From positions 1 through 36,864 of the forward strand of contig JBHIAD010000001.1 of the NCBI GenBank assembly GCA_046758405.1: DNA of 36,864 bases, given 5' to 3'. The DNA comes from Candidatus Methylomirabilales bacterium. Its GTDB lineage: Bacteria; Methylomirabilota; Methylomirabilia; Methylomirabilales; CSP1-5. Positions 1 to 36,864 of the stretch are shown here, piece by piece (the stretch's first letter is position 1; the number at the start of each line of letters is the position of its first letter). The notes beneath the pieces were generated by a model. That model saw nothing but the letters and a program-made list of their open reading frames with translations. It did not search any database and was not told the origin of the DNA. The translations under genes were made by a program, and so were the position numbers.

Positions 1-622
1 CGGGGACCCGGAAGGCGCCGCGGACGTTTCGCTCACGCTCCTTCCGGCGGCCCGATTGTGGAGGGGTCGGTCGTTCTCTCAGGATTGCACGCGACAGATA
101 GGGGAGCCCGAGCCGGCGGCTCAGCTCCCGGGCGAGGAGCTCGGACTGATTGAAGCCACGCTCACGCAGGCGCTTCCGGTGCAGGGGAACGGCCACGATG
201 GCATCGAGGTCATCGAGAGGGAGGGTCCGGCCCGCCTCCTCGATCATCAGGCTCGCCAATGGTCGCGCGAAAGCTTCCCGCCGCCCGTGTTTCATGAGGA
301 GAAGTGCGGCCCTGAGCGCCCCCTCCCGCTCGTAGCGGCAGGCCGCCCGAGCCAGCAGAAAATGCCGGCGCCGCGTACGGCACGCCTGGCAACGATGGGA
401 TGGGGAGTGGGAGACAGCCGCGGCAGCCGGGAAGGGGCCGCCGCACTTCGCACAGGCAACCGCACCAATCGGCTGGATCGTCTGCCAACAGGGCCCACAG
501 ATGACCCCCCCCGATCCTTGGCCGAGGGGGCGGTGGCAGACATGGCAGGAGCCGGGACAGAAGAACTGCAGGAGTGTGGCCTGGAGCTGAGCCCACCCCC
601 TCGACCAGGCAACCGCTTGCAT
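1..622 (-). CDS. comF: ComF family protein (amidophosphoribosyltransferase-like competence protein); 3' end runs off the window
   Basis: Absent from the ORF track because no stop lies in the window. My own translation of the minus frame from ATG 622-620 stays open to position 1. It reads MQAVAW..LLQFFCPGSCHVCHRPL..VICGPCWQTIQP..CAKCGGPF..CQAC (paired Cys zinc-ribbon motifs), then AVPLHRKRLRERGFNQSELLA, the ComF/PRTase-type signature. Confidence 0.8.
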   Translation of the reverse strand, partial: MQAVAWSRGWAQLQATLLQFFCPGSCHVCHRPLGQGSGGVICGPCWQTIQPIGAVACAKCGGPFPAAAAVSHSPSHRCQACRTRRRHFLLARAACRYEREGALRAALLLMKHGRREAFARPLASLMIEEAGRTLPLDDLDAIVAVPLHRKRLRERGFNQSELLARELSRRLGLPYLSRAILRERPTPPQSGRRKERERNVRGAFRVP

Positions 623-715
623 GCAGCAAGTCCTCCGGCACTTCAGCTCCCCACGGACAGGACCGCAGGGAAGCCCATAGTCCGATGCCGGCGGTTCAGG
701 GACGCTGGGACCCCG

Positions 716-1087
716 CTACTGGTTTTCTTCTTCCTCTTCCTGGCAGGGGACACAGTGTCGGGCAAACGGTAGGGCTTCGAGACGCTTCTCCCCGATCTCC
801 TCCCCGCACTTCTCGCACTTGCCGTAGTTCTTCTGCTTAATCTTGTCGAGGGCGGCATCCACCAGCCGTAAGAGCCGACGCTCGACATCTCCCAGAGAGA
901 GGAGAAACTCCTTCGTGTACGCGTGAGCCGCCTGATCGGCGATGTCCAGCGTCCCACCGGCCGCTTCCATCGTGCTGGCGCTCCGCTCGCGGACCCCACT
1001 CAAGAGCTCGCGCCGCTTATCCTCCAGTCGTTTCTGAAACACCTTCAGCTTGGATGCCCTCACCGGCCCCTCCTCCACAGTGGGCAA
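716..1087 (-). CDS. DksA/TraR family C4-type zinc-finger protein
   Basis: 123 aa. Coiled-coil-like N-terminal part, then C-terminal CEKCGEEIGEKRLEALPFARHCVPC (CxxC-x17-CxxC), typical of DksA/TraR. Confidence 0.8.
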   Translation of the reverse strand: MPTVEEGPVRASKLKVFQKRLEDKRRELLSGVRERSASTMEAAGGTLDIADQAAHAYTKEFLLSLGDVERRLLRLVDAALDKIKQKNYGKCEKCGEEIGEKRLEALPFARHCVPCQEEEEENQ

Positions 1088-1115
1088 TGCGTGATGGGGG
1101 TCTGGCTCGGTCCGC

Positions 1116-2066
1116 TCAATCGAGGCCGTACCGCTTGCGCTTTTCCCATAGGGTCTTCCGATTGATTCCGAGGATGGTGGCCGCCTTGCCCTTGTGCCCG
1201 CGGACCTTGTGCAGGACGCGGCGAATGTACTCGCGCTCCAGCTCCTCCAGCGTCATCCCCTCACCATCCATGAGCCCCTGGACGGGCGCAGACTCAGCCG
1301 TGGGGAGAAAATCCGCACTGAATGGACCGGTCTCCCACAGGATCACCGCGCGCTCGATCACATGTTCCAGCTCACGCACATTCCCCGGCCAGTGGTGCTG
1401 GCGCAAGCGGAAGATCGCCTCAGGAGCGAACCCGGGGATTGCTTTCCCGTACCGCTCGGCGTACCACCGGAGGAAATATTCCGCCAGACGGGGAACATCC
1501 TCAGGGCGCTTCCGGAGCGGCGGCACAGCAATCGGAACGACGTTCAGCCGAAAATACAAATCCTCCCGGAACCGATGTTCCCGGAGGGCTTGCCCCAAAT
1601 CGCGATTGGTGGCGGCGAGGATGCGGACATCCACCCTATGAGTCTTTGTTCCGCCCACGCGTTCGAAGCTTCGCTCTTGAAGCACCCGCAGGAGCTTCGC
1701 CTGCAAGGATGGGGGCATCTCGCCAATTTCGTCGAGAAAAATCGTGCCCCCGTGGGCGAGTTCGAATCGACCCGGCTTCTCTTCGGTCGCGTCGGTGAAA
1801 GCCCCCTTCTCGTGTCCGAAGAGCTCACTCTCAAGGAGGCCTTCCGGCAGTGACGTGCAATCGACCTTGATGAAGGGGCCATCTTGGCGACGGCTCGCTG
1901 CATGGATGGCCCGCGCCAACAGCTCCTTCCCAGTCCCGCTCTCACCAAGCAGGAGGACCGTCGCATCGGTCGGAGCGACCTGGGAGGCAGTCTTCAGGAC
2001 CTCTTGCATCTCGGAGCTATCCCCGATGATGTCCTGAAAGGTGATGGGCGCCTCCGGACCGGACAC
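1116..2066 (-). CDS. Sigma-54-dependent transcriptional activator, AAA+ plus Fis-type HTH only (no receiver or sensor domain)
   Basis: 316 aa. Walker A GESGTGKE, the GAFTDA sigma-54 contact loop, [23 protein letters not shown], and a C-terminal HTH ([25 protein letters not shown]). The AAA+ core begins about 10 residues after the start codon. Confidence 0.85.
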
Positions 2067-2072
2067 CGCACT

Positions 2073-2441
2073 CTACCTTACGCTATACCCATCGATCCGA
2101 CGTCGCGGCGCATCAGCCCACAGTCGTTCGAGATCGTAATATCGCCGCGTTTCGTGGTCGAAAATATGAATGATCAAGTCATCGTAGTCAAGCAAAATCC
2201 ATTTGCCCTCGGCCTCGCCTTCCCGGTGATGGGGGCGCACGGCCATGGCCCCGAGGCGCTCGCCGATCCGATTCGCGATCGCGCGCACCTGCCGATCCGA
2301 ATCTCCGCTGCAGATGAGGAATTGATCGGTAAAGCTACAGAGCCCTCTCAGGTCCAGGACCACCGGATCCTCCGCTTTGAGCTCCCAGGCAGCATGCACA
2401 GCAACGCCCACGATCGTCTCGAGATCTACCGTCTGTCCCAT
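2073..2441 (-). CDS. rsfS: Ribosome silencing factor RsfS (iojap-like)
   Basis: 122 aa with WILLDYDDLIIHIFDHETRRYYDLERLWADAP, the typical RsfS C-terminal motif. Conserved position after nadD. Confidence 0.85.
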   Translation of the reverse strand: MGQTVDLETIVGVAVHAAWELKAEDPVVLDLRGLCSFTDQFLICSGDSDRQVRAIANRIGERLGAMAVRPHHREGEAEGKWILLDYDDLIIHIFDHETRRYYDLERLWADAPRRRIDGYSVR

Positions 2442-3163
2442 GGCCTCTCTGTGGATCGCGGCTGATGCGCGACGCCCATCGGCTTCGGGCGCTGGTACAG
2501 ACGGTTCTTCGCCATATAGGCCGCCACAGTGTCAGGCACAAGGTACCGGATGCTCCGACCCTCCTCCACCAGCCGGCGGATCTCCCGTGAGGAGATGTCG
2601 AGCGAGACCACCTCGACCAAGAGAACAACGCCTGGCATCGGTGCCCGCTCGGCAATCTCCTTCTCGATCTCCGCGATCTTCAGATAGCGAAAGCGTGGAT
2701 GTCCGAGACCTTCCCGCTGCTCGGCACTGAGCGCTCCCTCCACCTCGTCGAGTCGCCAGCCGGGGCGGGCCGTCACGATCACCTGGGCTACGCGCAGGAT
2801 CTCGACTGCGTCCTTCCACGTGCTCATCTCGAGAAAGGCATCCACCCCCATGATGAAAGAGAGCCGCGTCTCTGGCCCGTAGATCCGGAGGAACTCGCGA
2901 ATTGTTTCGATCGAATAGGATTTGTCCGGACGGTTCAACTCGATGGGCGACACGGTGAAGTAGGGAGTGAAGACCGTCGCCAGAGAGACCATCTCGTAGC
3001 GGTGGATCGCCGCGGCGACGTCCTCCTCTCCCTTATGAGGTGGCCGAGCTGCTGGCACGAAGATGATGTGGTCAAGGCCAAAGGCATAATAGATCTCCTC
3101 AGCCGCCCGGAGATGGCCGAGGTGGATCGGATCGAAGGTCCCCCCCATCACGCCGATCCGCAT
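2426..3163 (-). CDS. nadD: Nicotinate-nucleotide adenylyltransferase
   Basis: MRIGVMGGTFDPIHLGHL (the (H/T)xGH nucleotidyltransferase motif). I chose ATG 3163, which is preceded by GAGGAG with a 6-nt spacer. The track's extra 10 codons (to 3193) lie inside the heptad repeat element. Confidence 0.85.
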   Translation of the reverse strand: MRIGVMGGTFDPIHLGHLRAAEEIYYAFGLDHIIFVPAARPPHKGEEDVAAAIHRYEMVSLATVFTPYFTVSPIELNRPDKSYSIETIREFLRIYGPETRLSFIMGVDAFLEMSTWKDAVEILRVAQVIVTARPGWRLDEVEGALSAEQREGLGHPRFRYLKIAEIEKEIAERAPMPGVVLLVEVVSLDISSREIRRLVEEGRSIRYLVPDTVAAYMAKNRLYQRPKPMGVAHQPRSTERPWDRR

Positions 3164-3180
3164 GACACGCTCCTCGCGTC

Positions 3181-3271
3181 GTTCACGGTTCATGGTTCAC
3201 AGTTCACGGCTGCGGAAACCTCGTATGACGTTGCGCATCTATCCATGAACCATGAACTATGAACCATCAAC
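3181..3271. repeat. Palindromic intergenic element built from GTTCAYR heptads, copy A
   Basis: Left arm: gttcacg gttcatg gttcaca gttcacg (3181-3208). Right arm: catgaac catgaac tatgaac catcaac (3244-3271). Pairing 3187-3209 with 3243-3265 gives a 23-position stem (19 Watson-Crick pairs) around a 33-nt loop. It fills the proA-nadD spacer. Confidence 0.75.
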
Positions 3272-4535
3272 TTGGTATCCGGCGGGAGTCCCGGACCTGT
3301 CCGTCACCGAGCACGATGAACTTCTGACAGGTCAGCTCTGTGATTCCCATCGGCCCGCGAGCATGCAGCTTCTGTGTGCTGATCCCGATCTCGGCTCCCA
3401 TCCCGAACTCGTAGCCGTCCGTGAACCGGGTCGAGGCGTTGACCAACACCGCCCCTGCATCCACTTCCCGGAGGAACCGCATCGCCCGTGCGTGATCCGC
3501 CGTGACGATCGCCTCGGCCAACCCCGAGCCATGGCGGTGAATGTGATGGAGGGCGGCCTCGAAGGACTCGACGACCCTGACGGCCAGAATGAGATCCAAG
3601 TACTCAGCATCCCAGTCGGCCTCCGTCGCGGCAAGGGCCTCCGGCACCAGCCGCCGGGTCTGCGGGCAGCCCCGGAGCTCGACCCCGGCCTCACGGAGCC
3701 GGACTGCAAGCGGCGGGAGGAGTGTGGGGGCAGCGGTCTGGTGAACCAACAGGGTCTCCAGGGCATTACAGACCCCCGGTCGCTCGGTCTTCGCGTTGAC
3801 CACGATGGCCTCAGCCATCACGGGATCAACCACCTCGTCCACATACACGTGACAGATTCCCTGCTCGTGTGCGATGACGGGGATGGTTGCCGTCTCCTTG
3901 ACCAAGCGCACGAGCCCCTTCCCCCCGCGGGGGATCACCAAGTCGATGGAGTGATCCAGGGTCAGCAAGGTCCGCACGGCTTCCCGGTCGGCAGTGGCAA
4001 CGATGCCGACGGCCCCCTTGGGCAGTCCGGCCTTTTCCGCCGCTTGAGCCAGGACTTGGGCGATGGCCCGGTTGCTGCCGATCGCCTCGGAACCCCCTCG
4101 TAGGAGGACCGCGTTGCCCGCCTTGAGACAGAGAGCTGCGACATCCGCGGTGACGTTCGGGCGGGACTCGTAGATCACGGCGATCACTCCGAGAGGAACT
4201 CGCATTCGCCCCACCCAGAGCCCGTTCGGCCGCCGCCGCATGCCCGTCACCTCACCGACGGGATCGGCCAGCGCCGCGGCGGCCTCGATCCCCCGGGCCA
4301 TCTGCTCAATTCGGGCCGACGTCAGCGTGAGTCGGTCCACGAAGGCCGGAGACTTTCGTGCAGCCTGAGCGGCCCGGACATCTTCGACGTTGGCCGCCAT
4401 GATGTCCGTCTGATGGATTCGGAGTCCGGCCGCCATGCCGACCAGGGCCCGGTCCTTGGTTCCCGTGTCAAGCAGGGCCATGGTCCGTGCGGCCTCTTTG
4501 GCCTGGCGGGCGAGTGCCTCCACCTCGTGCATCAC
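3267..4535 (-). CDS. proA: Glutamate-5-semialdehyde dehydrogenase (gamma-glutamyl phosphate reductase)
   Basis: 422 aa, full-length ProA-like sequence (VIYESRPNVT, CNALETLLVH, ASTRFTDG). Start overlaps the proB stop. Confidence 0.95.
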   Translation of the reverse strand: MMHEVEALARQAKEAARTMALLDTGTKDRALVGMAAGLRIHQTDIMAANVEDVRAAQAARKSPAFVDRLTLTSARIEQMARGIEAAAALADPVGEVTGMRRRPNGLWVGRMRVPLGVIAVIYESRPNVTADVAALCLKAGNAVLLRGGSEAIGSNRAIAQVLAQAAEKAGLPKGAVGIVATADREAVRTLLTLDHSIDLVIPRGGKGLVRLVKETATIPVIAHEQGICHVYVDEVVDPVMAEAIVVNAKTERPGVCNALETLLVHQTAAPTLLPPLAVRLREAGVELRGCPQTRRLVPEALAATEADWDAEYLDLILAVRVVESFEAALHHIHRHGSGLAEAIVTADHARAMRFLREVDAGAVLVNASTRFTDGYEFGMGAEIGISTQKLHARGPMGITELTCQKFIVLGDGQVRDSRRIPS

Positions 4536-5677
4536 CGCCGCTCCGATCTGGGGTTCAAGACGACCAGATTATCCCGATGGATGACTTCATCCGAGTGGCG
4601 ATAGCCCAGGACCTTCTCGATCTCCCCGGTTCGCCGCCCTTTGATCCGTTCCACCTCGTCCGCGCTGTAGTTGGCGAGACCACGGCCAAATTCGGCCCCG
4701 TCCGGTCCCACGAGGGCGACCACATCGCCGATCCCGAATGGGCGTTCCGAGCCCCGCACCCCCGACGGCAACAGGCTCCGTCCCTCGAGGATGAGCGCCC
4801 GCTTCGCCCCCTCATCCACTCGGATCGTCCCTTTCGGCCGGCTCGCCACGGCAAGCCACCGCTTGCGCCCACCCATCCGCGAGCGTCGCGGGACAAAGAG
4901 GGTGCCCAGCGGCTCGCCGGCCATGAGACAAGTGAGCACGTGCGGAGCGTGGCCGTTGGCAATGATGGTCGGGATCCCCGACGACACGGCAAGCTGAGCC
5001 GCTTCAACCTTCGAGTCCATCCCCCCGATGCCGATCACCGAACGGGTCGGCCCCGCCCCAAATCCCCTGAGTCCCTCCTCTCCCTCGACGAGGGGGATGA
5101 GTTGGGCCTGAGGGTCGGACCGAGGGTCCGCGGTGTACAACCCATCCTGGTCGGTCAGAATCACCAGGAGATCGGCATCGACGAGCGACGCAACGAGGGC
5201 GGAGAGTGTATCGTTGTCTCCGAACTTGATCTCCTCCACTGCCACCGTGTCATTCTCGTTGATGACGGGCAGGACCTTGAGCTCAAGCAGCGTGAACAGT
5301 GTGTTACGGGCGTTGAGGTAGCGCGCTCGGTCTCTCGTGTCCTCCTGGGTCAACAGGACCTGGGCCACATGCCGGCCCCTCGGATGGAAGGCCTCATCAT
5401 AGGTCGCGATCAAGGCCCCCTGGCCGACGGCGGCAACTGCCTGCTTGAGAGGAATGCTCTGGGGTCGCTCCACCAGGCCGAGCTTCCCCATCCCGGCCAT
5501 GATCGCCCCGGAAGAGACCAGGACTACCTGCAGGCGCTGCTCCATGAGGGCAGTGATCTCCACCGCCAGGATCTCGATCATCGCCCGGTCAATGGTGAAA
5601 GTTCCGTGGGACAGAACCCCGGAGCCCACCTTGACCACAAGGCGCCGGACCCCTTTCAGCAGTTCAGTGCGATCCAT
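4532..5677 (-). CDS. proB: Glutamate 5-kinase
   Basis: 381 aa. N-terminal RLVVKVGSGVLS amino-acid kinase motif and a C-terminal PUA-like region. Located between obg and proA. Confidence 0.95.
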   Translation of the reverse strand: MDRTELLKGVRRLVVKVGSGVLSHGTFTIDRAMIEILAVEITALMEQRLQVVLVSSGAIMAGMGKLGLVERPQSIPLKQAVAAVGQGALIATYDEAFHPRGRHVAQVLLTQEDTRDRARYLNARNTLFTLLELKVLPVINENDTVAVEEIKFGDNDTLSALVASLVDADLLVILTDQDGLYTADPRSDPQAQLIPLVEGEEGLRGFGAGPTRSVIGIGGMDSKVEAAQLAVSSGIPTIIANGHAPHVLTCLMAGEPLGTLFVPRRSRMGGRKRWLAVASRPKGTIRVDEGAKRALILEGRSLLPSGVRGSERPFGIGDVVALVGPDGAEFGRGLANYSADEVERIKGRRTGEIEKVLGYRHSDEVIHRDNLVVLNPRSERR

Positions 5678-6695
5678 CGCTCCCCCCTACCGCCGCCATA
5701 CCCTGGAGGAGACGCCCCTCGAGGTGAGCGACCAAGGCCTCCAGCCCCTCCCCGGTTCGCGCCGAAACCGGAAAACAGGCCAGGCCCTGCTGGCGGCACA
5801 GATCCTCCAATCGACTGAAATTTCCTGCGTCGGGGAGATCCACTTTGTTCCCCACCACCAATCGGGGGAGTGAAGCCACCTGACCCCCGTAGGCTTCGAG
5901 TTCATGGGCCACGGCCCCATACGCGGCCACCGGGTCCCCTCCTGCACTGACGTCCAGAATGAAGAGGATCAATCGCACCCGCTCGATGTGCCGCAGGAAC
6001 TGATGGCCGAGCCCCGCGCCTTCGGCGGCTCCCTCGATCAGACCCGGGACGTCGGCCAGCGTCACGCGCCGTGTCGAACCGAATTCCAGAACGCCAAGGT
6101 TTGGGACGAGGGTCGTGAAGGGATAGTCAGCGATCTTTGGACGCGCCGCAGTCAGCGCCTGCAGGAGGGTTGATTTGCCGGCATTCGGCGGCCCGACGAG
6201 GCCAACGTCGGCAAGGAGTTTGAGCTCGAGCCGAAGGACCCGTTCCTCGCCCGGCTTCCCATCCTCAGCCTCGCGCGGGGCTTGGTTCGTCGGGGTGGCA
6301 AGTCGGGCATTGCCCCGTCCACCCCGCCCTCCGCGGGCCGCCAGGACACACGCTCCTTCCTGATCGAGATCCGCCAGGACCTCGCCGGCTTCGTCGTCGA
6401 GCACCACGGTCCCGATGGGGACCCGAATCACCAGGTCAGCCCCATCCTTCCCGCGGCGGTTCTTCCCGCTCCCATGGGCCCCCCGCTGAGCCCGGTAGGA
6501 TCGTCGGTACTTCTGATCGAGAAGGGTCGCGACTGAGGAAGAGGCCTCCACAAGGATATGACCCCCGCGACCGCCGTCTCCCCCGCTCGGCCCACCCCGA
6601 GGCACGAACTTCTCACGTCGGAAGGCGATGCAGCCATGTCCACCGTCTCCCGCCCTCACCGTAATGCGGGCCACATCGACGAACACGATGAACAC
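5664..6695 (-). CDS. obg: GTPase Obg/CgtA
   Basis: 343 aa. Gly-rich Obg fold (RAGDGGHGCIAFRREKFVPRGGPSGGDGGRGG), then GTPase motifs GPPNAGKST, DVPGLIEGA and NKVD. Confidence 0.95.
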   Translation of the reverse strand: MFIVFVDVARITVRAGDGGHGCIAFRREKFVPRGGPSGGDGGRGGHILVEASSSVATLLDQKYRRSYRAQRGAHGSGKNRRGKDGADLVIRVPIGTVVLDDEAGEVLADLDQEGACVLAARGGRGGRGNARLATPTNQAPREAEDGKPGEERVLRLELKLLADVGLVGPPNAGKSTLLQALTAARPKIADYPFTTLVPNLGVLEFGSTRRVTLADVPGLIEGAAEGAGLGHQFLRHIERVRLILFILDVSAGGDPVAAYGAVAHELEAYGGQVASLPRLVVGNKVDLPDAGNFSRLEDLCRQQGLACFPVSARTGEGLEALVAHLEGRLLQGMAAVGGSDGSH

Positions 6696-6711
6696 GCTGC
6701 TGGCGGTCGCG

Positions 6712-6972
6712 CTACGACGCGAGGGGAACGATGCTCACGAACCGCCCGCGCCCTCCCCGCTCTTGAATCGCGACCTTCCCCGCAATCTTAGCATACAGGG
6801 TATCATCCCTGCCGATGCCCACATGCCAGCCTGGCTTCAATCGGGTCCCCCGCTGACGGACCAGGATCGCCCCCCCTACCACCACTTGACCGGCAAAACA
6901 CTTCATGCCGAGACGCTTCCCCCGACTGTCCCGGCCGTTCCGTGAGCTGCCGACTCCCTTCTTGTGCGCCAT
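6712..6972 (-). CDS. rpmA: 50S ribosomal protein L27
   Basis: [24 protein letters not shown]..., the canonical L27 N-terminus. 86 aa. Confidence 0.95.
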
Positions 6973-6982
6973 CCTCTCCCCC

Positions 6983-7064
6983 GTTCATGGTGAATGGTTC
7001 ACAGTTCATGGCGCACGACTCCACGAGCCCTCCGCTGCAAACCGTGAACCCTGAACTATGAACC
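6983..7064. repeat. Palindromic intergenic element built from GTTCAYR heptads, copy B (inverted relative to copy A)
   Basis: Left arm: gttcatg gtgaatg gttcaca gttcatg (6983-7010). Right arm: cgtgaac cctgaac tatgaac (7043-7063). The reverse complement of copy B aligns with copy A through both the arms (20/23 in the best arm) and the loop (GCGGA..CTCGT..GCGC). It fills the rplU-rpmA spacer and overlaps the rplU stop codon. Confidence 0.75.
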
Positions 7065-7373
7065 TCCGATGATCTCCTCAATCTGGAGACGGGTTAACTC
7101 CTGCCGATGTCCGATCGTCCTTCGGTACTTTTCGCGGCGCCGAAACTTGAAGACGGTCACCTTCGTTCCACGCCCCTGGGTCAGGATCTTCGCCCGAACC
7201 CTGGCTCCCGCGATGAGGGGGGTGCCGATCCGGATCGCCTGCTCGTCGTTCAGGGCGAGGACCCGGTCCAGGTACACCGTGTCGCCGATCCCCCCCAGGA
7301 GGCGCTCGACTGTCACGACCTCCCCCGGGGCCACCCGGTACTGCTTCCCGCCGGTCTCAACCACTGCGTACAC
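7056..7373 (-). CDS. rplU: 50S ribosomal protein L21
   Basis: (GTG start) YAVVETGGKQYRV..., the canonical L21 N-terminus. 105 aa. Preceded by GGGAGGAGG. Confidence 0.95.
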   Translation of the reverse strand: MYAVVETGGKQYRVAPGEVVTVERLLGGIGDTVYLDRVLALNDEQAIRIGTPLIAGARVRAKILTQGRGTKVTVFKFRRREKYRRTIGHRQELTRLQIEEIIGGS

Positions 7374-7419
7374 CAGTCCGCCTCCTCCCAGTTCGCTATG
7401 TCCGCGGAAACAAAATGTT

Positions 7420-7449
7420 TTTATAACACGGCGGTCAGGGTCGTGTCAA
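7420..7449 (-). promoter_or_regulatory. Sigma-70-type promoter candidate for the rplU operon
   Basis: Minus strand: TTGACA (7449-7444), an 18-nt spacer, then TATAAA (7425-7420). Lies about 47 nt upstream of the rplU start in a locally AT-richer stretch. Confidence 0.5.
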
Positions 7450-7575
7450 TCACCACCGTTCAGGCCAACCCTGCGGCGACGATTCCTTACAATCTCGATC
7501 GAGACCGACACCGCTTGACGAGAATCCCGCGCACCGTTACCCCGGAAAGAGGCAGCGCAGCCAGCGTGCGACAGA

Positions 7576-9102
7576 TCAGCCTTCACTCACCTGGTACTTC
7601 TGGATGGTCCACCCCTCCTCTACCTGGAGGGTGATCTCACTCCCGTACTGCTGCTGCAGCGCCCTCAGCGCCTCTCCCTCTTCCGCCTGGAGCCAGGCCA
7701 TCACCTCCGAGTGTCCCCGGATCTTTAACCACGGGGGCTTCCGCCGGAACATCCGCCACTCCGCCTCGCGCAGGATCTGATGAGCGATGGAGGGAGTGGC
7801 CCACACGAACCCCGTGCCGCCACAGTGGGCACAGGCGACGCTCAAGGACTTGATCAAACCCTGCTTCACCCGCTTGCGGGTCATCTCGACGAGGCCCAGC
7901 TCCGACAACAGAGCGACATTGGTGGGAGACCGATCCGATTTCAGGCACTCCTTCAGTTCCTGGAGGACCTTATCCCGGTGCTCCTGCCGGGCCATGTCGA
8001 TGAAATCGATGATAATGATCCCGCCCAGGTCACGGAGCCTTACCTGCCGCGCGATCTCTCGCGCCGCTTCCAGGTTCGTCTTGAAGACGGTCTCCTCGAA
8101 GTCGTGCTTCCCGACGTACCGCCCCGTATTCACGTCGATCGAGACCAAGGCCTCGGTCTCCTCGATGACCACGTAGCCCCCTGACTTGAGCCAAACCTTG
8201 GGCCGAAGGGCCCTCTCGATTTCCCGTTCCACGCCAAAGGACCGAAAGATCGGCTCATCTTCGGCATAGAGGAAGAGCTGAGACCGAAGGTCCGGGAAGA
8301 GTGACTCCGTGAACTCGAGGCAACGCTCGTACTCCGCTGGACTATCGACAACGAGGCGGATGACCTGCCGGGTGAAGAGGTCTCGGAAGAGCCTGAGGAC
8401 GACATCCAGGTCCTTCTGAACTAGAGCAGGAGCAGTCAGCGCCTCGGCGCGTGCTCTGATCTTGCGCCAGAGGGAGCGCAGAAACTCCAGGTCGACCCGG
8501 AGGTCCTCCGCCTTCGTCCCCATTCCCGCGGTTCGGACAATAACCCCTTCGGTTCCATCCGTCGCACCCTGGACGATGTGCCGCAGGCGCTGCCGTTCAG
8601 CCTCGTTCTCGATCTTCCGGGAGATGCCGATGTGCTGCACGGTCGGCATGTAGACCAGGTAGCGCCCGGGCAGGGTGATGTGAGAGGTGATGCGGGCGCC
8701 CTTGCTGCCGAGCGGTTCCCGGGCGACCTGTACCAGCACCTCCTGACCCTCCTGGAGGAGGTCCTCGATCGAGGCCTGGGGACGGCGGGGCGGGGCGGGC
8801 GACGGGCGCATCTCCACAGCCGGGGCGTCCTCGCCGTTTCCATCCTCCGACTGGATCCGCTCGTACTCCTCCAGGTCTTCGTAAATGTCCCGGACGTAGA
8901 GGAAGGCATCCTTGGCCAGCCCGATATCCACGAAGGCCGCCTGCATCCCTGGAAGAATCTTGAGGACGCGGCCTTTGTAGATGTTCCCGGCGACCCCCTG
9001 GTTCTTGGAATCGCCGATCATCAGCTCGGCCAGGTGCCCATCCTCCAAGACGGCCACTCTGGTCTCCACCAGCGACGCGCTAACGATGATTTCCCGCTTC
9101 AT
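7576..9102 (-). CDS. rng: Rne/Rng family ribonuclease (RNase G-like)
   Basis: N-terminal S1 domain (GNIYKGRVLKILPGMQAAFVDIG), the DNase I-like core (GGIIIIDFIDM) and a CAHCGGTG zinc-link. I used the start at MKREIIV (9102). The track's 31 extra N-terminal residues look non-coding. Confidence 0.85.
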   Translation of the reverse strand: MKREIIVSASLVETRVAVLEDGHLAELMIGDSKNQGVAGNIYKGRVLKILPGMQAAFVDIGLAKDAFLYVRDIYEDLEEYERIQSEDGNGEDAPAVEMRPSPAPPRRPQASIEDLLQEGQEVLVQVAREPLGSKGARITSHITLPGRYLVYMPTVQHIGISRKIENEAERQRLRHIVQGATDGTEGVIVRTAGMGTKAEDLRVDLEFLRSLWRKIRARAEALTAPALVQKDLDVVLRLFRDLFTRQVIRLVVDSPAEYERCLEFTESLFPDLRSQLFLYAEDEPIFRSFGVEREIERALRPKVWLKSGGYVVIEETEALVSIDVNTGRYVGKHDFEETVFKTNLEAAREIARQVRLRDLGGIIIIDFIDMARQEHRDKVLQELKECLKSDRSPTNVALLSELGLVEMTRKRVKQGLIKSLSVACAHCGGTGFVWATPSIAHQILREAEWRMFRRKPPWLKIRGHSEVMAWLQAEEGEALRALQQQYGSEITLQVEEGWTIQKYQVSEG

Positions 9103-9409
9103 GGTCTCCGATCGGCAAAGATTGCCCTTCCGCAGGCTGCCGGTCACACGGCTCGCCTTTCCCCTCCAATGCTGGACCGGCCGCGCCCCCGACATCCCTG
9201 GACACGGAAAGCCCTCTCACGGACCCGATTTTCACGGTGTTCATAAATTAGCCTACTCCATCCCTCCGGCGAAGTAAAGGCGGGGCAGCGTCATCCTCCA
9301 TTCCTTTCCTACTCTTCCTAGGCCCCCCAGGGAATCCCGGGTACAATGGCGCCAAGGCCGCGGTGCGAGAGGCCATCCGGGCGGACCGACCATCCAATGA
9401 CTGACCTGA

Positions 9410-9438
9410 TTGACATCCATAAGAACCTGTTATAAAGT
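9410..9438 (+). promoter_or_regulatory. Sigma-70-type promoter candidate for the ABC transporter operon
   Basis: TTGACA (9410-9415), a 17-nt spacer, then TAAAGT (9433-9438), with an overlapping TATAAA at 9431-9436. Lies about 30 nt upstream of the AGGAGG RBS and ATG 9469. Confidence 0.45.
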
Positions 9439-9468
9439 GTCTGCGCTTCCCGCCCCCCAGGAGGTCCC

Positions 9469-10197
9469 ATGATCGAATTCCACAAGGTCAATAAGTGGTT
9501 CGGGCCGCTCCATGTCCTCAAGGATATCACCGTCTCGATCCGGTCCGGGGAGGTCGTGGTGGTCTGCGGACCGAGCGGGTCAGGGAAGAGCACCCTGATC
9601 CGCTGCATCAATAAGCTCGAGCCGATCCAGGAGGGAGAGATCGTCGTCGACGGGATCTCCCTCACCGACCCCCGGACGGACATGACGAAGCTCAGGGCTG
9701 AAGTCGGCATGGTCTTCCAGCAGTTCAACCTCTACCCGCACATGACTGCCCTCGAGAACATTACCCTGGCCCCGGCCAAGGTCCGGAAGATGTCACCAGC
9801 GAAGGCCGAGGAGATCGCCCGCGACCTGCTCATGAAGGTGGGGATCCCAGAGAAGACCGACGCCTATCCCGCGCAACTCTCAGGCGGACAGCAGCAACGG
9901 GTGGCGATCGCACGGGCGCTCGCCATGCAGCCCAAGATCATGCTCTTTGATGAGCCCACCTCCGCCCTCGATCCGGAGATGATCAACGAGGTCCTCGACG
10001 TCATGGTGAACCTGGCGAAAGAGGGGATGACCATGATCGTCGTCACCCACGAGATGGGCTTCGCCAAGAAGGTGTCCCACCGCATCATCTTCATGGACGA
10101 AGGCTGCATCATTGAAGAGGAGGCGCCTGAGAACTTCTTCAGGCAGCCCCGGGAAGAGCGGACGCGCGCATTCCTCAGCAAGATCCTGGTCCACTAA
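9469..10197 (+). CDS. Polar amino-acid ABC transporter ATP-binding protein (GlnQ/HisP-like)
   Basis: 242 aa. Walker [10 protein letters not shown], the [15 protein letters not shown] signature and Walker [12 protein letters not shown]. Confidence 0.9.
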
Positions 10198-10221
10198 CCC
10201 TTCATCTCAGGAGGGAGAGCC

Positions 10222-11091
10222 GTGAGGCACAAACGTATTGTCGGTTTGGTCACGAGTCTCGGAATCTTCGGTGCCATGCTAGCGGGCATCCCGTCCGCCA
10301 GCGCCGAGAGCCGGCTGGACAAGATCCGGCGGACTGGGGTCCTGACGGCCGGGACCCGGACGGCCTCGATCCCGTTTGCGTACATCGATAAGGATAACCA
10401 ATGGAAGGGGTTCTCGATCAACCTGCTCGAGGCCATCCAGGCGCGCCTTGAGGCAAAGCTCGGCAAGTCTATCAAGTTGGACAAAAAGGAGGTAACCCCA
10501 AAGACCCGGATCGCGATGGTGGCGAACCGCACCATCGACATCGAGTGCGGGTCCACCACGTTCAATCGGCGCCGGGACGAGACGGTGGACTTCTCCAGCA
10601 ACTTCTTCTTCACCGGGTCCCAGCTCCTGGTGAAAAAGGGAAGCGGCATCAGGAGTACGAATGACCTCATGGGCAAGCGGGCAGGCGCCACCCAGGGGAC
10701 GACCAATGAGAAGGCCCTGCGCCGGGTCCAGCCCAAGGCGATCATCGTCCCCTTCCAGGACCACGCCGCCGGTTTCCTCGCGCTGAAGCAGGGGAAGATC
10801 GAAGCCTACGTGACGGATGGGATCCTGCTCGCGGGCTTGGCGGCGAAGTCGGAAAACCCCCTCGATTACGAAGTGGTGGGCCCCCTCTTCAGCAAGGATC
10901 CCTACTCGTGCATTGTCCCCCAGAATGACTCCAAGTGGCGGGACTTCGTGAATCACACCCTCTGGGAACTCCTCGATAGCGGCAAGTTCTTCACCCTCTA
11001 CGACAGGTGGTTCGGCCCCCAGGGGGTCGTTCCGTATCCGATGAGCCCGGAAGTCAAGATCTATCTCACGATGCAGTCAATGCCCCAGTAA
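10222..11091 (+). CDS. Amino-acid ABC transporter substrate-binding protein (family 3 SBP)
   Basis: 289 aa. Signal peptide (LGIFGAMLAGIPSASA), then a PBP2-like sequence (IPFAYIDKDNQWKGFSINLL). GTG start after AGGAGGGAG. Confidence 0.85.
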   Translation: MRHKRIVGLVTSLGIFGAMLAGIPSASAESRLDKIRRTGVLTAGTRTASIPFAYIDKDNQWKGFSINLLEAIQARLEAKLGKSIKLDKKEVTPKTRIAMVANRTIDIECGSTTFNRRRDETVDFSSNFFFTGSQLLVKKGSGIRSTNDLMGKRAGATQGTTNEKALRRVQPKAIIVPFQDHAAGFLALKQGKIEAYVTDGILLAGLAAKSENPLDYEVVGPLFSKDPYSCIVPQNDSKWRDFVNHTLWELLDSGKFFTLYDRWFGPQGVVPYPMSPEVKIYLTMQSMPQ

Positions 11092-11099
11092 GGGGCGCC

Positions 11100-11873
11100 A
11101 TGCCCCTTTTTCTCCTCGGTCTCCAGTACGAGTTTAGGTGGAGTGTCCTCTGGGAGGACCCCTTTGGCTACTGGATCCTCCAGGGGATCAAGAACACCAT
11201 CCTGCTCTCCCTCCTCGCCTGGGTCATCGCCCTGATCCTCGGCATCGCCCTCGGGATCTTGCGGACGGCCCCGTGGCGCATCCCTCGCCTCATCGCCACG
11301 GCCTATGTGGAGTTCTTCCGGAACACCCCGCTCCTCGTCCAGCTCTTCTTCTGGTACTTCGCCCTCCCCCAGGTCCTTCCAGCCGGCCCGATTCGCGATG
11401 CCGTCAACACCCTGCAGGTCGAAACGCCCATCTTGAACATCACGTACGAGTTCGTGGCCTCGCTCTTGGGCCTTGGCATCTACACGGCGGCGCGGGTGGG
11501 GGAGACGATCCGCGCGGGCATCGAGGCCATCCCCAAGCAGCAGACCGAGGCGGGCCTGTCTACAGGACTCTCCTGGCTCCAGGTCTACCGCCACATCCTG
11601 ATCCCGGTTGGCTTCCGCATCGTGATTCCCCCCATCACCACCGAGTTCTTGACGATCTTCAAGAACTCCTCCCTCGCCATTACCATCGGCTTTGCCGAGG
11701 TCACCTTCATGACGCAGCAGGTGGATTCCTACACCTTCCACGGGCTGGAAGCGGTCACCGCCGCGACCTTCATTTACCTCGCCATCTCCCTGACCATCGC
11801 CGCAAGCATGAGCCAGGTCGAGAAGAAATACGCGATCCCCGGCTTGATCGCGCGCGGAGGGGGAGATCGCTGA
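11100..11873 (+). CDS. Amino-acid ABC transporter permease (His/Glu/Gln/Arg/opine family)
   Basis: Multi-TM protein with the EAA-type loop (AARVGETIRAGIEAIPKQQTEAG). I used the start at MPLFLLG (11100), since the upstream part of the track ORF overlaps the SBP gene. Confidence 0.85.
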   Translation: MPLFLLGLQYEFRWSVLWEDPFGYWILQGIKNTILLSLLAWVIALILGIALGILRTAPWRIPRLIATAYVEFFRNTPLLVQLFFWYFALPQVLPAGPIRDAVNTLQVETPILNITYEFVASLLGLGIYTAARVGETIRAGIEAIPKQQTEAGLSTGLSWLQVYRHILIPVGFRIVIPPITTEFLTIFKNSSLAITIGFAEVTFMTQQVDSYTFHGLEAVTAATFIYLAISLTIAASMSQVEKKYAIPGLIARGGGDR

Positions 11874-12547
11874 TGGAACTGGACTTTACGATCATCATCG
11901 AGAACTGGCGGCTCCTGCTGAGCGGGTTCGGCAACACCTTGCGGCTGGCACTGGTCGCCATCGTGCTCTCGTTCGGACTGGGGGTGGTGGCCGGGGCACT
12001 TCGGCTGGCCCGACATCCGCTCCTCCATTACCCGGCCGTGCTGTACATCGAGTTCATTCGGGGTGTTCCCTTGATCATGATCATCTTCTGGTTCTACTTT
12101 GTCTCCCCGATCATTGTCGGACGACCGTTGGACAACTTCACCAGCGCGCTGATCGCCTTCATCGTCTTCGAGGGGGCCTACCTGGCCGAGATCGTCCGGG
12201 CTGGCATCCAGTCGGTTCCGGTGGGACAGATCGATGCCGCCAACTCCACGGGAATGAATCATGTCCAGACAATGCGATACGTCATCCTCCCGCAAGCCAT
12301 TCGCAACATGATCCCTGCCTTGGTCACCCGCTTCATCATCCTGTTTATGGATACCTCGTTGGCTTACATCATCGGCTATCGCGAGCTGACCCGAGCGGCA
12401 AAGATCATTGCCGAGCGGGAGTTCCGGGTCTTCGAGGTGTACACGTTCATCGCTGTCGTCTATTTCATCTGCACGTACAGCATATCCCTCGTCAGCCGCC
12501 GCCTGGAGGCCCGATCGCCCGTCAGCAGAGGGATCCCTACGGAGTAA
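11873..12547 (+). CDS. Amino-acid ABC transporter permease (second subunit)
   Basis: MELDFTIIIENWRLLLSGF... with GAYLAEIVRAGIQSVPVGQIDAANSTG. The start overlaps the previous stop (TGATG). The track's 245 upstream codons are a frame artefact. Confidence 0.85.
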   Translation: MELDFTIIIENWRLLLSGFGNTLRLALVAIVLSFGLGVVAGALRLARHPLLHYPAVLYIEFIRGVPLIMIIFWFYFVSPIIVGRPLDNFTSALIAFIVFEGAYLAEIVRAGIQSVPVGQIDAANSTGMNHVQTMRYVILPQAIRNMIPALVTRFIILFMDTSLAYIIGYRELTRAAKIIAEREFRVFEVYTFIAVVYFICTYSISLVSRRLEARSPVSRGIPTE

Positions 12548-12574
12548 GCGGAAGAAGGGTCTTGTCCTCATGGG

Positions 12575-13456
12575 GTGCCAATGATCTTCGTCCTCCGGTA
12601 CTGGATTGCATTCGCGCTGGCGTGGATTGGCCTCGTTGCACTCTCCCCGGCCGAGGCTGGACCACTCGCCTCGCGGGTCCTACTCGTCAGCATCGATGGA
12701 CTCCGGCCAGACGCCATCACCGAGGCGCACACCCCGACCCTGGCCCGGCTCGTGAAGCAGGGGGCTTCGAGCCTTACCGCACAAACGATCTTTCCGAGCC
12801 GAACGCTGCCCGCCCATACCTCGATGACCACTGGTCTCGTCCCTGCCCGTCATGGGATGGTCGAAAATAGCTGGGCCCCGGGTCAGCCTCAGGTCGGCGT
12901 CGATACGATCTTTGGAATTGTGAAACGGCAGGGACTGGTGGCGAGTATGGTAGTAGGGAAAACCAAGTTGGGATTTCTGGCCACCCCGGGAACTGTCGAC
13001 TTCTACGCCGCAACAAGGAGCAGAGCCAAGCTGGTGGCGGCACAGGCGGCGCGCTTTCTGACCGAGACCCAACCCCACCTGTGCTTCGTGCACTTCCCCG
13101 ACGCCGACTGGGCGGGACACCTACGGGGATGGATGAGCGAGGCCTACCTCGATGCGCTCGGGCGCGTAGATCGCGCGCTCATGAGGCTGCTCGACGTACT
13201 CAGGCGGGCTGGACTCGCGGCAGAGACCCTCCTCATCGTGACCAGCGACCATGGAGGGTCTGGCCATGACCACGGGTCCGCACGGCCCGAGGATATGACG
13301 ATCCCTTGGATCGCCTTTGGGTCGATGGTCCCACCCGGGTACGCCATTCCCGGCCGGGTGACCGTCACCGACACCGCCCCGACGATCCTCTTCGCCCTCG
13401 GACTCCCCGTCCCATCCCACTGGGATGGCCAGGCGATCACCGCCATCTTCCGGTAG
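12575..13456 (+). CDS. Alkaline-phosphatase superfamily protein, nucleotide pyrophosphatase/phosphodiesterase (NPP) type, secreted
   Basis: Signal peptide, LLVSIDGLRPD, FPSRTLPAHTSMTTG (nucleophile Thr context), HFPDADWAGH and SDHGGSGHDHG metal-ligand motifs. Confidence 0.75.
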   Translation: MPMIFVLRYWIAFALAWIGLVALSPAEAGPLASRVLLVSIDGLRPDAITEAHTPTLARLVKQGASSLTAQTIFPSRTLPAHTSMTTGLVPARHGMVENSWAPGQPQVGVDTIFGIVKRQGLVASMVVGKTKLGFLATPGTVDFYAATRSRAKLVAAQAARFLTETQPHLCFVHFPDADWAGHLRGWMSEAYLDALGRVDRALMRLLDVLRRAGLAAETLLIVTSDHGGSGHDHGSARPEDMTIPWIAFGSMVPPGYAIPGRVTVTDTAPTILFALGLPVPSHWDGQAITAIFR

Positions 13457-13497
13457 GGTCCTCCGGTTATCCTCTCCGGCATCGGTGAAGGAGGTGA

Positions 13498-14715
13498 TCA
13501 GGCGACGACACCCGTCCCCCGCAGGCGGGCGATGGAGGCCTGGTCAAGGCCTAGCCACTCCAGGATCTCGTCCGTGTGCTGACCGAGCGTCGGTGCCGGG
13601 CGCGAGATCACCCCGGGGGTGTTGGAGAGCTTGACGGGGATGCCGATTTGCCGGATGCCGCCGGCCACCGGGTGCTCCAACTCGACGACCATCTCGCGGG
13701 CCCGAATGTGGGGATCCTCATAGACCTGGGCCAGATTGTAGATCGGCCCAGCCGGGACCCCCGCTCGCTCCAGCCTGCTCAGCCAGGTCGCCGTGGTCTC
13801 CCGTTGAAAGATCGCTTCGAGGATCGCGGCCAGCTCCTGGTATCGCTCGGTTCGAGTGGCATTCTCGCGAAACCGCGGATCGGCGGTCAGTTCGGGCTGA
13901 CCGATTGCCTCACAGAGCTTCTCCCACGTCGGCTGATTGGCGGCCCCCAGGCTGATGGAGCCGTCCTTGGTCCGGAAGACCTGGTAGGGGGCGTTCAGTC
14001 GGTGGGCCGATCCCATCGGCTCGGGGATCTTGCCCGTCCCAAAGAAAATCGCCGATTCCCAGAAGGTGTACGCGATCGCCCCTTCGAGCAGCGAGGTATC
14101 GATCCGTTGTCCCTGCCCCGTCTTGAGCTTGTGGATGTAGGCACTCAGGATCGCGTAAGCCGCGTACATGCCCGCATTCAAGTCGGCGATCGGGACGCCG
14201 ACCTTCGTGGGAGGTCCTCCCGGATGACCGGTGATACCGATCAGGCCGCTCATTCCCTGGGCGACGAGGTCGAACCCACCTCGCAGGCGATAGGGCCCCG
14301 TCTGACCGAAGCCGGAGATCGAACAGTAGATGATCCCGACATTGACCGTGCGGATGGCTTCGTACCCAAGTCCGAGTTTTTCCATGGTCCCGGGACGAAA
14401 GTTTTCCACCAGGACATCGGCACGGCGGACGAGACGCCGGAAAAGCTCCTTCCCCGCATCGGTTTTCAAGTTCAGGACGAGGCTCCGCTTATTCCGGTTC
14501 ATGGCCAGAAAGGCTGCCGACTCCCCCGCGATGAAGGGGGGGCCCATCCGTCGAGTGTCATCCCCCCCGTCGGGGCGCTCGATCTTGATCACGTCGGCGC
14601 CCATGTCACCAAGCAGCAGGGTGCAGAAGGGCCCCGCCATGATCTGGGTGGTGTCGATGACCACCATCCCCTCGAGGGCTCGCGATGGCTGCTGCACGGT
14701 CTCCATGGGTGTCAT
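13498..14715 (-). CDS. Family III CoA-transferase (CaiB/BaiF-like)
   Basis: VVIDTTQIMAGPFCTLLLGDMGADVIKIERP, the typical N-terminus, with GGFDLVAQGMSG in mid-protein. The start is uncertain: ATG 14715 or 14706 (GGAGG upstream), or the track's GTG 14790. Confidence 0.85.
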   Translation of the reverse strand: MTPMETVQQPSRALEGMVVIDTTQIMAGPFCTLLLGDMGADVIKIERPDGGDDTRRMGPPFIAGESAAFLAMNRNKRSLVLNLKTDAGKELFRRLVRRADVLVENFRPGTMEKLGLGYEAIRTVNVGIIYCSISGFGQTGPYRLRGGFDLVAQGMSGLIGITGHPGGPPTKVGVPIADLNAGMYAAYAILSAYIHKLKTGQGQRIDTSLLEGAIAYTFWESAIFFGTGKIPEPMGSAHRLNAPYQVFRTKDGSISLGAANQPTWEKLCEAIGQPELTADPRFRENATRTERYQELAAILEAIFQRETTATWLSRLERAGVPAGPIYNLAQVYEDPHIRAREMVVELEHPVAGGIRQIGIPVKLSNTPGVISRPAPTLGQHTDEILEWLGLDQASIARLRGTGVVA

Positions 14716-14815
14716 CGCCTCCCCCCACAACCCACCCGCGGGCACGCGATTCCGCTGGAGCGAGGGGGCGGTCTCACGCGCACCCTCCACCTCGGGCGGG
14801 TCCCGGGTCCCAGGT

Positions 14816-15604
14816 TCAACGCCCCTCGAATCGGGGCTGACGCTTCTCCAGGAACGCCCGTCGCCCCTCCTGAAAGTCCGCGGTATCGTAGCAGGTAAAG
14901 GGGAGCCGCTCTTGCTCGGGGGTCAGTCCCACAAGGCCGGGATTGGTGAGCACCGTTTCGAGGATCTCCTTGTGCCGCTGATGCGCCAGCGGTGCCAGCC
15001 GGGACACCTCGACCGCCAGCTTCCAGACCGTTTCCTCAATCGCGGCCAGGGGCACCAGGCGTGAGATGAGTCCGACCCGGAGGGCCTCTTCGGCGTCCAT
15101 CAGCCGGGCCGTCAACAGAAGATCCATGGCGACCCCCGGTCCAACCAGGCGGACAAGCCGCCGCATTTCCCGATATCCAACCAGAAGCCCCAGCCTCGCG
15201 ATCGGGATCCCGAACCGGCTGTTGTCCGCCGCCACCCGGATGTCGGTCGCCGTGGCCAGCTCGCAGCCGCCACCCACGCAGAACCCGGTGATCAGCGAGA
15301 CCGTGGGCCTCGGCAGTGCCGCGATCGCCTCCAGGGCCGCTTCCACCGCCCGGGAGTACTGCCGGGCCACATCCGAGTTGTTCCGCCACCGGTCGAACTC
15401 GGCAATGTCCGCCCCGGCCGAAAAGCAGTCCTGGTTGGCTCCACGGAAGACCACCACCCGCACCGACTCATCCTTCGCACATTCCTCCATGAGCCGGGTG
15501 ATCTCTCGCCACATCTCGTAGTGGATGGCGTTTCGCTGCTCCGGGCGGTTGAACGTAACCGTCGCGACGCCGTCCCGCTGTTCGATCAACAACTCCCGGC
15601 TCAT
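14816..15604 (-). CDS. Enoyl-CoA hydratase/isomerase (crotonase) family protein
   Basis: MSRELLIEQRDGVATVTFNRPEQRNA..., FSAGADI, GFCVGGGCELA (oxyanion-hole motifs). The track's N-terminal 140 codons overlap the upstream gene and were discarded. Confidence 0.85.
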   Translation of the reverse strand: MSRELLIEQRDGVATVTFNRPEQRNAIHYEMWREITRLMEECAKDESVRVVVFRGANQDCFSAGADIAEFDRWRNNSDVARQYSRAVEAALEAIAALPRPTVSLITGFCVGGGCELATATDIRVAADNSRFGIPIARLGLLVGYREMRRLVRLVGPGVAMDLLLTARLMDAEEALRVGLISRLVPLAAIEETVWKLAVEVSRLAPLAHQRHKEILETVLTNPGLVGLTPEQERLPFTCYDTADFQEGRRAFLEKRQPRFEGR

Positions 15605-15662
15605 GGTTCCGATTCCTCCTCCTCGCGGAAGACTTGCCTTCTGGCGGTCGCCTCCTGGGACG

Positions 15663-18563
15663 TCATCCCACCATCCACTCTGCCAGGACCTCCGCCGGGT
15701 GCCCGGCCCAGCGTGCGGTCCCCTGGGCGATCTGCTGCCGACAAGAGACGCCGGGTGCGACGATGACCGTCTCGGGCCCCGCCGATTCCACGGCCGGAAA
15801 GAGGCGCCGTGCCCCAATGGCCATGGAGAGCTCGTAGTGCTCGCGCTCGAAACCGAAGGAGCCCGCCATCCCGCAGCAGCCGGCGTCCACATCAGTGATC
15901 GTGAGCTCCGGGACGCGCCGGAGCAGCTCCACCACCGGTCCGGTCCCGACGCTCGCCTTGAGGTGACAGTGGCCATGGAGAAGCACCCGGCGCGCGCCGG
16001 GGGCGAAGTGCAGGTCCAGGGCACCCTCCTCAGCGAGCTGGTTCAGGAATTCCTCGAGCAGAAAGGAGCCCCGCGCAACCCCCTCGGCCTCAGGACCATC
16101 CACCAGTTCCCGGTACTCCTCGCGGAAGGTGAGGAGGCAACTCGGCTCGCACCCGACGATGGGGATGTGGGCTTCGACGTACCGGTGCAGCCGACGGACG
16201 TTCTCCCGTGCCTGCTCCCGCGCCGACTCCAACAGCCCCTTGGAGATCATCGGGCGGCCACAGCAACCTGCCTCCGCCAGCAGGACCTGAAACCCGGCCC
16301 GTTCAAGGAGTTTTGTCGCCGCCCGGCCGACCTCCGGGTAGTGGAAGGTCATGAAGGTGTCGGCGAAGAGGGCCACCTGACCCCGGCGCCCTGGCGGCGA
16401 GGGCCCCCGGGTGCGAAACCACTGGCTGAAGGTCGGCCTGGCGAAGGGGGGGAGCCGCCGCCGCCGGTCGACCCCGCCGAGGTGATGGAGCGCGAGGCGG
16501 GTCAGCGGAAAGGCAAGCAGCCAGTTGGAGAGGGGGGCCAATCGCGAGCCGAATTTACCGAGGGTCCACGCATGGGCGAAGAGCCGCGCCCGGAGCGGTA
16601 CGCCGTGCTCATGGTGGTACGCCGCCAGGAACTCGGACTTCAGCTTGGCCATGTCTACCCCCTGGGGGCACTCACTCTTGCAGGCCTTGCACTCGAGACA
16701 GAGATCCAGCGTTTCGTACAGCCGGTGACCGGTCAACGCTGACGGCGGCAGGGTCCCGGACAGAACTGCGCGGAGCGCGTTGGCGCGCCCGCGGGTGGAG
16801 TGTTCCTCATCAAGGGTCGCCATGTATGACGGACACATCGTGGCCTCGTCCTGCTTGCGGCACCTGCCCACCCCGGTACAGCGCTCCACGGCCTGGGCGA
16901 ATGTCTCACTCCGGAAGGCCTGGACCGGGGTCACCGAGACCGTCCGATAGGCCTCGCCGTACCGCAGGTGCTTCACCACCAGGTCGGGATCGTCCCCGAC
17001 GATCTTCCCAGGGTTCAAGAGGCCACGGGGATCGAAGCACGCCTTCACCTTCGCAAAGGCCTTCGCCAGGTCACCGTACTGGTCGCGGATAAAACCGGTG
17101 CGGGCCAGACCATCCCCGTGCTCGGCGCTGATCGTCCCGTGGAGGCGCCAGACAAGCTGATGGCACTCCTCGGCAAAAGACCGGATCTTGGCAATGTCGC
17201 GGGAATCCCTCATGTTCAGGCAGGGCATGATGTGGAGGTTGCCATCCCCCGCATGGCCGTATATGGCTGCGACCACGTCGTACTGTTTCAGCAGGGCCCG
17301 GACGCCGGTGATGAACTCTGGAAGGCGCGAGGGGTGGACCGCCGCGTCCTCGATGAAGGCGACCGGCCGACGCCCCCCCTGCACTTCCCGGAGCGCCGAG
17401 CCGGCAGCCTTGCGGACCGCCACCAGCTCGGTACGGCTTGCCGCGTCGGTGGCCAGGATCATGTCCTCAGCCAGGCCCAGTCCCTCGACGACCCGTCGCC
17501 TGCTCTCCTCCATGCGGCCCCGGACCTCGTCCGGATTGTCGCCCTCGTGTTCCAGCAACAGGACCGCTTCGAGCGCCGCGGGCAGGAAGGCCCGGAGGTC
17601 CGGGTCGGCCTCGCGCGAGACATCGAGGAGTGTCCGCTCGATGACTTCGATCATGCTCGGCTGCTGCTCGCGCAGAACCGCCACCGCCTCCCCCATCTTT
17701 TCCAGGGAGCCGAAGGTGAGGAGGGCGAGCAAGCGGTGACGCGGCTGACCAATCAGCCTGAGGGTGGCCTCGGTGAAGACCCCGAGGGTCCCCTCGGAGC
17801 CCACCAAGAGCTGCGTCAGGTCCAGCCGTCCATTCGCCCGCACCCCCCAGAGGTTGTAGCCGCAGTTGTTGTTGGTGACCTCGGGCGCCCGGGCCTGCAT
17901 CTCCAATCCGTACTGCTCGAGCACGTTGAGCACTCCCCGAAGGATCCCCCCGCTGAGGGGATGCTCGCACCAAGCGACAGCAGCCGCTCCCCCCTCCGCA
18001 AACGGCTCAAACCGCACAATGTCGCCGCTTGCGAGGACCACTTCGAGGCTCTCCACGTAGTTCCGGGTCGGGCCGTACTTGACCGAGTGGGAGCCCTTCG
18101 CGTTGTTCGCCAACATCCCGCCAAGGGTGCACACTTCTCCGCTGGACGGATCGGGCGGAAAGTACTTGCGGTGTGGAAGGAGGGCCTGAGTGAAGGCGTT
18201 GAGCACGACGCCGGGCTGCACCCGCGCGCGACTGCCCTGCGGATCAATCTCGAGAATGCGGTCCATATGCCGCGTGAAGTCCAGGACGATTCCCGCCCCC
18301 AGGGCCTGCCCCACCCGGCTCGACCCCCCGCCCCGGGCGATGATGGGGATGCCCCGCTCCGCCGCGTACCGGACCGTCGTTACCACGTCCCCACGATCCT
18401 TCGGGAAAACCACAGCCACCGGCGGGACCCGGTACATGCAGGCCCCGGTGCTGTACAGGGCCCGGCTCATTTCATCGTTCCGCACCTCTCCCGCGATGGC
18501 CGGGCCGAGATCGGCGGCCACCGCCCGGGCTCGTGCCGCAGTGTCACGGGACGCACTCACCAC
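15663..18563 (-). CDS. FAD-binding oxidase fused to 4Fe-4S and CCG cysteine-rich domains (GlcD+GlcF / YdiJ-like 2-hydroxyacid dehydrogenase)
   Basis: 966 aa. N-terminal PCMH-type FAD domain (VVFPKDRGDVV..ARGGGSS), the FAD-oxidase C-terminal domain (ISAEHGDG), the ferredoxin motif CLECKACKSECP, and two CCG-type regions (CEPSC.., DAGCCGMAGSFG). The GTG start lies 1 nt after the porG stop. Confidence 0.85.
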   Translation of the reverse strand: MVSASRDTAARARAVAADLGPAIAGEVRNDEMSRALYSTGACMYRVPPVAVVFPKDRGDVVTTVRYAAERGIPIIARGGGSSRVGQALGAGIVLDFTRHMDRILEIDPQGSRARVQPGVVLNAFTQALLPHRKYFPPDPSSGEVCTLGGMLANNAKGSHSVKYGPTRNYVESLEVVLASGDIVRFEPFAEGGAAAVAWCEHPLSGGILRGVLNVLEQYGLEMQARAPEVTNNNCGYNLWGVRANGRLDLTQLLVGSEGTLGVFTEATLRLIGQPRHRLLALLTFGSLEKMGEAVAVLREQQPSMIEVIERTLLDVSREADPDLRAFLPAALEAVLLLEHEGDNPDEVRGRMEESRRRVVEGLGLAEDMILATDAASRTELVAVRKAAGSALREVQGGRRPVAFIEDAAVHPSRLPEFITGVRALLKQYDVVAAIYGHAGDGNLHIMPCLNMRDSRDIAKIRSFAEECHQLVWRLHGTISAEHGDGLARTGFIRDQYGDLAKAFAKVKACFDPRGLLNPGKIVGDDPDLVVKHLRYGEAYRTVSVTPVQAFRSETFAQAVERCTGVGRCRKQDEATMCPSYMATLDEEHSTRGRANALRAVLSGTLPPSALTGHRLYETLDLCLECKACKSECPQGVDMAKLKSEFLAAYHHEHGVPLRARLFAHAWTLGKFGSRLAPLSNWLLAFPLTRLALHHLGGVDRRRRLPPFARPTFSQWFRTRGPSPPGRRGQVALFADTFMTFHYPEVGRAATKLLERAGFQVLLAEAGCCGRPMISKGLLESAREQARENVRRLHRYVEAHIPIVGCEPSCLLTFREEYRELVDGPEAEGVARGSFLLEEFLNQLAEEGALDLHFAPGARRVLLHGHCHLKASVGTGPVVELLRRVPELTITDVDAGCCGMAGSFGFEREHYELSMAIGARRLFPAVESAGPETVIVAPGVSCRQQIAQGTARWAGHPAEVLAEWMVG

Positions 18564-18564
18564 G

Positions 18565-19113
18565 TCACTTCCCCCGGGTGCTTTCGAAACCGGCGTGCAG
18601 CGCCTCGAGGCCGGCCTTTACCATCCGGTCCTTCCCGCCCGCGTTCTTGAGGAGCGCTTCGACCGTGTGGAGCTGCACGAGCTTCATCAGGGCGATGAGG
18701 GCCCCGACAAGGACTGGGGCCAGCTCCGCCTTGTGGGCCTTCGCCACGTCGCTCAGGTCCAGGGTCACCAACCTGGCCTTGTCGGTGAGCGCGAGGAACA
18801 CTTCGCTGTTGATGAGCAGGAGCCCCCCCGGTTTGAGGCCGCCCACCACGTTCACCTCGCTGATCACCGTCGGATCGGTCACGATCACTGCATCCAGAAA
18901 GGACTCTTGCTGGTAGGTCTCAATGGGTGCTTCGTCCATCCTGAGATGCGCCGTCTCCGGGGTAAATCCCCGGAGGAAGAGCCAGGGGGGACGGAACTGG
19001 ACGTGCTTCCCCTCGATCAGGGCAGCCTCGGCCAGCAACTTCGGAGCCGCCACGAAGGGGGCCACACGATCGTACCGGGGCTCGCGGCGGCCATGAAACC
19101 GGAGCTCCTTCAT
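18565..19113 (-). CDS. 2-oxoacid:ferredoxin oxidoreductase gamma subunit (divergent)
   Basis: 182 aa. LRFHGR..KLLAEAALIEGKHVQ..TAHLRMDEAPI..DAVIVTDP..GGLLLINS follows the POR gamma layout, but the usual GRGGQG motif reads GRREPR. Located directly after the beta subunit with a 4-nt overlap. Confidence 0.7.
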   Translation of the reverse strand: MKELRFHGRREPRYDRVAPFVAAPKLLAEAALIEGKHVQFRPPWLFLRGFTPETAHLRMDEAPIETYQQESFLDAVIVTDPTVISEVNVVGGLKPGGLLLINSEVFLALTDKARLVTLDLSDVAKAHKAELAPVLVGALIALMKLVQLHTVEALLKNAGGKDRMVKAGLEALHAGFESTRGK

Positions 19114-19991
19114 CGCCTCGCTCCCCAGGCGGCATCGACCTGCTGCTGCAGTGACTGGATCTCGCGGGGGCGGAGCCCAGCGAACCGCCCTTGGAGGAGG
19201 AGGTACTCTCGCACCGGGCGGCGGCGTTTCGGTCTGTAGGTCACCCGCATTTCCCCCCCGTCTACCTCGGAGAGGATCCAGAGGCCGGTCTCCACCGCCA
19301 CCTTCGTGACGTCAATGGTGTCGGTGTGAGGGAAGCCCCAGGCGATCGGGCAGGGGGTCAGCACTTGAATGTACCGGAACCCCTTGACCTGAGCAGCCCG
19401 GTGAAGCTTCCGCCGGTAATCGTCCGGATGCGAGACGGCCGCGGTGGCGACATAGGGCACGCCGTGGGCCGCCATGATCCGTGGCACGTCCTTCTGGAGG
19501 GCGGGTGTGCCGGCCGGGGTGGTCGGGGTGCGGGCGAGGCCCGGCGTGAGCGAGGTCGCCTGGCCCTGAGTGTTCATGGCAACCTCGTTGTCATAACAGA
19601 TGTACAGGATGTGCTCGTTCCGGCTGGCCGCCCCGGAGAGGGCCTGGAAGCCGATGTCGGCAGTCCCCGAGTCCCCAGCGAAGCAGACCACGTGGACGTC
19701 TTTGAGCCCCCGCACGTCGTACGCGCGCCTCAGTCCCGTGGCTGCCGCCGGCGCACTCTCGAAGATCCAGTGAACAAAGGGGACCTGCCACGCGGTGTGG
19801 GTGTAAGAGAGACTGAAGGTCGCAGCACAGCTCGCCGGGCAGAGGACGGCCATCTTCGACCCAAGCGTCTCGGCCAGGATGTCTGCGGCCGGGAGCGCTC
19901 CGCACCCTTCGCAGGCGGTCCCCATCAGGACGGGCGGCAGGGTAAACCGATCTGACTTCGGGAGGGTTGCGATCCGATTGGGGCCTGCCAT
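19110..19991 (-). CDS. 2-oxoacid:ferredoxin oxidoreductase beta subunit (TPP-binding)
   Basis: 293 aa. CEGCG cluster-ligand motif and the TPP-binding GDSGTADIGFQALSGAASRNEHILYICYDNEVAMNTQGQ. Confidence 0.85.
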   Translation of the reverse strand: MAGPNRIATLPKSDRFTLPPVLMGTACEGCGALPAADILAETLGSKMAVLCPASCAATFSLSYTHTAWQVPFVHWIFESAPAAATGLRRAYDVRGLKDVHVVCFAGDSGTADIGFQALSGAASRNEHILYICYDNEVAMNTQGQATSLTPGLARTPTTPAGTPALQKDVPRIMAAHGVPYVATAAVSHPDDYRRKLHRAAQVKGFRYIQVLTPCPIAWGFPHTDTIDVTKVAVETGLWILSEVDGGEMRVTYRPKRRRPVREYLLLQGRFAGLRPREIQSLQQQVDAAWGARR

Positions 19992-20007
19992 CCCGTCCTC
20001 CTTATTA

Positions 20008-21237
20008 TTATCCTGGGCGTGCTACCGGGTAAAACTGCGGCGACTCATCGCGCACCCGGTCCTGATTGAGGGCGAGCCAGTGGATCCCCCCATCGGTACG
20101 ATCAAAGGGGGTGCTCCCTCTGATTGCCCGCCGGGCGAGGTCTTTGATCTGTGAGATGGTCACATCCCGTCCCGCCAATCCGGCGATAACCCCGAGAACC
20201 CGTGGGGGTTTCGGCAGGCCGTAGAGTGCGGACCGCACCTCTTCGTACAGTGCGCCGTGGGCGCCCGCCGCGCAGTTGCGGTCGATGGTGACGACGACCT
20301 CCGCCTGGCCGAGGGCCTCCCGGAGCAGATGCGCAGGGAAGGGTCGATAGACTCTGAGGGCACAGCAGGCTGCCGAGGCTCCCTCGCTCTCCAGCTCCTT
20401 CGCTGCGCGGCGGGCCGCTTTGACGATCGAGCCCATGGCCACAAGCACGCATCGCTTCTTTCCCTCCGCACACTCCACGAGGCCACGTGGGCGCGTCCCG
20501 AAAGCCTCGGCGTAGCTCGAGGCGACCTCGGGGATGACCGTGAGGGCGCGGTTCATTGCCTGGTGCTCGGCGTACTTGAACTCTGTGTACCACTCCGGCG
20601 GTGTCGGCGGGTTCAGCGCCCGCGGGTGCGCAGGATCCAGCAACGCCTCAACTGCAGGCGGACCCAGCCAGCGATTTACGGCATCGGCCTTGGGGACCAG
20701 GACCCCCTCCGCCGTGTTCGAGTGGATGAAGGACTCGTAGCAGAACATCCCTGGGAGGCGGACCCGGCGGTCCTCGCACACTTTGTAGAGCTGCACGCAC
20801 GTCTCCAACACATCTTGGGCGTCTTCGCAGAAGATCTGAATCCATCCTGACCGGCTGACCCCGAGGGCATCGTTATGGTCGGCATAGCGGGTGTGGGGGA
20901 CCGAGATCCCTCGGCTCACCACCGCCATCACGATGGGGCATCGGCTGCCGGAGGCAGTGTATAGGTGCTCGGCCATGAGGAGAAGTCCCTGCGAGTTCGT
21001 CGCCGTAAAGACCCGCGTCCCGCCCAGAGAGGCCCCGACCGCCGCCGCCATCGCTGCGTAGTCCGACTCCATGTTGATGAACTCACACGGGAATGCCCCG
21101 GCTTGGATATCCCGGGCAAGCTCTCCGAGCATCCCCGACTGGGGGGTGATCGGGTAGATCGGGATGACCTGCACTCGCGCCAGGCGTACCGCTCGTCCGA
21201 CCGCCTGATTACTCGTCAGGAGCTCAACCGCCTCCAT
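20008..21237 (-). CDS. 2-oxoacid:ferredoxin oxidoreductase alpha subunit
   Basis: MEAVELLTSNQAVGRAVRLARVQVIPIYPITPQS..ATNSQGLLLM, the typical POR/KOR alpha N-terminus. I used the start at 21237. The track's 39 extra residues are unsupported. Confidence 0.85.
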   Translation of the reverse strand: MEAVELLTSNQAVGRAVRLARVQVIPIYPITPQSGMLGELARDIQAGAFPCEFINMESDYAAMAAAVGASLGGTRVFTATNSQGLLLMAEHLYTASGSRCPIVMAVVSRGISVPHTRYADHNDALGVSRSGWIQIFCEDAQDVLETCVQLYKVCEDRRVRLPGMFCYESFIHSNTAEGVLVPKADAVNRWLGPPAVEALLDPAHPRALNPPTPPEWYTEFKYAEHQAMNRALTVIPEVASSYAEAFGTRPRGLVECAEGKKRCVLVAMGSIVKAARRAAKELESEGASAACCALRVYRPFPAHLLREALGQAEVVVTIDRNCAAGAHGALYEEVRSALYGLPKPPRVLGVIAGLAGRDVTISQIKDLARRAIRGSTPFDRTDGGIHWLALNQDRVRDESPQFYPVARPG

Positions 21238-21450
21238 CCCGCTCCTCCCTGGTCCACACCACCCCCGATCGCCCACCATCCTTCGGAAGGGCCCAACGAT
21301 GGCCAGATGCGACTGCGTGAGGATACTCCCGCCGCAAAAACTGTGCCGGGGCAATGGCGCGGCGTGGGTCAGGTAAATCTCATTCGGAGTAGCTTGTATT
21401 GCTTTATTCTCAAACAGTTATACACCACTTCTGGCATCCTGAATACAGGA

Positions 21451-21479
21451 TACATATCGGGACCGGTGGAAGGTGTCAA
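21451..21479 (-). promoter_or_regulatory. Sigma-70-type promoter candidate for the OFOR operon
   Basis: Minus strand: TTGACA (21479-21474), a 17-nt spacer, then TATGTA (21456-21451). This would give a leader of about 200 nt before ATG 21237. Confidence 0.35.
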
Positions 21480-21696
21480 GGAAATAAGAATTGCTGAACG
21501 GTTTCGTGGAGGCTCTGAGGGGTCCGGCTACAATATCCTTCGCAGAGGAGGACCCGGCTGTCGGGCGAGGGGTGACGCCCGTCAGGCAGCTGGACCTATC
21601 TGCTTTCACTCATTCGCAAGATGGCTTCCTATTTGTTATCCTACACTAGTAACTCTCTCGTTCACGCTGGGACTCTTTTCAAAGGAACACGCAGGG

Positions 21697-23040
21697 ATGG
21701 CACTCGCTTTCCGCAATCTCAATCTCCCCGAGGCGATCCGGCGCGGGATCGCCGCCGCCGGCTTTACCGAGTGCACGCCGATCCAGGAACAGACCCTCCC
21801 AGTCGCCCTCTCCGGTAAAGATGTCGCGGGCCAGGCCCCGACGGGGACGGGAAAGACTGCGGCCTTCTTGATCACCGCCTTCTCGCGTCTGCTCAGGAGC
21901 GGTAAGGAGGCCGTCCCGGGGCGGCCGCGGGCGCTGGTGATGGCCCCTACCCGGGAGCTCACCGTCCAGATCCACGAGGACGCCCGCCTGCTCGGGCAGC
22001 ACACCCACCTGCGAACTCTCGCGATCTACGGGGGTATTGACTACGAAAAGCAGCGCGAGGCCCTGCGCCGACCCCTGGATCTGGTCGTGGGGACGCCCGG
22101 TCGCCTCATCGACTACTTGAAGCAGCGAGTTTACGACCTCCGGGCGATCGAGATCCTGGTGATCGACGAGGCAGACCGGATGTTTGACATGGGGTTTATC
22201 AAGGACATTCGTTACCTCCTCCGCCGGATGCCACCCTATCACACCCGGCAGTCCTTTCTCTTCTCTGCCACCCTGAGCTACCGTGAGATGGAGCTCGCCT
22301 ATGAGTTCATGAACGGGCCAGTTCGGGTCTCGACCACACCGGAACACCTCACGGTGGAGGAGGTGGAGGAGGTGCTCTACCATGTTGAGCGGCGCGAGAA
22401 GTTCCCCCTGCTGCTCGGCTTGCTCAAGCGGGAGAAAGGGGAACGGATCCTGATCTTCGCCAACACCAAACGGGAGGCCGAATGGCTTGCCCACCGCCTC
22501 GAGCTCCACGGCTACCAGAGCCGGGCGATCACGGGGGACCTCGAGCAGAAGAAGCGCCTCCGGACCATCAAGCAGTTCAAGGCGGGCGAACTTCCCATCC
22601 TGGTCGCGACCGACGTGGCCTCGCGAGGGCTGCACATCGAAGGCGTCACCCACGTAGTGAATTACGACGTCCCTCAGAATCCCGAGGATTACGTCCACCG
22701 CATCGGCCGGACGGCCCGGGCAGGGGCCTCCGGGAAGGCGATCACTCTGGCCGACGAGGTCTTCGTCCTGGGCTTAGAGCCGATCGAGCAGATGCTCGGC
22801 TACAAGATCCCCGTCCAGTGGCCGGAGGACAGCCTCTTCATAACGCCTCGAACCGATGTCCCCTCCCGCCCGCCTCGGTCGGCCCGGCCACCGGCCGGGC
22901 CGCGTGACCCCCGCAGGCGAGAGCGTTGGGGAACCTCCGGGGCGGGACCGGGCAGCGCCCAAGCCACGCAGGCCCCGGGCCACCAATCGAGGCGACGAAA
23001 GCAGAAGCAAGGAGGAAGTCGAGCTGGCCAGCAATCATAG
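21697..23040 (+). CDS. DEAD-box ATP-dependent RNA helicase (RhlE/RhlB-like) with a basic C-terminal tail
   Basis: Q-motif GFTECTPIQ, motif I AQAPTGTGKT, motif II VIDEADRM, SAT, HRIGRTARAG, and an Arg/Pro-rich tail. I used the start at MALAFRNL (21697). The upstream 244 codons of the track ORF are antisense to porA. Confidence 0.9.
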   Translation: MALAFRNLNLPEAIRRGIAAAGFTECTPIQEQTLPVALSGKDVAGQAPTGTGKTAAFLITAFSRLLRSGKEAVPGRPRALVMAPTRELTVQIHEDARLLGQHTHLRTLAIYGGIDYEKQREALRRPLDLVVGTPGRLIDYLKQRVYDLRAIEILVIDEADRMFDMGFIKDIRYLLRRMPPYHTRQSFLFSATLSYREMELAYEFMNGPVRVSTTPEHLTVEEVEEVLYHVERREKFPLLLGLLKREKGERILIFANTKREAEWLAHRLELHGYQSRAITGDLEQKKRLRTIKQFKAGELPILVATDVASRGLHIEGVTHVVNYDVPQNPEDYVHRIGRTARAGASGKAITLADEVFVLGLEPIEQMLGYKIPVQWPEDSLFITPRTDVPSRPPRSARPPAGPRDPRRRERWGTSGAGPGSAQATQAPGHQSRRRKQKQGGSRAGQQS

Positions 23041-23116
23041 GTCGCCCGGGGGCGTGCGGCGAGACGCGATGCGGCAGGGAATTCCTGCTTGCGGAACGGG
23101 CTGATGGACACGTCCG

Positions 23117-24409
23117 TTACGAGGTGCGACGCTCCAGGGGAACGTACTCGCGCCGCTTGTGACCGAGGTAGACCTGCCGGGGGCGGACGATCTTCTGCTC
23201 CTCGTCGAGGATCATCTCCTCCCACTGGGCAATCCATCCGACCGTCCGAGGGATGGCGAAGAGGACGGGGAACATGATCATCGGAAAGCCCATGGCCTGG
23301 TAAATGAGCCCGGAATAGAAATCCACGTTCGGGTAGAGACGCCGCCGCACAAAATAGTCATCCTCGAGGGCGATGCGCTCAAGTTTCAGCGCCACGTCGA
23401 GGAGCGGATTCCGCTTGCTCACCTCGAAGACCTGATCCGCCAGGCGCTTGATGATCTTGGCGCGCGGGTCATAGTTTTTATAGACCCGGTGGCCGAAGCC
23501 CATGAGGCGACCCTCTCCCGCCTTGACCCGCTTGATGAAGTCCGGAACCTTCTCCACAGAGCCGATGGCCTGCAGCATGCGCAGGACCGCCTCGTTGGCC
23601 CCCCCGTGAAGCGGCCCGTAGAGGGCTGCCGTCGCCGCCGCGATCGCCGAGTAGGGGTCAGCGTGGGAGGAGCCCACCACCCGCATGGCCGTGGTGCTGC
23701 AGTTCTGCTCATGGTCCGCGTGCAGGAGGAAGAGCACATCCAGGGCCTTCTCCAAGACGGGGTTCGGCCGGTACTTGACCTCGGTCACCTTGTCAAGCAT
23801 GTTCAGGAAGTTGCCGGTGTAGCTCAGGTCATTATCCGGATAGGCGTAAGGCATGCCGATACTGTGGCGATAGGCAAAGGCCGCCAGGGTCGGCATCTTG
23901 GCGATGAGCCGGAGGGCCTGCTTCTCCCGCGACGCCGCGTCATGGATGTTCTTGGCGTCGGGGTAGAACGTCGAAAGGGCACCGACGGTGCCCACGAGGA
24001 TGCCCATCGGGTGCGCGTCGTAATGGAAGCCGTCCATGAACTTCTTGATGTTCTCGTGAATCATCGTGTGGTGGATAATCCGGTAGACCCAGTCATCCAG
24101 CTGCTCCTTAGTCGGGAGTTCCCCATGCCGGATCAGGTACGCGGTCTCGAGGAATGTGCTGTGTTCCGCCAGCTGCTCGATAGGGTACCCTCGGTACAGC
24201 AGCACGCCCTTGTCGCCGTCCACGTAGGTGATCCGGCTCTGGCAGGTGGCGGTGTTGACCATTCCCGGGTCGTACAACATGAGACCAAGGTCCGTCTCGG
24301 AGGTCTTGATCTGGCGCAGGTCACTTGCGCGGATCGTCCCGTGCGTGATGGGGATCTCGTAGGTCTTCCCGGTCCGGTTATCCGTAATCGTCAGGACATC
24401 CCTGGCCAT
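23117..24409 (-). CDS. gltA: Citrate synthase (type II, GltA-like)
   Basis: 430 aa. LLHADHEQNCSTTAMR, GPLHGGANE, GFGHRVYKNYDPRA catalytic motifs. I used the start at MARDVLTITDNRTGK (24409). Confidence 0.9.
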   Translation of the reverse strand: MARDVLTITDNRTGKTYEIPITHGTIRASDLRQIKTSETDLGLMLYDPGMVNTATCQSRITYVDGDKGVLLYRGYPIEQLAEHSTFLETAYLIRHGELPTKEQLDDWVYRIIHHTMIHENIKKFMDGFHYDAHPMGILVGTVGALSTFYPDAKNIHDAASREKQALRLIAKMPTLAAFAYRHSIGMPYAYPDNDLSYTGNFLNMLDKVTEVKYRPNPVLEKALDVLFLLHADHEQNCSTTAMRVVGSSHADPYSAIAAATAALYGPLHGGANEAVLRMLQAIGSVEKVPDFIKRVKAGEGRLMGFGHRVYKNYDPRAKIIKRLADQVFEVSKRNPLLDVALKLERIALEDDYFVRRRLYPNVDFYSGLIYQAMGFPMIMFPVLFAIPRTVGWIAQWEEMILDEEQKIVRPRQVYLGHKRREYVPLERRTS

Positions 24410-24481
24410 CCCACTACCCCCTCTGCCGGGTGAACTCCACACCTCCCGACTGCCCCGCCGCGGCTTCCGGCTAATGCTATC

Positions 24482-24510
24482 AGCGTAAATCGTTTTACGC
24501 GCGGCGTCAA
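24482..24510 (-). promoter_or_regulatory. Sigma-70-type promoter candidate for gltA
   Basis: Minus strand: TTGACG (24510-24505), a 17-nt spacer, then TACGCT (24487-24482). Lies about 70 nt upstream of the gltA ATG. Confidence 0.4.
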
Positions 24511-24629
24511 TCGGCTATTTTCCCCATGAGCGAGGATCGCGGGTAGGAACGGGTGAGATCCAAAAGGCACTCGCTGAAGTAGGGGGCTTCACGCGATACC
24601 CCCGCGGACAAGTCCCAACCGCGAACGGG

Positions 24630-24712
24630 AAAAAAGAACGCCCCGATGGTGTCTGCGGTCGAGGCATAACGCCTGTCACCCGCCCCGCGGATGAAGCGCG
24701 GGACCATCGGGG
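24630..24712 (-). terminator. Possible minus-strand terminator: a 10-bp closing helix around two small hairpins, followed by a U-tract
   Basis: ccccgatggt (24641-24650) is the exact reverse complement of accatcgggg (24703-24712). The helix encloses aggc-ataac-gcct and cccgcg-gatgaag-cgcggg. On the minus strand it is followed by cgTTcTTTTTTccc (24640-24627). Confidence 0.3.
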
Positions 24713-24980
24713 TCGGTGGTGCCTGGGCCCCCCCCAGGCGGCCACCCTGACTGAAACTGGGGGCCTGGCCTAGGAGGCCACCACCTCACAGATCACCGGA
24801 CATCTACCTATCACGGCTGGATCACCTCCTCTCTCGGCGTACCCGCCCCGCGGGCCCAACTCCCACACCCCCTAACCCGGCCGCCGCGACCGAGCACGGG
24901 TGGCGACCCGCGCCACGCGCCCCCATTGACGCACGCCGCGCACGGGGCCTGTGTGCACCCCGACCGCCGGAGGCATCTTA

Positions 24981-25012
24981 ACCGGGTGAGGCCACCCGGT
25001 CCAGCGTTTTTT
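24981..25012 (+). terminator. Intrinsic-terminator-like hairpin on the plus strand
   Basis: accgggtg / aggc / cacccggt is a perfect 8-bp stem with a 4-nt loop. It is followed by ccagcg and then TTTTTT (25007-25012). No plus-strand gene lies upstream of it. Confidence 0.35.
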
Positions 25013-25095
25013 GAAAGCGGAGACCCCGTCCGTGGCAGGCCGACGGCCCCTGGCATCTGCAGAGGATTCCAAGATCGCGGCTACCCCGGTCAACC

Positions 25096-25500
25096 TCAGC
25101 GTGTGGAGCTGGCCGCCCGCATGCCCACCATGGCCAGCATCCCCGTGATACCCATGAGGCCCAGGACGAGGAGTCGGGAGAGGAGACCTGTGCGATACTG
25201 ATCTGAAGTGAAGACATCCGGGAGATGGAAGAGGCCTGCTCCGATGAACCAGACCAGGCCAACGCCGACGTGGAGCAGGTGCCCCCGTCGGCGGTCGTGG
25301 GCCGACAGCACCAGGGCAATGCCCTGCAGCGCGTACAGGGCGGCGAGCGCTCCGGCCAAGACCGCGTTGGAGAGGCCCAAGGCGGCGGCCTCTCCGTAGA
25401 AGAAATCCTCCGCCGCATGGGGCACCGTGAAGAGATAGCTCACGATTGAAACCGTCAGGACCCCGTAGGCCCGCCTCCGGACCGCCATCAGATCCCCCAC
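25096..25500 (-). CDS. Small integral membrane protein, unknown function (about 4 TM helices)
   Basis: 134 aa with four hydrophobic stretches (VLTVSIVSYLF, VLAGALAALYALQGIALVL, VGVGLVWFIGAGLF, LLVLGLMGITGMLAMV). Overlaps the SDR stop by 13 nt. No motif I recognise. Confidence 0.6.
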   Translation of the reverse strand: MGDLMAVRRRAYGVLTVSIVSYLFTVPHAAEDFFYGEAAALGLSNAVLAGALAALYALQGIALVLSAHDRRRGHLLHVGVGLVWFIGAGLFHLPDVFTSDQYRTGLLSRLLVLGLMGITGMLAMVGMRAASSTR

Positions 25501-26222
25501 GCCCCGCTCACGTGCATGTTCGCCCCATTCACATAGCGCGCGTCGTCAGAGACCAGGAAACGCACCACACCCACGACGTCCTGCACCGAGCCGACGTAGC
25601 CGGCCGGGATCCGTTTCTCCATCGCGTGCAGCTCCTCGGCCGGCGCGCTCCCCGAGTCGACGAACCCCGGGGAGATGGCGTTCACCGTGATCCCGTGCGG
25701 AGCGAGCAGCCGTGCAAGGGAGCGGGTCAGGACCAAGACGCCCGCCTTGGCAATGTAATGGGCCGTGAGCTGGGGCATGGCGACCAGCTGGTCAGCCGTC
25801 GCCATGGCGAAGTTGATGATGCGCCCCCACTTGCGTGTCATCATGCTCGGGGCGACAGCTCGGCTCAGATAGAAGACCGGATGCAGGTTGTTGTCGAACA
25901 TCCTGTGCCACCCGTCAATCGTCTCCTCCAGGAGGTTCACCCGGTGGTATGGGCCAGCCCCGTTGACGAGCAGGTCGATCCGTCCCCAACTCTCTTCAAC
26001 CTGCTTCACCAGCCGCTCCGCCGCCTGGGCGTCCGACACGTCGCACTGAATTGCCAGGGCCTGACTCCCCGCTGCCCGGATCGCCTGTCCGGTCTCCTCC
26101 GCCTCCCGGGCACTTGCTCGGTAGCAGAACGCGATCCCCCAGCCTGCCGCTGCCAGGTCGAGGGCGATCGCCCGCCCAATCCCGCGGGCCCCACCCGTGA
26201 TCAGGGCTACCTGCTCGCTCAT
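25488..26222 (-). CDS. SDR family oxidoreductase (FabG-like)
   Basis: 244 aa. TGGARGIGRAIA (TGxxxGxG), NGAG, and YIAKAG (catalytic YxxxK). The start overlaps the HAD stop (ATGA). Confidence 0.9.
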   Translation of the reverse strand: MSEQVALITGGARGIGRAIALDLAAAGWGIAFCYRASAREAEETGQAIRAAGSQALAIQCDVSDAQAAERLVKQVEESWGRIDLLVNGAGPYHRVNLLEETIDGWHRMFDNNLHPVFYLSRAVAPSMMTRKWGRIINFAMATADQLVAMPQLTAHYIAKAGVLVLTRSLARLLAPHGITVNAISPGFVDSGSAPAEELHAMEKRIPAGYVGSVQDVVGVVRFLVSDDARYVNGANMHVSGAWGI

Positions 26223-26974
26223 CGACCCGTGCCTTCCGTGCGCCTCGGTCTCCCTCGCCGCGAGAACTCTCCGTCATGCGGTGCACCATCGGCAAGGGCG
26301 AACTCCACCACCGCCCCCAGGTCTTTGACCTTCGGGCAGTCCAGGTCGGGCCACACCCCGAGCGGATCGAGCAGCAGGGCCTCCAGCCCCGCGCGACGCG
26401 CGCCGAGGACGTCAACCGAATAGTAGTCGCCCACGTAGACAGCCCGCGACGCCTCGACTCCGGCTTCCCTGAGGGCCATGCGAAAAATCCGGGGATCGGG
26501 CTTTTCCACCCCGACCATACCGGAGTCGACGATCACCTGCAGGAACCCCACCAGCCCGGCGGCCTCGAGGTGGTCCGCGATGCGCCCATCCGAGTTCGAA
26601 ACGACCCCCAGGATGATCCCTTTTCCCCTAAGCGTCGCCAGGGTATCCGCCGCACCCGGGGCCGCCCGACGCCACAGCCCGCGCTCGGAGTTGGCCCGGC
26701 AGAGGTCCCCGAAGACCTCCTCGACTGCACCATTCCACGGAAGGCCCAGCCCTTCGGTGACCATCTCCATGTACCGGCGGAACACGCGAGAAGCTTCGGT
26801 AGCCTGCTGCTCGGCCAGAAAGGGGTCCATCCGGACCCGGGCCCGGATCTCGGCCTCACGAACCTCCTCCGAGGTCCGGGAGATCCCGACCCGCTTGAGG
26901 CGCTCGCTGATGAAGGGATAGTCCAGCTCGAGGAGCGTGTTACCTGCGTCGAAGAGGATCGCCTCGAGGACCAT
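26219..26974 (-). CDS. HAD-superfamily hydrolase, subfamily IA (REG-2-like variant)
   Basis: ILFDAGNTLL (motif I with Gly at the Asp+2 position), VVSNSD (motif II), VEKPDPRIF and YVGDYYSVDVLGARRAG (motifs III/IV). GGAGG RBS. Confidence 0.85.
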   Translation of the reverse strand: MVLEAILFDAGNTLLELDYPFISERLKRVGISRTSEEVREAEIRARVRMDPFLAEQQATEASRVFRRYMEMVTEGLGLPWNGAVEEVFGDLCRANSERGLWRRAAPGAADTLATLRGKGIILGVVSNSDGRIADHLEAAGLVGFLQVIVDSGMVGVEKPDPRIFRMALREAGVEASRAVYVGDYYSVDVLGARRAGLEALLLDPLGVWPDLDCPKVKDLGAVVEFALADGAPHDGEFSRRGRPRRTEGTGR

Positions 26975-27065
26975 GGGGCCTCCGCACTTTCCAACGGCAT
27001 CCCGCCACCACGGCTGGGGAGGGCGGTGGCTGCCCGGTCAATAGGAAGGCGGGAAACCGGCCCCG

Positions 27066-27632
27066 CTACACGTCGATCGCCTCGGGCGGGCGCGTCAGTG
27101 CCATCAGGACTTGGGGAAAGATCTCCTCGGTCCGCTTGCGGAGGTCCTCCGGCCGGAGGTTAGCGATCGGATGGGCGATGGCCACCACCGGATAGGTCGG
27201 CATCCCGAAGTTCTTTGCATGCTGGCGGGCGGCCTGCTTGAATCCCTCGGTCACGATAGTCGCGGTGACCACGCCCCGCCGTTCCAACTCTGCCGCGTCG
27301 CGCAAACTGCCCGACGTGCAGGACCCTCACCCCCCGACCGCGCTCACGACGAGGTCGCACCGCTGGACAAGGCGGTCAATCAGCTCCGGCGGGGCCGCCT
27401 TGGTGTAATACTCCTTCCGCTCCCGAACGACCTCCGCATACTCGAAACGCTCCGCCAGCAGCTCCTCGAGTCGCGCCAAGATCTCATCGGCGCGCTCTTT
27501 GCTGTTGTCGAGGAACCCGATCCGGAGACCGGTCAGCTCGGGATTGCGCGGGGCCAGAGGGAAGGACTCAGTCAGCTCGTCAGCAACGGGCTCTAGGACC
27601 ACGAGTCCAGCGCCCTTACGCTCATAGCTCAT
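27066..27632 (-). CDS. Predicted selenoprotein with a U-G-S-C redox motif (UGSC/GrdB-PrdB-like); in-frame TGA at 27327-27329 read as Sec102
   Basis: Track ORFs 27327..27722 and 27066..27305 share one frame and are separated only by TGA plus 7 sense codons. Joined, they read ..DLVVSAVGG-U-GSCTSGSLRDAAELERRGVVTATIVTEGF... The downstream ORF has no ATG or RBS of its own (the track used TTG). ATG 27632 follows GGGAGG with a 7-nt spacer. A hairpin starts 8 nt after the TGA. Confidence 0.65.
27290..27321 (-). promoter_or_regulatory. SECIS-like hairpin immediately 3' of the in-frame UGA
   Basis: Minus strand: UGA-gggtc-CTGC-a-CGTCG-ggcagtttgcg-CGACG-cg-GCAG. That is 4 bp plus 5 bp separated by a 1x2 internal loop, with an 11-nt apical loop containing GUUU about 19-29 nt after the UGA. 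Confidence 0.4.
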
Positions 27633-27740
27633 CGACACGCCTCCCGTCGGTGTCGAGACTGCACGTCCGGGGGACACCACCCCGCGCGCCATGACCTGGC
27701 GCGCAAATCGGAGCGCGGGCACCGCCCGCTATCACACCTC

Positions 27741-28844
27741 TCATCCCCCGTCGCAACATCCTGCGGTACCCTGGATGGGGACACGTTTGGTGACGACCCG
27801 GCTCCCCAGACCGCCCCAGCCGGGAACGACGAGGGAAAAGCGCCCCTCGCTCCCCCCCGCCACGAAGAGCACCACGTCATCTGGCCGACCGACCACCGGA
27901 ACGAGGGCGTTCGGATCGCTTCGGTCGACCCATTTCGGCCAGTAGCGATCCCACGTCTTGTCACCGAAGTATTCTCCTCCGCGGACGAGGTCTTGTGCCC
28001 GCCGCCGCGCCGTCTCAAAGAGGAACTGTTGCGCGTCCCGCTTACTCCACCCCTCACCGGCCAGGGTCGCCACGTGCTCAGGTCCGAGCACCACCACGAT
28101 CTCGCCGCCACGATACATGTTGCTGTTCCCCATCGTCGCCATGGTATCGGCGATCGTGGTGAGGATCCCCCGGGCCGTCGTCGACATGTGGTCCCCGACA
28201 TTGTGGGGCGCCTCGGCGGCAAAGACGGTCACGGCACTGTCCGTGGACCGCAGGCCTCGCTCCACGTGCAGCGGCTCCCACGGGGAGACCTCCTCGTTCT
28301 CCGCCACGCAGTACGTATATTTCCCCGGGTGGCCGAAGGTGGCCTTGTCGGTCAGGCCGGGAATCCCGCCTCCCAAGTTGACCATACACAACCGTACCGC
28401 GCGGCCGATGGCGGCATTCGCCCGGTTCCCCTGTCCGAAGCAGTTCGCCCCGGTGTTCATCTTGAGCGTCTGCCGGACCGGTCCATTGACGATCAGCAAA
28501 GGTGTGGCGACGTGGGTCGTGGATTGGACGCCATTCAGATTGAAGGCGTCGTCGCCGACCGCCTCAATCGCCGCGACCACCACTGGGAAGTATTCGGGGC
28601 AGCAACCGGCCATGACGGCGTTGACGGCCACCTTCTCCAGGGTTGCGCGACCGTACTTGGGAGGCAGCACTGCCACCACCTCGTCGCCGTCCCGATCAAG
28701 GGTTCGAAGCATCGCCTCTACCCGTTCCTCTGTGGGCGGGATGATCGGCAGGCCATCAGTCCAGCCCCGAGCGTCGAATTGCTCTAGGACATCAAAATAA
28801 TCGGTCACCTCAATCCGTTTTGATCGCAAGAGCAGCGTTTCCAT
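27741..28844 (-). CDS. Conserved-looking hypothetical protein, 367 aa, no domain I can name
   Basis: Long ORF with ordinary, non-shadow amino-acid composition (WTDGLPIIPPTEERVEAML, AVNAVMAGCCPEYFPVV, NGVQSTTHVATPLLIVNGP, ends GTAGCCDGG). ATG 28844 is preceded by AAGGAGA with an 8-nt spacer. Co-oriented with the selenoprotein gene, 108 nt upstream of it. Confidence 0.6.
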   Translation of the reverse strand: METLLLRSKRIEVTDYFDVLEQFDARGWTDGLPIIPPTEERVEAMLRTLDRDGDEVVAVLPPKYGRATLEKVAVNAVMAGCCPEYFPVVVAAIEAVGDDAFNLNGVQSTTHVATPLLIVNGPVRQTLKMNTGANCFGQGNRANAAIGRAVRLCMVNLGGGIPGLTDKATFGHPGKYTYCVAENEEVSPWEPLHVERGLRSTDSAVTVFAAEAPHNVGDHMSTTARGILTTIADTMATMGNSNMYRGGEIVVVLGPEHVATLAGEGWSKRDAQQFLFETARRRAQDLVRGGEYFGDKTWDRYWPKWVDRSDPNALVPVVGRPDDVVLFVAGGSEGRFSLVVPGWGGLGSRVVTKRVPIQGTAGCCDGG

Positions 28845-28886
28845 CAGGATCGTCTCCTTGCGTGACGGTGACATGTACGTTCTTCA

Positions 28887-28915
28887 AGGCTACGCGCCGT
28901 GGCGGCGCGTGTCAA
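28887..28915 (-). promoter_or_regulatory. Sigma-70-type promoter candidate for the 367-aa/selenoprotein operon, with a palindromic spacer
   Basis: Minus strand: TTGACA (28915-28910), a 17-nt spacer cgcgccg-cca-cggcgcg (7-bp inverted repeat), then TAGCCT (28892-28887). Lies about 40 nt upstream of ATG 28844. Confidence 0.4.
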
Positions 28916-29017
28916 GAGCTTCCCGCGCACCGGCGAGGCGAGCTCGGTTTATCCCGCCCCGGTCGGTCCAGACCGCCGTCCGGGAGGAACCGGGCGCGTG
29001 TACCCTGCCGAATCCTG

Positions 29018-29046
29018 TTGACAAGAGGCGGCCGGGACTCTGTAGT
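29018..29046 (+). promoter_or_regulatory. Sigma-70-type promoter candidate for the LarA-like gene
   Basis: TTGACA (29018-29023), a 17-nt spacer, then TGTAGT (29041-29046). GGAGG (29068-29072) and ATG 29079 follow. Confidence 0.4.
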
Positions 29047-29078
29047 GTCAAGTGCACCCCTGCCCGTGGAGGTCCCCA

Positions 29079-30341
29079 ATGGTGACACTGCCCCGCATGG
29101 TCACGGTGCGAGCCAGGCGCCGTGGCCCCGAGCTGAGACAACCGGGTCGGGCCACGGCGCGGGCCCTCAGGAATCTCCCTCTGTCCCCCCGCCTCCGTCC
29201 GGGCCAGCGCGTGGCAGTCACCGCCGGCAGTCGCGGGATTGCCCGTGTGGCCGAGATCACCCGCGGGCTGGTCGACTTTCTCCGCGACCGGGAGGCCGAG
29301 CCCTTCATCATCCCGGCGATGGGAAGCCACGGCGGCGCGACGGCCGAGGGCCAGCGCGCCGTCCTCGCGGAGTACGGAATCACTGAAGCCGCCATGCGGG
29401 TCCCGATCCGCTCCTCCATGGAGGTGATCGAGATCGGCCGCACACCGGAGGGTATCCCGGTCTACCTGGATCGGCACGCGGCCGAGGCGGACCACATCGT
29501 CGTGGTGAACCGGATCAAGCCCCACACCGCTTTCGCCGACCGCTTTGGCAGTGGCCTGATGAAAATGATCGCATTGGGTCTGGGCAAGCACCGTGGGGCG
29601 ATCGCCTGCCACGAGGCCACCATGGCGTACGGCTTCGCTCGAGTCATCACGGCCGTAAGCCAGGTGGTGCTCGCCAAGGCCCCCATTCTCTTCGGCCTGG
29701 CCATCCTCGAGAACAGCCAGGGGGGCCTCGCCGCCGTCTCGGCCATCCCGGCCGAGATCCTCAAGGCCGAGGAGTTAAAGCTCTACCGCAAGGCGGCCCG
29801 GTGGGCGCCTCGGCTCCCCTTCGAGGAGCTCGACCTGCTCATCGTGGAGGAGATGGGGAAGCACGTGGCCGGGACCGGGATGGACACCAACGTGATCGGC
29901 CGGCGGTGCAGCCTCATTGAGCCACCCCCCAAGCGTCCCCGCATCGGTCGGATCTTCGTGCGCGGGCTCAGCCCCGAGACCCGGGGGAACGCCAACGGAA
30001 TCGGCCTCGCCGACTTCACCACGGACCGGGTCTGCGCGATGGTCGACCGGCACGCGACCTACATGAACGCGGTGACCGCGCGGACCCCCGATCATGCTCG
30101 GCTCCCGGTATCCTACCCCACCGACCGAGAGGTCCTCGATGTGGGGCTGCGCACAATCCGGACGCGCAACCCCATGCAGGCCCGCATCCTCCGGATCCAG
30201 AATACCCTGGAACTCAGTCGATTCCAGGTCTCCGAGGCCTTGCTCCCCGAGGTCCGCGCGCGGAGGGACTTGGTGACCGAAGGAGAGCCCGTTTCCCTCG
30301 AGTTCGACGCCGAGGGCTTTCTCCGCCCCTTCCACGCCTGA
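29079..30341 (+). CDS. LarA N-terminal-domain-like (DUF2088-related) protein, function unknown
   Basis: 420 aa. The layout recalls lactate-racemase-like proteins (RVAVTAGSRGIA where LarA has the DxTRP strand; IIPAMGSHGGATAEGQRAVLAEYGIT resembling the LarA xxGTHR segment). This rests on memory of the family, not on a search. I used the start at ATG 29079, after GGAGG. Confidence 0.5.
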   Translation: MVTLPRMVTVRARRRGPELRQPGRATARALRNLPLSPRLRPGQRVAVTAGSRGIARVAEITRGLVDFLRDREAEPFIIPAMGSHGGATAEGQRAVLAEYGITEAAMRVPIRSSMEVIEIGRTPEGIPVYLDRHAAEADHIVVVNRIKPHTAFADRFGSGLMKMIALGLGKHRGAIACHEATMAYGFARVITAVSQVVLAKAPILFGLAILENSQGGLAAVSAIPAEILKAEELKLYRKAARWAPRLPFEELDLLIVEEMGKHVAGTGMDTNVIGRRCSLIEPPPKRPRIGRIFVRGLSPETRGNANGIGLADFTTDRVCAMVDRHATYMNAVTARTPDHARLPVSYPTDREVLDVGLRTIRTRNPMQARILRIQNTLELSRFQVSEALLPEVRARRDLVTEGEPVSLEFDAEGFLRPFHA

Positions 30342-30417
30342 GGGCGGAAGGGGACGTCAGGGCGTCGATCCCGTCTCAGAGACAGAGAGATGCGGGGGAG
30401 GAGTGCCAGGTGCGCGT

Positions 30418-31536
30418 CTACCGCAGGGAGGGCAGCATCGCCTCCCCCATGGCGGCGCTGTCCAGGCCAGGTGGGGCCTCCCTGGGGGCGGTGACGAGCA
30501 TCCCGCAGGCCGCCGAGATGTCCAGGCCACGGCTCTCGCGGATCGTTGCGGTGTAGCCTGCCTCCTGGAGGATCTGCCGGAAGGCGACCACACGCTCCCG
30601 GGGAGGCCGCCGAAAGGGGATCGCGGGGGCCTCGTTCAGCGGTAAGAGATTCACCTTGGCTTGGATCCCTCTGAGCAGTCTGACGAGGCGCTTGGCATCG
30701 GCCGGATGATCGTTGACATCGGCAAGCAGGACGTACTCGAAGGTAACCCGCCGGCGTGGGGGAAGCACGAACTCGCGACAGGCCGCCATCAACTGGTGAA
30801 GCGGGTAGCGAAGGTTAATCGGCATCAACCGGTTCCGGAGCGCATCGGTGGTTGCCGTCAGGGAAACTGCCAGGTTCACGTGGAGGTTGAGGGCGCTGAG
30901 CCGTCGGATCCCAGGGACCAGCCCCACCGTGGACAGGGTGACCCGCCTCGGGGAGAATCCGACCCCCTGGGGGGCCGTCAGGATCCTGAGGGCAGCCACC
31001 GTGTGGTCGTAGTTGGCCAGTGGCTCCCCCATCCCCATAAAGACCAGGTGGGTGACCTGTCTCACTGTATCCAGGGTTTTCTCGAGGGCCAACAACTGGC
31101 CGACAATCTCGCCGGGCGTGAGATTCCGCCTGAGCCCCATGGTGGCGGTCAGACAGAACTGGCATCCCATCCCACAGCCTGCCTGGGTGGAGAGGCAGGC
31201 TGTGAGACGCTTGGCCTCCGGGATCAGGACCGCCTCGATCTCCTCCCCGTCGCGGAGGCGCAAGACTCCCTTCCGCGTGCCATCGGCCGCGCCATCAAGC
31301 CGCGCCACGCTCGGGATTGAGGCGGTGGCGCGCTCCCACAATAGCTCGCGGAGTCGCCGGGGGAGGTCGGTCATCCGGTCAAAGTCCGTTACCCGTCGCT
31401 GATAGAGCCAGCGGAAGAGCTGCCGGCCGTGATAGGCCGGGTAGCACCACTCCAGAACGAGTTGTTCCAGTTCCTCGACGCTCCGGCCGAAGATCTCGAC
31501 CCGCGTCTGCCCCGGCGATCCTCCCCTCGGTGTCAT
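30418..31536 (-). CDS. rlmN: 23S rRNA/tRNA (adenine-C2)-methyltransferase RlmN (radical SAM)
   Basis: 372 aa. YHGRQLFRWLY, CGMGCQFCLT (CxxxCxxC), GMGEPL, and a C-terminal ISAACGML (catalytic Cys). Confidence 0.9.
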   Translation of the reverse strand: MTPRGGSPGQTRVEIFGRSVEELEQLVLEWCYPAYHGRQLFRWLYQRRVTDFDRMTDLPRRLRELLWERATASIPSVARLDGAADGTRKGVLRLRDGEEIEAVLIPEAKRLTACLSTQAGCGMGCQFCLTATMGLRRNLTPGEIVGQLLALEKTLDTVRQVTHLVFMGMGEPLANYDHTVAALRILTAPQGVGFSPRRVTLSTVGLVPGIRRLSALNLHVNLAVSLTATTDALRNRLMPINLRYPLHQLMAACREFVLPPRRRVTFEYVLLADVNDHPADAKRLVRLLRGIQAKVNLLPLNEAPAIPFRRPPRERVVAFRQILQEAGYTATIRESRGLDISAACGMLVTAPREAPPGLDSAAMGEAMLPSLR

Positions 31537-32279
31537 TGGAGCCGCTCGAGCAGTCTCCGCGCCTGCTCGGCGTAGAGCCCCGTGGGCTGGACCTCCACCA
31601 CGCGCCTGAGGATCGCGCGGGCCTCCTGCATATCCCCCGCCTGGAAGTGGGCCAGACCGAGGTTCCAGAGGAGTATTGGGCGGTCGGGGACGAGCTGGAG
31701 CGCCTTGCGGAACTCCTGGACGGCCAGGGCGTACTGCCGGCGTTCGAGGTAGAGGAGACCCAAGTCATTGTGGGCCAGGACGTTCTCCGGCGAGATATCC
31801 ACGGCCTTCTGCAGGTACGTGAGGGTTTCGTCGAGGCGATTGCGCTTCCGCGCGATCTTGGCGAGATTGACGTAGGCGTCCGCCACCTGAGTGAAGACCG
31901 GATCGGCGAGGGCCCCCAGGAACTCGCGCTCGGCCTCCCCCAATTTCCCCTGCAGCAGATAGACGGCGCCGAGCAGGTGGCGCGCGTCGGAAAACCGGGG
32001 ATTCAGATCGATCGCCCTCTCGAGGGCCTTCGCCGCCAACTCCAGCTCCTTGACCAGCAGGAAGGCCTGGCCCAAGGTGAAGTGAAAGCGCGGCTCGCGC
32101 GGCTCGCCTTCCACCGCCTTGGAAAACTCCCGGATCGCTGCGCGCGCATCCCCGCTCGCCAGCAGGGCCTGCCCGATCTCGTAATGGCTCTTGGGGCTCC
32201 TCCGGCCCGGGTCCGTCGTGGCGCACCCGACGAGGAGGAGCAGTCCCACGGCCACCCTGGCCTCCCATCGTCCTCTCAT
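31533..32279 (-). CDS. TPR-repeat lipoprotein (PilF/PilW-like)
   Basis: Lipobox LLLLVGC at the N-terminus, then about 6 TPR-like repeats (A..Y..LG..Y...G....A...F.KAL...P pattern). The stop overlaps the rlmN start (ATGA). Confidence 0.75.
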   Translation of the reverse strand: MRGRWEARVAVGLLLLVGCATTDPGRRSPKSHYEIGQALLASGDARAAIREFSKAVEGEPREPRFHFTLGQAFLLVKELELAAKALERAIDLNPRFSDARHLLGAVYLLQGKLGEAEREFLGALADPVFTQVADAYVNLAKIARKRNRLDETLTYLQKAVDISPENVLAHNDLGLLYLERRQYALAVQEFRKALQLVPDRPILLWNLGLAHFQAGDMQEARAILRRVVEVQPTGLYAEQARRLLERLQ

Positions 32280-32294
32280 GCCCTAGACTCCTCT

Positions 32295-33326
32295 CTATCG
32301 ATCCCGCGCCTGGATCGGCCGTCCGTCGCCCTGAAATTGCCGGACTGCTCGGTTGTGCTCGTCGAGGGTCCGGGAAAAGTAATGCGTCCCGTCATTCTTC
32401 GACACAAAATACAGATAATCCACAGATGCCGGATTCAGTGCCGCCTCGAGGGAGCTCCGGCCCGGATTGGCGATCGGCCCGGGTGGCAATCCGTACCGGC
32501 GATAGGTATTGTACGGGTGATCCCGCGCAAGCTCCCGGCGCGTCAGTCTGCCCGCCGAGTTCTGGCCGTACCGCACGGTGGGATCCGCCTCCAAGCGCAT
32601 CCCCCGGCGCAGCCGGTTGTAAAAGACGCCGGCAATAATCGGCTTCTCGGCATCGACCTGGGCTTCCTTCTCGATGATGGACGCCAAGACGACGATCTCG
32701 TATCGGCTCATCCCCAGCCGCTCAGCCCGCACGGCGTCCTCCGTGGTGAAGACCTCCTGGAAACGCTGGAACATTGTGTCCAGGATCTCTTCCTCGGACA
32801 TCCCCTTCACCAGGTGATAGGTGTCGGGGAAGAGAAAGCCCTCGAGCGTGGTGGCCTCGAGCTCGTACCGGCGCGCCACGGTCGGATCGGTGGCCAACGC
32901 CATCAGGCGAGCGGGATCCACCAGCCCCTCCTCGGCCAGCCGGTCCGCAATCTCGCGAAGGATGTACCCTTCCGGGATCGTGATCTGGTGAACGAAGACC
33001 GCACCCTCTTCCAGCCGTCGAATGACGTCCAGGATGCTCATCGCAGGGGTGAATCGGTACTCGCCCGCCTTGAGGGCATCGGCGGAGCCCCGCAGCGTGG
33101 TGAGCCCAAGGAAAAGCCAGCGACTGCGCACCACCCCGGCATCTTTCAGGATGGCCGCCACCTCCCAGCCCGTGCTCCCGGCCGGCACATCCAGCAGACG
33201 CGGGCTCGAGGCGGGGCGGGGACCGCCCCGCAACCAGGCGGTGAGACCCGCGATCACGATCACCGTCACCAGAGCGGTGCCGAAGCGGATCCAGGTCCGC
33301 CGGCCCACTTCCCTCCAGAGCCTCAT
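32295..33326 (-). CDS. mltG: Endolytic murein transglycosylase MltG (YceG-like)
   Basis: 343 aa. N-terminal TM helix, LASIIEKEA, and YNTYRRYGLPPGPIANPG, the YceG signature. Confidence 0.9.
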   Translation of the reverse strand: MRLWREVGRRTWIRFGTALVTVIVIAGLTAWLRGGPRPASSPRLLDVPAGSTGWEVAAILKDAGVVRSRWLFLGLTTLRGSADALKAGEYRFTPAMSILDVIRRLEEGAVFVHQITIPEGYILREIADRLAEEGLVDPARLMALATDPTVARRYELEATTLEGFLFPDTYHLVKGMSEEEILDTMFQRFQEVFTTEDAVRAERLGMSRYEIVVLASIIEKEAQVDAEKPIIAGVFYNRLRRGMRLEADPTVRYGQNSAGRLTRRELARDHPYNTYRRYGLPPGPIANPGRSSLEAALNPASVDYLYFVSKNDGTHYFSRTLDEHNRAVRQFQGDGRPIQARDR

Positions 33327-33808
33327 GATCTCGTCCCGGCGGAACCGGCCCCGCCCGCCCGCCGACGGGCCTCGCGGTCGAGGTACCCCTGGAGCAGGAG
33401 CGTCGCCGCCGCGCTGTCCACCACCTCCCGTCGCCGCCTCCGCCGGACCCCGGCCGCGATCAACACGCGCTCGGCCTCCTGCGTCGTCAACCGCTCATCC
33501 CACAGCAGGACTGGGACCTCGAGGGCCACACGGACCCGGTCGGCAAAGGCCTTCGCTTCAGTGGCCGAAGGACCCAAAGTGCCCGAAAGCCCTTTCGGCA
33601 AGCCCACAATCACCCGCTCAATCCCCCAGTGATCCCGCAGCCCTTTGAGATAGTCCAGGTCCCCCCGCATACCCTGCCTTCGCCTGGCAGGGAGGGGCTG
33701 GGCGGTCACCAGCAGCTCGTCGCTCACGGCGAGGCCGAGGCGAACCGTCCCCCAGTCGATCGCCAGAATCCTCCCCACCACACCGAACCTCCCTGCGCTG
33801 AGCATCAT
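33323..33808 (-). CDS. ruvX: Holliday-junction resolvase-like pre-16S rRNA nuclease RuvX (YqgF)
   Basis: RILAIDWGTVRLGLAVSD, IVGLPKGLSGTLGPSA, LWDERLTTQEAE. Start chosen at ATG 33808 (alternatives 33805 and 33826). The rest of the track ORF, up to 34201, is antisense to the neighbouring gene. Confidence 0.85.
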   Translation of the reverse strand: MMLSAGRFGVVGRILAIDWGTVRLGLAVSDELLVTAQPLPARRRQGMRGDLDYLKGLRDHWGIERVIVGLPKGLSGTLGPSATEAKAFADRVRVALEVPVLLWDERLTTQEAERVLIAAGVRRRRRREVVDSAAATLLLQGYLDREARRRAGGAGSAGTRS

Positions 33809-33895
33809 CACCACTGGCTCATTCATAGCAGCGGTCGGGGAGGGTGTCAACGCGAGGACTGGCAAGCCCTTGACTCCCAGGAGCGCTCGTGCACA

Positions 33896-34636
33896 ATGGC
33901 CTGCATGCGACGTCGCCTGATGCAGCTCTACCACCTGATGTTTCACCACTTCGGCCCCCGGGGCTGGTGGCCGGGCCGAGGCCCCTTCGAGGTCATCGTG
34001 GGGGCGATCCTCACCCAGAACACCGCCTGGAGAAACGTCGCCAAGGCGATTAGCAACCTCCGTGCCACCCGCGTCCTGAGCCCTGCGCGCCTCAGGGCCC
34101 TTCCCCGAGAGCGGCTGGAGGAGCAGATCCGGCCTGCCGGTTACTTTCGGGTCAAGGCGAAGCGGCTCCGGCACTTTCTCACCTGGTTGGAAAACCGGCA
34201 TGGGGGGAATGTCACGCGGATGTTCCGACAGGACTCAGCGGGGTTGCGCCGAGAGCTCTTAGCCATCTCCGGGATCGGCCCCGAGACCGCCGACTCCATC
34301 CTCCTCTACGCCGGGGGGCACGCATGGTTCGTGGTGGACGCCTACACCAAGCGGATCCTCATCCGCCACGGCCTGCTCCAGCCGGACGCGACCTACGCCG
34401 AGACCCAGACCCTGTTCATGGGGCACCTGCCCCAGGACGTGCAGCTTTACAACGAGTACCACGCCCTCCTGGTGGCCGTGGGGAAGACCTACTGCCGTCC
34501 CCGCGACCCGCGCTGCACCGAGTGCCCCCTCATGCCCGACCTGAAGGCCCACGGCCTCACCGCGCCGCTCCCCCTCGACTCGGCGCACCCCGCCAGGGGC
34601 CGAGGGGTGCGGCGGCGGCGGGGCCCTGCCCCTTGA
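33896..34636 (+). CDS. Endonuclease III-related HhH-GPD family protein
   Basis: FEVIVGAILTQNTAWRNV, HhH ISGIGPETADSILLY, VVDAYTKRI (catalytic Asp context), and a C-terminal CRPRDPRCTECP cluster loop. I used the start at ATG 33896. Confidence 0.8.
   Translation: MACMRRRLMQLYHLMFHHFGPRGWWPGRGPFEVIVGAILTQNTAWRNVAKAISNLRATRVLSPARLRALPRERLEEQIRPAGYFRVKAKRLRHFLTWLENRHGGNVTRMFRQDSAGLRRELLAISGIGPETADSILLYAGGHAWFVVDAYTKRILIRHGLLQPDATYAETQTLFMGHLPQDVQLYNEYHALLVAVGKTYCRPRDPRCTECPLMPDLKAHGLTAPLPLDSAHPARGRGVRRRRGPAP
34052..34067 (-). promoter_or_regulatory. Sigma-54 (-24/-12) promoter consensus match, antisense within the endonuclease III-like CDS
   Basis: Minus strand reads TGGCACGGAGGTTGCT, matching TGGCACG-N4-TTGCW exactly. 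It points toward ruvX (start 33808). No supporting UAS was identified. Confidence 0.3.
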
Positions 34637-34687
34637 CCTTCCTCCTCGCCCTCCGGTAGAGTGTGGCAGTTTCGCCGGGAGGGTTCT

Positions 34688-35182
34688 ATGCTGATCGGTC
34701 TCATGTCCGATTCCCACGACCACCTGGAGCGGATCGAGCGAGCGGTGGAACGGATGAACAGCGAGAAGGTAGACTCGGTCATCCATGCCGGGGACTTCAT
34801 CGCGCCCTTCGCCCTGGATCCGCTGGACCTGCTCAAGGTCGACTGGGTCGGGATCTACGGGAACAATGACGGGGAGAAGGTCGGGCTGAACACACGATCG
34901 GCGGGGCGGATCACCAAGGGGCCGTTACGCCTCACCCTGGACAACCGGCGGATCACGGTGGTGCACATTCTGGGCGACCTGGACCTGAAGGCCGAGCAGG
35001 AACAGGCAGATGTAGTGGTCTTCGGCCACTCGCACCGGGCGGAAACGCGAAGCGAGGGAAGCCTCCTGTTGGTGAATCCCGGGGAGGTGTACGGTTGGCG
35101 GACCGGCCGGGCGACGGTGGCCACCCTCGATACCAAGACGCTCACCGTGAGGTTCTACACCCTATGGTCAAAATCAGCGTAA
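34688..35182 (+). CDS. YfcE/MJ0936-family metallophosphoesterase
   Basis: MLIGLMSDSHD, VIHAGDF, GNNDGE, FGHSH metallophosphoesterase motifs. GGGAGG RBS before ATG 34688. Confidence 0.8.
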   Translation: MLIGLMSDSHDHLERIERAVERMNSEKVDSVIHAGDFIAPFALDPLDLLKVDWVGIYGNNDGEKVGLNTRSAGRITKGPLRLTLDNRRITVVHILGDLDLKAEQEQADVVVFGHSHRAETRSEGSLLLVNPGEVYGWRTGRATVATLDTKTLTVRFYTLWSKSA

Positions 35183-35556
35183 AGACCCCCACGCGCGAGA
35201 TCCTGGTGGACATCACCAAGGAGGTGCAGAAGGCAGTCCACGCCGTGGGCTTCCAAGAGGGCATCTGCACCCTCTACACCCCCCACACCACCGCGGCCCT
35301 CCTGATCCAGGAGAACGCGGACCCCTCGGTCGGCCGCGATCTCGTCGCCCAGCTCAGCCGCCTCTTCCCACAGCAGGCCCGGTATGAGCATGACGACGGC
35401 AACGCCGATGCCCACATGAAGGCCAGCCTGATCGGGGCCTCCACCCAGCTCTTCGTGGAAGGGGGCACGCTCTGTCTGGGGACCTGGCAGGGGATCTTTC
35501 TCGCGGAGTTCGACGGGCCGCGGACCCGGCAGGTCTGGATCAAGTTCCAGGGCTAA
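35164..35556 (+). CDS. yjbQ: YjbQ/UPF0047 family protein (secondary thiamine-phosphate synthase-like)
   Basis: 130 aa. ITKEVQKAV...[40 protein letters not shown]...[15 protein letters not shown], the characteristic UPF0047 sequence. Confidence 0.85.
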
Positions 35557-36551
35557 GCCACCTGCAGGACCGCGGCGCCCCGCAGACGGCTCGCCTTCAG
35601 GTCCCGGAGGACGCGGTTGGCCTCCTCGAGGGGAAAGCGGGCAACCTCGGTCCGGATCGGGATCTCGGCGGCCAGCGCGAGGAACTCCCGGGCGTCCTGG
35701 CGGGTGGCGTTGGCCACGCTCCGCAGCGTCCGCTCCCCGTAGAGTAAGGCGTAGGGCATCTGGGGGATGGGGCTCATGTGGATGCCTGCGAGGGCCAGGG
35801 TCCCGCCTTTCCGCAGGAGCTCCAGCGCCCGGGGCACCAGGGCGCCAGCGGGGGCAAAGCAGATGCTCGCGTCCAGCAGGGCGGGAGGGGTCTCCTCGGC
35901 TCGGCCGCTCCAGACGGCCCCGAGGGCTTCGGCGTGCCGGCGGTGCTCCGCCGAGCGGCTGAAGACGTAGACCTGACACCCCCAGCGGCGGGCCACCTGG
36001 ATGGTGACGTGGGCCGAGGCGCCGAAGCCGTAGAGCCCCAGGTGCTCCCCAGGCTGGATCTCCGAGAGCCGGAGCGCCCGGTACCCGATGATCCCTGCGC
36101 AAAGCAGGGGCGCTGCCTCGGTATCCCCAAACCCCTTTGGAATGGGATAGACAAAACCGGCCGGTGCGATCAAGGCCTCCGCGTAGCCGCCGTGGACGTG
36201 CAGCCCGGTGAACCGGATCGCCTCACAGAGGTTTTCCAGGCCCCGGCGGCAGAAGGAGCAGGCCCCGCACGTGGAGTGCACCCAAGGCACCCCGACCCGG
36301 TCGCCTCTGCGGAGACCGGAAACTTCCGGGCCCACCTGCTCCACCACGCCGACGACCTGATGACCGGGGACGATCGGTAGGCGCGGGAGCGCAAGCTCCC
36401 CCTCCACCGTGTGCAGGTCGGTGTGGCAGACGCCGCACGCAGCCACCCGGATCCGCACCTCACCCGGCCCCGGCTCCGGCTCGGCCAGGTCAGTCAGCGC
36501 CAACCGATCTCGCTCAACTGGCCCCGGCTCCTTCAGCACCATCGCCCGCAT
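35553..36551 (-). CDS. Zinc-dependent alcohol dehydrogenase (MDR family)
   Basis: 332 aa. [14 protein letters not shown], the structural-Zn motif [15 protein letters not shown], and the GxGxxA-type fold [10 protein letters not shown]. Confidence 0.9.
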
Positions 36552-36694
36552 AGCTTAACTCTATCACCCCTGCGCTAGATAAGGGTAGTCGCGCCCCAAT
36601 TCGTATTGCTTCGGCGTTCCTCGGTCGCGGAACAGCCTCGCAATTTCAGGTATTCTAGCCCCAGGGTCGGGCTGGTCCATGGGGCGGAAAGAGA

Positions 36695-36723
36695 CCCCCG
36701 CCGCGGTGGGGGCGCGGCGGGGG
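36695..36723 (-). terminator. GC-rich hairpin with a weak U-rich tail (candidate terminator of a gene beyond the window end)
   Basis: cccccgccgcg / gtggggg / cgcggcggggg is an 11-bp perfect stem with a 7-nt loop. On the minus strand it is followed by TCTCTTTCC. Confidence 0.4.
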
Positions 36724-36740
36724 GAGAGGGACGGCCGGCT

Positions 36741-36789
36741 AGTGCCGCACCAACTATCTCCCACTCATACACTGCACTGGTGCGGCACT
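36741..36789. repeat. Perfect 12-bp inverted repeat with a 25-nt spacer
   Basis: agtgccgcacca (36741-36752) is the exact reverse complement of tggtgcggcact (36778-36789). The spacer is actatctcccactcatacactgcac. Confidence 0.6.
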
Positions 36790-36864
36790 TCCGCTAGGGG
36801 GGCAGGCCTCCCTTCGGCGCTCGGCTGTCGCCTCGCTGAGCACCCCCCAGGCGGAGGGGAGCCT

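Follow-up and report, generated by a model that had tools for sequence, protein, structure and literature searches.

The window analyzed in this study, a 36,864-nt stretch of DNA from the 1.66-Mb metagenome-assembled genome (MAG; completeness, 74%) of a Candidatus Methylomirabilales bacterium, contains a gap of approximately 535 nt that is occupied by a structured RNA gene and bordered by the citrate synthase gene gltA and a membrane-type ORF (Table 1). Rfam at gathering thresholds gave no match in the window, ARAGORN found no tRNA or tmRNA in it, and the short ORFs overlapping the gap had no match in Pfam. A promoter and terminator scan of the window returned no site by its criteria, owing to the weakness of the −10 box and the presence of inner hairpins in the terminator stem. 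The plus strand of the gap reads CGGCTGGATCACCTCCT, followed by CTCT, at 24814-24830, and an earlier note on this DNA had identified these 17 nt with the 3' terminus of 16S rRNA.

The earlier note had proposed comparing the 17-mer with the 16S 3' end of the organism and examining its conservation in relatives. No 16S gene was found in the MAG, and the 3' end was taken from five relatives of the same family and three of the same order. The terminus was ...GTGCGGCTGGATCACCTCCTTTCTAAGGAG in 5/5 and 3/3 of these relatives; the 17-mer is therefore an exact copy of the 16S terminus of the lineage, and the sequence had been read exactly. The minus-strand RNA over the site, AGAgAGGAGGUGAUCCAGCCGu, pairs without interruption with the final 22 nt of 16S rRNA when G.U pairs are allowed. 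The genome holds one copy of the 17-mer with up to one mismatch permitted (reversed control, 0). Exact complements of the 16S tail in the genome numbered 17 with a length of at least 12 nt, 4 of at least 13 nt, and 2 of at least 14 nt; the single 17-nt complement, which is the longest, is that at 24814-24830. An estimate assuming uniform composition agrees with the probability of approximately 1e-5 given previously for a chance occurrence of the 17-mer in the window. A DNA search of relatives revealed the central 260-340 nt of the gap at 73-78% identity in 12 sister-genus genomes, and the element was kept in 12/12 sister-genus genomes holding the locus. We regard this conservation, as read from the compared sequences, as the decisive argument against a chance origin of the 17-mer.

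On the minus strand, the family alignment comprises, in order, a −10-like box, conserved hairpins, GCGCCGAGAGAGGAGGTG[A/G]TCCAG[C/T]CGTG, an ORF of 13-14 codons, and the invariant GGTGATCTGTGAGGTGGTGGCCTCCTAGGCC, past which lie a variable-length hairpin, a conserved 3' domain, a stem, and a U-run ending near 24632. The −10 box was assigned from 13 aligned family sequences together with the long forms of other lineages; relatives carry TATGAT, TACCAT, TAGGAT, TACGAT, or TATAAT at an equal distance, approximately 8-12 nt before the first hairpin. The predicted start of the RNA lies approximately 8 nt past this box.

Table 1. Predicted and annotated features of the RNA gene and its surroundings (positions in the window)
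Feature	Position	Strand	Basis or remark
Citrate synthase gene gltA	23117-24442	-	Pfam PF00285, E = 5e-141; downstream of the RNA
Promoter-like TTGACG-N17-TACGCT	24510-24482	-	Read by eye; between the RNA terminator and gltA; absent from promoter scan output
Whole RNA, ~335 nt	24631..24967	-	Predicted start to terminator U-run; conservation, covariation, metatranscriptome contigs of relatives
Three-way-junction intrinsic terminator	24631..24714	-	Helices 14-16 with 5, 1, and 4 covarying pairs
Terminator outer stem	24714-24704 with 24649-24639	-	U-run 24638-24632
Terminator inner hairpins	24702-24684 and 24683-24655	-	Predicted; loop of the former CUUCAUCC (UCACC in relatives)
Four-way junction	24715..24785	-	Closed by GGUGGU of the ORF (24785-24780) with ACCACC (24720-24715)
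Hairpin GCCUGGGG/CCCAGGC	24739-24721	-	In the four-way junction
Variable hairpin	24764-24743	-	In the four-way junction; well supported
Stop-codon hairpin GGCCU-CCU-AGGCC	24779-24767	-	2 covarying pairs
Mini-ORF GTG..TAG, 14 codons, MIGRCPVICEVVAS	24770..24814	-	Frame and stop position conserved
CUGUG (24791-24787) and SD-like GAGGUG (24787-24782)	24782..24791	-	Proposed pseudoknot partner of the CACAG loop 24953-24949
Extended Shine-Dalgarno AGAGAGGAGGTGATCCAGCCGT	24813..24834	-	Exact 16S-tail complement over 17 nt; 22 nt with G.U
5' domain	24842..24967	-	Missing in the short (Rfam) form; helices 1-5 each with 1-6 pairs changed on both sides
Helix 5	24866-24862 with 24854-24850	-	Covariation
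Long hairpin of 5' domain	24902-24889 with 24881-24869	-	Preceded by the second hairpin
First hairpin of 5' domain	24961-24957 with 24948-24944	-	Loop holds CACAG 24953-24949
Helix 1 of 5' domain	24965-24962 with 24908-24905	-	Covariation
−10 box TAAGAT	24975..24980	-	Consensus-type inference from the alignment
Membrane-type ORF	about 25096-25500	-	No named product; other side of the gap

The position of the RNA, upstream of gltA and on its strand, and the succession of a small ORF and a terminator within it are those expected of a translated leader or attenuator of the citrate synthase gene. In the sister genus, however, a GntR-like regulator gene or an SRPBCC-like gene stands in place of gltA and the membrane protein, gltA is not nearby, and the neighbors differ again in further lineages. 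The conserved linkage to a regulated gene that marks an attenuator was thus not found, both gltA and the membrane-protein gene being missing at the loci of relatives. A promoter-like site also separates the terminator from gltA, and homologues of the RNA in Streptomyces and Mycobacterium smegmatis, assigned to the family Ms_IGR-5, have been mapped as separate sRNA transcription units (PMC8780764, PMC10454040). Leader-peptide attenuators (the trpL type and the mycobacterial Cys-rich leaderless sORFs) resemble the RNA in having a tiny ORF followed by alternative structures and a terminator, whereas the RNA lacks a conserved downstream gene and runs of regulatory codons, and its extreme Shine-Dalgarno (SD) sequence is no feature of attenuators. 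Because the neighbors are not conserved and a promoter-like site precedes gltA, we consider the RNA to be a gene of its own and its action as a gltA leader to be very improbable.

The transcribed strand is the minus strand, because the −10 box, the T-run, the strand of the Rfam match described below, and the G.U-rich covarying helices all point there. The predicted folding energy was −182 kcal/mol for the minus strand versus −150 kcal/mol for the plus strand, and many covarying pairs are G.U pairs that would become A.C mismatches if read on the plus strand. These results bear on two of the readings offered in the earlier note, namely a relic of an rRNA operon boundary and a plus-strand anti-SD mimic that would titrate SD sequences or rRNA-processing factors. 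The identity of the plus strand to the 16S 3' end over 17 nt would suit either, but no further 16S or internal transcribed spacer similarity was found in the window: RF00177 (16S) had no match in the window or the genome, a search of the window at E values up to 10 yielded no rRNA-like match, and nothing past the terminal 17 nt resembled 16S helices 44/45, as had been remarked for the upstream sequence. Since the element is an independently transcribed single-copy gene and no 16S similarity extends past the 17-mer, a relic is not supported. A mimic is opposed by the minus-strand position of the −10 box and U-run, by the conservation of the element as part of a minus-strand structured RNA, and by the G.U pairs and the less stable fold of the plus strand. 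We find both readings hardly credible. What stood of the earlier set was the minus-strand super-SD with its GTG ORF, and the 17-mer is the antisense image of an extended SD on an independent minus-strand structured RNA gene.

The fold of the RNA was predicted by using RNAalifold on an alignment (A1) of 14 long forms from the family of the window and Rokubacteria-type relatives. The prediction comprised 87 pairs, with 95.7% of the cells paired, and 32 of the pairs exhibited compensatory changes, compared with 13.3±2.1 in shuffled alignments (0/500 reached 32) and 2-11 in slid controls. Good support was obtained for the helices of the 5' domain, for the stop-codon and variable hairpins, and for the three-way terminator, the architecture of which is alike in the short form. 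A synonymous GUG>GUU change within the stop-codon hairpin is offset by C>A past the stop. The variable hairpin carries an insert of 130-170 nt in five relatives, and no Rfam family matches this insert. The helices of the SD and ORF (CGCC/GGUG, UCCAG/CUG-UGA, CCG/CGG, and GGUGGU/ACCACC) are invariant in A1, where covariation is silent on them; in Nitrospirota, the last of these, which closes the four-way junction, exhibits an exchange of U-A to C-G. Two further candidate pairings were set aside. A GAUC/GAUC pairing between the SD and the ORF was dropped, the ORF side varying freely in Rokubacteria (GCUC, GUUC, GUCC, and GAGC); for the other, between GGUGA and the UCACC loop in the 3' hairpin, both sides are invariant and permit no covariation signal.

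The SD core is flanked by AGAGA on its 5' side and by UCCAGCCG on its 3' side, and the exact 17-nt complement within the extended SD, AGGAGGTGATCCAGCCG, ends at 24814, the G of the GTG start. Pairing with 16S rRNA over 22 positions, G.U allowed, is possible in 13/13 family sequences; the variants among them (A/G at two sites and C/T at one) all retain the 16S pairing as G.U. In the short forms, 17-19 positions pair with the 16S tail. The loop of predicted helix 6 (24839-24836 with 24826-24823) contains the 5' half of the SD, and the 3' half is predicted to pair within the RNA (helices 6-8), where the helices are invariant and covariation is uninformative. In the ribosome, approximately 15 nt of the 16S tail are single-stranded, and helix 45 of Escherichia coli comprises nucleotides 1506-1529; the final 7 nt of the complement in the window (CAGCCGU) would therefore face the 3' strand of helix 45. 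The same CAGCCGU is predicted to pair in the RNA with CGG..CUGUGA of the ORF. CCAGCCG may thus be kept either for 16S pairing, which would open helix 45, or for internal helices 7 and 8. A complement that tracks variants of the 16S tail and the helix 45 3' strand (e.g., in GCGGUUGG lineages) would mean pairing past the free tail, whereas a CCAGCCG that is fixed despite 16S-tail variation would favor the internal helix.

The earlier note had correctly read the minus strand as a super-SD followed by GTG and a 14-codon ORF (24814-24770, including the stop) but did not regard the ORF as supported. This judgment does not hold, as start, frame, and stop position are conserved across phyla and indels are multiples of three. 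A search of a species-level genome collection with the pattern AGGAGGTGRTCCAG-N15-40-GTGAGGTG returned at least 120 stretches, with 80 loci among the matches listed. In 80/80 of these listed loci, an in-frame GTG, TTG, or ATG lies 7-14 nt past GGAGG, and the stop lies exactly three codons past GAG GUG in the frame xGU GAG GUG; the ORF length is 12-17 codons. The search pattern imposed GAG GUG on these loci but not the start, frame, or stop. Within the phylum, ORF length differences are likewise multiples of three. In the window, GAGGUG forms an internal SD-like sequence 9 nt before the stop.

The five bases ending with the first G of GAGGUG complement, in the long forms, the loop at the apex of the first 5' hairpin, and we propose that the two form a pseudoknot. 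The pairs are CACAG/CUGUG in the window and its phylum, CACUC/GAGUG in Nitrospirota, and CACCA or CACCG/UGGUG in Myxococcota. In an alignment built by hand (A3; 14 sequences, few independent events), the five pairs were paired in 14/14 sequences, and the two variable pairs, spanning Methylomirabilota, Nitrospirota, and Myxococcota, were AU9/UA3/CG2 and GC7/CG3/GU3/AU1. In 61/75 short-form sequences versus 36 in shuffles, pairing is seen between the base past the 5'-terminal CAC and that preceding GUGAGG, and 0/2000 shuffles reached 61. Two genomes in which the ORF reads CAGCUGAGG instead of CAGGUGAGG had been predicted beforehand to carry a changed 5' end, and both begin with CAGC instead of CACC, which amounts to a compensatory double change from CACC/GGUG to CAGC/GCUG. 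In a Rokubacteria subclade (G130, G131, and G133) with AUGUG, the expected compensation was not found, the bases being A.A or G.A, which means that not all members have the terminal pair. At the pairing site, the codon is UGU, CGU, GGU, or AGU, encoding C, R, G, or S, and the pseudoknot covariation thus suggests that the codon before GAG GUG is set by RNA pairing.

These data allow an ordinary small-protein gene to be weighed, in which the 14-residue peptide (..VICEVVAS) would be the effector and the long SD would tune its expression. Start, frame, and stop are conserved in every member examined, ribosome footprints on Ms_IGR-5 have been reported in Mycobacterium abscessus and M. smegmatis (PMC4974804), and the peptides RreB and RreR of the alphaproteobacterial rre RNAs are conserved within their respective clades (PMC5711450). 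By contrast, the N-terminal half of the peptide varies freely, residues 2-6 differing even within one genus. The conserved C-terminal codons are fixed at third positions and sit in covarying or invariant helices; across the last 27 nt of the ORF, the 13 family sequences exhibited two substitutions, both non-synonymous, and 0 synonymous changes. Changes in the residue before E-V (C, R, G, or S) are matched by changes in a nucleotide located 5' of the SD, which represents an RNA constraint, and synthetic RreB and RreR were unstructured (PMC5711450). The pattern of substitutions points to a constraint on the ORF 3' end that would act on the RNA and not on the peptide, and we consider a peptide effector unlikely.

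Within the phylum of the window, the pattern GGAGGTGRTCCAG-N15-45-TGAGGTG was present in 204/251 genomes, almost always once (reversed control, 0), including 94/104 high-quality genomes, and in 62/68 genera. Most of the class carries the same 17-nt complement, followed there by ATG. Judged by record titles among the matches listed, the motif occurs in at least eight other phyla. The listed Actinomycetota include Micromonospora, Nocardioides, Mycobacterium, Pseudonocardia, and others; further listed titles are Acidobacteriota, Candidatus Methylomirabilis/Methylomirabilota/Rokuibacteriota, Nitrospirota, Myxococcota, Thermodesulfobacteriota, Zixibacteria, and Ignavibacteriales. Long forms with the 5' domain were found in Rokubacteria-type genomes, Nitrospirota, Myxococcota, and several "delta" MAGs. 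The short forms start with ...TACACAAGAAAGGAGGTGATCCAGTG directly past the −10 box and encode M..WT[C/G]EV[I/A]VT.

With relaxed thresholds, the RNA matched the Rfam family RF02471 (Ms_IGR-5) at 22.4 bits (E = 0.005; 24633-24840, minus strand) over model positions 1-184, the full length of the model. This score lies below the gathering cut-off of 45 bits, as do those of the sister-genus copies (25-33 bits). Short forms of the same order scored 50-84 bits, one per genome, and 37/251 genomes of the phylum carried a copy above the cut-off, one each. The family of the window (f1) has the long form only, at a single locus. Continuity with accepted members is seen in the one locus per genome and in the above-cut-off forms of sister families. 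The architecture is likewise that of RF02471, with the SD complement, xGU GAG GUG with a stop three codons on, the SD-ORF hairpin, and a terminator with two inner hairpins. Both RNAs have an extended SD complementing the 16S tail, a 12-17-codon ORF ending three codons past GAG GUG, an SD 3' part that pairs with the ORF, and one copy per genome. They differ in that the RNA of the window has an additional covarying 5' domain of approximately 130 nt between promoter and SD, carries its CAC element in a hairpin loop and not at the 5' end, and has an SD-to-start spacer of 10 nt versus 7 nt. Its complement would extend 7 nt into the 3' strand of helix 45, its ORF is followed by a four-way junction, and its lineage lies outside Actinomycetota, whereas the Rfam label is "Actinobacteria sRNA."

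The closest arrangement among characterized RNAs is that of rreB and rreR of Alphaproteobacteria (Hahn et al., RNA Biol 2017, PMC5711450), which have a perfect 16S complement of 16-17 nt ending at the G of GTG, an ORF of 14-18 codons, an SD predicted to be single-stranded in its 5' part only, and an independent small transcript. The rreB mRNA of Bradyrhizobium (B. japonicum) measures 165 nt and includes, besides a 14-codon ORF, a 17-nt complement of the 16S end that takes in the G of GTG; it co-sediments with 30S subunits, to which it is strongly bound, is weakly translated, and is stabilized on removal of the start codon (PMC5711450). In the window, a perfect complement of at least 16 nt that ends at the first base of GTG is likewise present, with 17 nt and its G at 24814, as are the 14-codon sORF and the stand-alone gene. 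The predicted transcript of approximately 335 nt is twice as long as rreB, which has no 5' domain, and the peptides are unrelated to that of the window, those of rreB and rreR also differing from each other. Binding to 30S subunits, weak translation, and start-codon-dependent decay are features of rreB, to which the RNA of the window is likened by arrangement. The sole alphaproteobacterial hint in our searches was a weak, chance-level match to the Caulobacter sRNA CC2171 (11.5 bits, E = 6). Taken together, the RNA of the window is a long form of the Ms_IGR-5/rre type, a mini-ORF RNA with a giant SD.

A strong SD-like sequence near the 5' end is also reportedly found in STAB-SD, which Agaisse and Lereclus are said to have described in 1996 as an orphan SD stabilizer in the 5' UTR of cryIIIA of Bacillus thuringiensis, with a role in binding the 16S tail rather than in protein output. 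STAB-SD differs in lacking a start codon and ORF and in residing in the leader of a long mRNA, whereas the RNA of the window stands alone with a conserved start, frame, and stop.

The Ms_IGR-5 RNA itself (IGR-5) corresponds to ncMSMEG15794c of M. smegmatis, where it is expressed (PMC10454040); Streptomyces likewise expresses it, as an sRNA unit of its own (PMC8079986, PMC8780764). As described in PMC4109619, heterologous Hfq also served to recover it as an sRNA. The RNA could accordingly be viewed as a trans-acting base-pairing sRNA, in which either the purine-rich, SD-like sequence would seed pairing with CU-rich targets or the RNA would act as a sponge, with an incidental ORF; its independent gene with its own promoter and terminator, the absence of a conserved neighbor, and the predicted location of the SD 5' part in a loop are consistent with this role. 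However, the complement follows the 16S tail over 17-22 nt in many phyla, far above the needs of a seed. Conservation also extends to a start codon spaced as for an SD, to the frame, and to the stop, and rreB binds 30S subunits (PMC5711450). Such a role is therefore distinctly unlikely in our view.

Runs holding the window were DNA only, from hydrothermal-vent metagenomes, and none of the RNA runs among those searched held it. For a Rokubacteria long form (L115; RNA on the minus strand, 5431 to 5090), contigs of four independent metatranscriptomes from soil, rhizosphere, and sediment cover 5128-5417/5478, with a depth of 0 in both flanks, and the word depth in one run was approximately 1000-1850 over the 5' domain. 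These contigs carry no strand information and merge related organisms, and their coverage is as expected for a discrete, abundant transcript with the 5' domain included. In a Methylomirabilis-like genome, the transcriptome contigs over the short form are at least 1 kb long and do not resolve the unit.

From the anatomy of the RNA and the properties of rreB, we infer a mechanism based on ribosome docking. The 5' half of the 17-22-nt complement of the 16S tail would be displayed in a hairpin loop, the 3' half and the GUG start would be folded against the middle part of the 14-codon ORF, and the ORF 3' end GUGAGGUGGUGGCCUCCUAG would take part both in the helix that closes the four-way junction and in the pseudoknot involving the loop of the first 5' hairpin. 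A 30S subunit may seed on the exposed AGAGAGGAGG, after which its anti-SD tail would zip along the whole complement, melting the local helices and exposing the GUG. Translation of the mini-ORF would be short and probably inefficient, would unwind the pseudoknot and the junction, and would end at the UAG held in a hairpin. The functional event would be ribosome docking and translation rather than the peptide, and it may set the conformation and lifetime of the RNA or the occupancy of 30S tails. We consider it likely that the site is the ribosome-binding site of a structured minus-strand RNA of approximately 335 nt, a long Ms_IGR-5/rre form, that works through ribosome docking and short translation. 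Ribosome titration, as raised in the earlier note, is conceivable; against it is weighed the finding that rreB overexpression had no effect on growth, and the function of rreB was termed elusive (PMC5711450).

Our literature search retrieved no paper stating a function for Ms_IGR-5 and no later functional work on rre or Ms_IGR-5. RF02471 was already listed in Rfam as an sRNA of Actinobacteria, and mechanistic work is confined to one study, on the alphaproteobacterial analogue. This study adds a long form that the Rfam model misses, a covariation-supported fold of this form, and evidence that the constraint on a tiny ORF concerns the RNA and the translated frame but not the peptide, namely the pairing of the CAC element with the ORF, which dictates one "amino acid." RNAs of this kind thereby become testable in culturable organisms with the short form, for example M. 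smegmatis and Streptomyces. For annotation, these findings concern loci that are left as empty gaps or can be mistaken for rRNA debris.

A rather doubtful extension of these findings is that the Ms_IGR-5 short forms, the long forms, and the alphaproteobacterial rre RNAs constitute one ancient housekeeping class of ribosome-engaging RNAs, spread over many phyla and nearly universal in that of the window. If so, the ligand would be the free 16S 3' tail, reaching here 7 nt into helix 45; the RNA would sense 30S subunits that are free or newly matured, park them, or check their quality; and the CAC/NGUG pseudoknot and mini-ORF would form a translation-operated switch that resets or destroys the RNA. 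A single-copy RNA gene that is present in approximately 90% of the good genomes of the phylum and in many other phyla is presumably important.

Two short copies of the anti-Shine-Dalgarno (anti-SD) sequence were found within the predicted structured RNA itself, and their positions are listed in the table with those of the other elements. The same letters as those in 16S AUCACC are presented by the hairpin loop, which is complementary both to the GGUGA in the SD and to the GGUGA in the mini-ORF. Both copies are invariant; therefore, sequence variation is uninformative on these candidate pairings.

Coordinates of elements in and around the RNA (window positions unless a contig is named)
Element	Position	Strand	Description
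Anti-SD copy 1	24689-24696		Loop of the first terminator-domain hairpin; UCAUC in the window RNA, UCACC in relatives
Anti-SD copy 2	24772-24777		CCUCCU, the last base being the U of the UAG stop
Hairpin	24966-25003		Perfect 8-bp stem, ACCGGGTG-AGGC-CACCCGGT, then CCAGCG and TTTTTT on the plus strand
Promoter-like site	24482-24510	minus	TTGACG-N17-TACGCT, read from the sequence; between the RNA's terminator and the citrate synthase gene
14-nt complement	contig C57, offset ~1762	minus	GGAGGTGATCCAGC

The hairpin overlaps the -35 region and spacer of the RNA's promoter and lies just past the end of the membrane-protein ORF on the minus strand. It could serve as a terminator of plus-strand (antisense) transcription; alternatively, it could weakly terminate transcription of the minus-strand gene that lies upstream. 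The promoter and terminator scan of the window did not call it. At the other end of the RNA, the promoter-like site suggests that the citrate synthase gene gltA has its own promoter; the site fell below the criteria of the same scan. Elsewhere in this genome, the second-longest complement of the 16S rRNA tail is the 14-nt GGAGGTGATCCAGC, followed by GCC GTG, and this may be another unusually long SD, ahead of an ordinary gene.

Among the relatives, the variable hairpin that follows the stop codon contains an insert of 130-170 nt in five sister-genus RNAs (loci L011-L014 and L139; for example, L012:834-1310). This insert has a lower GC content, and no Rfam family matched it. The contig of L139 (JAAXQF010000163.1) is titled 'Desulfuromonadales bacterium'; its RNA is nearly identical to those of L012 and L014, and either the label or the binning of this MAG is probably wrong.

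The motif of the RNA, namely the extended-SD pattern followed at a distance of 15-45 nt by TGAGGTG, occurs twice in a few genomes of the phylum. The two copies in G160 (C9:872365-874999) are identical and lie 2.5 kb apart on opposite strands, and those in G054 are located on contigs C39 and C40. Both the exact motif and a match to RF02471 (Ms_IGR-5) were absent from 11 genomes of families f4, f6, f2, and f8 (including G017, G019, G015, and G041), several of which are more than 95% complete. These 11 genomes may have lost the RNA or may carry a more divergent form of it.

Follow-up and report, generated by a model that had tools for sequence, protein, structure and literature searches.

A gene pair for a UGSC-family selenoprotein and a conserved partner, X, looks like a widespread selenium-dependent reductase

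In a 36,864-nt stretch of DNA from a Candidatus Methylomirabilales bacterium (the window), comparison with other loci pointed to a conserved unit of two genes only, one encoding a selenoprotein of the UGSC family and the other a protein called X here, and this X-UGSC pair looks like a widespread selenium-dependent reductase. The reading that we favor, with somewhat better than even confidence, is a two-subunit selenocysteine (Sec) reductase that is fed by a thioredoxin system and acts on a small, probably anionic substrate. An earlier note, made from the letters of this DNA alone, had suggested that the pair and four neighboring genes serve a reductive or epimerising small-molecule pathway, an interpretation that survived in part. 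Its layout of five co-oriented minus-strand genes and a divergent LarA-like gene was recovered unchanged (Table 1).

Table 1. Features of the X-UGSC locus, in window coordinates
Feature	Position	Strand	Description
4-TM protein	25096-25500	-	130-134 aa; four hydrophobic segments by eye; no family
SDR	25488-26222	-	classical SDR, 244 aa
HAD	26219-26974	-	HAD-IA family hydrolase, 251 aa
Terminator-like G+C hairpin	27049-27066	-	directly past UGSC stop
UGSC-family selenoprotein	27066-27632	-	188 aa, Sec102, motif GG-U-G-S-C
SECIS hairpin	27297-27315	-	GUCGGGC / loop AGUUU / GCGCGAC; one G.G mismatch in the window copy
UGA read as selenocysteine	27327-27329	-	in frame, residue 102, motif GG-U-GSC
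X	27741-28844	-	367-aa conserved UGSC partner; putative substrate-binding or catalytic subunit
Divergent intergenic region	28845-29078	.	234 nt; TTGACA hexamers on both strands
LarA-superfamily protein, group 22	29079-30341	+	nickel-pincer-nucleotide-dependent isomerase, NF052515

The Sec protein scored 150.2 bits against the NCBIfam equivalog model NF041046 (cut-off 125) and 178.4 bits against Pfam PF24696 (cut-off 25), the UGSC HMM match spanned the entire profile, and at the family level the protein agreed with UGSC in its U-G-S-C motif, similar length and SECIS. The metagenome surveys of 2007-2008 (PMC2398784, PMC1976440) already catalogued the family, which a 2026 review still listed as uncharacterised (PMC13188914). 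The earlier suggestion of an undescribed selenoenzyme locus consequently failed for the Sec protein, a UGSC member, and held for the core pair, which is without a described function. The motif in the window reads SAVGG-U-GSC-TSG, with Sec102 and Cys105, and the other listed loci have either U or C at the Sec position; the Methylomirabilales subgroup carries GG-UGSC-TSGS, whereas most UGSC members carry [12 protein letters not shown]. In the 2008 GOS paper, UGSC was noted in fusion with a conserved domain named "Unknown_1" (PMC2398784); this domain is probably X.

Linkage of X to UGSC was assessed in 78 non-redundant metagenome loci anchored on X (43-57% identity) and containing 84 X copies. 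An adjacent, co-oriented UGSC gene accompanied 64 of the 84 copies, or 43 of the 54 with both flanks present, in either order (37 UGSC before X, 27 X before UGSC), and any third gene family near X was confined to at most 7 of 82 loci. Pairs were found in Methylomirabilales, Rokubacteria, Betaproteobacteria, Ammoniphilus (Bacillota) and Tectimicrobiota. Natural fusions joined the two proteins in both orders, X-UGSC and UGSC-X, and one UGSC-X fusion was modelled as a single compact body (pLDDT 94.7, pTM 0.94). Adjacency and fusions together bear out a functional link between the 367-aa protein and the Sec protein. Because about 20% of X genes had no adjacent UGSC, X can presumably also work with other partners or alone. 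The remaining neighbors at X loci were too varied to point to a particular substrate and included TctC-type binding proteins, CoA-transferases, MmgE/PrpD, amidohydrolases and an amidase.

The same comparison made it improbable, in our estimate, that the LarA-like gene, X, UGSC, HAD, SDR and 4-TM form one dedicated pathway under shared divergent control, as the earlier note had proposed. The arrangement LarA<>X-UGSC-(extra gene)-HAD-SDR did recur in three other Methylomirabilales loci (L091, L092 and L094), whose outer flanks differ from each other and from those of the window; the extra gene, an ADP-ribosylglycohydrolase or a 90-aa ORF, lies at the UGSC/HAD seam. L094 also had the only 4-TM homologue (49% identity, same 13-nt overlap), and the ORF coordinates indicated translational coupling of HAD, SDR and 4-TM. 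However, the window HAD, 4-TM and LarA proteins had no tblastn match at E<=1e-5 in the 78 distant X loci; the SDR matched in only six (L031, L058, L065, L073, L079 and L083; 26-35% identity), and SDR-like neighbors clustered in only 4 of 82 loci compared. Even within Methylomirabilales the parts were separable: L095 kept LarA<>HAD-SDR without X-UGSC, L003 had X-UGSC-HAD-SDR without LarA, and L093 had X-UGSC without LarA, HAD or SDR. SDR accompanied HAD in L003, L091, L092, L094 and L095, even where X-UGSC was missing. Distant LarA group-22 genes had no X-UGSC nearby and stood in other contexts, such as beside GlcD/E/F-like genes in L097. Loss of the gene linkage, which the earlier note had named as grounds for refuting it, was therefore seen at long range and only by half at short range. 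Because their placement is clade-specific and separable, LarA, HAD, SDR and 4-TM are best viewed as clade-specific neighbors rather than obligate pathway members; their recurrence with X-UGSC in four genomes (window, L091, L092, L094) leaves room for a functional link specific to this clade.

Local features of the window pointed to the same division. UGSC and HAD are separated by a 91-nt gap containing a terminator-like hairpin; here the X-UGSC pair gives way to the HAD-SDR-4TM block, and relatives carry their extra genes at this seam. The hairpin scan returned this one site, below shuffle expectation and with a weak T-run. The ATGA overlap at the HAD/SDR junction was exact as described, whereas the 13-nt SDR/4-TM overlap requires a GTG start at 25500 and shrinks to 1 nt with the ATG four codons later, the start used in the gene call of the identical public contig (L001). 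The X-LarA spacer has the length previously given. Of the back-to-back promoters proposed there, the TTGACA hexamers are present (plus strand 29018-29023; minus strand 28915-28910 and 29051-29046), but their promoter status is unproven because the -10 boxes match at only 3 of 6 positions, and a consensus scan of the spacer found no full sigma-70-type promoter.

The neighbors themselves could be classified only broadly. HAD matched PF00702 and PF13419, with its best NCBIfam subfamilies all below cut-offs; its motif I reads FDAGNT, lacking the second Asp, as in five relatives. Because the DxDxT motif with both aspartates is absent, the protein is better described as a HAD-fold hydrolase, not necessarily a phosphatase. 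SDR matched PF13561 and PF00106 and came closest in NCBIfam to a TmpR-like model (236.8 bits, below the cut-off of 325), while the 4-TM protein matched nothing in Pfam or NCBIfam. The LarA-like protein scored 495 bits against NF052515 (cut-off 400; profile positions 1-390 of 392) but 25.7 bits against Ni_dep_LarA (cut-off 460). Any likeness to the NPN-dependent 2-hydroxyacid racemases and epimerases of the LarA type concerns this divergent gene only. Its match to the LarA structure 2yjg was weak (phmmer E=0.028), with His, His, Lys and His appearing conserved opposite FHRG, EPH, GGRK and ANH, motifs that we take to hold the catalytic His pair, the NPN-tethering Lys and the Ni-ligand His of LarA. 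The relation to characterised LarA is very distant, and the gene has no X-UGSC link outside the clade.

Fusions of X to other redox modules suggested how the pair might work. We found AhpC/Redoxin-X (5 representatives), ferredoxin-thioredoxin-reductase beta fusions (FeThRed_B-X and UGSC-X-FeThRed_B) and X joined to a thioredoxin-reductase-like Pyr_redox_2 domain with an intact CAVC motif. In the favored model, X and UGSC would constitute a self-contained two-gene cassette, set in this Methylomirabilales/NC10-like organism between the divergent LarA group-22 gene and the HAD-SDR-4TM block. UGSC would serve as a small flavodoxin-like redox subunit, in which Sec102-x-x-Cys105, at the junction of a strand end and a helix start, would cycle between selenol/thiol and selenenylsulfide. 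X would be the larger, substrate-binding and possibly catalytic subunit, equipped with the pair Cys81/Cys179, the arginines R141 and R148 and the acidic D30 and E182. A thioredoxin-type system, either NADPH/TrxR-like or ferredoxin/FTR-like, would supply electrons that pass through UGSC to the active site of X, where the small, probably anionic substrate would be reduced.

The roles could be reversed, with UGSC catalysing the terminal step, perhaps as a peroxidase or as a detoxifying thiol/selenol reductase, and X acting as its dedicated recycling reductase, maturation factor or scaffold. The AhpC/TSA-type domains fused to X are usually terminal peroxidases, and UGSC is nearly always in the Sec form, typical of catalytic nucleophiles. 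We nevertheless regard this assignment as unlikely: the electron-input modules also fused to X (TrxR-like, FTR-beta) would be redundant if X were the electron source, X carries no nucleotide- or flavin-binding family signature, its conserved Arg, Asp and Glu are typical of a small-molecule site, and about 20% of X genes lack UGSC.

The structure of X was also considered. X had no match in Pfam or NCBIfam even at E<=5, and its homologues formed 5992 clusters at 50% identity (E<=1e-3). Nine positions were near-invariant (D30, T38, C81, R141, N143, R148, C179, E182 and W189). Their conservation held across all architecture classes, each of which showed C81 and C179 at roughly 95% or higher. The AF2 model (pLDDT 94.1, pTM 0.93) showed an alpha/beta fold with no close relative in the PDB, the best matches having TM<=0.30. 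Top Foldseek matches were class I fumarate hydratases (E=1.7e-4, prob 0.95) and "Toblerone-fold" cyclic amide hydrolases and, together with the amidase or amidohydrolases in some neighborhoods, they would suit a non-redox X of the Fe-S hydro-lyase or cyclic-amide-hydrolase type, for which UGSC only supplies or protects a metal or cluster ligand. We consider this very unlikely: the matches had TM-scores of only 0.16-0.30 at rmsd 12-17 A, X has only two conserved Cys, against the three cluster ligands of class I fumarases, and the Trx-fold, TrxR and FTR fusions would be left unexplained.

The UGSC domain of the UGSC-X fusion model consisted of alternating beta-alpha units around a parallel sheet in a flavodoxin-like arrangement, with the CxxC at the strand-end/helix-start junction. 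Its best PDB matches were flavodoxin, WrbA and MsuE (TMt 0.4-0.59), and no thioredoxin appeared among the 50 matches listed; the modelled fold thus argues against the thioredoxin fold suggested for UGSC in the literature. Profile comparison by hhalign related UGSC to GrdB/PrdB-like selenoproteins (P=7.7e-5, against 0.17-0.88 for reversed, shuffled and unrelated controls), placing Sec on Sec and Cys on Cys, although the similarity spans only some 74 columns, has a HHalign probability of 62% and is based on 10 metagenomic read fragments. In both groups U-x-x-C closes a hydrophobic strand, followed by a helix and an E-x-x-G-(I/L)-(P/S)-T-V strand, and the spacing to the E-x-x-G-I-P-T-V strand is equal. 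The GOS GrdB/PrdB fragment templates matched PF07355, whereas 42 UGSC-containing sequences gave no match to this N-terminal GRDB domain at E<=5. The PF07355 model ends at Sec and is therefore blind to the part common to UGSC and GrdB/PrdB. UGSC differs from GrdB/PrdB in being far shorter and in having no N-terminal GRDB domain.

In the Grd and Prd systems, selenoprotein B acts together with another, larger subunit that binds the substrate, and thiol-reducing systems recycle it. The favored model would give UGSC a comparable place, beside a larger partner and with the thiol recycling suggested by the fusions, much as GrdB/PrdB selenoprotein-B components work with substrate-binding partners in glycine and proline reductases. 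X has no detectable relation to GrdE/PrdA (PF09338), and the analogy is therefore functional rather than one of whole-system homology. Pfam and NCBIfam scans of the six locus proteins found no match to GrdE/PrdA, GrdA or Prd accessory genes, in agreement with the earlier statement that none of the genes belongs to a classical glycine, sarcosine, betaine or proline reductase and that no grdA-, grdE- or prdA-like ORF is visible; the locus is not an operon for any of these reductases. X-UGSC also differs from Grd/Prd in the lack of GrdC/D and PrdC-F and in its hosts, which are not Stickland fermenters. The proposed cycle further resembles MsrA/B, ArsC of the low-molecular-weight-phosphatase type and PAPS reductase, in which a chalcogen pair is oxidised in each turnover and re-reduced by Trx/TrxR; Msr domains are known to occur in fusion with Trx-fold modules and reductase modules. 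Unlike these enzymes, with which it shares no sequence or family match, X-UGSC has two subunits, the large one new.

Finally, several lines of evidence supported the genuine UxxC selenoprotein recognised earlier. The SECIS is a 7-bp hairpin that starts 11 nt 3' of the UGA and whose loop places a G and a U at +23 and +24, respectively, counted from the U of UGA. It was kept in 30 divergent UGSC genes with compensatory changes in 6 of 7 pairs; 89.5% of the cells in this 30-sequence alignment were paired, compared to 19.5-47.1% with the 3' partners slid, and values as high as those observed did not arise in any of 500 shuffles. Sec decoding is consequently well supported, and recoding exceeds chance. 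No Sec machinery genes lie within the window, and we infer Sec competence of the host. In public gene calls the gene is represented by two products, of 101 aa and 68 aa, as would be expected if the UGA were an ordinary stop separating two small ORFs or a pseudogene, but the chance of this is negligible given that both halves match one UGSC model in register, consistent with read-through translation, that a covarying SECIS lies at the canonical distance, and that TGA occupies the Sec codon in 62 distinct UGSC genes of related loci in the register TGA-GGN-NNN-TG(Y), with Cys substitutes in a few. Cys replaced Sec in six of the listed loci (L036, L050, L052, L060, L064 and one other), and these Cys forms include full-length fusion proteins.

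The split ORF downstream of X, the 367-aa protein, proved to be a single reading frame broken by one UGA, with the product ...SAVGG-U-GSC-TSG.... The 188-aa protein, with Cys in place of Sec, scored 150.2 bits against NCBIfam NF041046 'UGSC family (seleno)protein' (cut-off 125) and 178.4 bits against Pfam PF24696 (cut-off 25). Translation of homologous UGSC genes from related loci through their UGA identified TGA at the Sec codon in 62 distinct genes and Cys in six of the listed loci. The Cys-substituted query returned one match only in a word-index database search, since the database entries are presumably cut at the UGA. A comparative analysis, and only this, revealed a SECIS hairpin with a 7-bp stem and a 5-nt loop located 11 nt past the UGA. 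The G and U of the loop occupied +23 and +24 counted from the UGA, which are the SelB-contacting positions of the E. coli fdhF SECIS. Among 30 divergent sequences, compensatory changes occurred in 6 of the 7 stem pairs and 89.5% of the cells were paired, compared to 19.5–47.1% with slid 3′ partners; 0 of 500 shuffles attained the values observed. One covariation linked a Trp (UGG) or Cys (UGC) codon to the synonymous third base of a Val codon (GUC or GUG) five codons on, a pattern that protein constraints alone would be hard-pressed to explain and that points to an RNA-level constraint inside the coding sequence. In this alignment, the hairpin behaves as a selected structure across the 30 sequences. 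The window copy carried one G.G mismatch, and MFE folding of the window region alone produced another fold, its z-score of −1.46 being unremarkable.

The two HMM scores, the conserved TGA and the covarying SECIS confirmed the genuine UxxC selenoprotein that the earlier note had read from the sequence. However, the protein belongs to the already catalogued UGSC family, so that the note's unmatched selenoenzyme stands as an uncharacterised locus and not as the source of a new selenoprotein. The 'UGSC-containing protein' of the GOS selenoproteome comprised 255 Sec sequences versus 21 Cys homologues, ranked among the most abundant or major GOS selenoprotein families, and was relatively commoner in non-marine samples (PMC2398784). 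Reviews from 2022 and 2026 list it without an assigned function (the latter, PMC13188914). Rfam and tRNA scans found no tRNA-Sec or any other Rfam family in the window, and Pfam scans found no Sec-machinery gene among its ORFs. Some UGSC subgroups lacked the resolving Cys and carried UGSS or CGAS instead (GH-U-GSS-TPW in loci L039 and L051; GH-C-GAS-SSW in protein P0133).

The ORF map agreed with the anatomy described before for all six genes. The HAD/SDR overlap was an ATGA, and the SDR/4-TM overlap measured 13 nt with a GTG start or 1 nt with the ATG start called on the identical public contig L001. The 234-nt divergent spacer contained TTGACA hexamers on both strands; the consensus promoter scan found no complete promoter in it. 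A weak terminator-like hairpin followed the UGSC stop in the 91-nt gap before the HAD gene. The flanking genes were of housekeeping type, with citrate synthase, a DEAD-box helicase, 2-oxoacid:ferredoxin oxidoreductase and an FAD-oxidase/CCG fusion on one side and RlmN, a TPR protein, MltG and RuvX on the other; citrate synthase and MltG were recognised by their sequences in the ORF map.

Features of the X-UGSC locus and its surroundings in the window (the six genes from the ORF map)
Feature	Position	Strand	Length or detail
FAD-linked oxidase + 4Fe-4S + CCG fusion (GlcD/GlcF-like)	15663-18563	-	966 aa
Organic-acid metabolism block	13498-16024 and 18565-21354	-	
4-TM protein	25096-25500	-	134 aa
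SDR	25488-26222	-	244 aa
HAD	26219-26974	-	251 aa
HAD motif I	26945-26974		FDAGNT(L/I)L
UGSC, Sec protein (split ORF)	27066-27632	-	188 aa
SECIS hairpin, window copy	27297-27315		
Covarying SECIS stem columns	27309 and 27303		columns 27 and 33 of alignment A3
UGA (Sec codon)	27327-27329		
X, unknown	27741-28844	-	367 aa
C-terminal tail of X	27741-27770		...QGTAGCCDGG
LarA-like	29079-30341	+	420 aa

No Pfam or NCBIfam model matched X, and relaxing the threshold to E≤5 for 76 homologues still gave none. In a 90%-identity clustered database, 7965 among 8000 scored candidates matched X, and the family formed 5992 clusters at 50% identity (E≤1e-3). X represents thousands of sequence clusters without a Pfam/NCBIfam model or a close PDB relative. 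Its nearest relatives (~70% identity) came from Methylomirabilales/NC10 MAGs, and an identical copy was present on a Logan contig. A single X protein recovered 2 loci from genome contigs; the linkage set consisted of 80 metagenome loci fetched with the X alignment A1 and searched with the six window proteins, the UGSC HMM and a counting script. An adjacent co-oriented UGSC gene accompanied 64 of 84 X copies (37 upstream, 27 downstream), and 43 of the 54 copies flanked on each side by 800 nt or more of contig. In a somewhat larger set of 68 pairs, which took in other loci as well, the aligned X and UGSC segments lay a median of 94 nt apart. The copies without an adjacent UGSC included tandem X paralogues and a clade with a following cold-shock gene. 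In this subclade (L028, L054, L059, L062, L038) the cold-shock protein gene (MAQGQVKWFNDAKGYGF...) consistently came after X. Tandem paralogues or repeated pairs were seen at L087 (1495-4676), L047, L085, L009, L065 and L089, with three X copies in a row at L087 and two X-UGSC pairs on several contigs.

Clustering of the neighbour ORFs within 5 kb placed any third gene family near X-UGSC in at most 7 of 82 loci. The commonest clusters, named from representative sequences and not by family scan, were a TctC-type binding protein (7 loci), ABC-F ATPase and TPP enzyme (6 each), MmgE/PrpD (5), SDR (4), and CoA-transferase III and amidohydrolase_2 (3 each). Single contexts were likewise diverse: the X-UGSC pair of Ammoniphilus resinae, a cultivable carrier, adjoined an amidase and a transporter (L006), a Tectimicrobiota MAG had an AMP-ligase there, and a molybdenum hydroxylase was present elsewhere. 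On these counts, the conserved unit is the two genes X and UGSC, with X as an obligate-looking partner enzyme of the UGSC family.

Gene fusions joined the same two families in many database proteins. In gene calls of 445-474 aa, X was followed by the N-terminal half of UGSC, which broke off at the Sec codon; calls of ~405-470 aa that started after the UGA had the C-terminal half of UGSC ahead of X; and full-length UGSC-X proteins of 520-590 aa carried Cys or a degenerate motif. Several of the latter lacked both redox residues and retained C81 of X (P0130, P0141, P0207, P0212). A 'UGSC/Unknown_1' fusion was reported in 2008 (PMC2398784), and its Unknown_1 is probably X. X was also fused to an N-terminal AhpC-TSA/Redoxin domain (P0165, P0175, P0214, P0222, P0233), to a ferredoxin-thioredoxin reductase catalytic chain at its N-terminal (P0182) or C-terminal side (P0176), to a C-terminal thioredoxin-reductase-like flavoprotein with a CAVC motif (P0192), and to itself in X-X tandems within one polypeptide (P0137, P0166, P0172). 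All non-self partners were thiol/selenol-disulfide redox modules or electron-input modules for such.

Structure prediction for X yielded a confident model (pLDDT 94.1, pTM 0.93, 66-sequence alignment). Foldseek matched it in the PDB to class I fumarate hydratases (E=1.7e-4, TM 0.25-0.30, rmsd ~16 Å) and cyclic amide hydrolases (TM 0.16-0.21); as these matches were of low TM only, X was not assigned to a fumarase or Toblerone fold, and the likeness in the model would amount at most to a sub-domain resemblance. Sequence searches of the PDB with the X profile and with LarA22, the LarA-like protein, gave nothing significant. Among 280 X domains, D30, T38, C81, R141, N143, R148, C179, E182 and W189 were ~90-100% conserved, and this held for each architecture class, including proteins without UGSC and the Redoxin, FTR and TrxR fusions. 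The window's X ended in a low-confidence, Cys-bearing tail with a C-x-D-G-like motif. Of 175 standalone X proteins, just 30 had a Cys within the last 14 residues, mostly those of Methylomirabilales (the window's X; P0001-P0021), and such a tail could be a swinging-arm redox tail. The natural fusion P0181, which contains a CGSC motif, both X cysteines and an X domain 51% identical to the window's X, was modelled with pLDDT 94.7 and pTM 0.94 (76 sequences), indicating that the predicted UGSC-X fusion forms one compact two-domain body. Its UGSC domain showed alternating beta-alpha units with the CxxC between strand 86-92 and helix 95-110, and matched flavodoxin-like PDB entries (MsuE, flavodoxins, WrbA, lumazine synthase; TMt 0.4-0.59), with no thioredoxin in the 50 listed.

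The Sec surroundings of UGSC and of the GOS GrdB/PrdB-type selenoproteins, the B components of glycine and D-proline reductases, were alike (...VVLVPA-U-PVC-HQSVGLIAKQIEQQGIPTV... against its counterpart in the other group). Hhalign of a 64-sequence UGSC profile against ten GOS GrdB/PrdB fragments gave P=7.7e-5 and 62% probability over 74 columns, with the Sec residues in one column and the resolving Cys residues in another, whereas the reversed, column-shuffled and unrelated X-profile controls gave P=0.17-0.88. The GOS fragments matched PF07355 GRDB above threshold. The end of this model, at profile position 345-347, coincides with the Sec codon, presumably because its seeds were cut at the UGA; the Sec loop and all that lies beyond are thus invisible to it, which is why UGSC never matches. 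For the same reason, the Pfam GRDB miss was rejected as evidence against a GrdB relation. The profile alignment argues for a kinship between the Sec loops of UGSC and GrdB/PrdB. The Sec module would be common to both, whereas the N-terminal domain of selenoprotein B is missing from UGSC and X is unrelated by sequence to their partners GrdE/PrdA.

Mainly from the redox and electron-input nature of X's fusion partners, we consider it fairly probable that X-UGSC is a two-subunit Sec-dependent reductase fed by the thioredoxin system, with UGSC as a minimal GrdB/PrdB-like redox subunit and X as the substrate-binding catalytic subunit. Electrons would pass from Trx/TrxR/FTR-type donors to X-UGSC and on to the substrate; we infer both this direction and the chemistry. 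A small anionic metabolite as the reduced substrate is suggested by the conserved arginines of X and by neighbours from organic-acid or amide catabolism. A broader reading, plausible yet somewhat more tentative, would make X-UGSC a novel class of selenium-dependent two-subunit reductases across many bacterial phyla, sharing this subunit division, electron source and substrate type. If true, a prokaryotic selenoprotein family that is among the most abundant of aquatic metagenomes would thereby acquire a biochemical function. A partner enzyme, thioredoxin-system fusions and a GrdB/PrdB-related Sec loop make the function of UGSC directly testable.

The divergent gene matched NF052515 'nickel pincer cofactor-dependent isomerase, group 22' with 495 against an equivalog cut-off of 400, and kept the His/His/Lys/His positions in a weak alignment to LarA (2yjg). 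Motif I of the HAD protein lacked the second Asp of canonical DxDxT, making the 'phosphatase' label doubtful, and the FDAGNT motif was kept in 5/5 relatives (L003, L091, L092, L094, L095). The SDR was generic, its best match being TmpR-like and below cut-off. Among the metagenome X loci, the window's HAD, 4-TM and LarA proteins had no matches, and its SDR matched in six at 26-35% identity. Among Methylomirabilales relatives, the loci L091, L092 and L094 placed a Liv-type ABC transporter-(DPBB)-LarA22 array divergent from X-UGSC-(ADP-ribosylglycohydrolase or small ORF)-HAD-SDR, with a 4-TM gene at L094. L003 carried an ABC transporter divergent from X-UGSC-ARH-HAD-SDR without LarA22, L095 had LarA22 divergent from HAD-SDR with X-UGSC absent, and L093 held X-SnoaL-UGSC in an unrelated place. 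No X-UGSC was found near LarA22 homologues of 49-50% identity.

Read most simply, X-UGSC would be a mobile cassette of two genes that lies at the LarA22/HAD-SDR seam in part of the clade; a possible clade-specific functional link with LarA22 and HAD-SDR, for which the shared arrangements of L091, L092 and L094 might speak, is not required by the data. The X-UGSC linkage was conserved in related loci, and the six-gene set came apart within Methylomirabilales. The 'six-gene selenoenzyme pathway' of the earlier note shrinks to a two-gene cassette with clade-specific neighbours, while its overall view of an uncharacterised selenoenzyme locus holds.

An ADP-ribosylglycohydrolase-family gene (316 aa) lay between UGSC and HAD in L003, L092 and L094 and not in the window. 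One distant LarA22 homologue directly adjoined GlcD/E/F-like genes (L097, 7464-11687), and the window encodes its GlcD/GlcF-like fusion at a distance of ~10 kb from LarA22. Both placements give a hint of group-22 LarA enzymes supplying a D-2-hydroxyacid oxidase. The upstream organic-acid metabolism block, unrelated to the X-UGSC finding, contained a family III CoA-transferase, an enoyl-CoA hydratase with a ~150-aa N-terminal extension and a three-gene 2-oxoacid:ferredoxin oxidoreductase.

Follow-up and report, generated by a model that had tools for sequence, protein, structure and literature searches.

An in-frame UGA joins two open reading frames of a Methylomirabilota contig into one predicted UGSC-family selenoprotein gene

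Background

The stretch of DNA considered here (hereafter, the window) comprises 36,864 nucleotides of a contig from Candidatus Methylomirabilales, in the phylum Methylomirabilota (NC10). On its minus strand, two open reading frames (27327..27722 and 27066..27305) lie close to each other around a TGA codon, which raises the question whether they constitute two genes, the remains of a broken one, or a single gene whose UGA is translated as selenocysteine (Sec). The original prediction, made from the nucleotide letters, proposed that this in-frame UGA is the Sec codon of a U-G-S-C protein. The proposal is supported by the comparative evidence presented below, e.g., a TGA at the homologous codon in 93 of 93 other loci, homologues with cysteine at the same position, and a SECIS hairpin.

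UGSC is the 'UGSC-containing protein' of Zhang and Gladyshev (example accession in the reviews: ABI76733.1), a listed selenoprotein of unknown function since 2007, reported in Hyphomonas neptunium (PMC1976440). GOS contained 255 Sec versus 21 Cys forms of UGSC, which was one of the commonest selenoprotein families there and has counted among the most abundant environmental ones since 2008; a fusion of UGSC with a domain called 'Unknown_1' was noted in the same study, and a Trx-like fold was proposed there in 2008 (PMC2398784). Current reviews include the family together with its NF041046 model (PMC13188914, PMC9312934). The family having been described in 2007-2008 (PMC1976440, PMC2398784), the window gene is a new member and not new biology. 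What appears modestly new, and is still unproven, is the covariation of the SECIS element, the near-obligate partner protein lacking a Pfam or NCBIfam model, and the flavodoxin-like fold.

Results and discussion

Gene structure and reading frame

According to the ORF table and a reading of the minus strand from 27800 to 26900, both open reading frames share a common frame, and all that lies between them is the TGA at 27327-27329 and a further 21 nucleotides, corresponding to seven sense codons (GSCTSGS). Translation from 27632 to 27066 runs through ...CDLVVSAVGG*GSCTSGSLRDAAELERRGVVTATIV... and yields 188 codons, with codon 102 as the sole internal stop and TAG at 27066 as the end (Table 1). 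The Met encoded by ATG 27632 is the aligned start of the orthologues as well as of the window gene. For the downstream frame, the sole potential start is a TTG at 27305, located inside the SECIS loop and accompanied by neither a Shine-Dalgarno sequence nor an ATG.

The shared frame with its TGA and seven sense codons had been described in the original prediction, as had the start of the upstream half at ATG 27632 after GGGAGG and the lack of an ATG or Shine-Dalgarno sequence proper to the downstream half. The ORF table and the translation agree with the first of these statements, the 7-nt spacer and the Met shared by the orthologues with the second, and the lone TTG within the SECIS loop with the third. 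It had also been foreseen that gene callers would split such a gene, and this is what they do: the GenBank and Logan annotations of orthologues consist of fragments (103 and 76 aa, 101 and 68 aa). In the public records examined, the gene and its orthologues thus appear as two "hypothetical protein" fragments, while the correct call is one selenoprotein of 188 aa. The "two ORFs" are one 188-codon gene, with Sec predicted at the in-frame UGA. Judged from the related genes, the one-frame arrangement with its in-frame TGA is far beyond chance, because the same TGA is found in all 93 of them that cover the site.

Table 1. Features of the UGSC locus and of its surroundings in the window
Feature	Position	Strand	Remarks
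Predicted UGSC-family selenoprotein CDS	27066..27632	-	188 codons including Sec102; matches to NF041046 and PF24696; orthologues colinear over the full length
In-frame UGA (U102)	27327..27329	-	TGA in 93/93 other loci covering the site
Cys105 codon, partner of Sec102 in U-x-x-C	27318..27320	-	Invariant column in alignment A6
Shine-Dalgarno-like GGGAGG	27640..27645	-	7-nt spacer to ATG 27632; direct sequence reading
Predicted SECIS hairpin, CGUCG-G-GCA-[GUU]-UGC-G-CGACG	27296..27316	-	Loop 27305-27307; stem begins 10 nt past the UGA
Partner gene, evidently 'Unknown_1' of PMC2398784	27741..28874	-	377 aa (367 aa if the start is 28844); immediately upstream of UGSC
LarA-like nickel-pincer-cofactor-dependent isomerase, group 22	29052..30341	+	NF052515, 495 bits (cutoff 400); divergent neighbour
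HAD-family hydrolase	26219-26974	-	Pfam/NCBIfam matches; downstream of UGSC
SDR oxidoreductase	25488-26222	-	Pfam/NCBIfam matches; downstream of UGSC

Conservation of the UGA and of the downstream half

A first word-index search returned one match only. A genome scan recovered eight orthologues from Methylomirabilota MAGs (62-76% identity), a metagenome scan with alignment A3 as the query added 80 further loci (35-73% identity), and four more loci, found via the partner protein, likewise carry TGA at the homologous codon. In the recovered loci, the TGA is followed by G-[SA]-C and by a frame that stays open to a normal stop about 80 codons on. The homologous codon is TGA in each of the 93 other loci that cover the site, at identities ranging from 35 to 100%. 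Between the window and a Logan assembly of run SRR29324601, there are six mismatches in 7,076 nt, of which the one within the gene is synonymous. Because this separate assembly carries the same TGA, an assembly error does not appear tenable as an explanation for the codon.

Identity to the window amounts to 58-86% in the C-terminal half versus 59-70% in the N-terminal half. The part downstream of the UGA is at least as conserved as the part upstream of it and is under strong purifying selection. Of the in-frame TGAs in the window, that at 27329 alone is flanked on either side by good coding signal and stood up to checking; TGA 15062 on the plus strand, also a strong candidate, was rejected as antisense to an enoyl-CoA hydratase gene.

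Membership in the UGSC family

The NCBIfam model NF041046, named "UGSC family (seleno)protein", recognises the joined product (U replaced by C) with a score of 150.2 bits against a curated cutoff of 125, and its profile aligns from position 2 to position 147 (of 147) with residues 35-180. The match to the Pfam family PF24696, "UGSC", reaches 178.4 bits (cutoff 25) and places positions 2-171 of 172 on residues 12-180. Both alignments extend across the UGA junction. The NCBI family of this name had been mentioned in the original prediction; the model does exist, and the joined sequence passes its cutoff. The homologues looked for there are found as well, with TGA or Cys aligned to position 102 and extending through the junction. 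The U102-G-S-C105 motif falls on the family column, and U/C102 and C105 are invariant in alignment A6.

Among the matches listed in a profile search are 120 full-length homologues, each a PF24696 protein of about 180 aa in one chain, and in every one of them Cys occupies the U column. One of these Cys forms, from Roseicella frigidaeris, carries the name "UGSC family (seleno)protein". When the N-terminal half was compared with 1.84 billion cluster representatives, 826 matches were obtained at E ≤ 1e-3, and of the best 150 of these, about 145 have a length of only about 95-105 aa and terminate precisely at ...G[D/G], as would be expected if gene callers halted at a Sec codon. The predominance of Sec forms over Cys forms, suggested here by these truncated representatives and in GOS by the counts quoted above (255 versus 21; PMC2398784), is a further likeness to the known family, as is the association with the 'Unknown_1' domain (PMC2398784). 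The window gene nevertheless differs from other members in some respects. It belongs to a Methylomirabilota clade with the motif GG-U-GSCTSGS, whereas GD-U-GSC is commoner in the family, and the extra Cys after the motif that is found in many UGSC members (CTSWS / CTLCS / CCSCC) is absent. Identity to the nearest orthologues in the databases reaches only about 75%, and these are recorded as hypothetical proteins in split form.

A covariation-supported SECIS hairpin

In nine close sequences, RNAalifold places a hairpin at alignment columns 20-40, corresponding to 27296-27316 in the window. Across the 73 distinct sequences of alignment A4, 88.9% of the cells are paired, versus 16-49% in controls with the 3' arm shifted by 1-3 columns. 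At pair 27-33, 41 sequences have CG and 32 have GC, and no sequence is unpaired; pair 24-36 occurs as GC, CG, AU, and GU; at pair 25-35, most clades have U-A, but the clade of the window has a G.G mismatch. The loop reads G-U-N in every A4 sequence. At the level of the aligned sequences, the distribution of these variants shows compensatory changes in support of the hairpin. Part of the nucleotide conservation at this site could stem from codon-level constraint on the conserved peptide. In the nine close orthologues, only 14 of the 80 amino-acid-invariant degenerate codons are also codon-invariant, and residues 104 and 106-109, which fall within the 5' arm and loop or immediately 5' of them, account for five of these 14 frozen sites (Fisher p=0.003).

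Folded in isolation, the hairpin has an energy of -11.2 kcal/mol (z=-3.9, none of 200 shuffles as good). The single-sequence MFE of the raw 66 nt after the UGA is no better than that of shuffles (z=-0.5), and the SECIS call therefore rests on the comparative data. A 4-bp hairpin (CUGC/GCAG) nearer the UGA, first seen by eye, was dropped, as covariation favours columns 20-40. Two Cys-form genes with TGC (L097 and L098), serving as a small negative control, lack the hairpin (-2.3 and -2.2 kcal/mol, loops GCG and GCA), and five TGA forms from other phyla give values between -6.8 and -11.2 kcal/mol.

The stem-loop resembles fdhF-type bacterial SECIS elements in its location within the coding region just 3' of the UGA, with a 19-nt spacing. 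The G and U of its loop, at 27307 and 27306, are found at +23 and +24 (the U of UGA being +1), presumably the positions that are essential in the SECIS of E. coli fdhF. It differs from the latter by the lack of a bulged U, and beyond the loop G-U no sequence similarity exists between the two. The hairpin also has no match in Rfam: a scan at the gathering and E ≤ 10 thresholds returned no SECIS family. Like other bacterial elements, it combines a stem of 8-9 bp with a small loop of 3 nt (5 nt if the closing A-U is opened) of the type N-G-U-N-N. The bSECIS consensus model (PMC13188914, Fig. 2A) is defined by a UGA-loop distance of 16-37, an MFE threshold of -7.5 kcal/mol, and an N-G-U-N-N loop, and the values of the window hairpin lie within these bounds (loop GUU, 8-9 bp stem, 19 nt from UGA to loop, -11.2 kcal/mol). 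The comparative data thus provide a clean covariation-supported SECIS for the whole UGSC family.

Alternative explanations for the in-frame UGA

The UGA could be read through by a near-cognate or suppressor tRNA (Trp, Cys, or Gly) or under a reassigned code, instead of by Sec-tRNASec. UGA is reassigned in some uncultivated bacteria, and the window itself holds no Sec machinery: selA, selB, and selD are missing from the Pfam/NCBIfam annotation of its approximately 34 genes, and no tRNA, tRNA-Sec included, is present in its 36.9 kb. Such decoding is nonetheless very unlikely. Of the 34 well-supported window genes, 17 end in TGA as their ordinary stop, so UGA is not reassigned genome-wide; the position, loop, and stem of the hairpin agree with the SelB-type SECIS model; and homologues without the UGA always have Cys at the aligned residue. 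Moreover, the phylum is documented as a Sec user. Methylomirabilota are reported to be selenoprotein-rich, with one MAG predicted to hold 63 selenoprotein genes (PMC13188914) and with Sec-type hydrogenases occurring in the phylum (PMC13582414).

Termination at the UGA, which would give separate polypeptides of 101 aa and about 79 aa (from TTG 27305) or the first half only, matches the automatic annotation of the locus, but it is more improbable still. The second half would have to be translated from a TTG sitting in the hairpin loop, with neither an ATG nor a Shine-Dalgarno sequence, and the GSCTSGS segment that would be lost between the TGA and this TTG is the most conserved part of the family, including the invariant Cys105. 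In addition, each Cys form consists of one chain of about 180 aa, and the frame is kept in every locus. The least probable explanation, with hardly any weight left to it, is that of a pseudogene or of an assembly or sequencing error that turned a Cys codon (TGC/TGT) into TGA. A single base change does interconvert the two, and Cys forms with TGC at this codon exist; however, the TGA is present in all 93 other TGA-type loci, which come from independent assemblies and include a separately assembled near-identical strain, the downstream half is under strong purifying selection, and the SECIS hairpin accompanies the TGA and is missing from the TGC forms. The probability that the window gene is a Sec-decoding gene of the UGSC family is put at roughly 0.93.

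Predicted fold and comparison with other redox proteins

The AF2 model of a Cys-form homologue (P0357, 38% identical to the window protein; pLDDT 87.8) is a parallel α/β/α sandwich in which U/C102-x-x-C105 lies at the start of helix 103-118, directly after strand 94-100. Compared with the PDB by Foldseek, this model gives generic matches (TM 0.35-0.5); the top 50 comprise flavodoxins, WrbA, FMN reductases, and lumazine synthase, and no thioredoxin is among them. The UGSC fold is predicted to be flavodoxin-like rather than thioredoxin-like, and the Trx-like fold proposed in 2008 (PMC2398784) is not supported by the model. The likeness to thioredoxin-fold UxxC/CxxC oxidoreductases consists in a redox-type UxxC motif at a helix N-terminus after a β-strand, whereas the modelled Cys-form homologue is a flavodoxin-like parallel sandwich.

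PDB sequence and profile searches with UGSC found no relative. A weak PDB sequence match to the LeuD small subunit (3vba, E=0.84; motif G-C-G-S-S-R-E) was rejected, because the predicted fold is flavodoxin-like, the Foldseek top 50 contain no LeuD-type chain, and the profile search was without a match. The original prediction had also compared the UxxC spacing with that of selenoprotein B of glycine reductase. The spacing holds, as Sec precedes Cys by three residues in the window protein and UxxC is given for PrdB in Table 2 of PMC2398784, but the likeness is one of motif only: PF07355 (GRDB) gave no match at E ≤ 1 for the window protein, nor at E ≤ 5 for 20 family members. In contrast to GrdB and PrdB, the window protein is much smaller (188 aa) and has another genomic partner, and no homology to them is detectable.

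The anatomy of the locus and the established Sec biology of bacteria suggest how the gene might be expressed. On meeting the UGA at 27327-27329, the ribosome would be supplied with SelB.GTP.Sec-tRNASec recruited by the hairpin at 27296-27316; Sec would be inserted in place of termination, and translation would run on to the TAG at 27066. The product of 188 aa is predicted, after the 38%-identical Cys homologue, to fold into a flavodoxin-like α/β/α structure with Sec102 at a helix N-terminus right after a β-strand. Sec102 and Cys105, one helical turn apart, may constitute a selenenylsulfide (Se-S) redox couple, as suggested by the motif and the predicted fold.

The 377-aa partner protein

The protein encoded next to UGSC has no match in Pfam, NCBIfam, or the PDB sequences, and its homologues, at least 7,965 in number, are all unnamed or "hypothetical protein". 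In 77 of 89 loci, its gene and that of UGSC are same-strand neighbours, with the partner upstream in 36 cases and downstream in 41 and a median distance of about 95 nt, and the two are fused in several database proteins (e.g., P0104, P0181, P0187, and P0192-P0197). The partner evidently corresponds to 'Unknown_1' of PMC2398784, and its gene and UGSC probably share a transcript. Its invariant residues include Cys91, Cys189, and His. Its AF2 model (pLDDT 85) has weak PDB matches only (TM ≤ 0.28), to class I fumarate hydratase and Toblerone-fold cyclic amide hydrolases. UGSC is thus almost always accompanied by one uncharacterised family of proteins of about 350-380 aa, which has thousands of members but is modelled in neither Pfam nor NCBIfam, and the unit to study is the UGSC-partner pair rather than UGSC alone.

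A tentative functional reading is that UGSC and its 377-aa neighbour might form an obligate two-subunit selenoenzyme of an undescribed kind, carrying out a Sec-dependent reduction or ring-opening in the catabolism of small molecules, possibly with an N-containing or hydroxy-acid substrate. Speculatively, UGSC might serve as the small redox subunit and the 377-aa protein as the other component, the two acting jointly on a small molecule. Sec would be nearly indispensable to such a two-subunit selenoenzyme, because Sec forms greatly exceed Cys forms.

Gene neighbourhood and other features of the window

Beyond the partner, no third conserved gene is universal beside UGSC, and the context varies by lineage. 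The LarA-like, HAD, and SDR genes are confined to the closest relatives: the LarA-like gene adjoins the UGSC pair only in L001, L002, and L005, and the order UGSC-HAD-SDR is kept only in L001-L005 and L091. In other clades, the neighbours include a Mo-hydroxylase with Amidohydro_2, an amidase with a transporter, an NMT1-type binding protein with Amidohydro_2, and LysR. Three loci from related genomes (L094-L096) have a three-subunit molybdenum hydroxylase (Fer2 / FAD_binding_5 / MoCoBD) divergent from the partner-UGSC pair and upstream of the partner; in L094, an Amidohydro_2 gene lies beyond it.

LysR regulators flank some UGSC loci, including all three Cys-form loci examined (L097 at 5729-7567, L098 at 3820-5543, and one JGI contig), where the order is LysR regulator, partner of about 370 aa, and UGSC(Cys). 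In one clade, UGSC occurs as a pair of paralogues separated by about 4 kb, both with an in-frame TGA of their own (L029, L052, L060, L061, L069, L073, L083, and L087), e.g., at 2914 and 7084 in L052 and at 5300 and 9378 in L060; in the latter two loci, the partner gene, an NMT1-type binding protein, and an Amidohydro_2 enzyme sit between the paralogues.

At the UGSC stop codon, a terminator-like hairpin with a T-poor tail (GCGGGGCCGGTTTCCCGC, 27049-27066, minus strand) was dismissed as not significant (one site versus 2.2 expected). Elsewhere in the window, the interval 24443-25095, about 650 nt between a citrate synthase gene and a 134-aa membrane-like ORF, has no convincing ORF and no Rfam match. 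On the minus strand at 15663-21354, a 966-aa FAD-linked oxidase fused to 4Fe-4S and CCG domains is encoded beside three genes for 2-oxoacid:ferredoxin oxidoreductase subunits, an assembly of ordinary metabolism.
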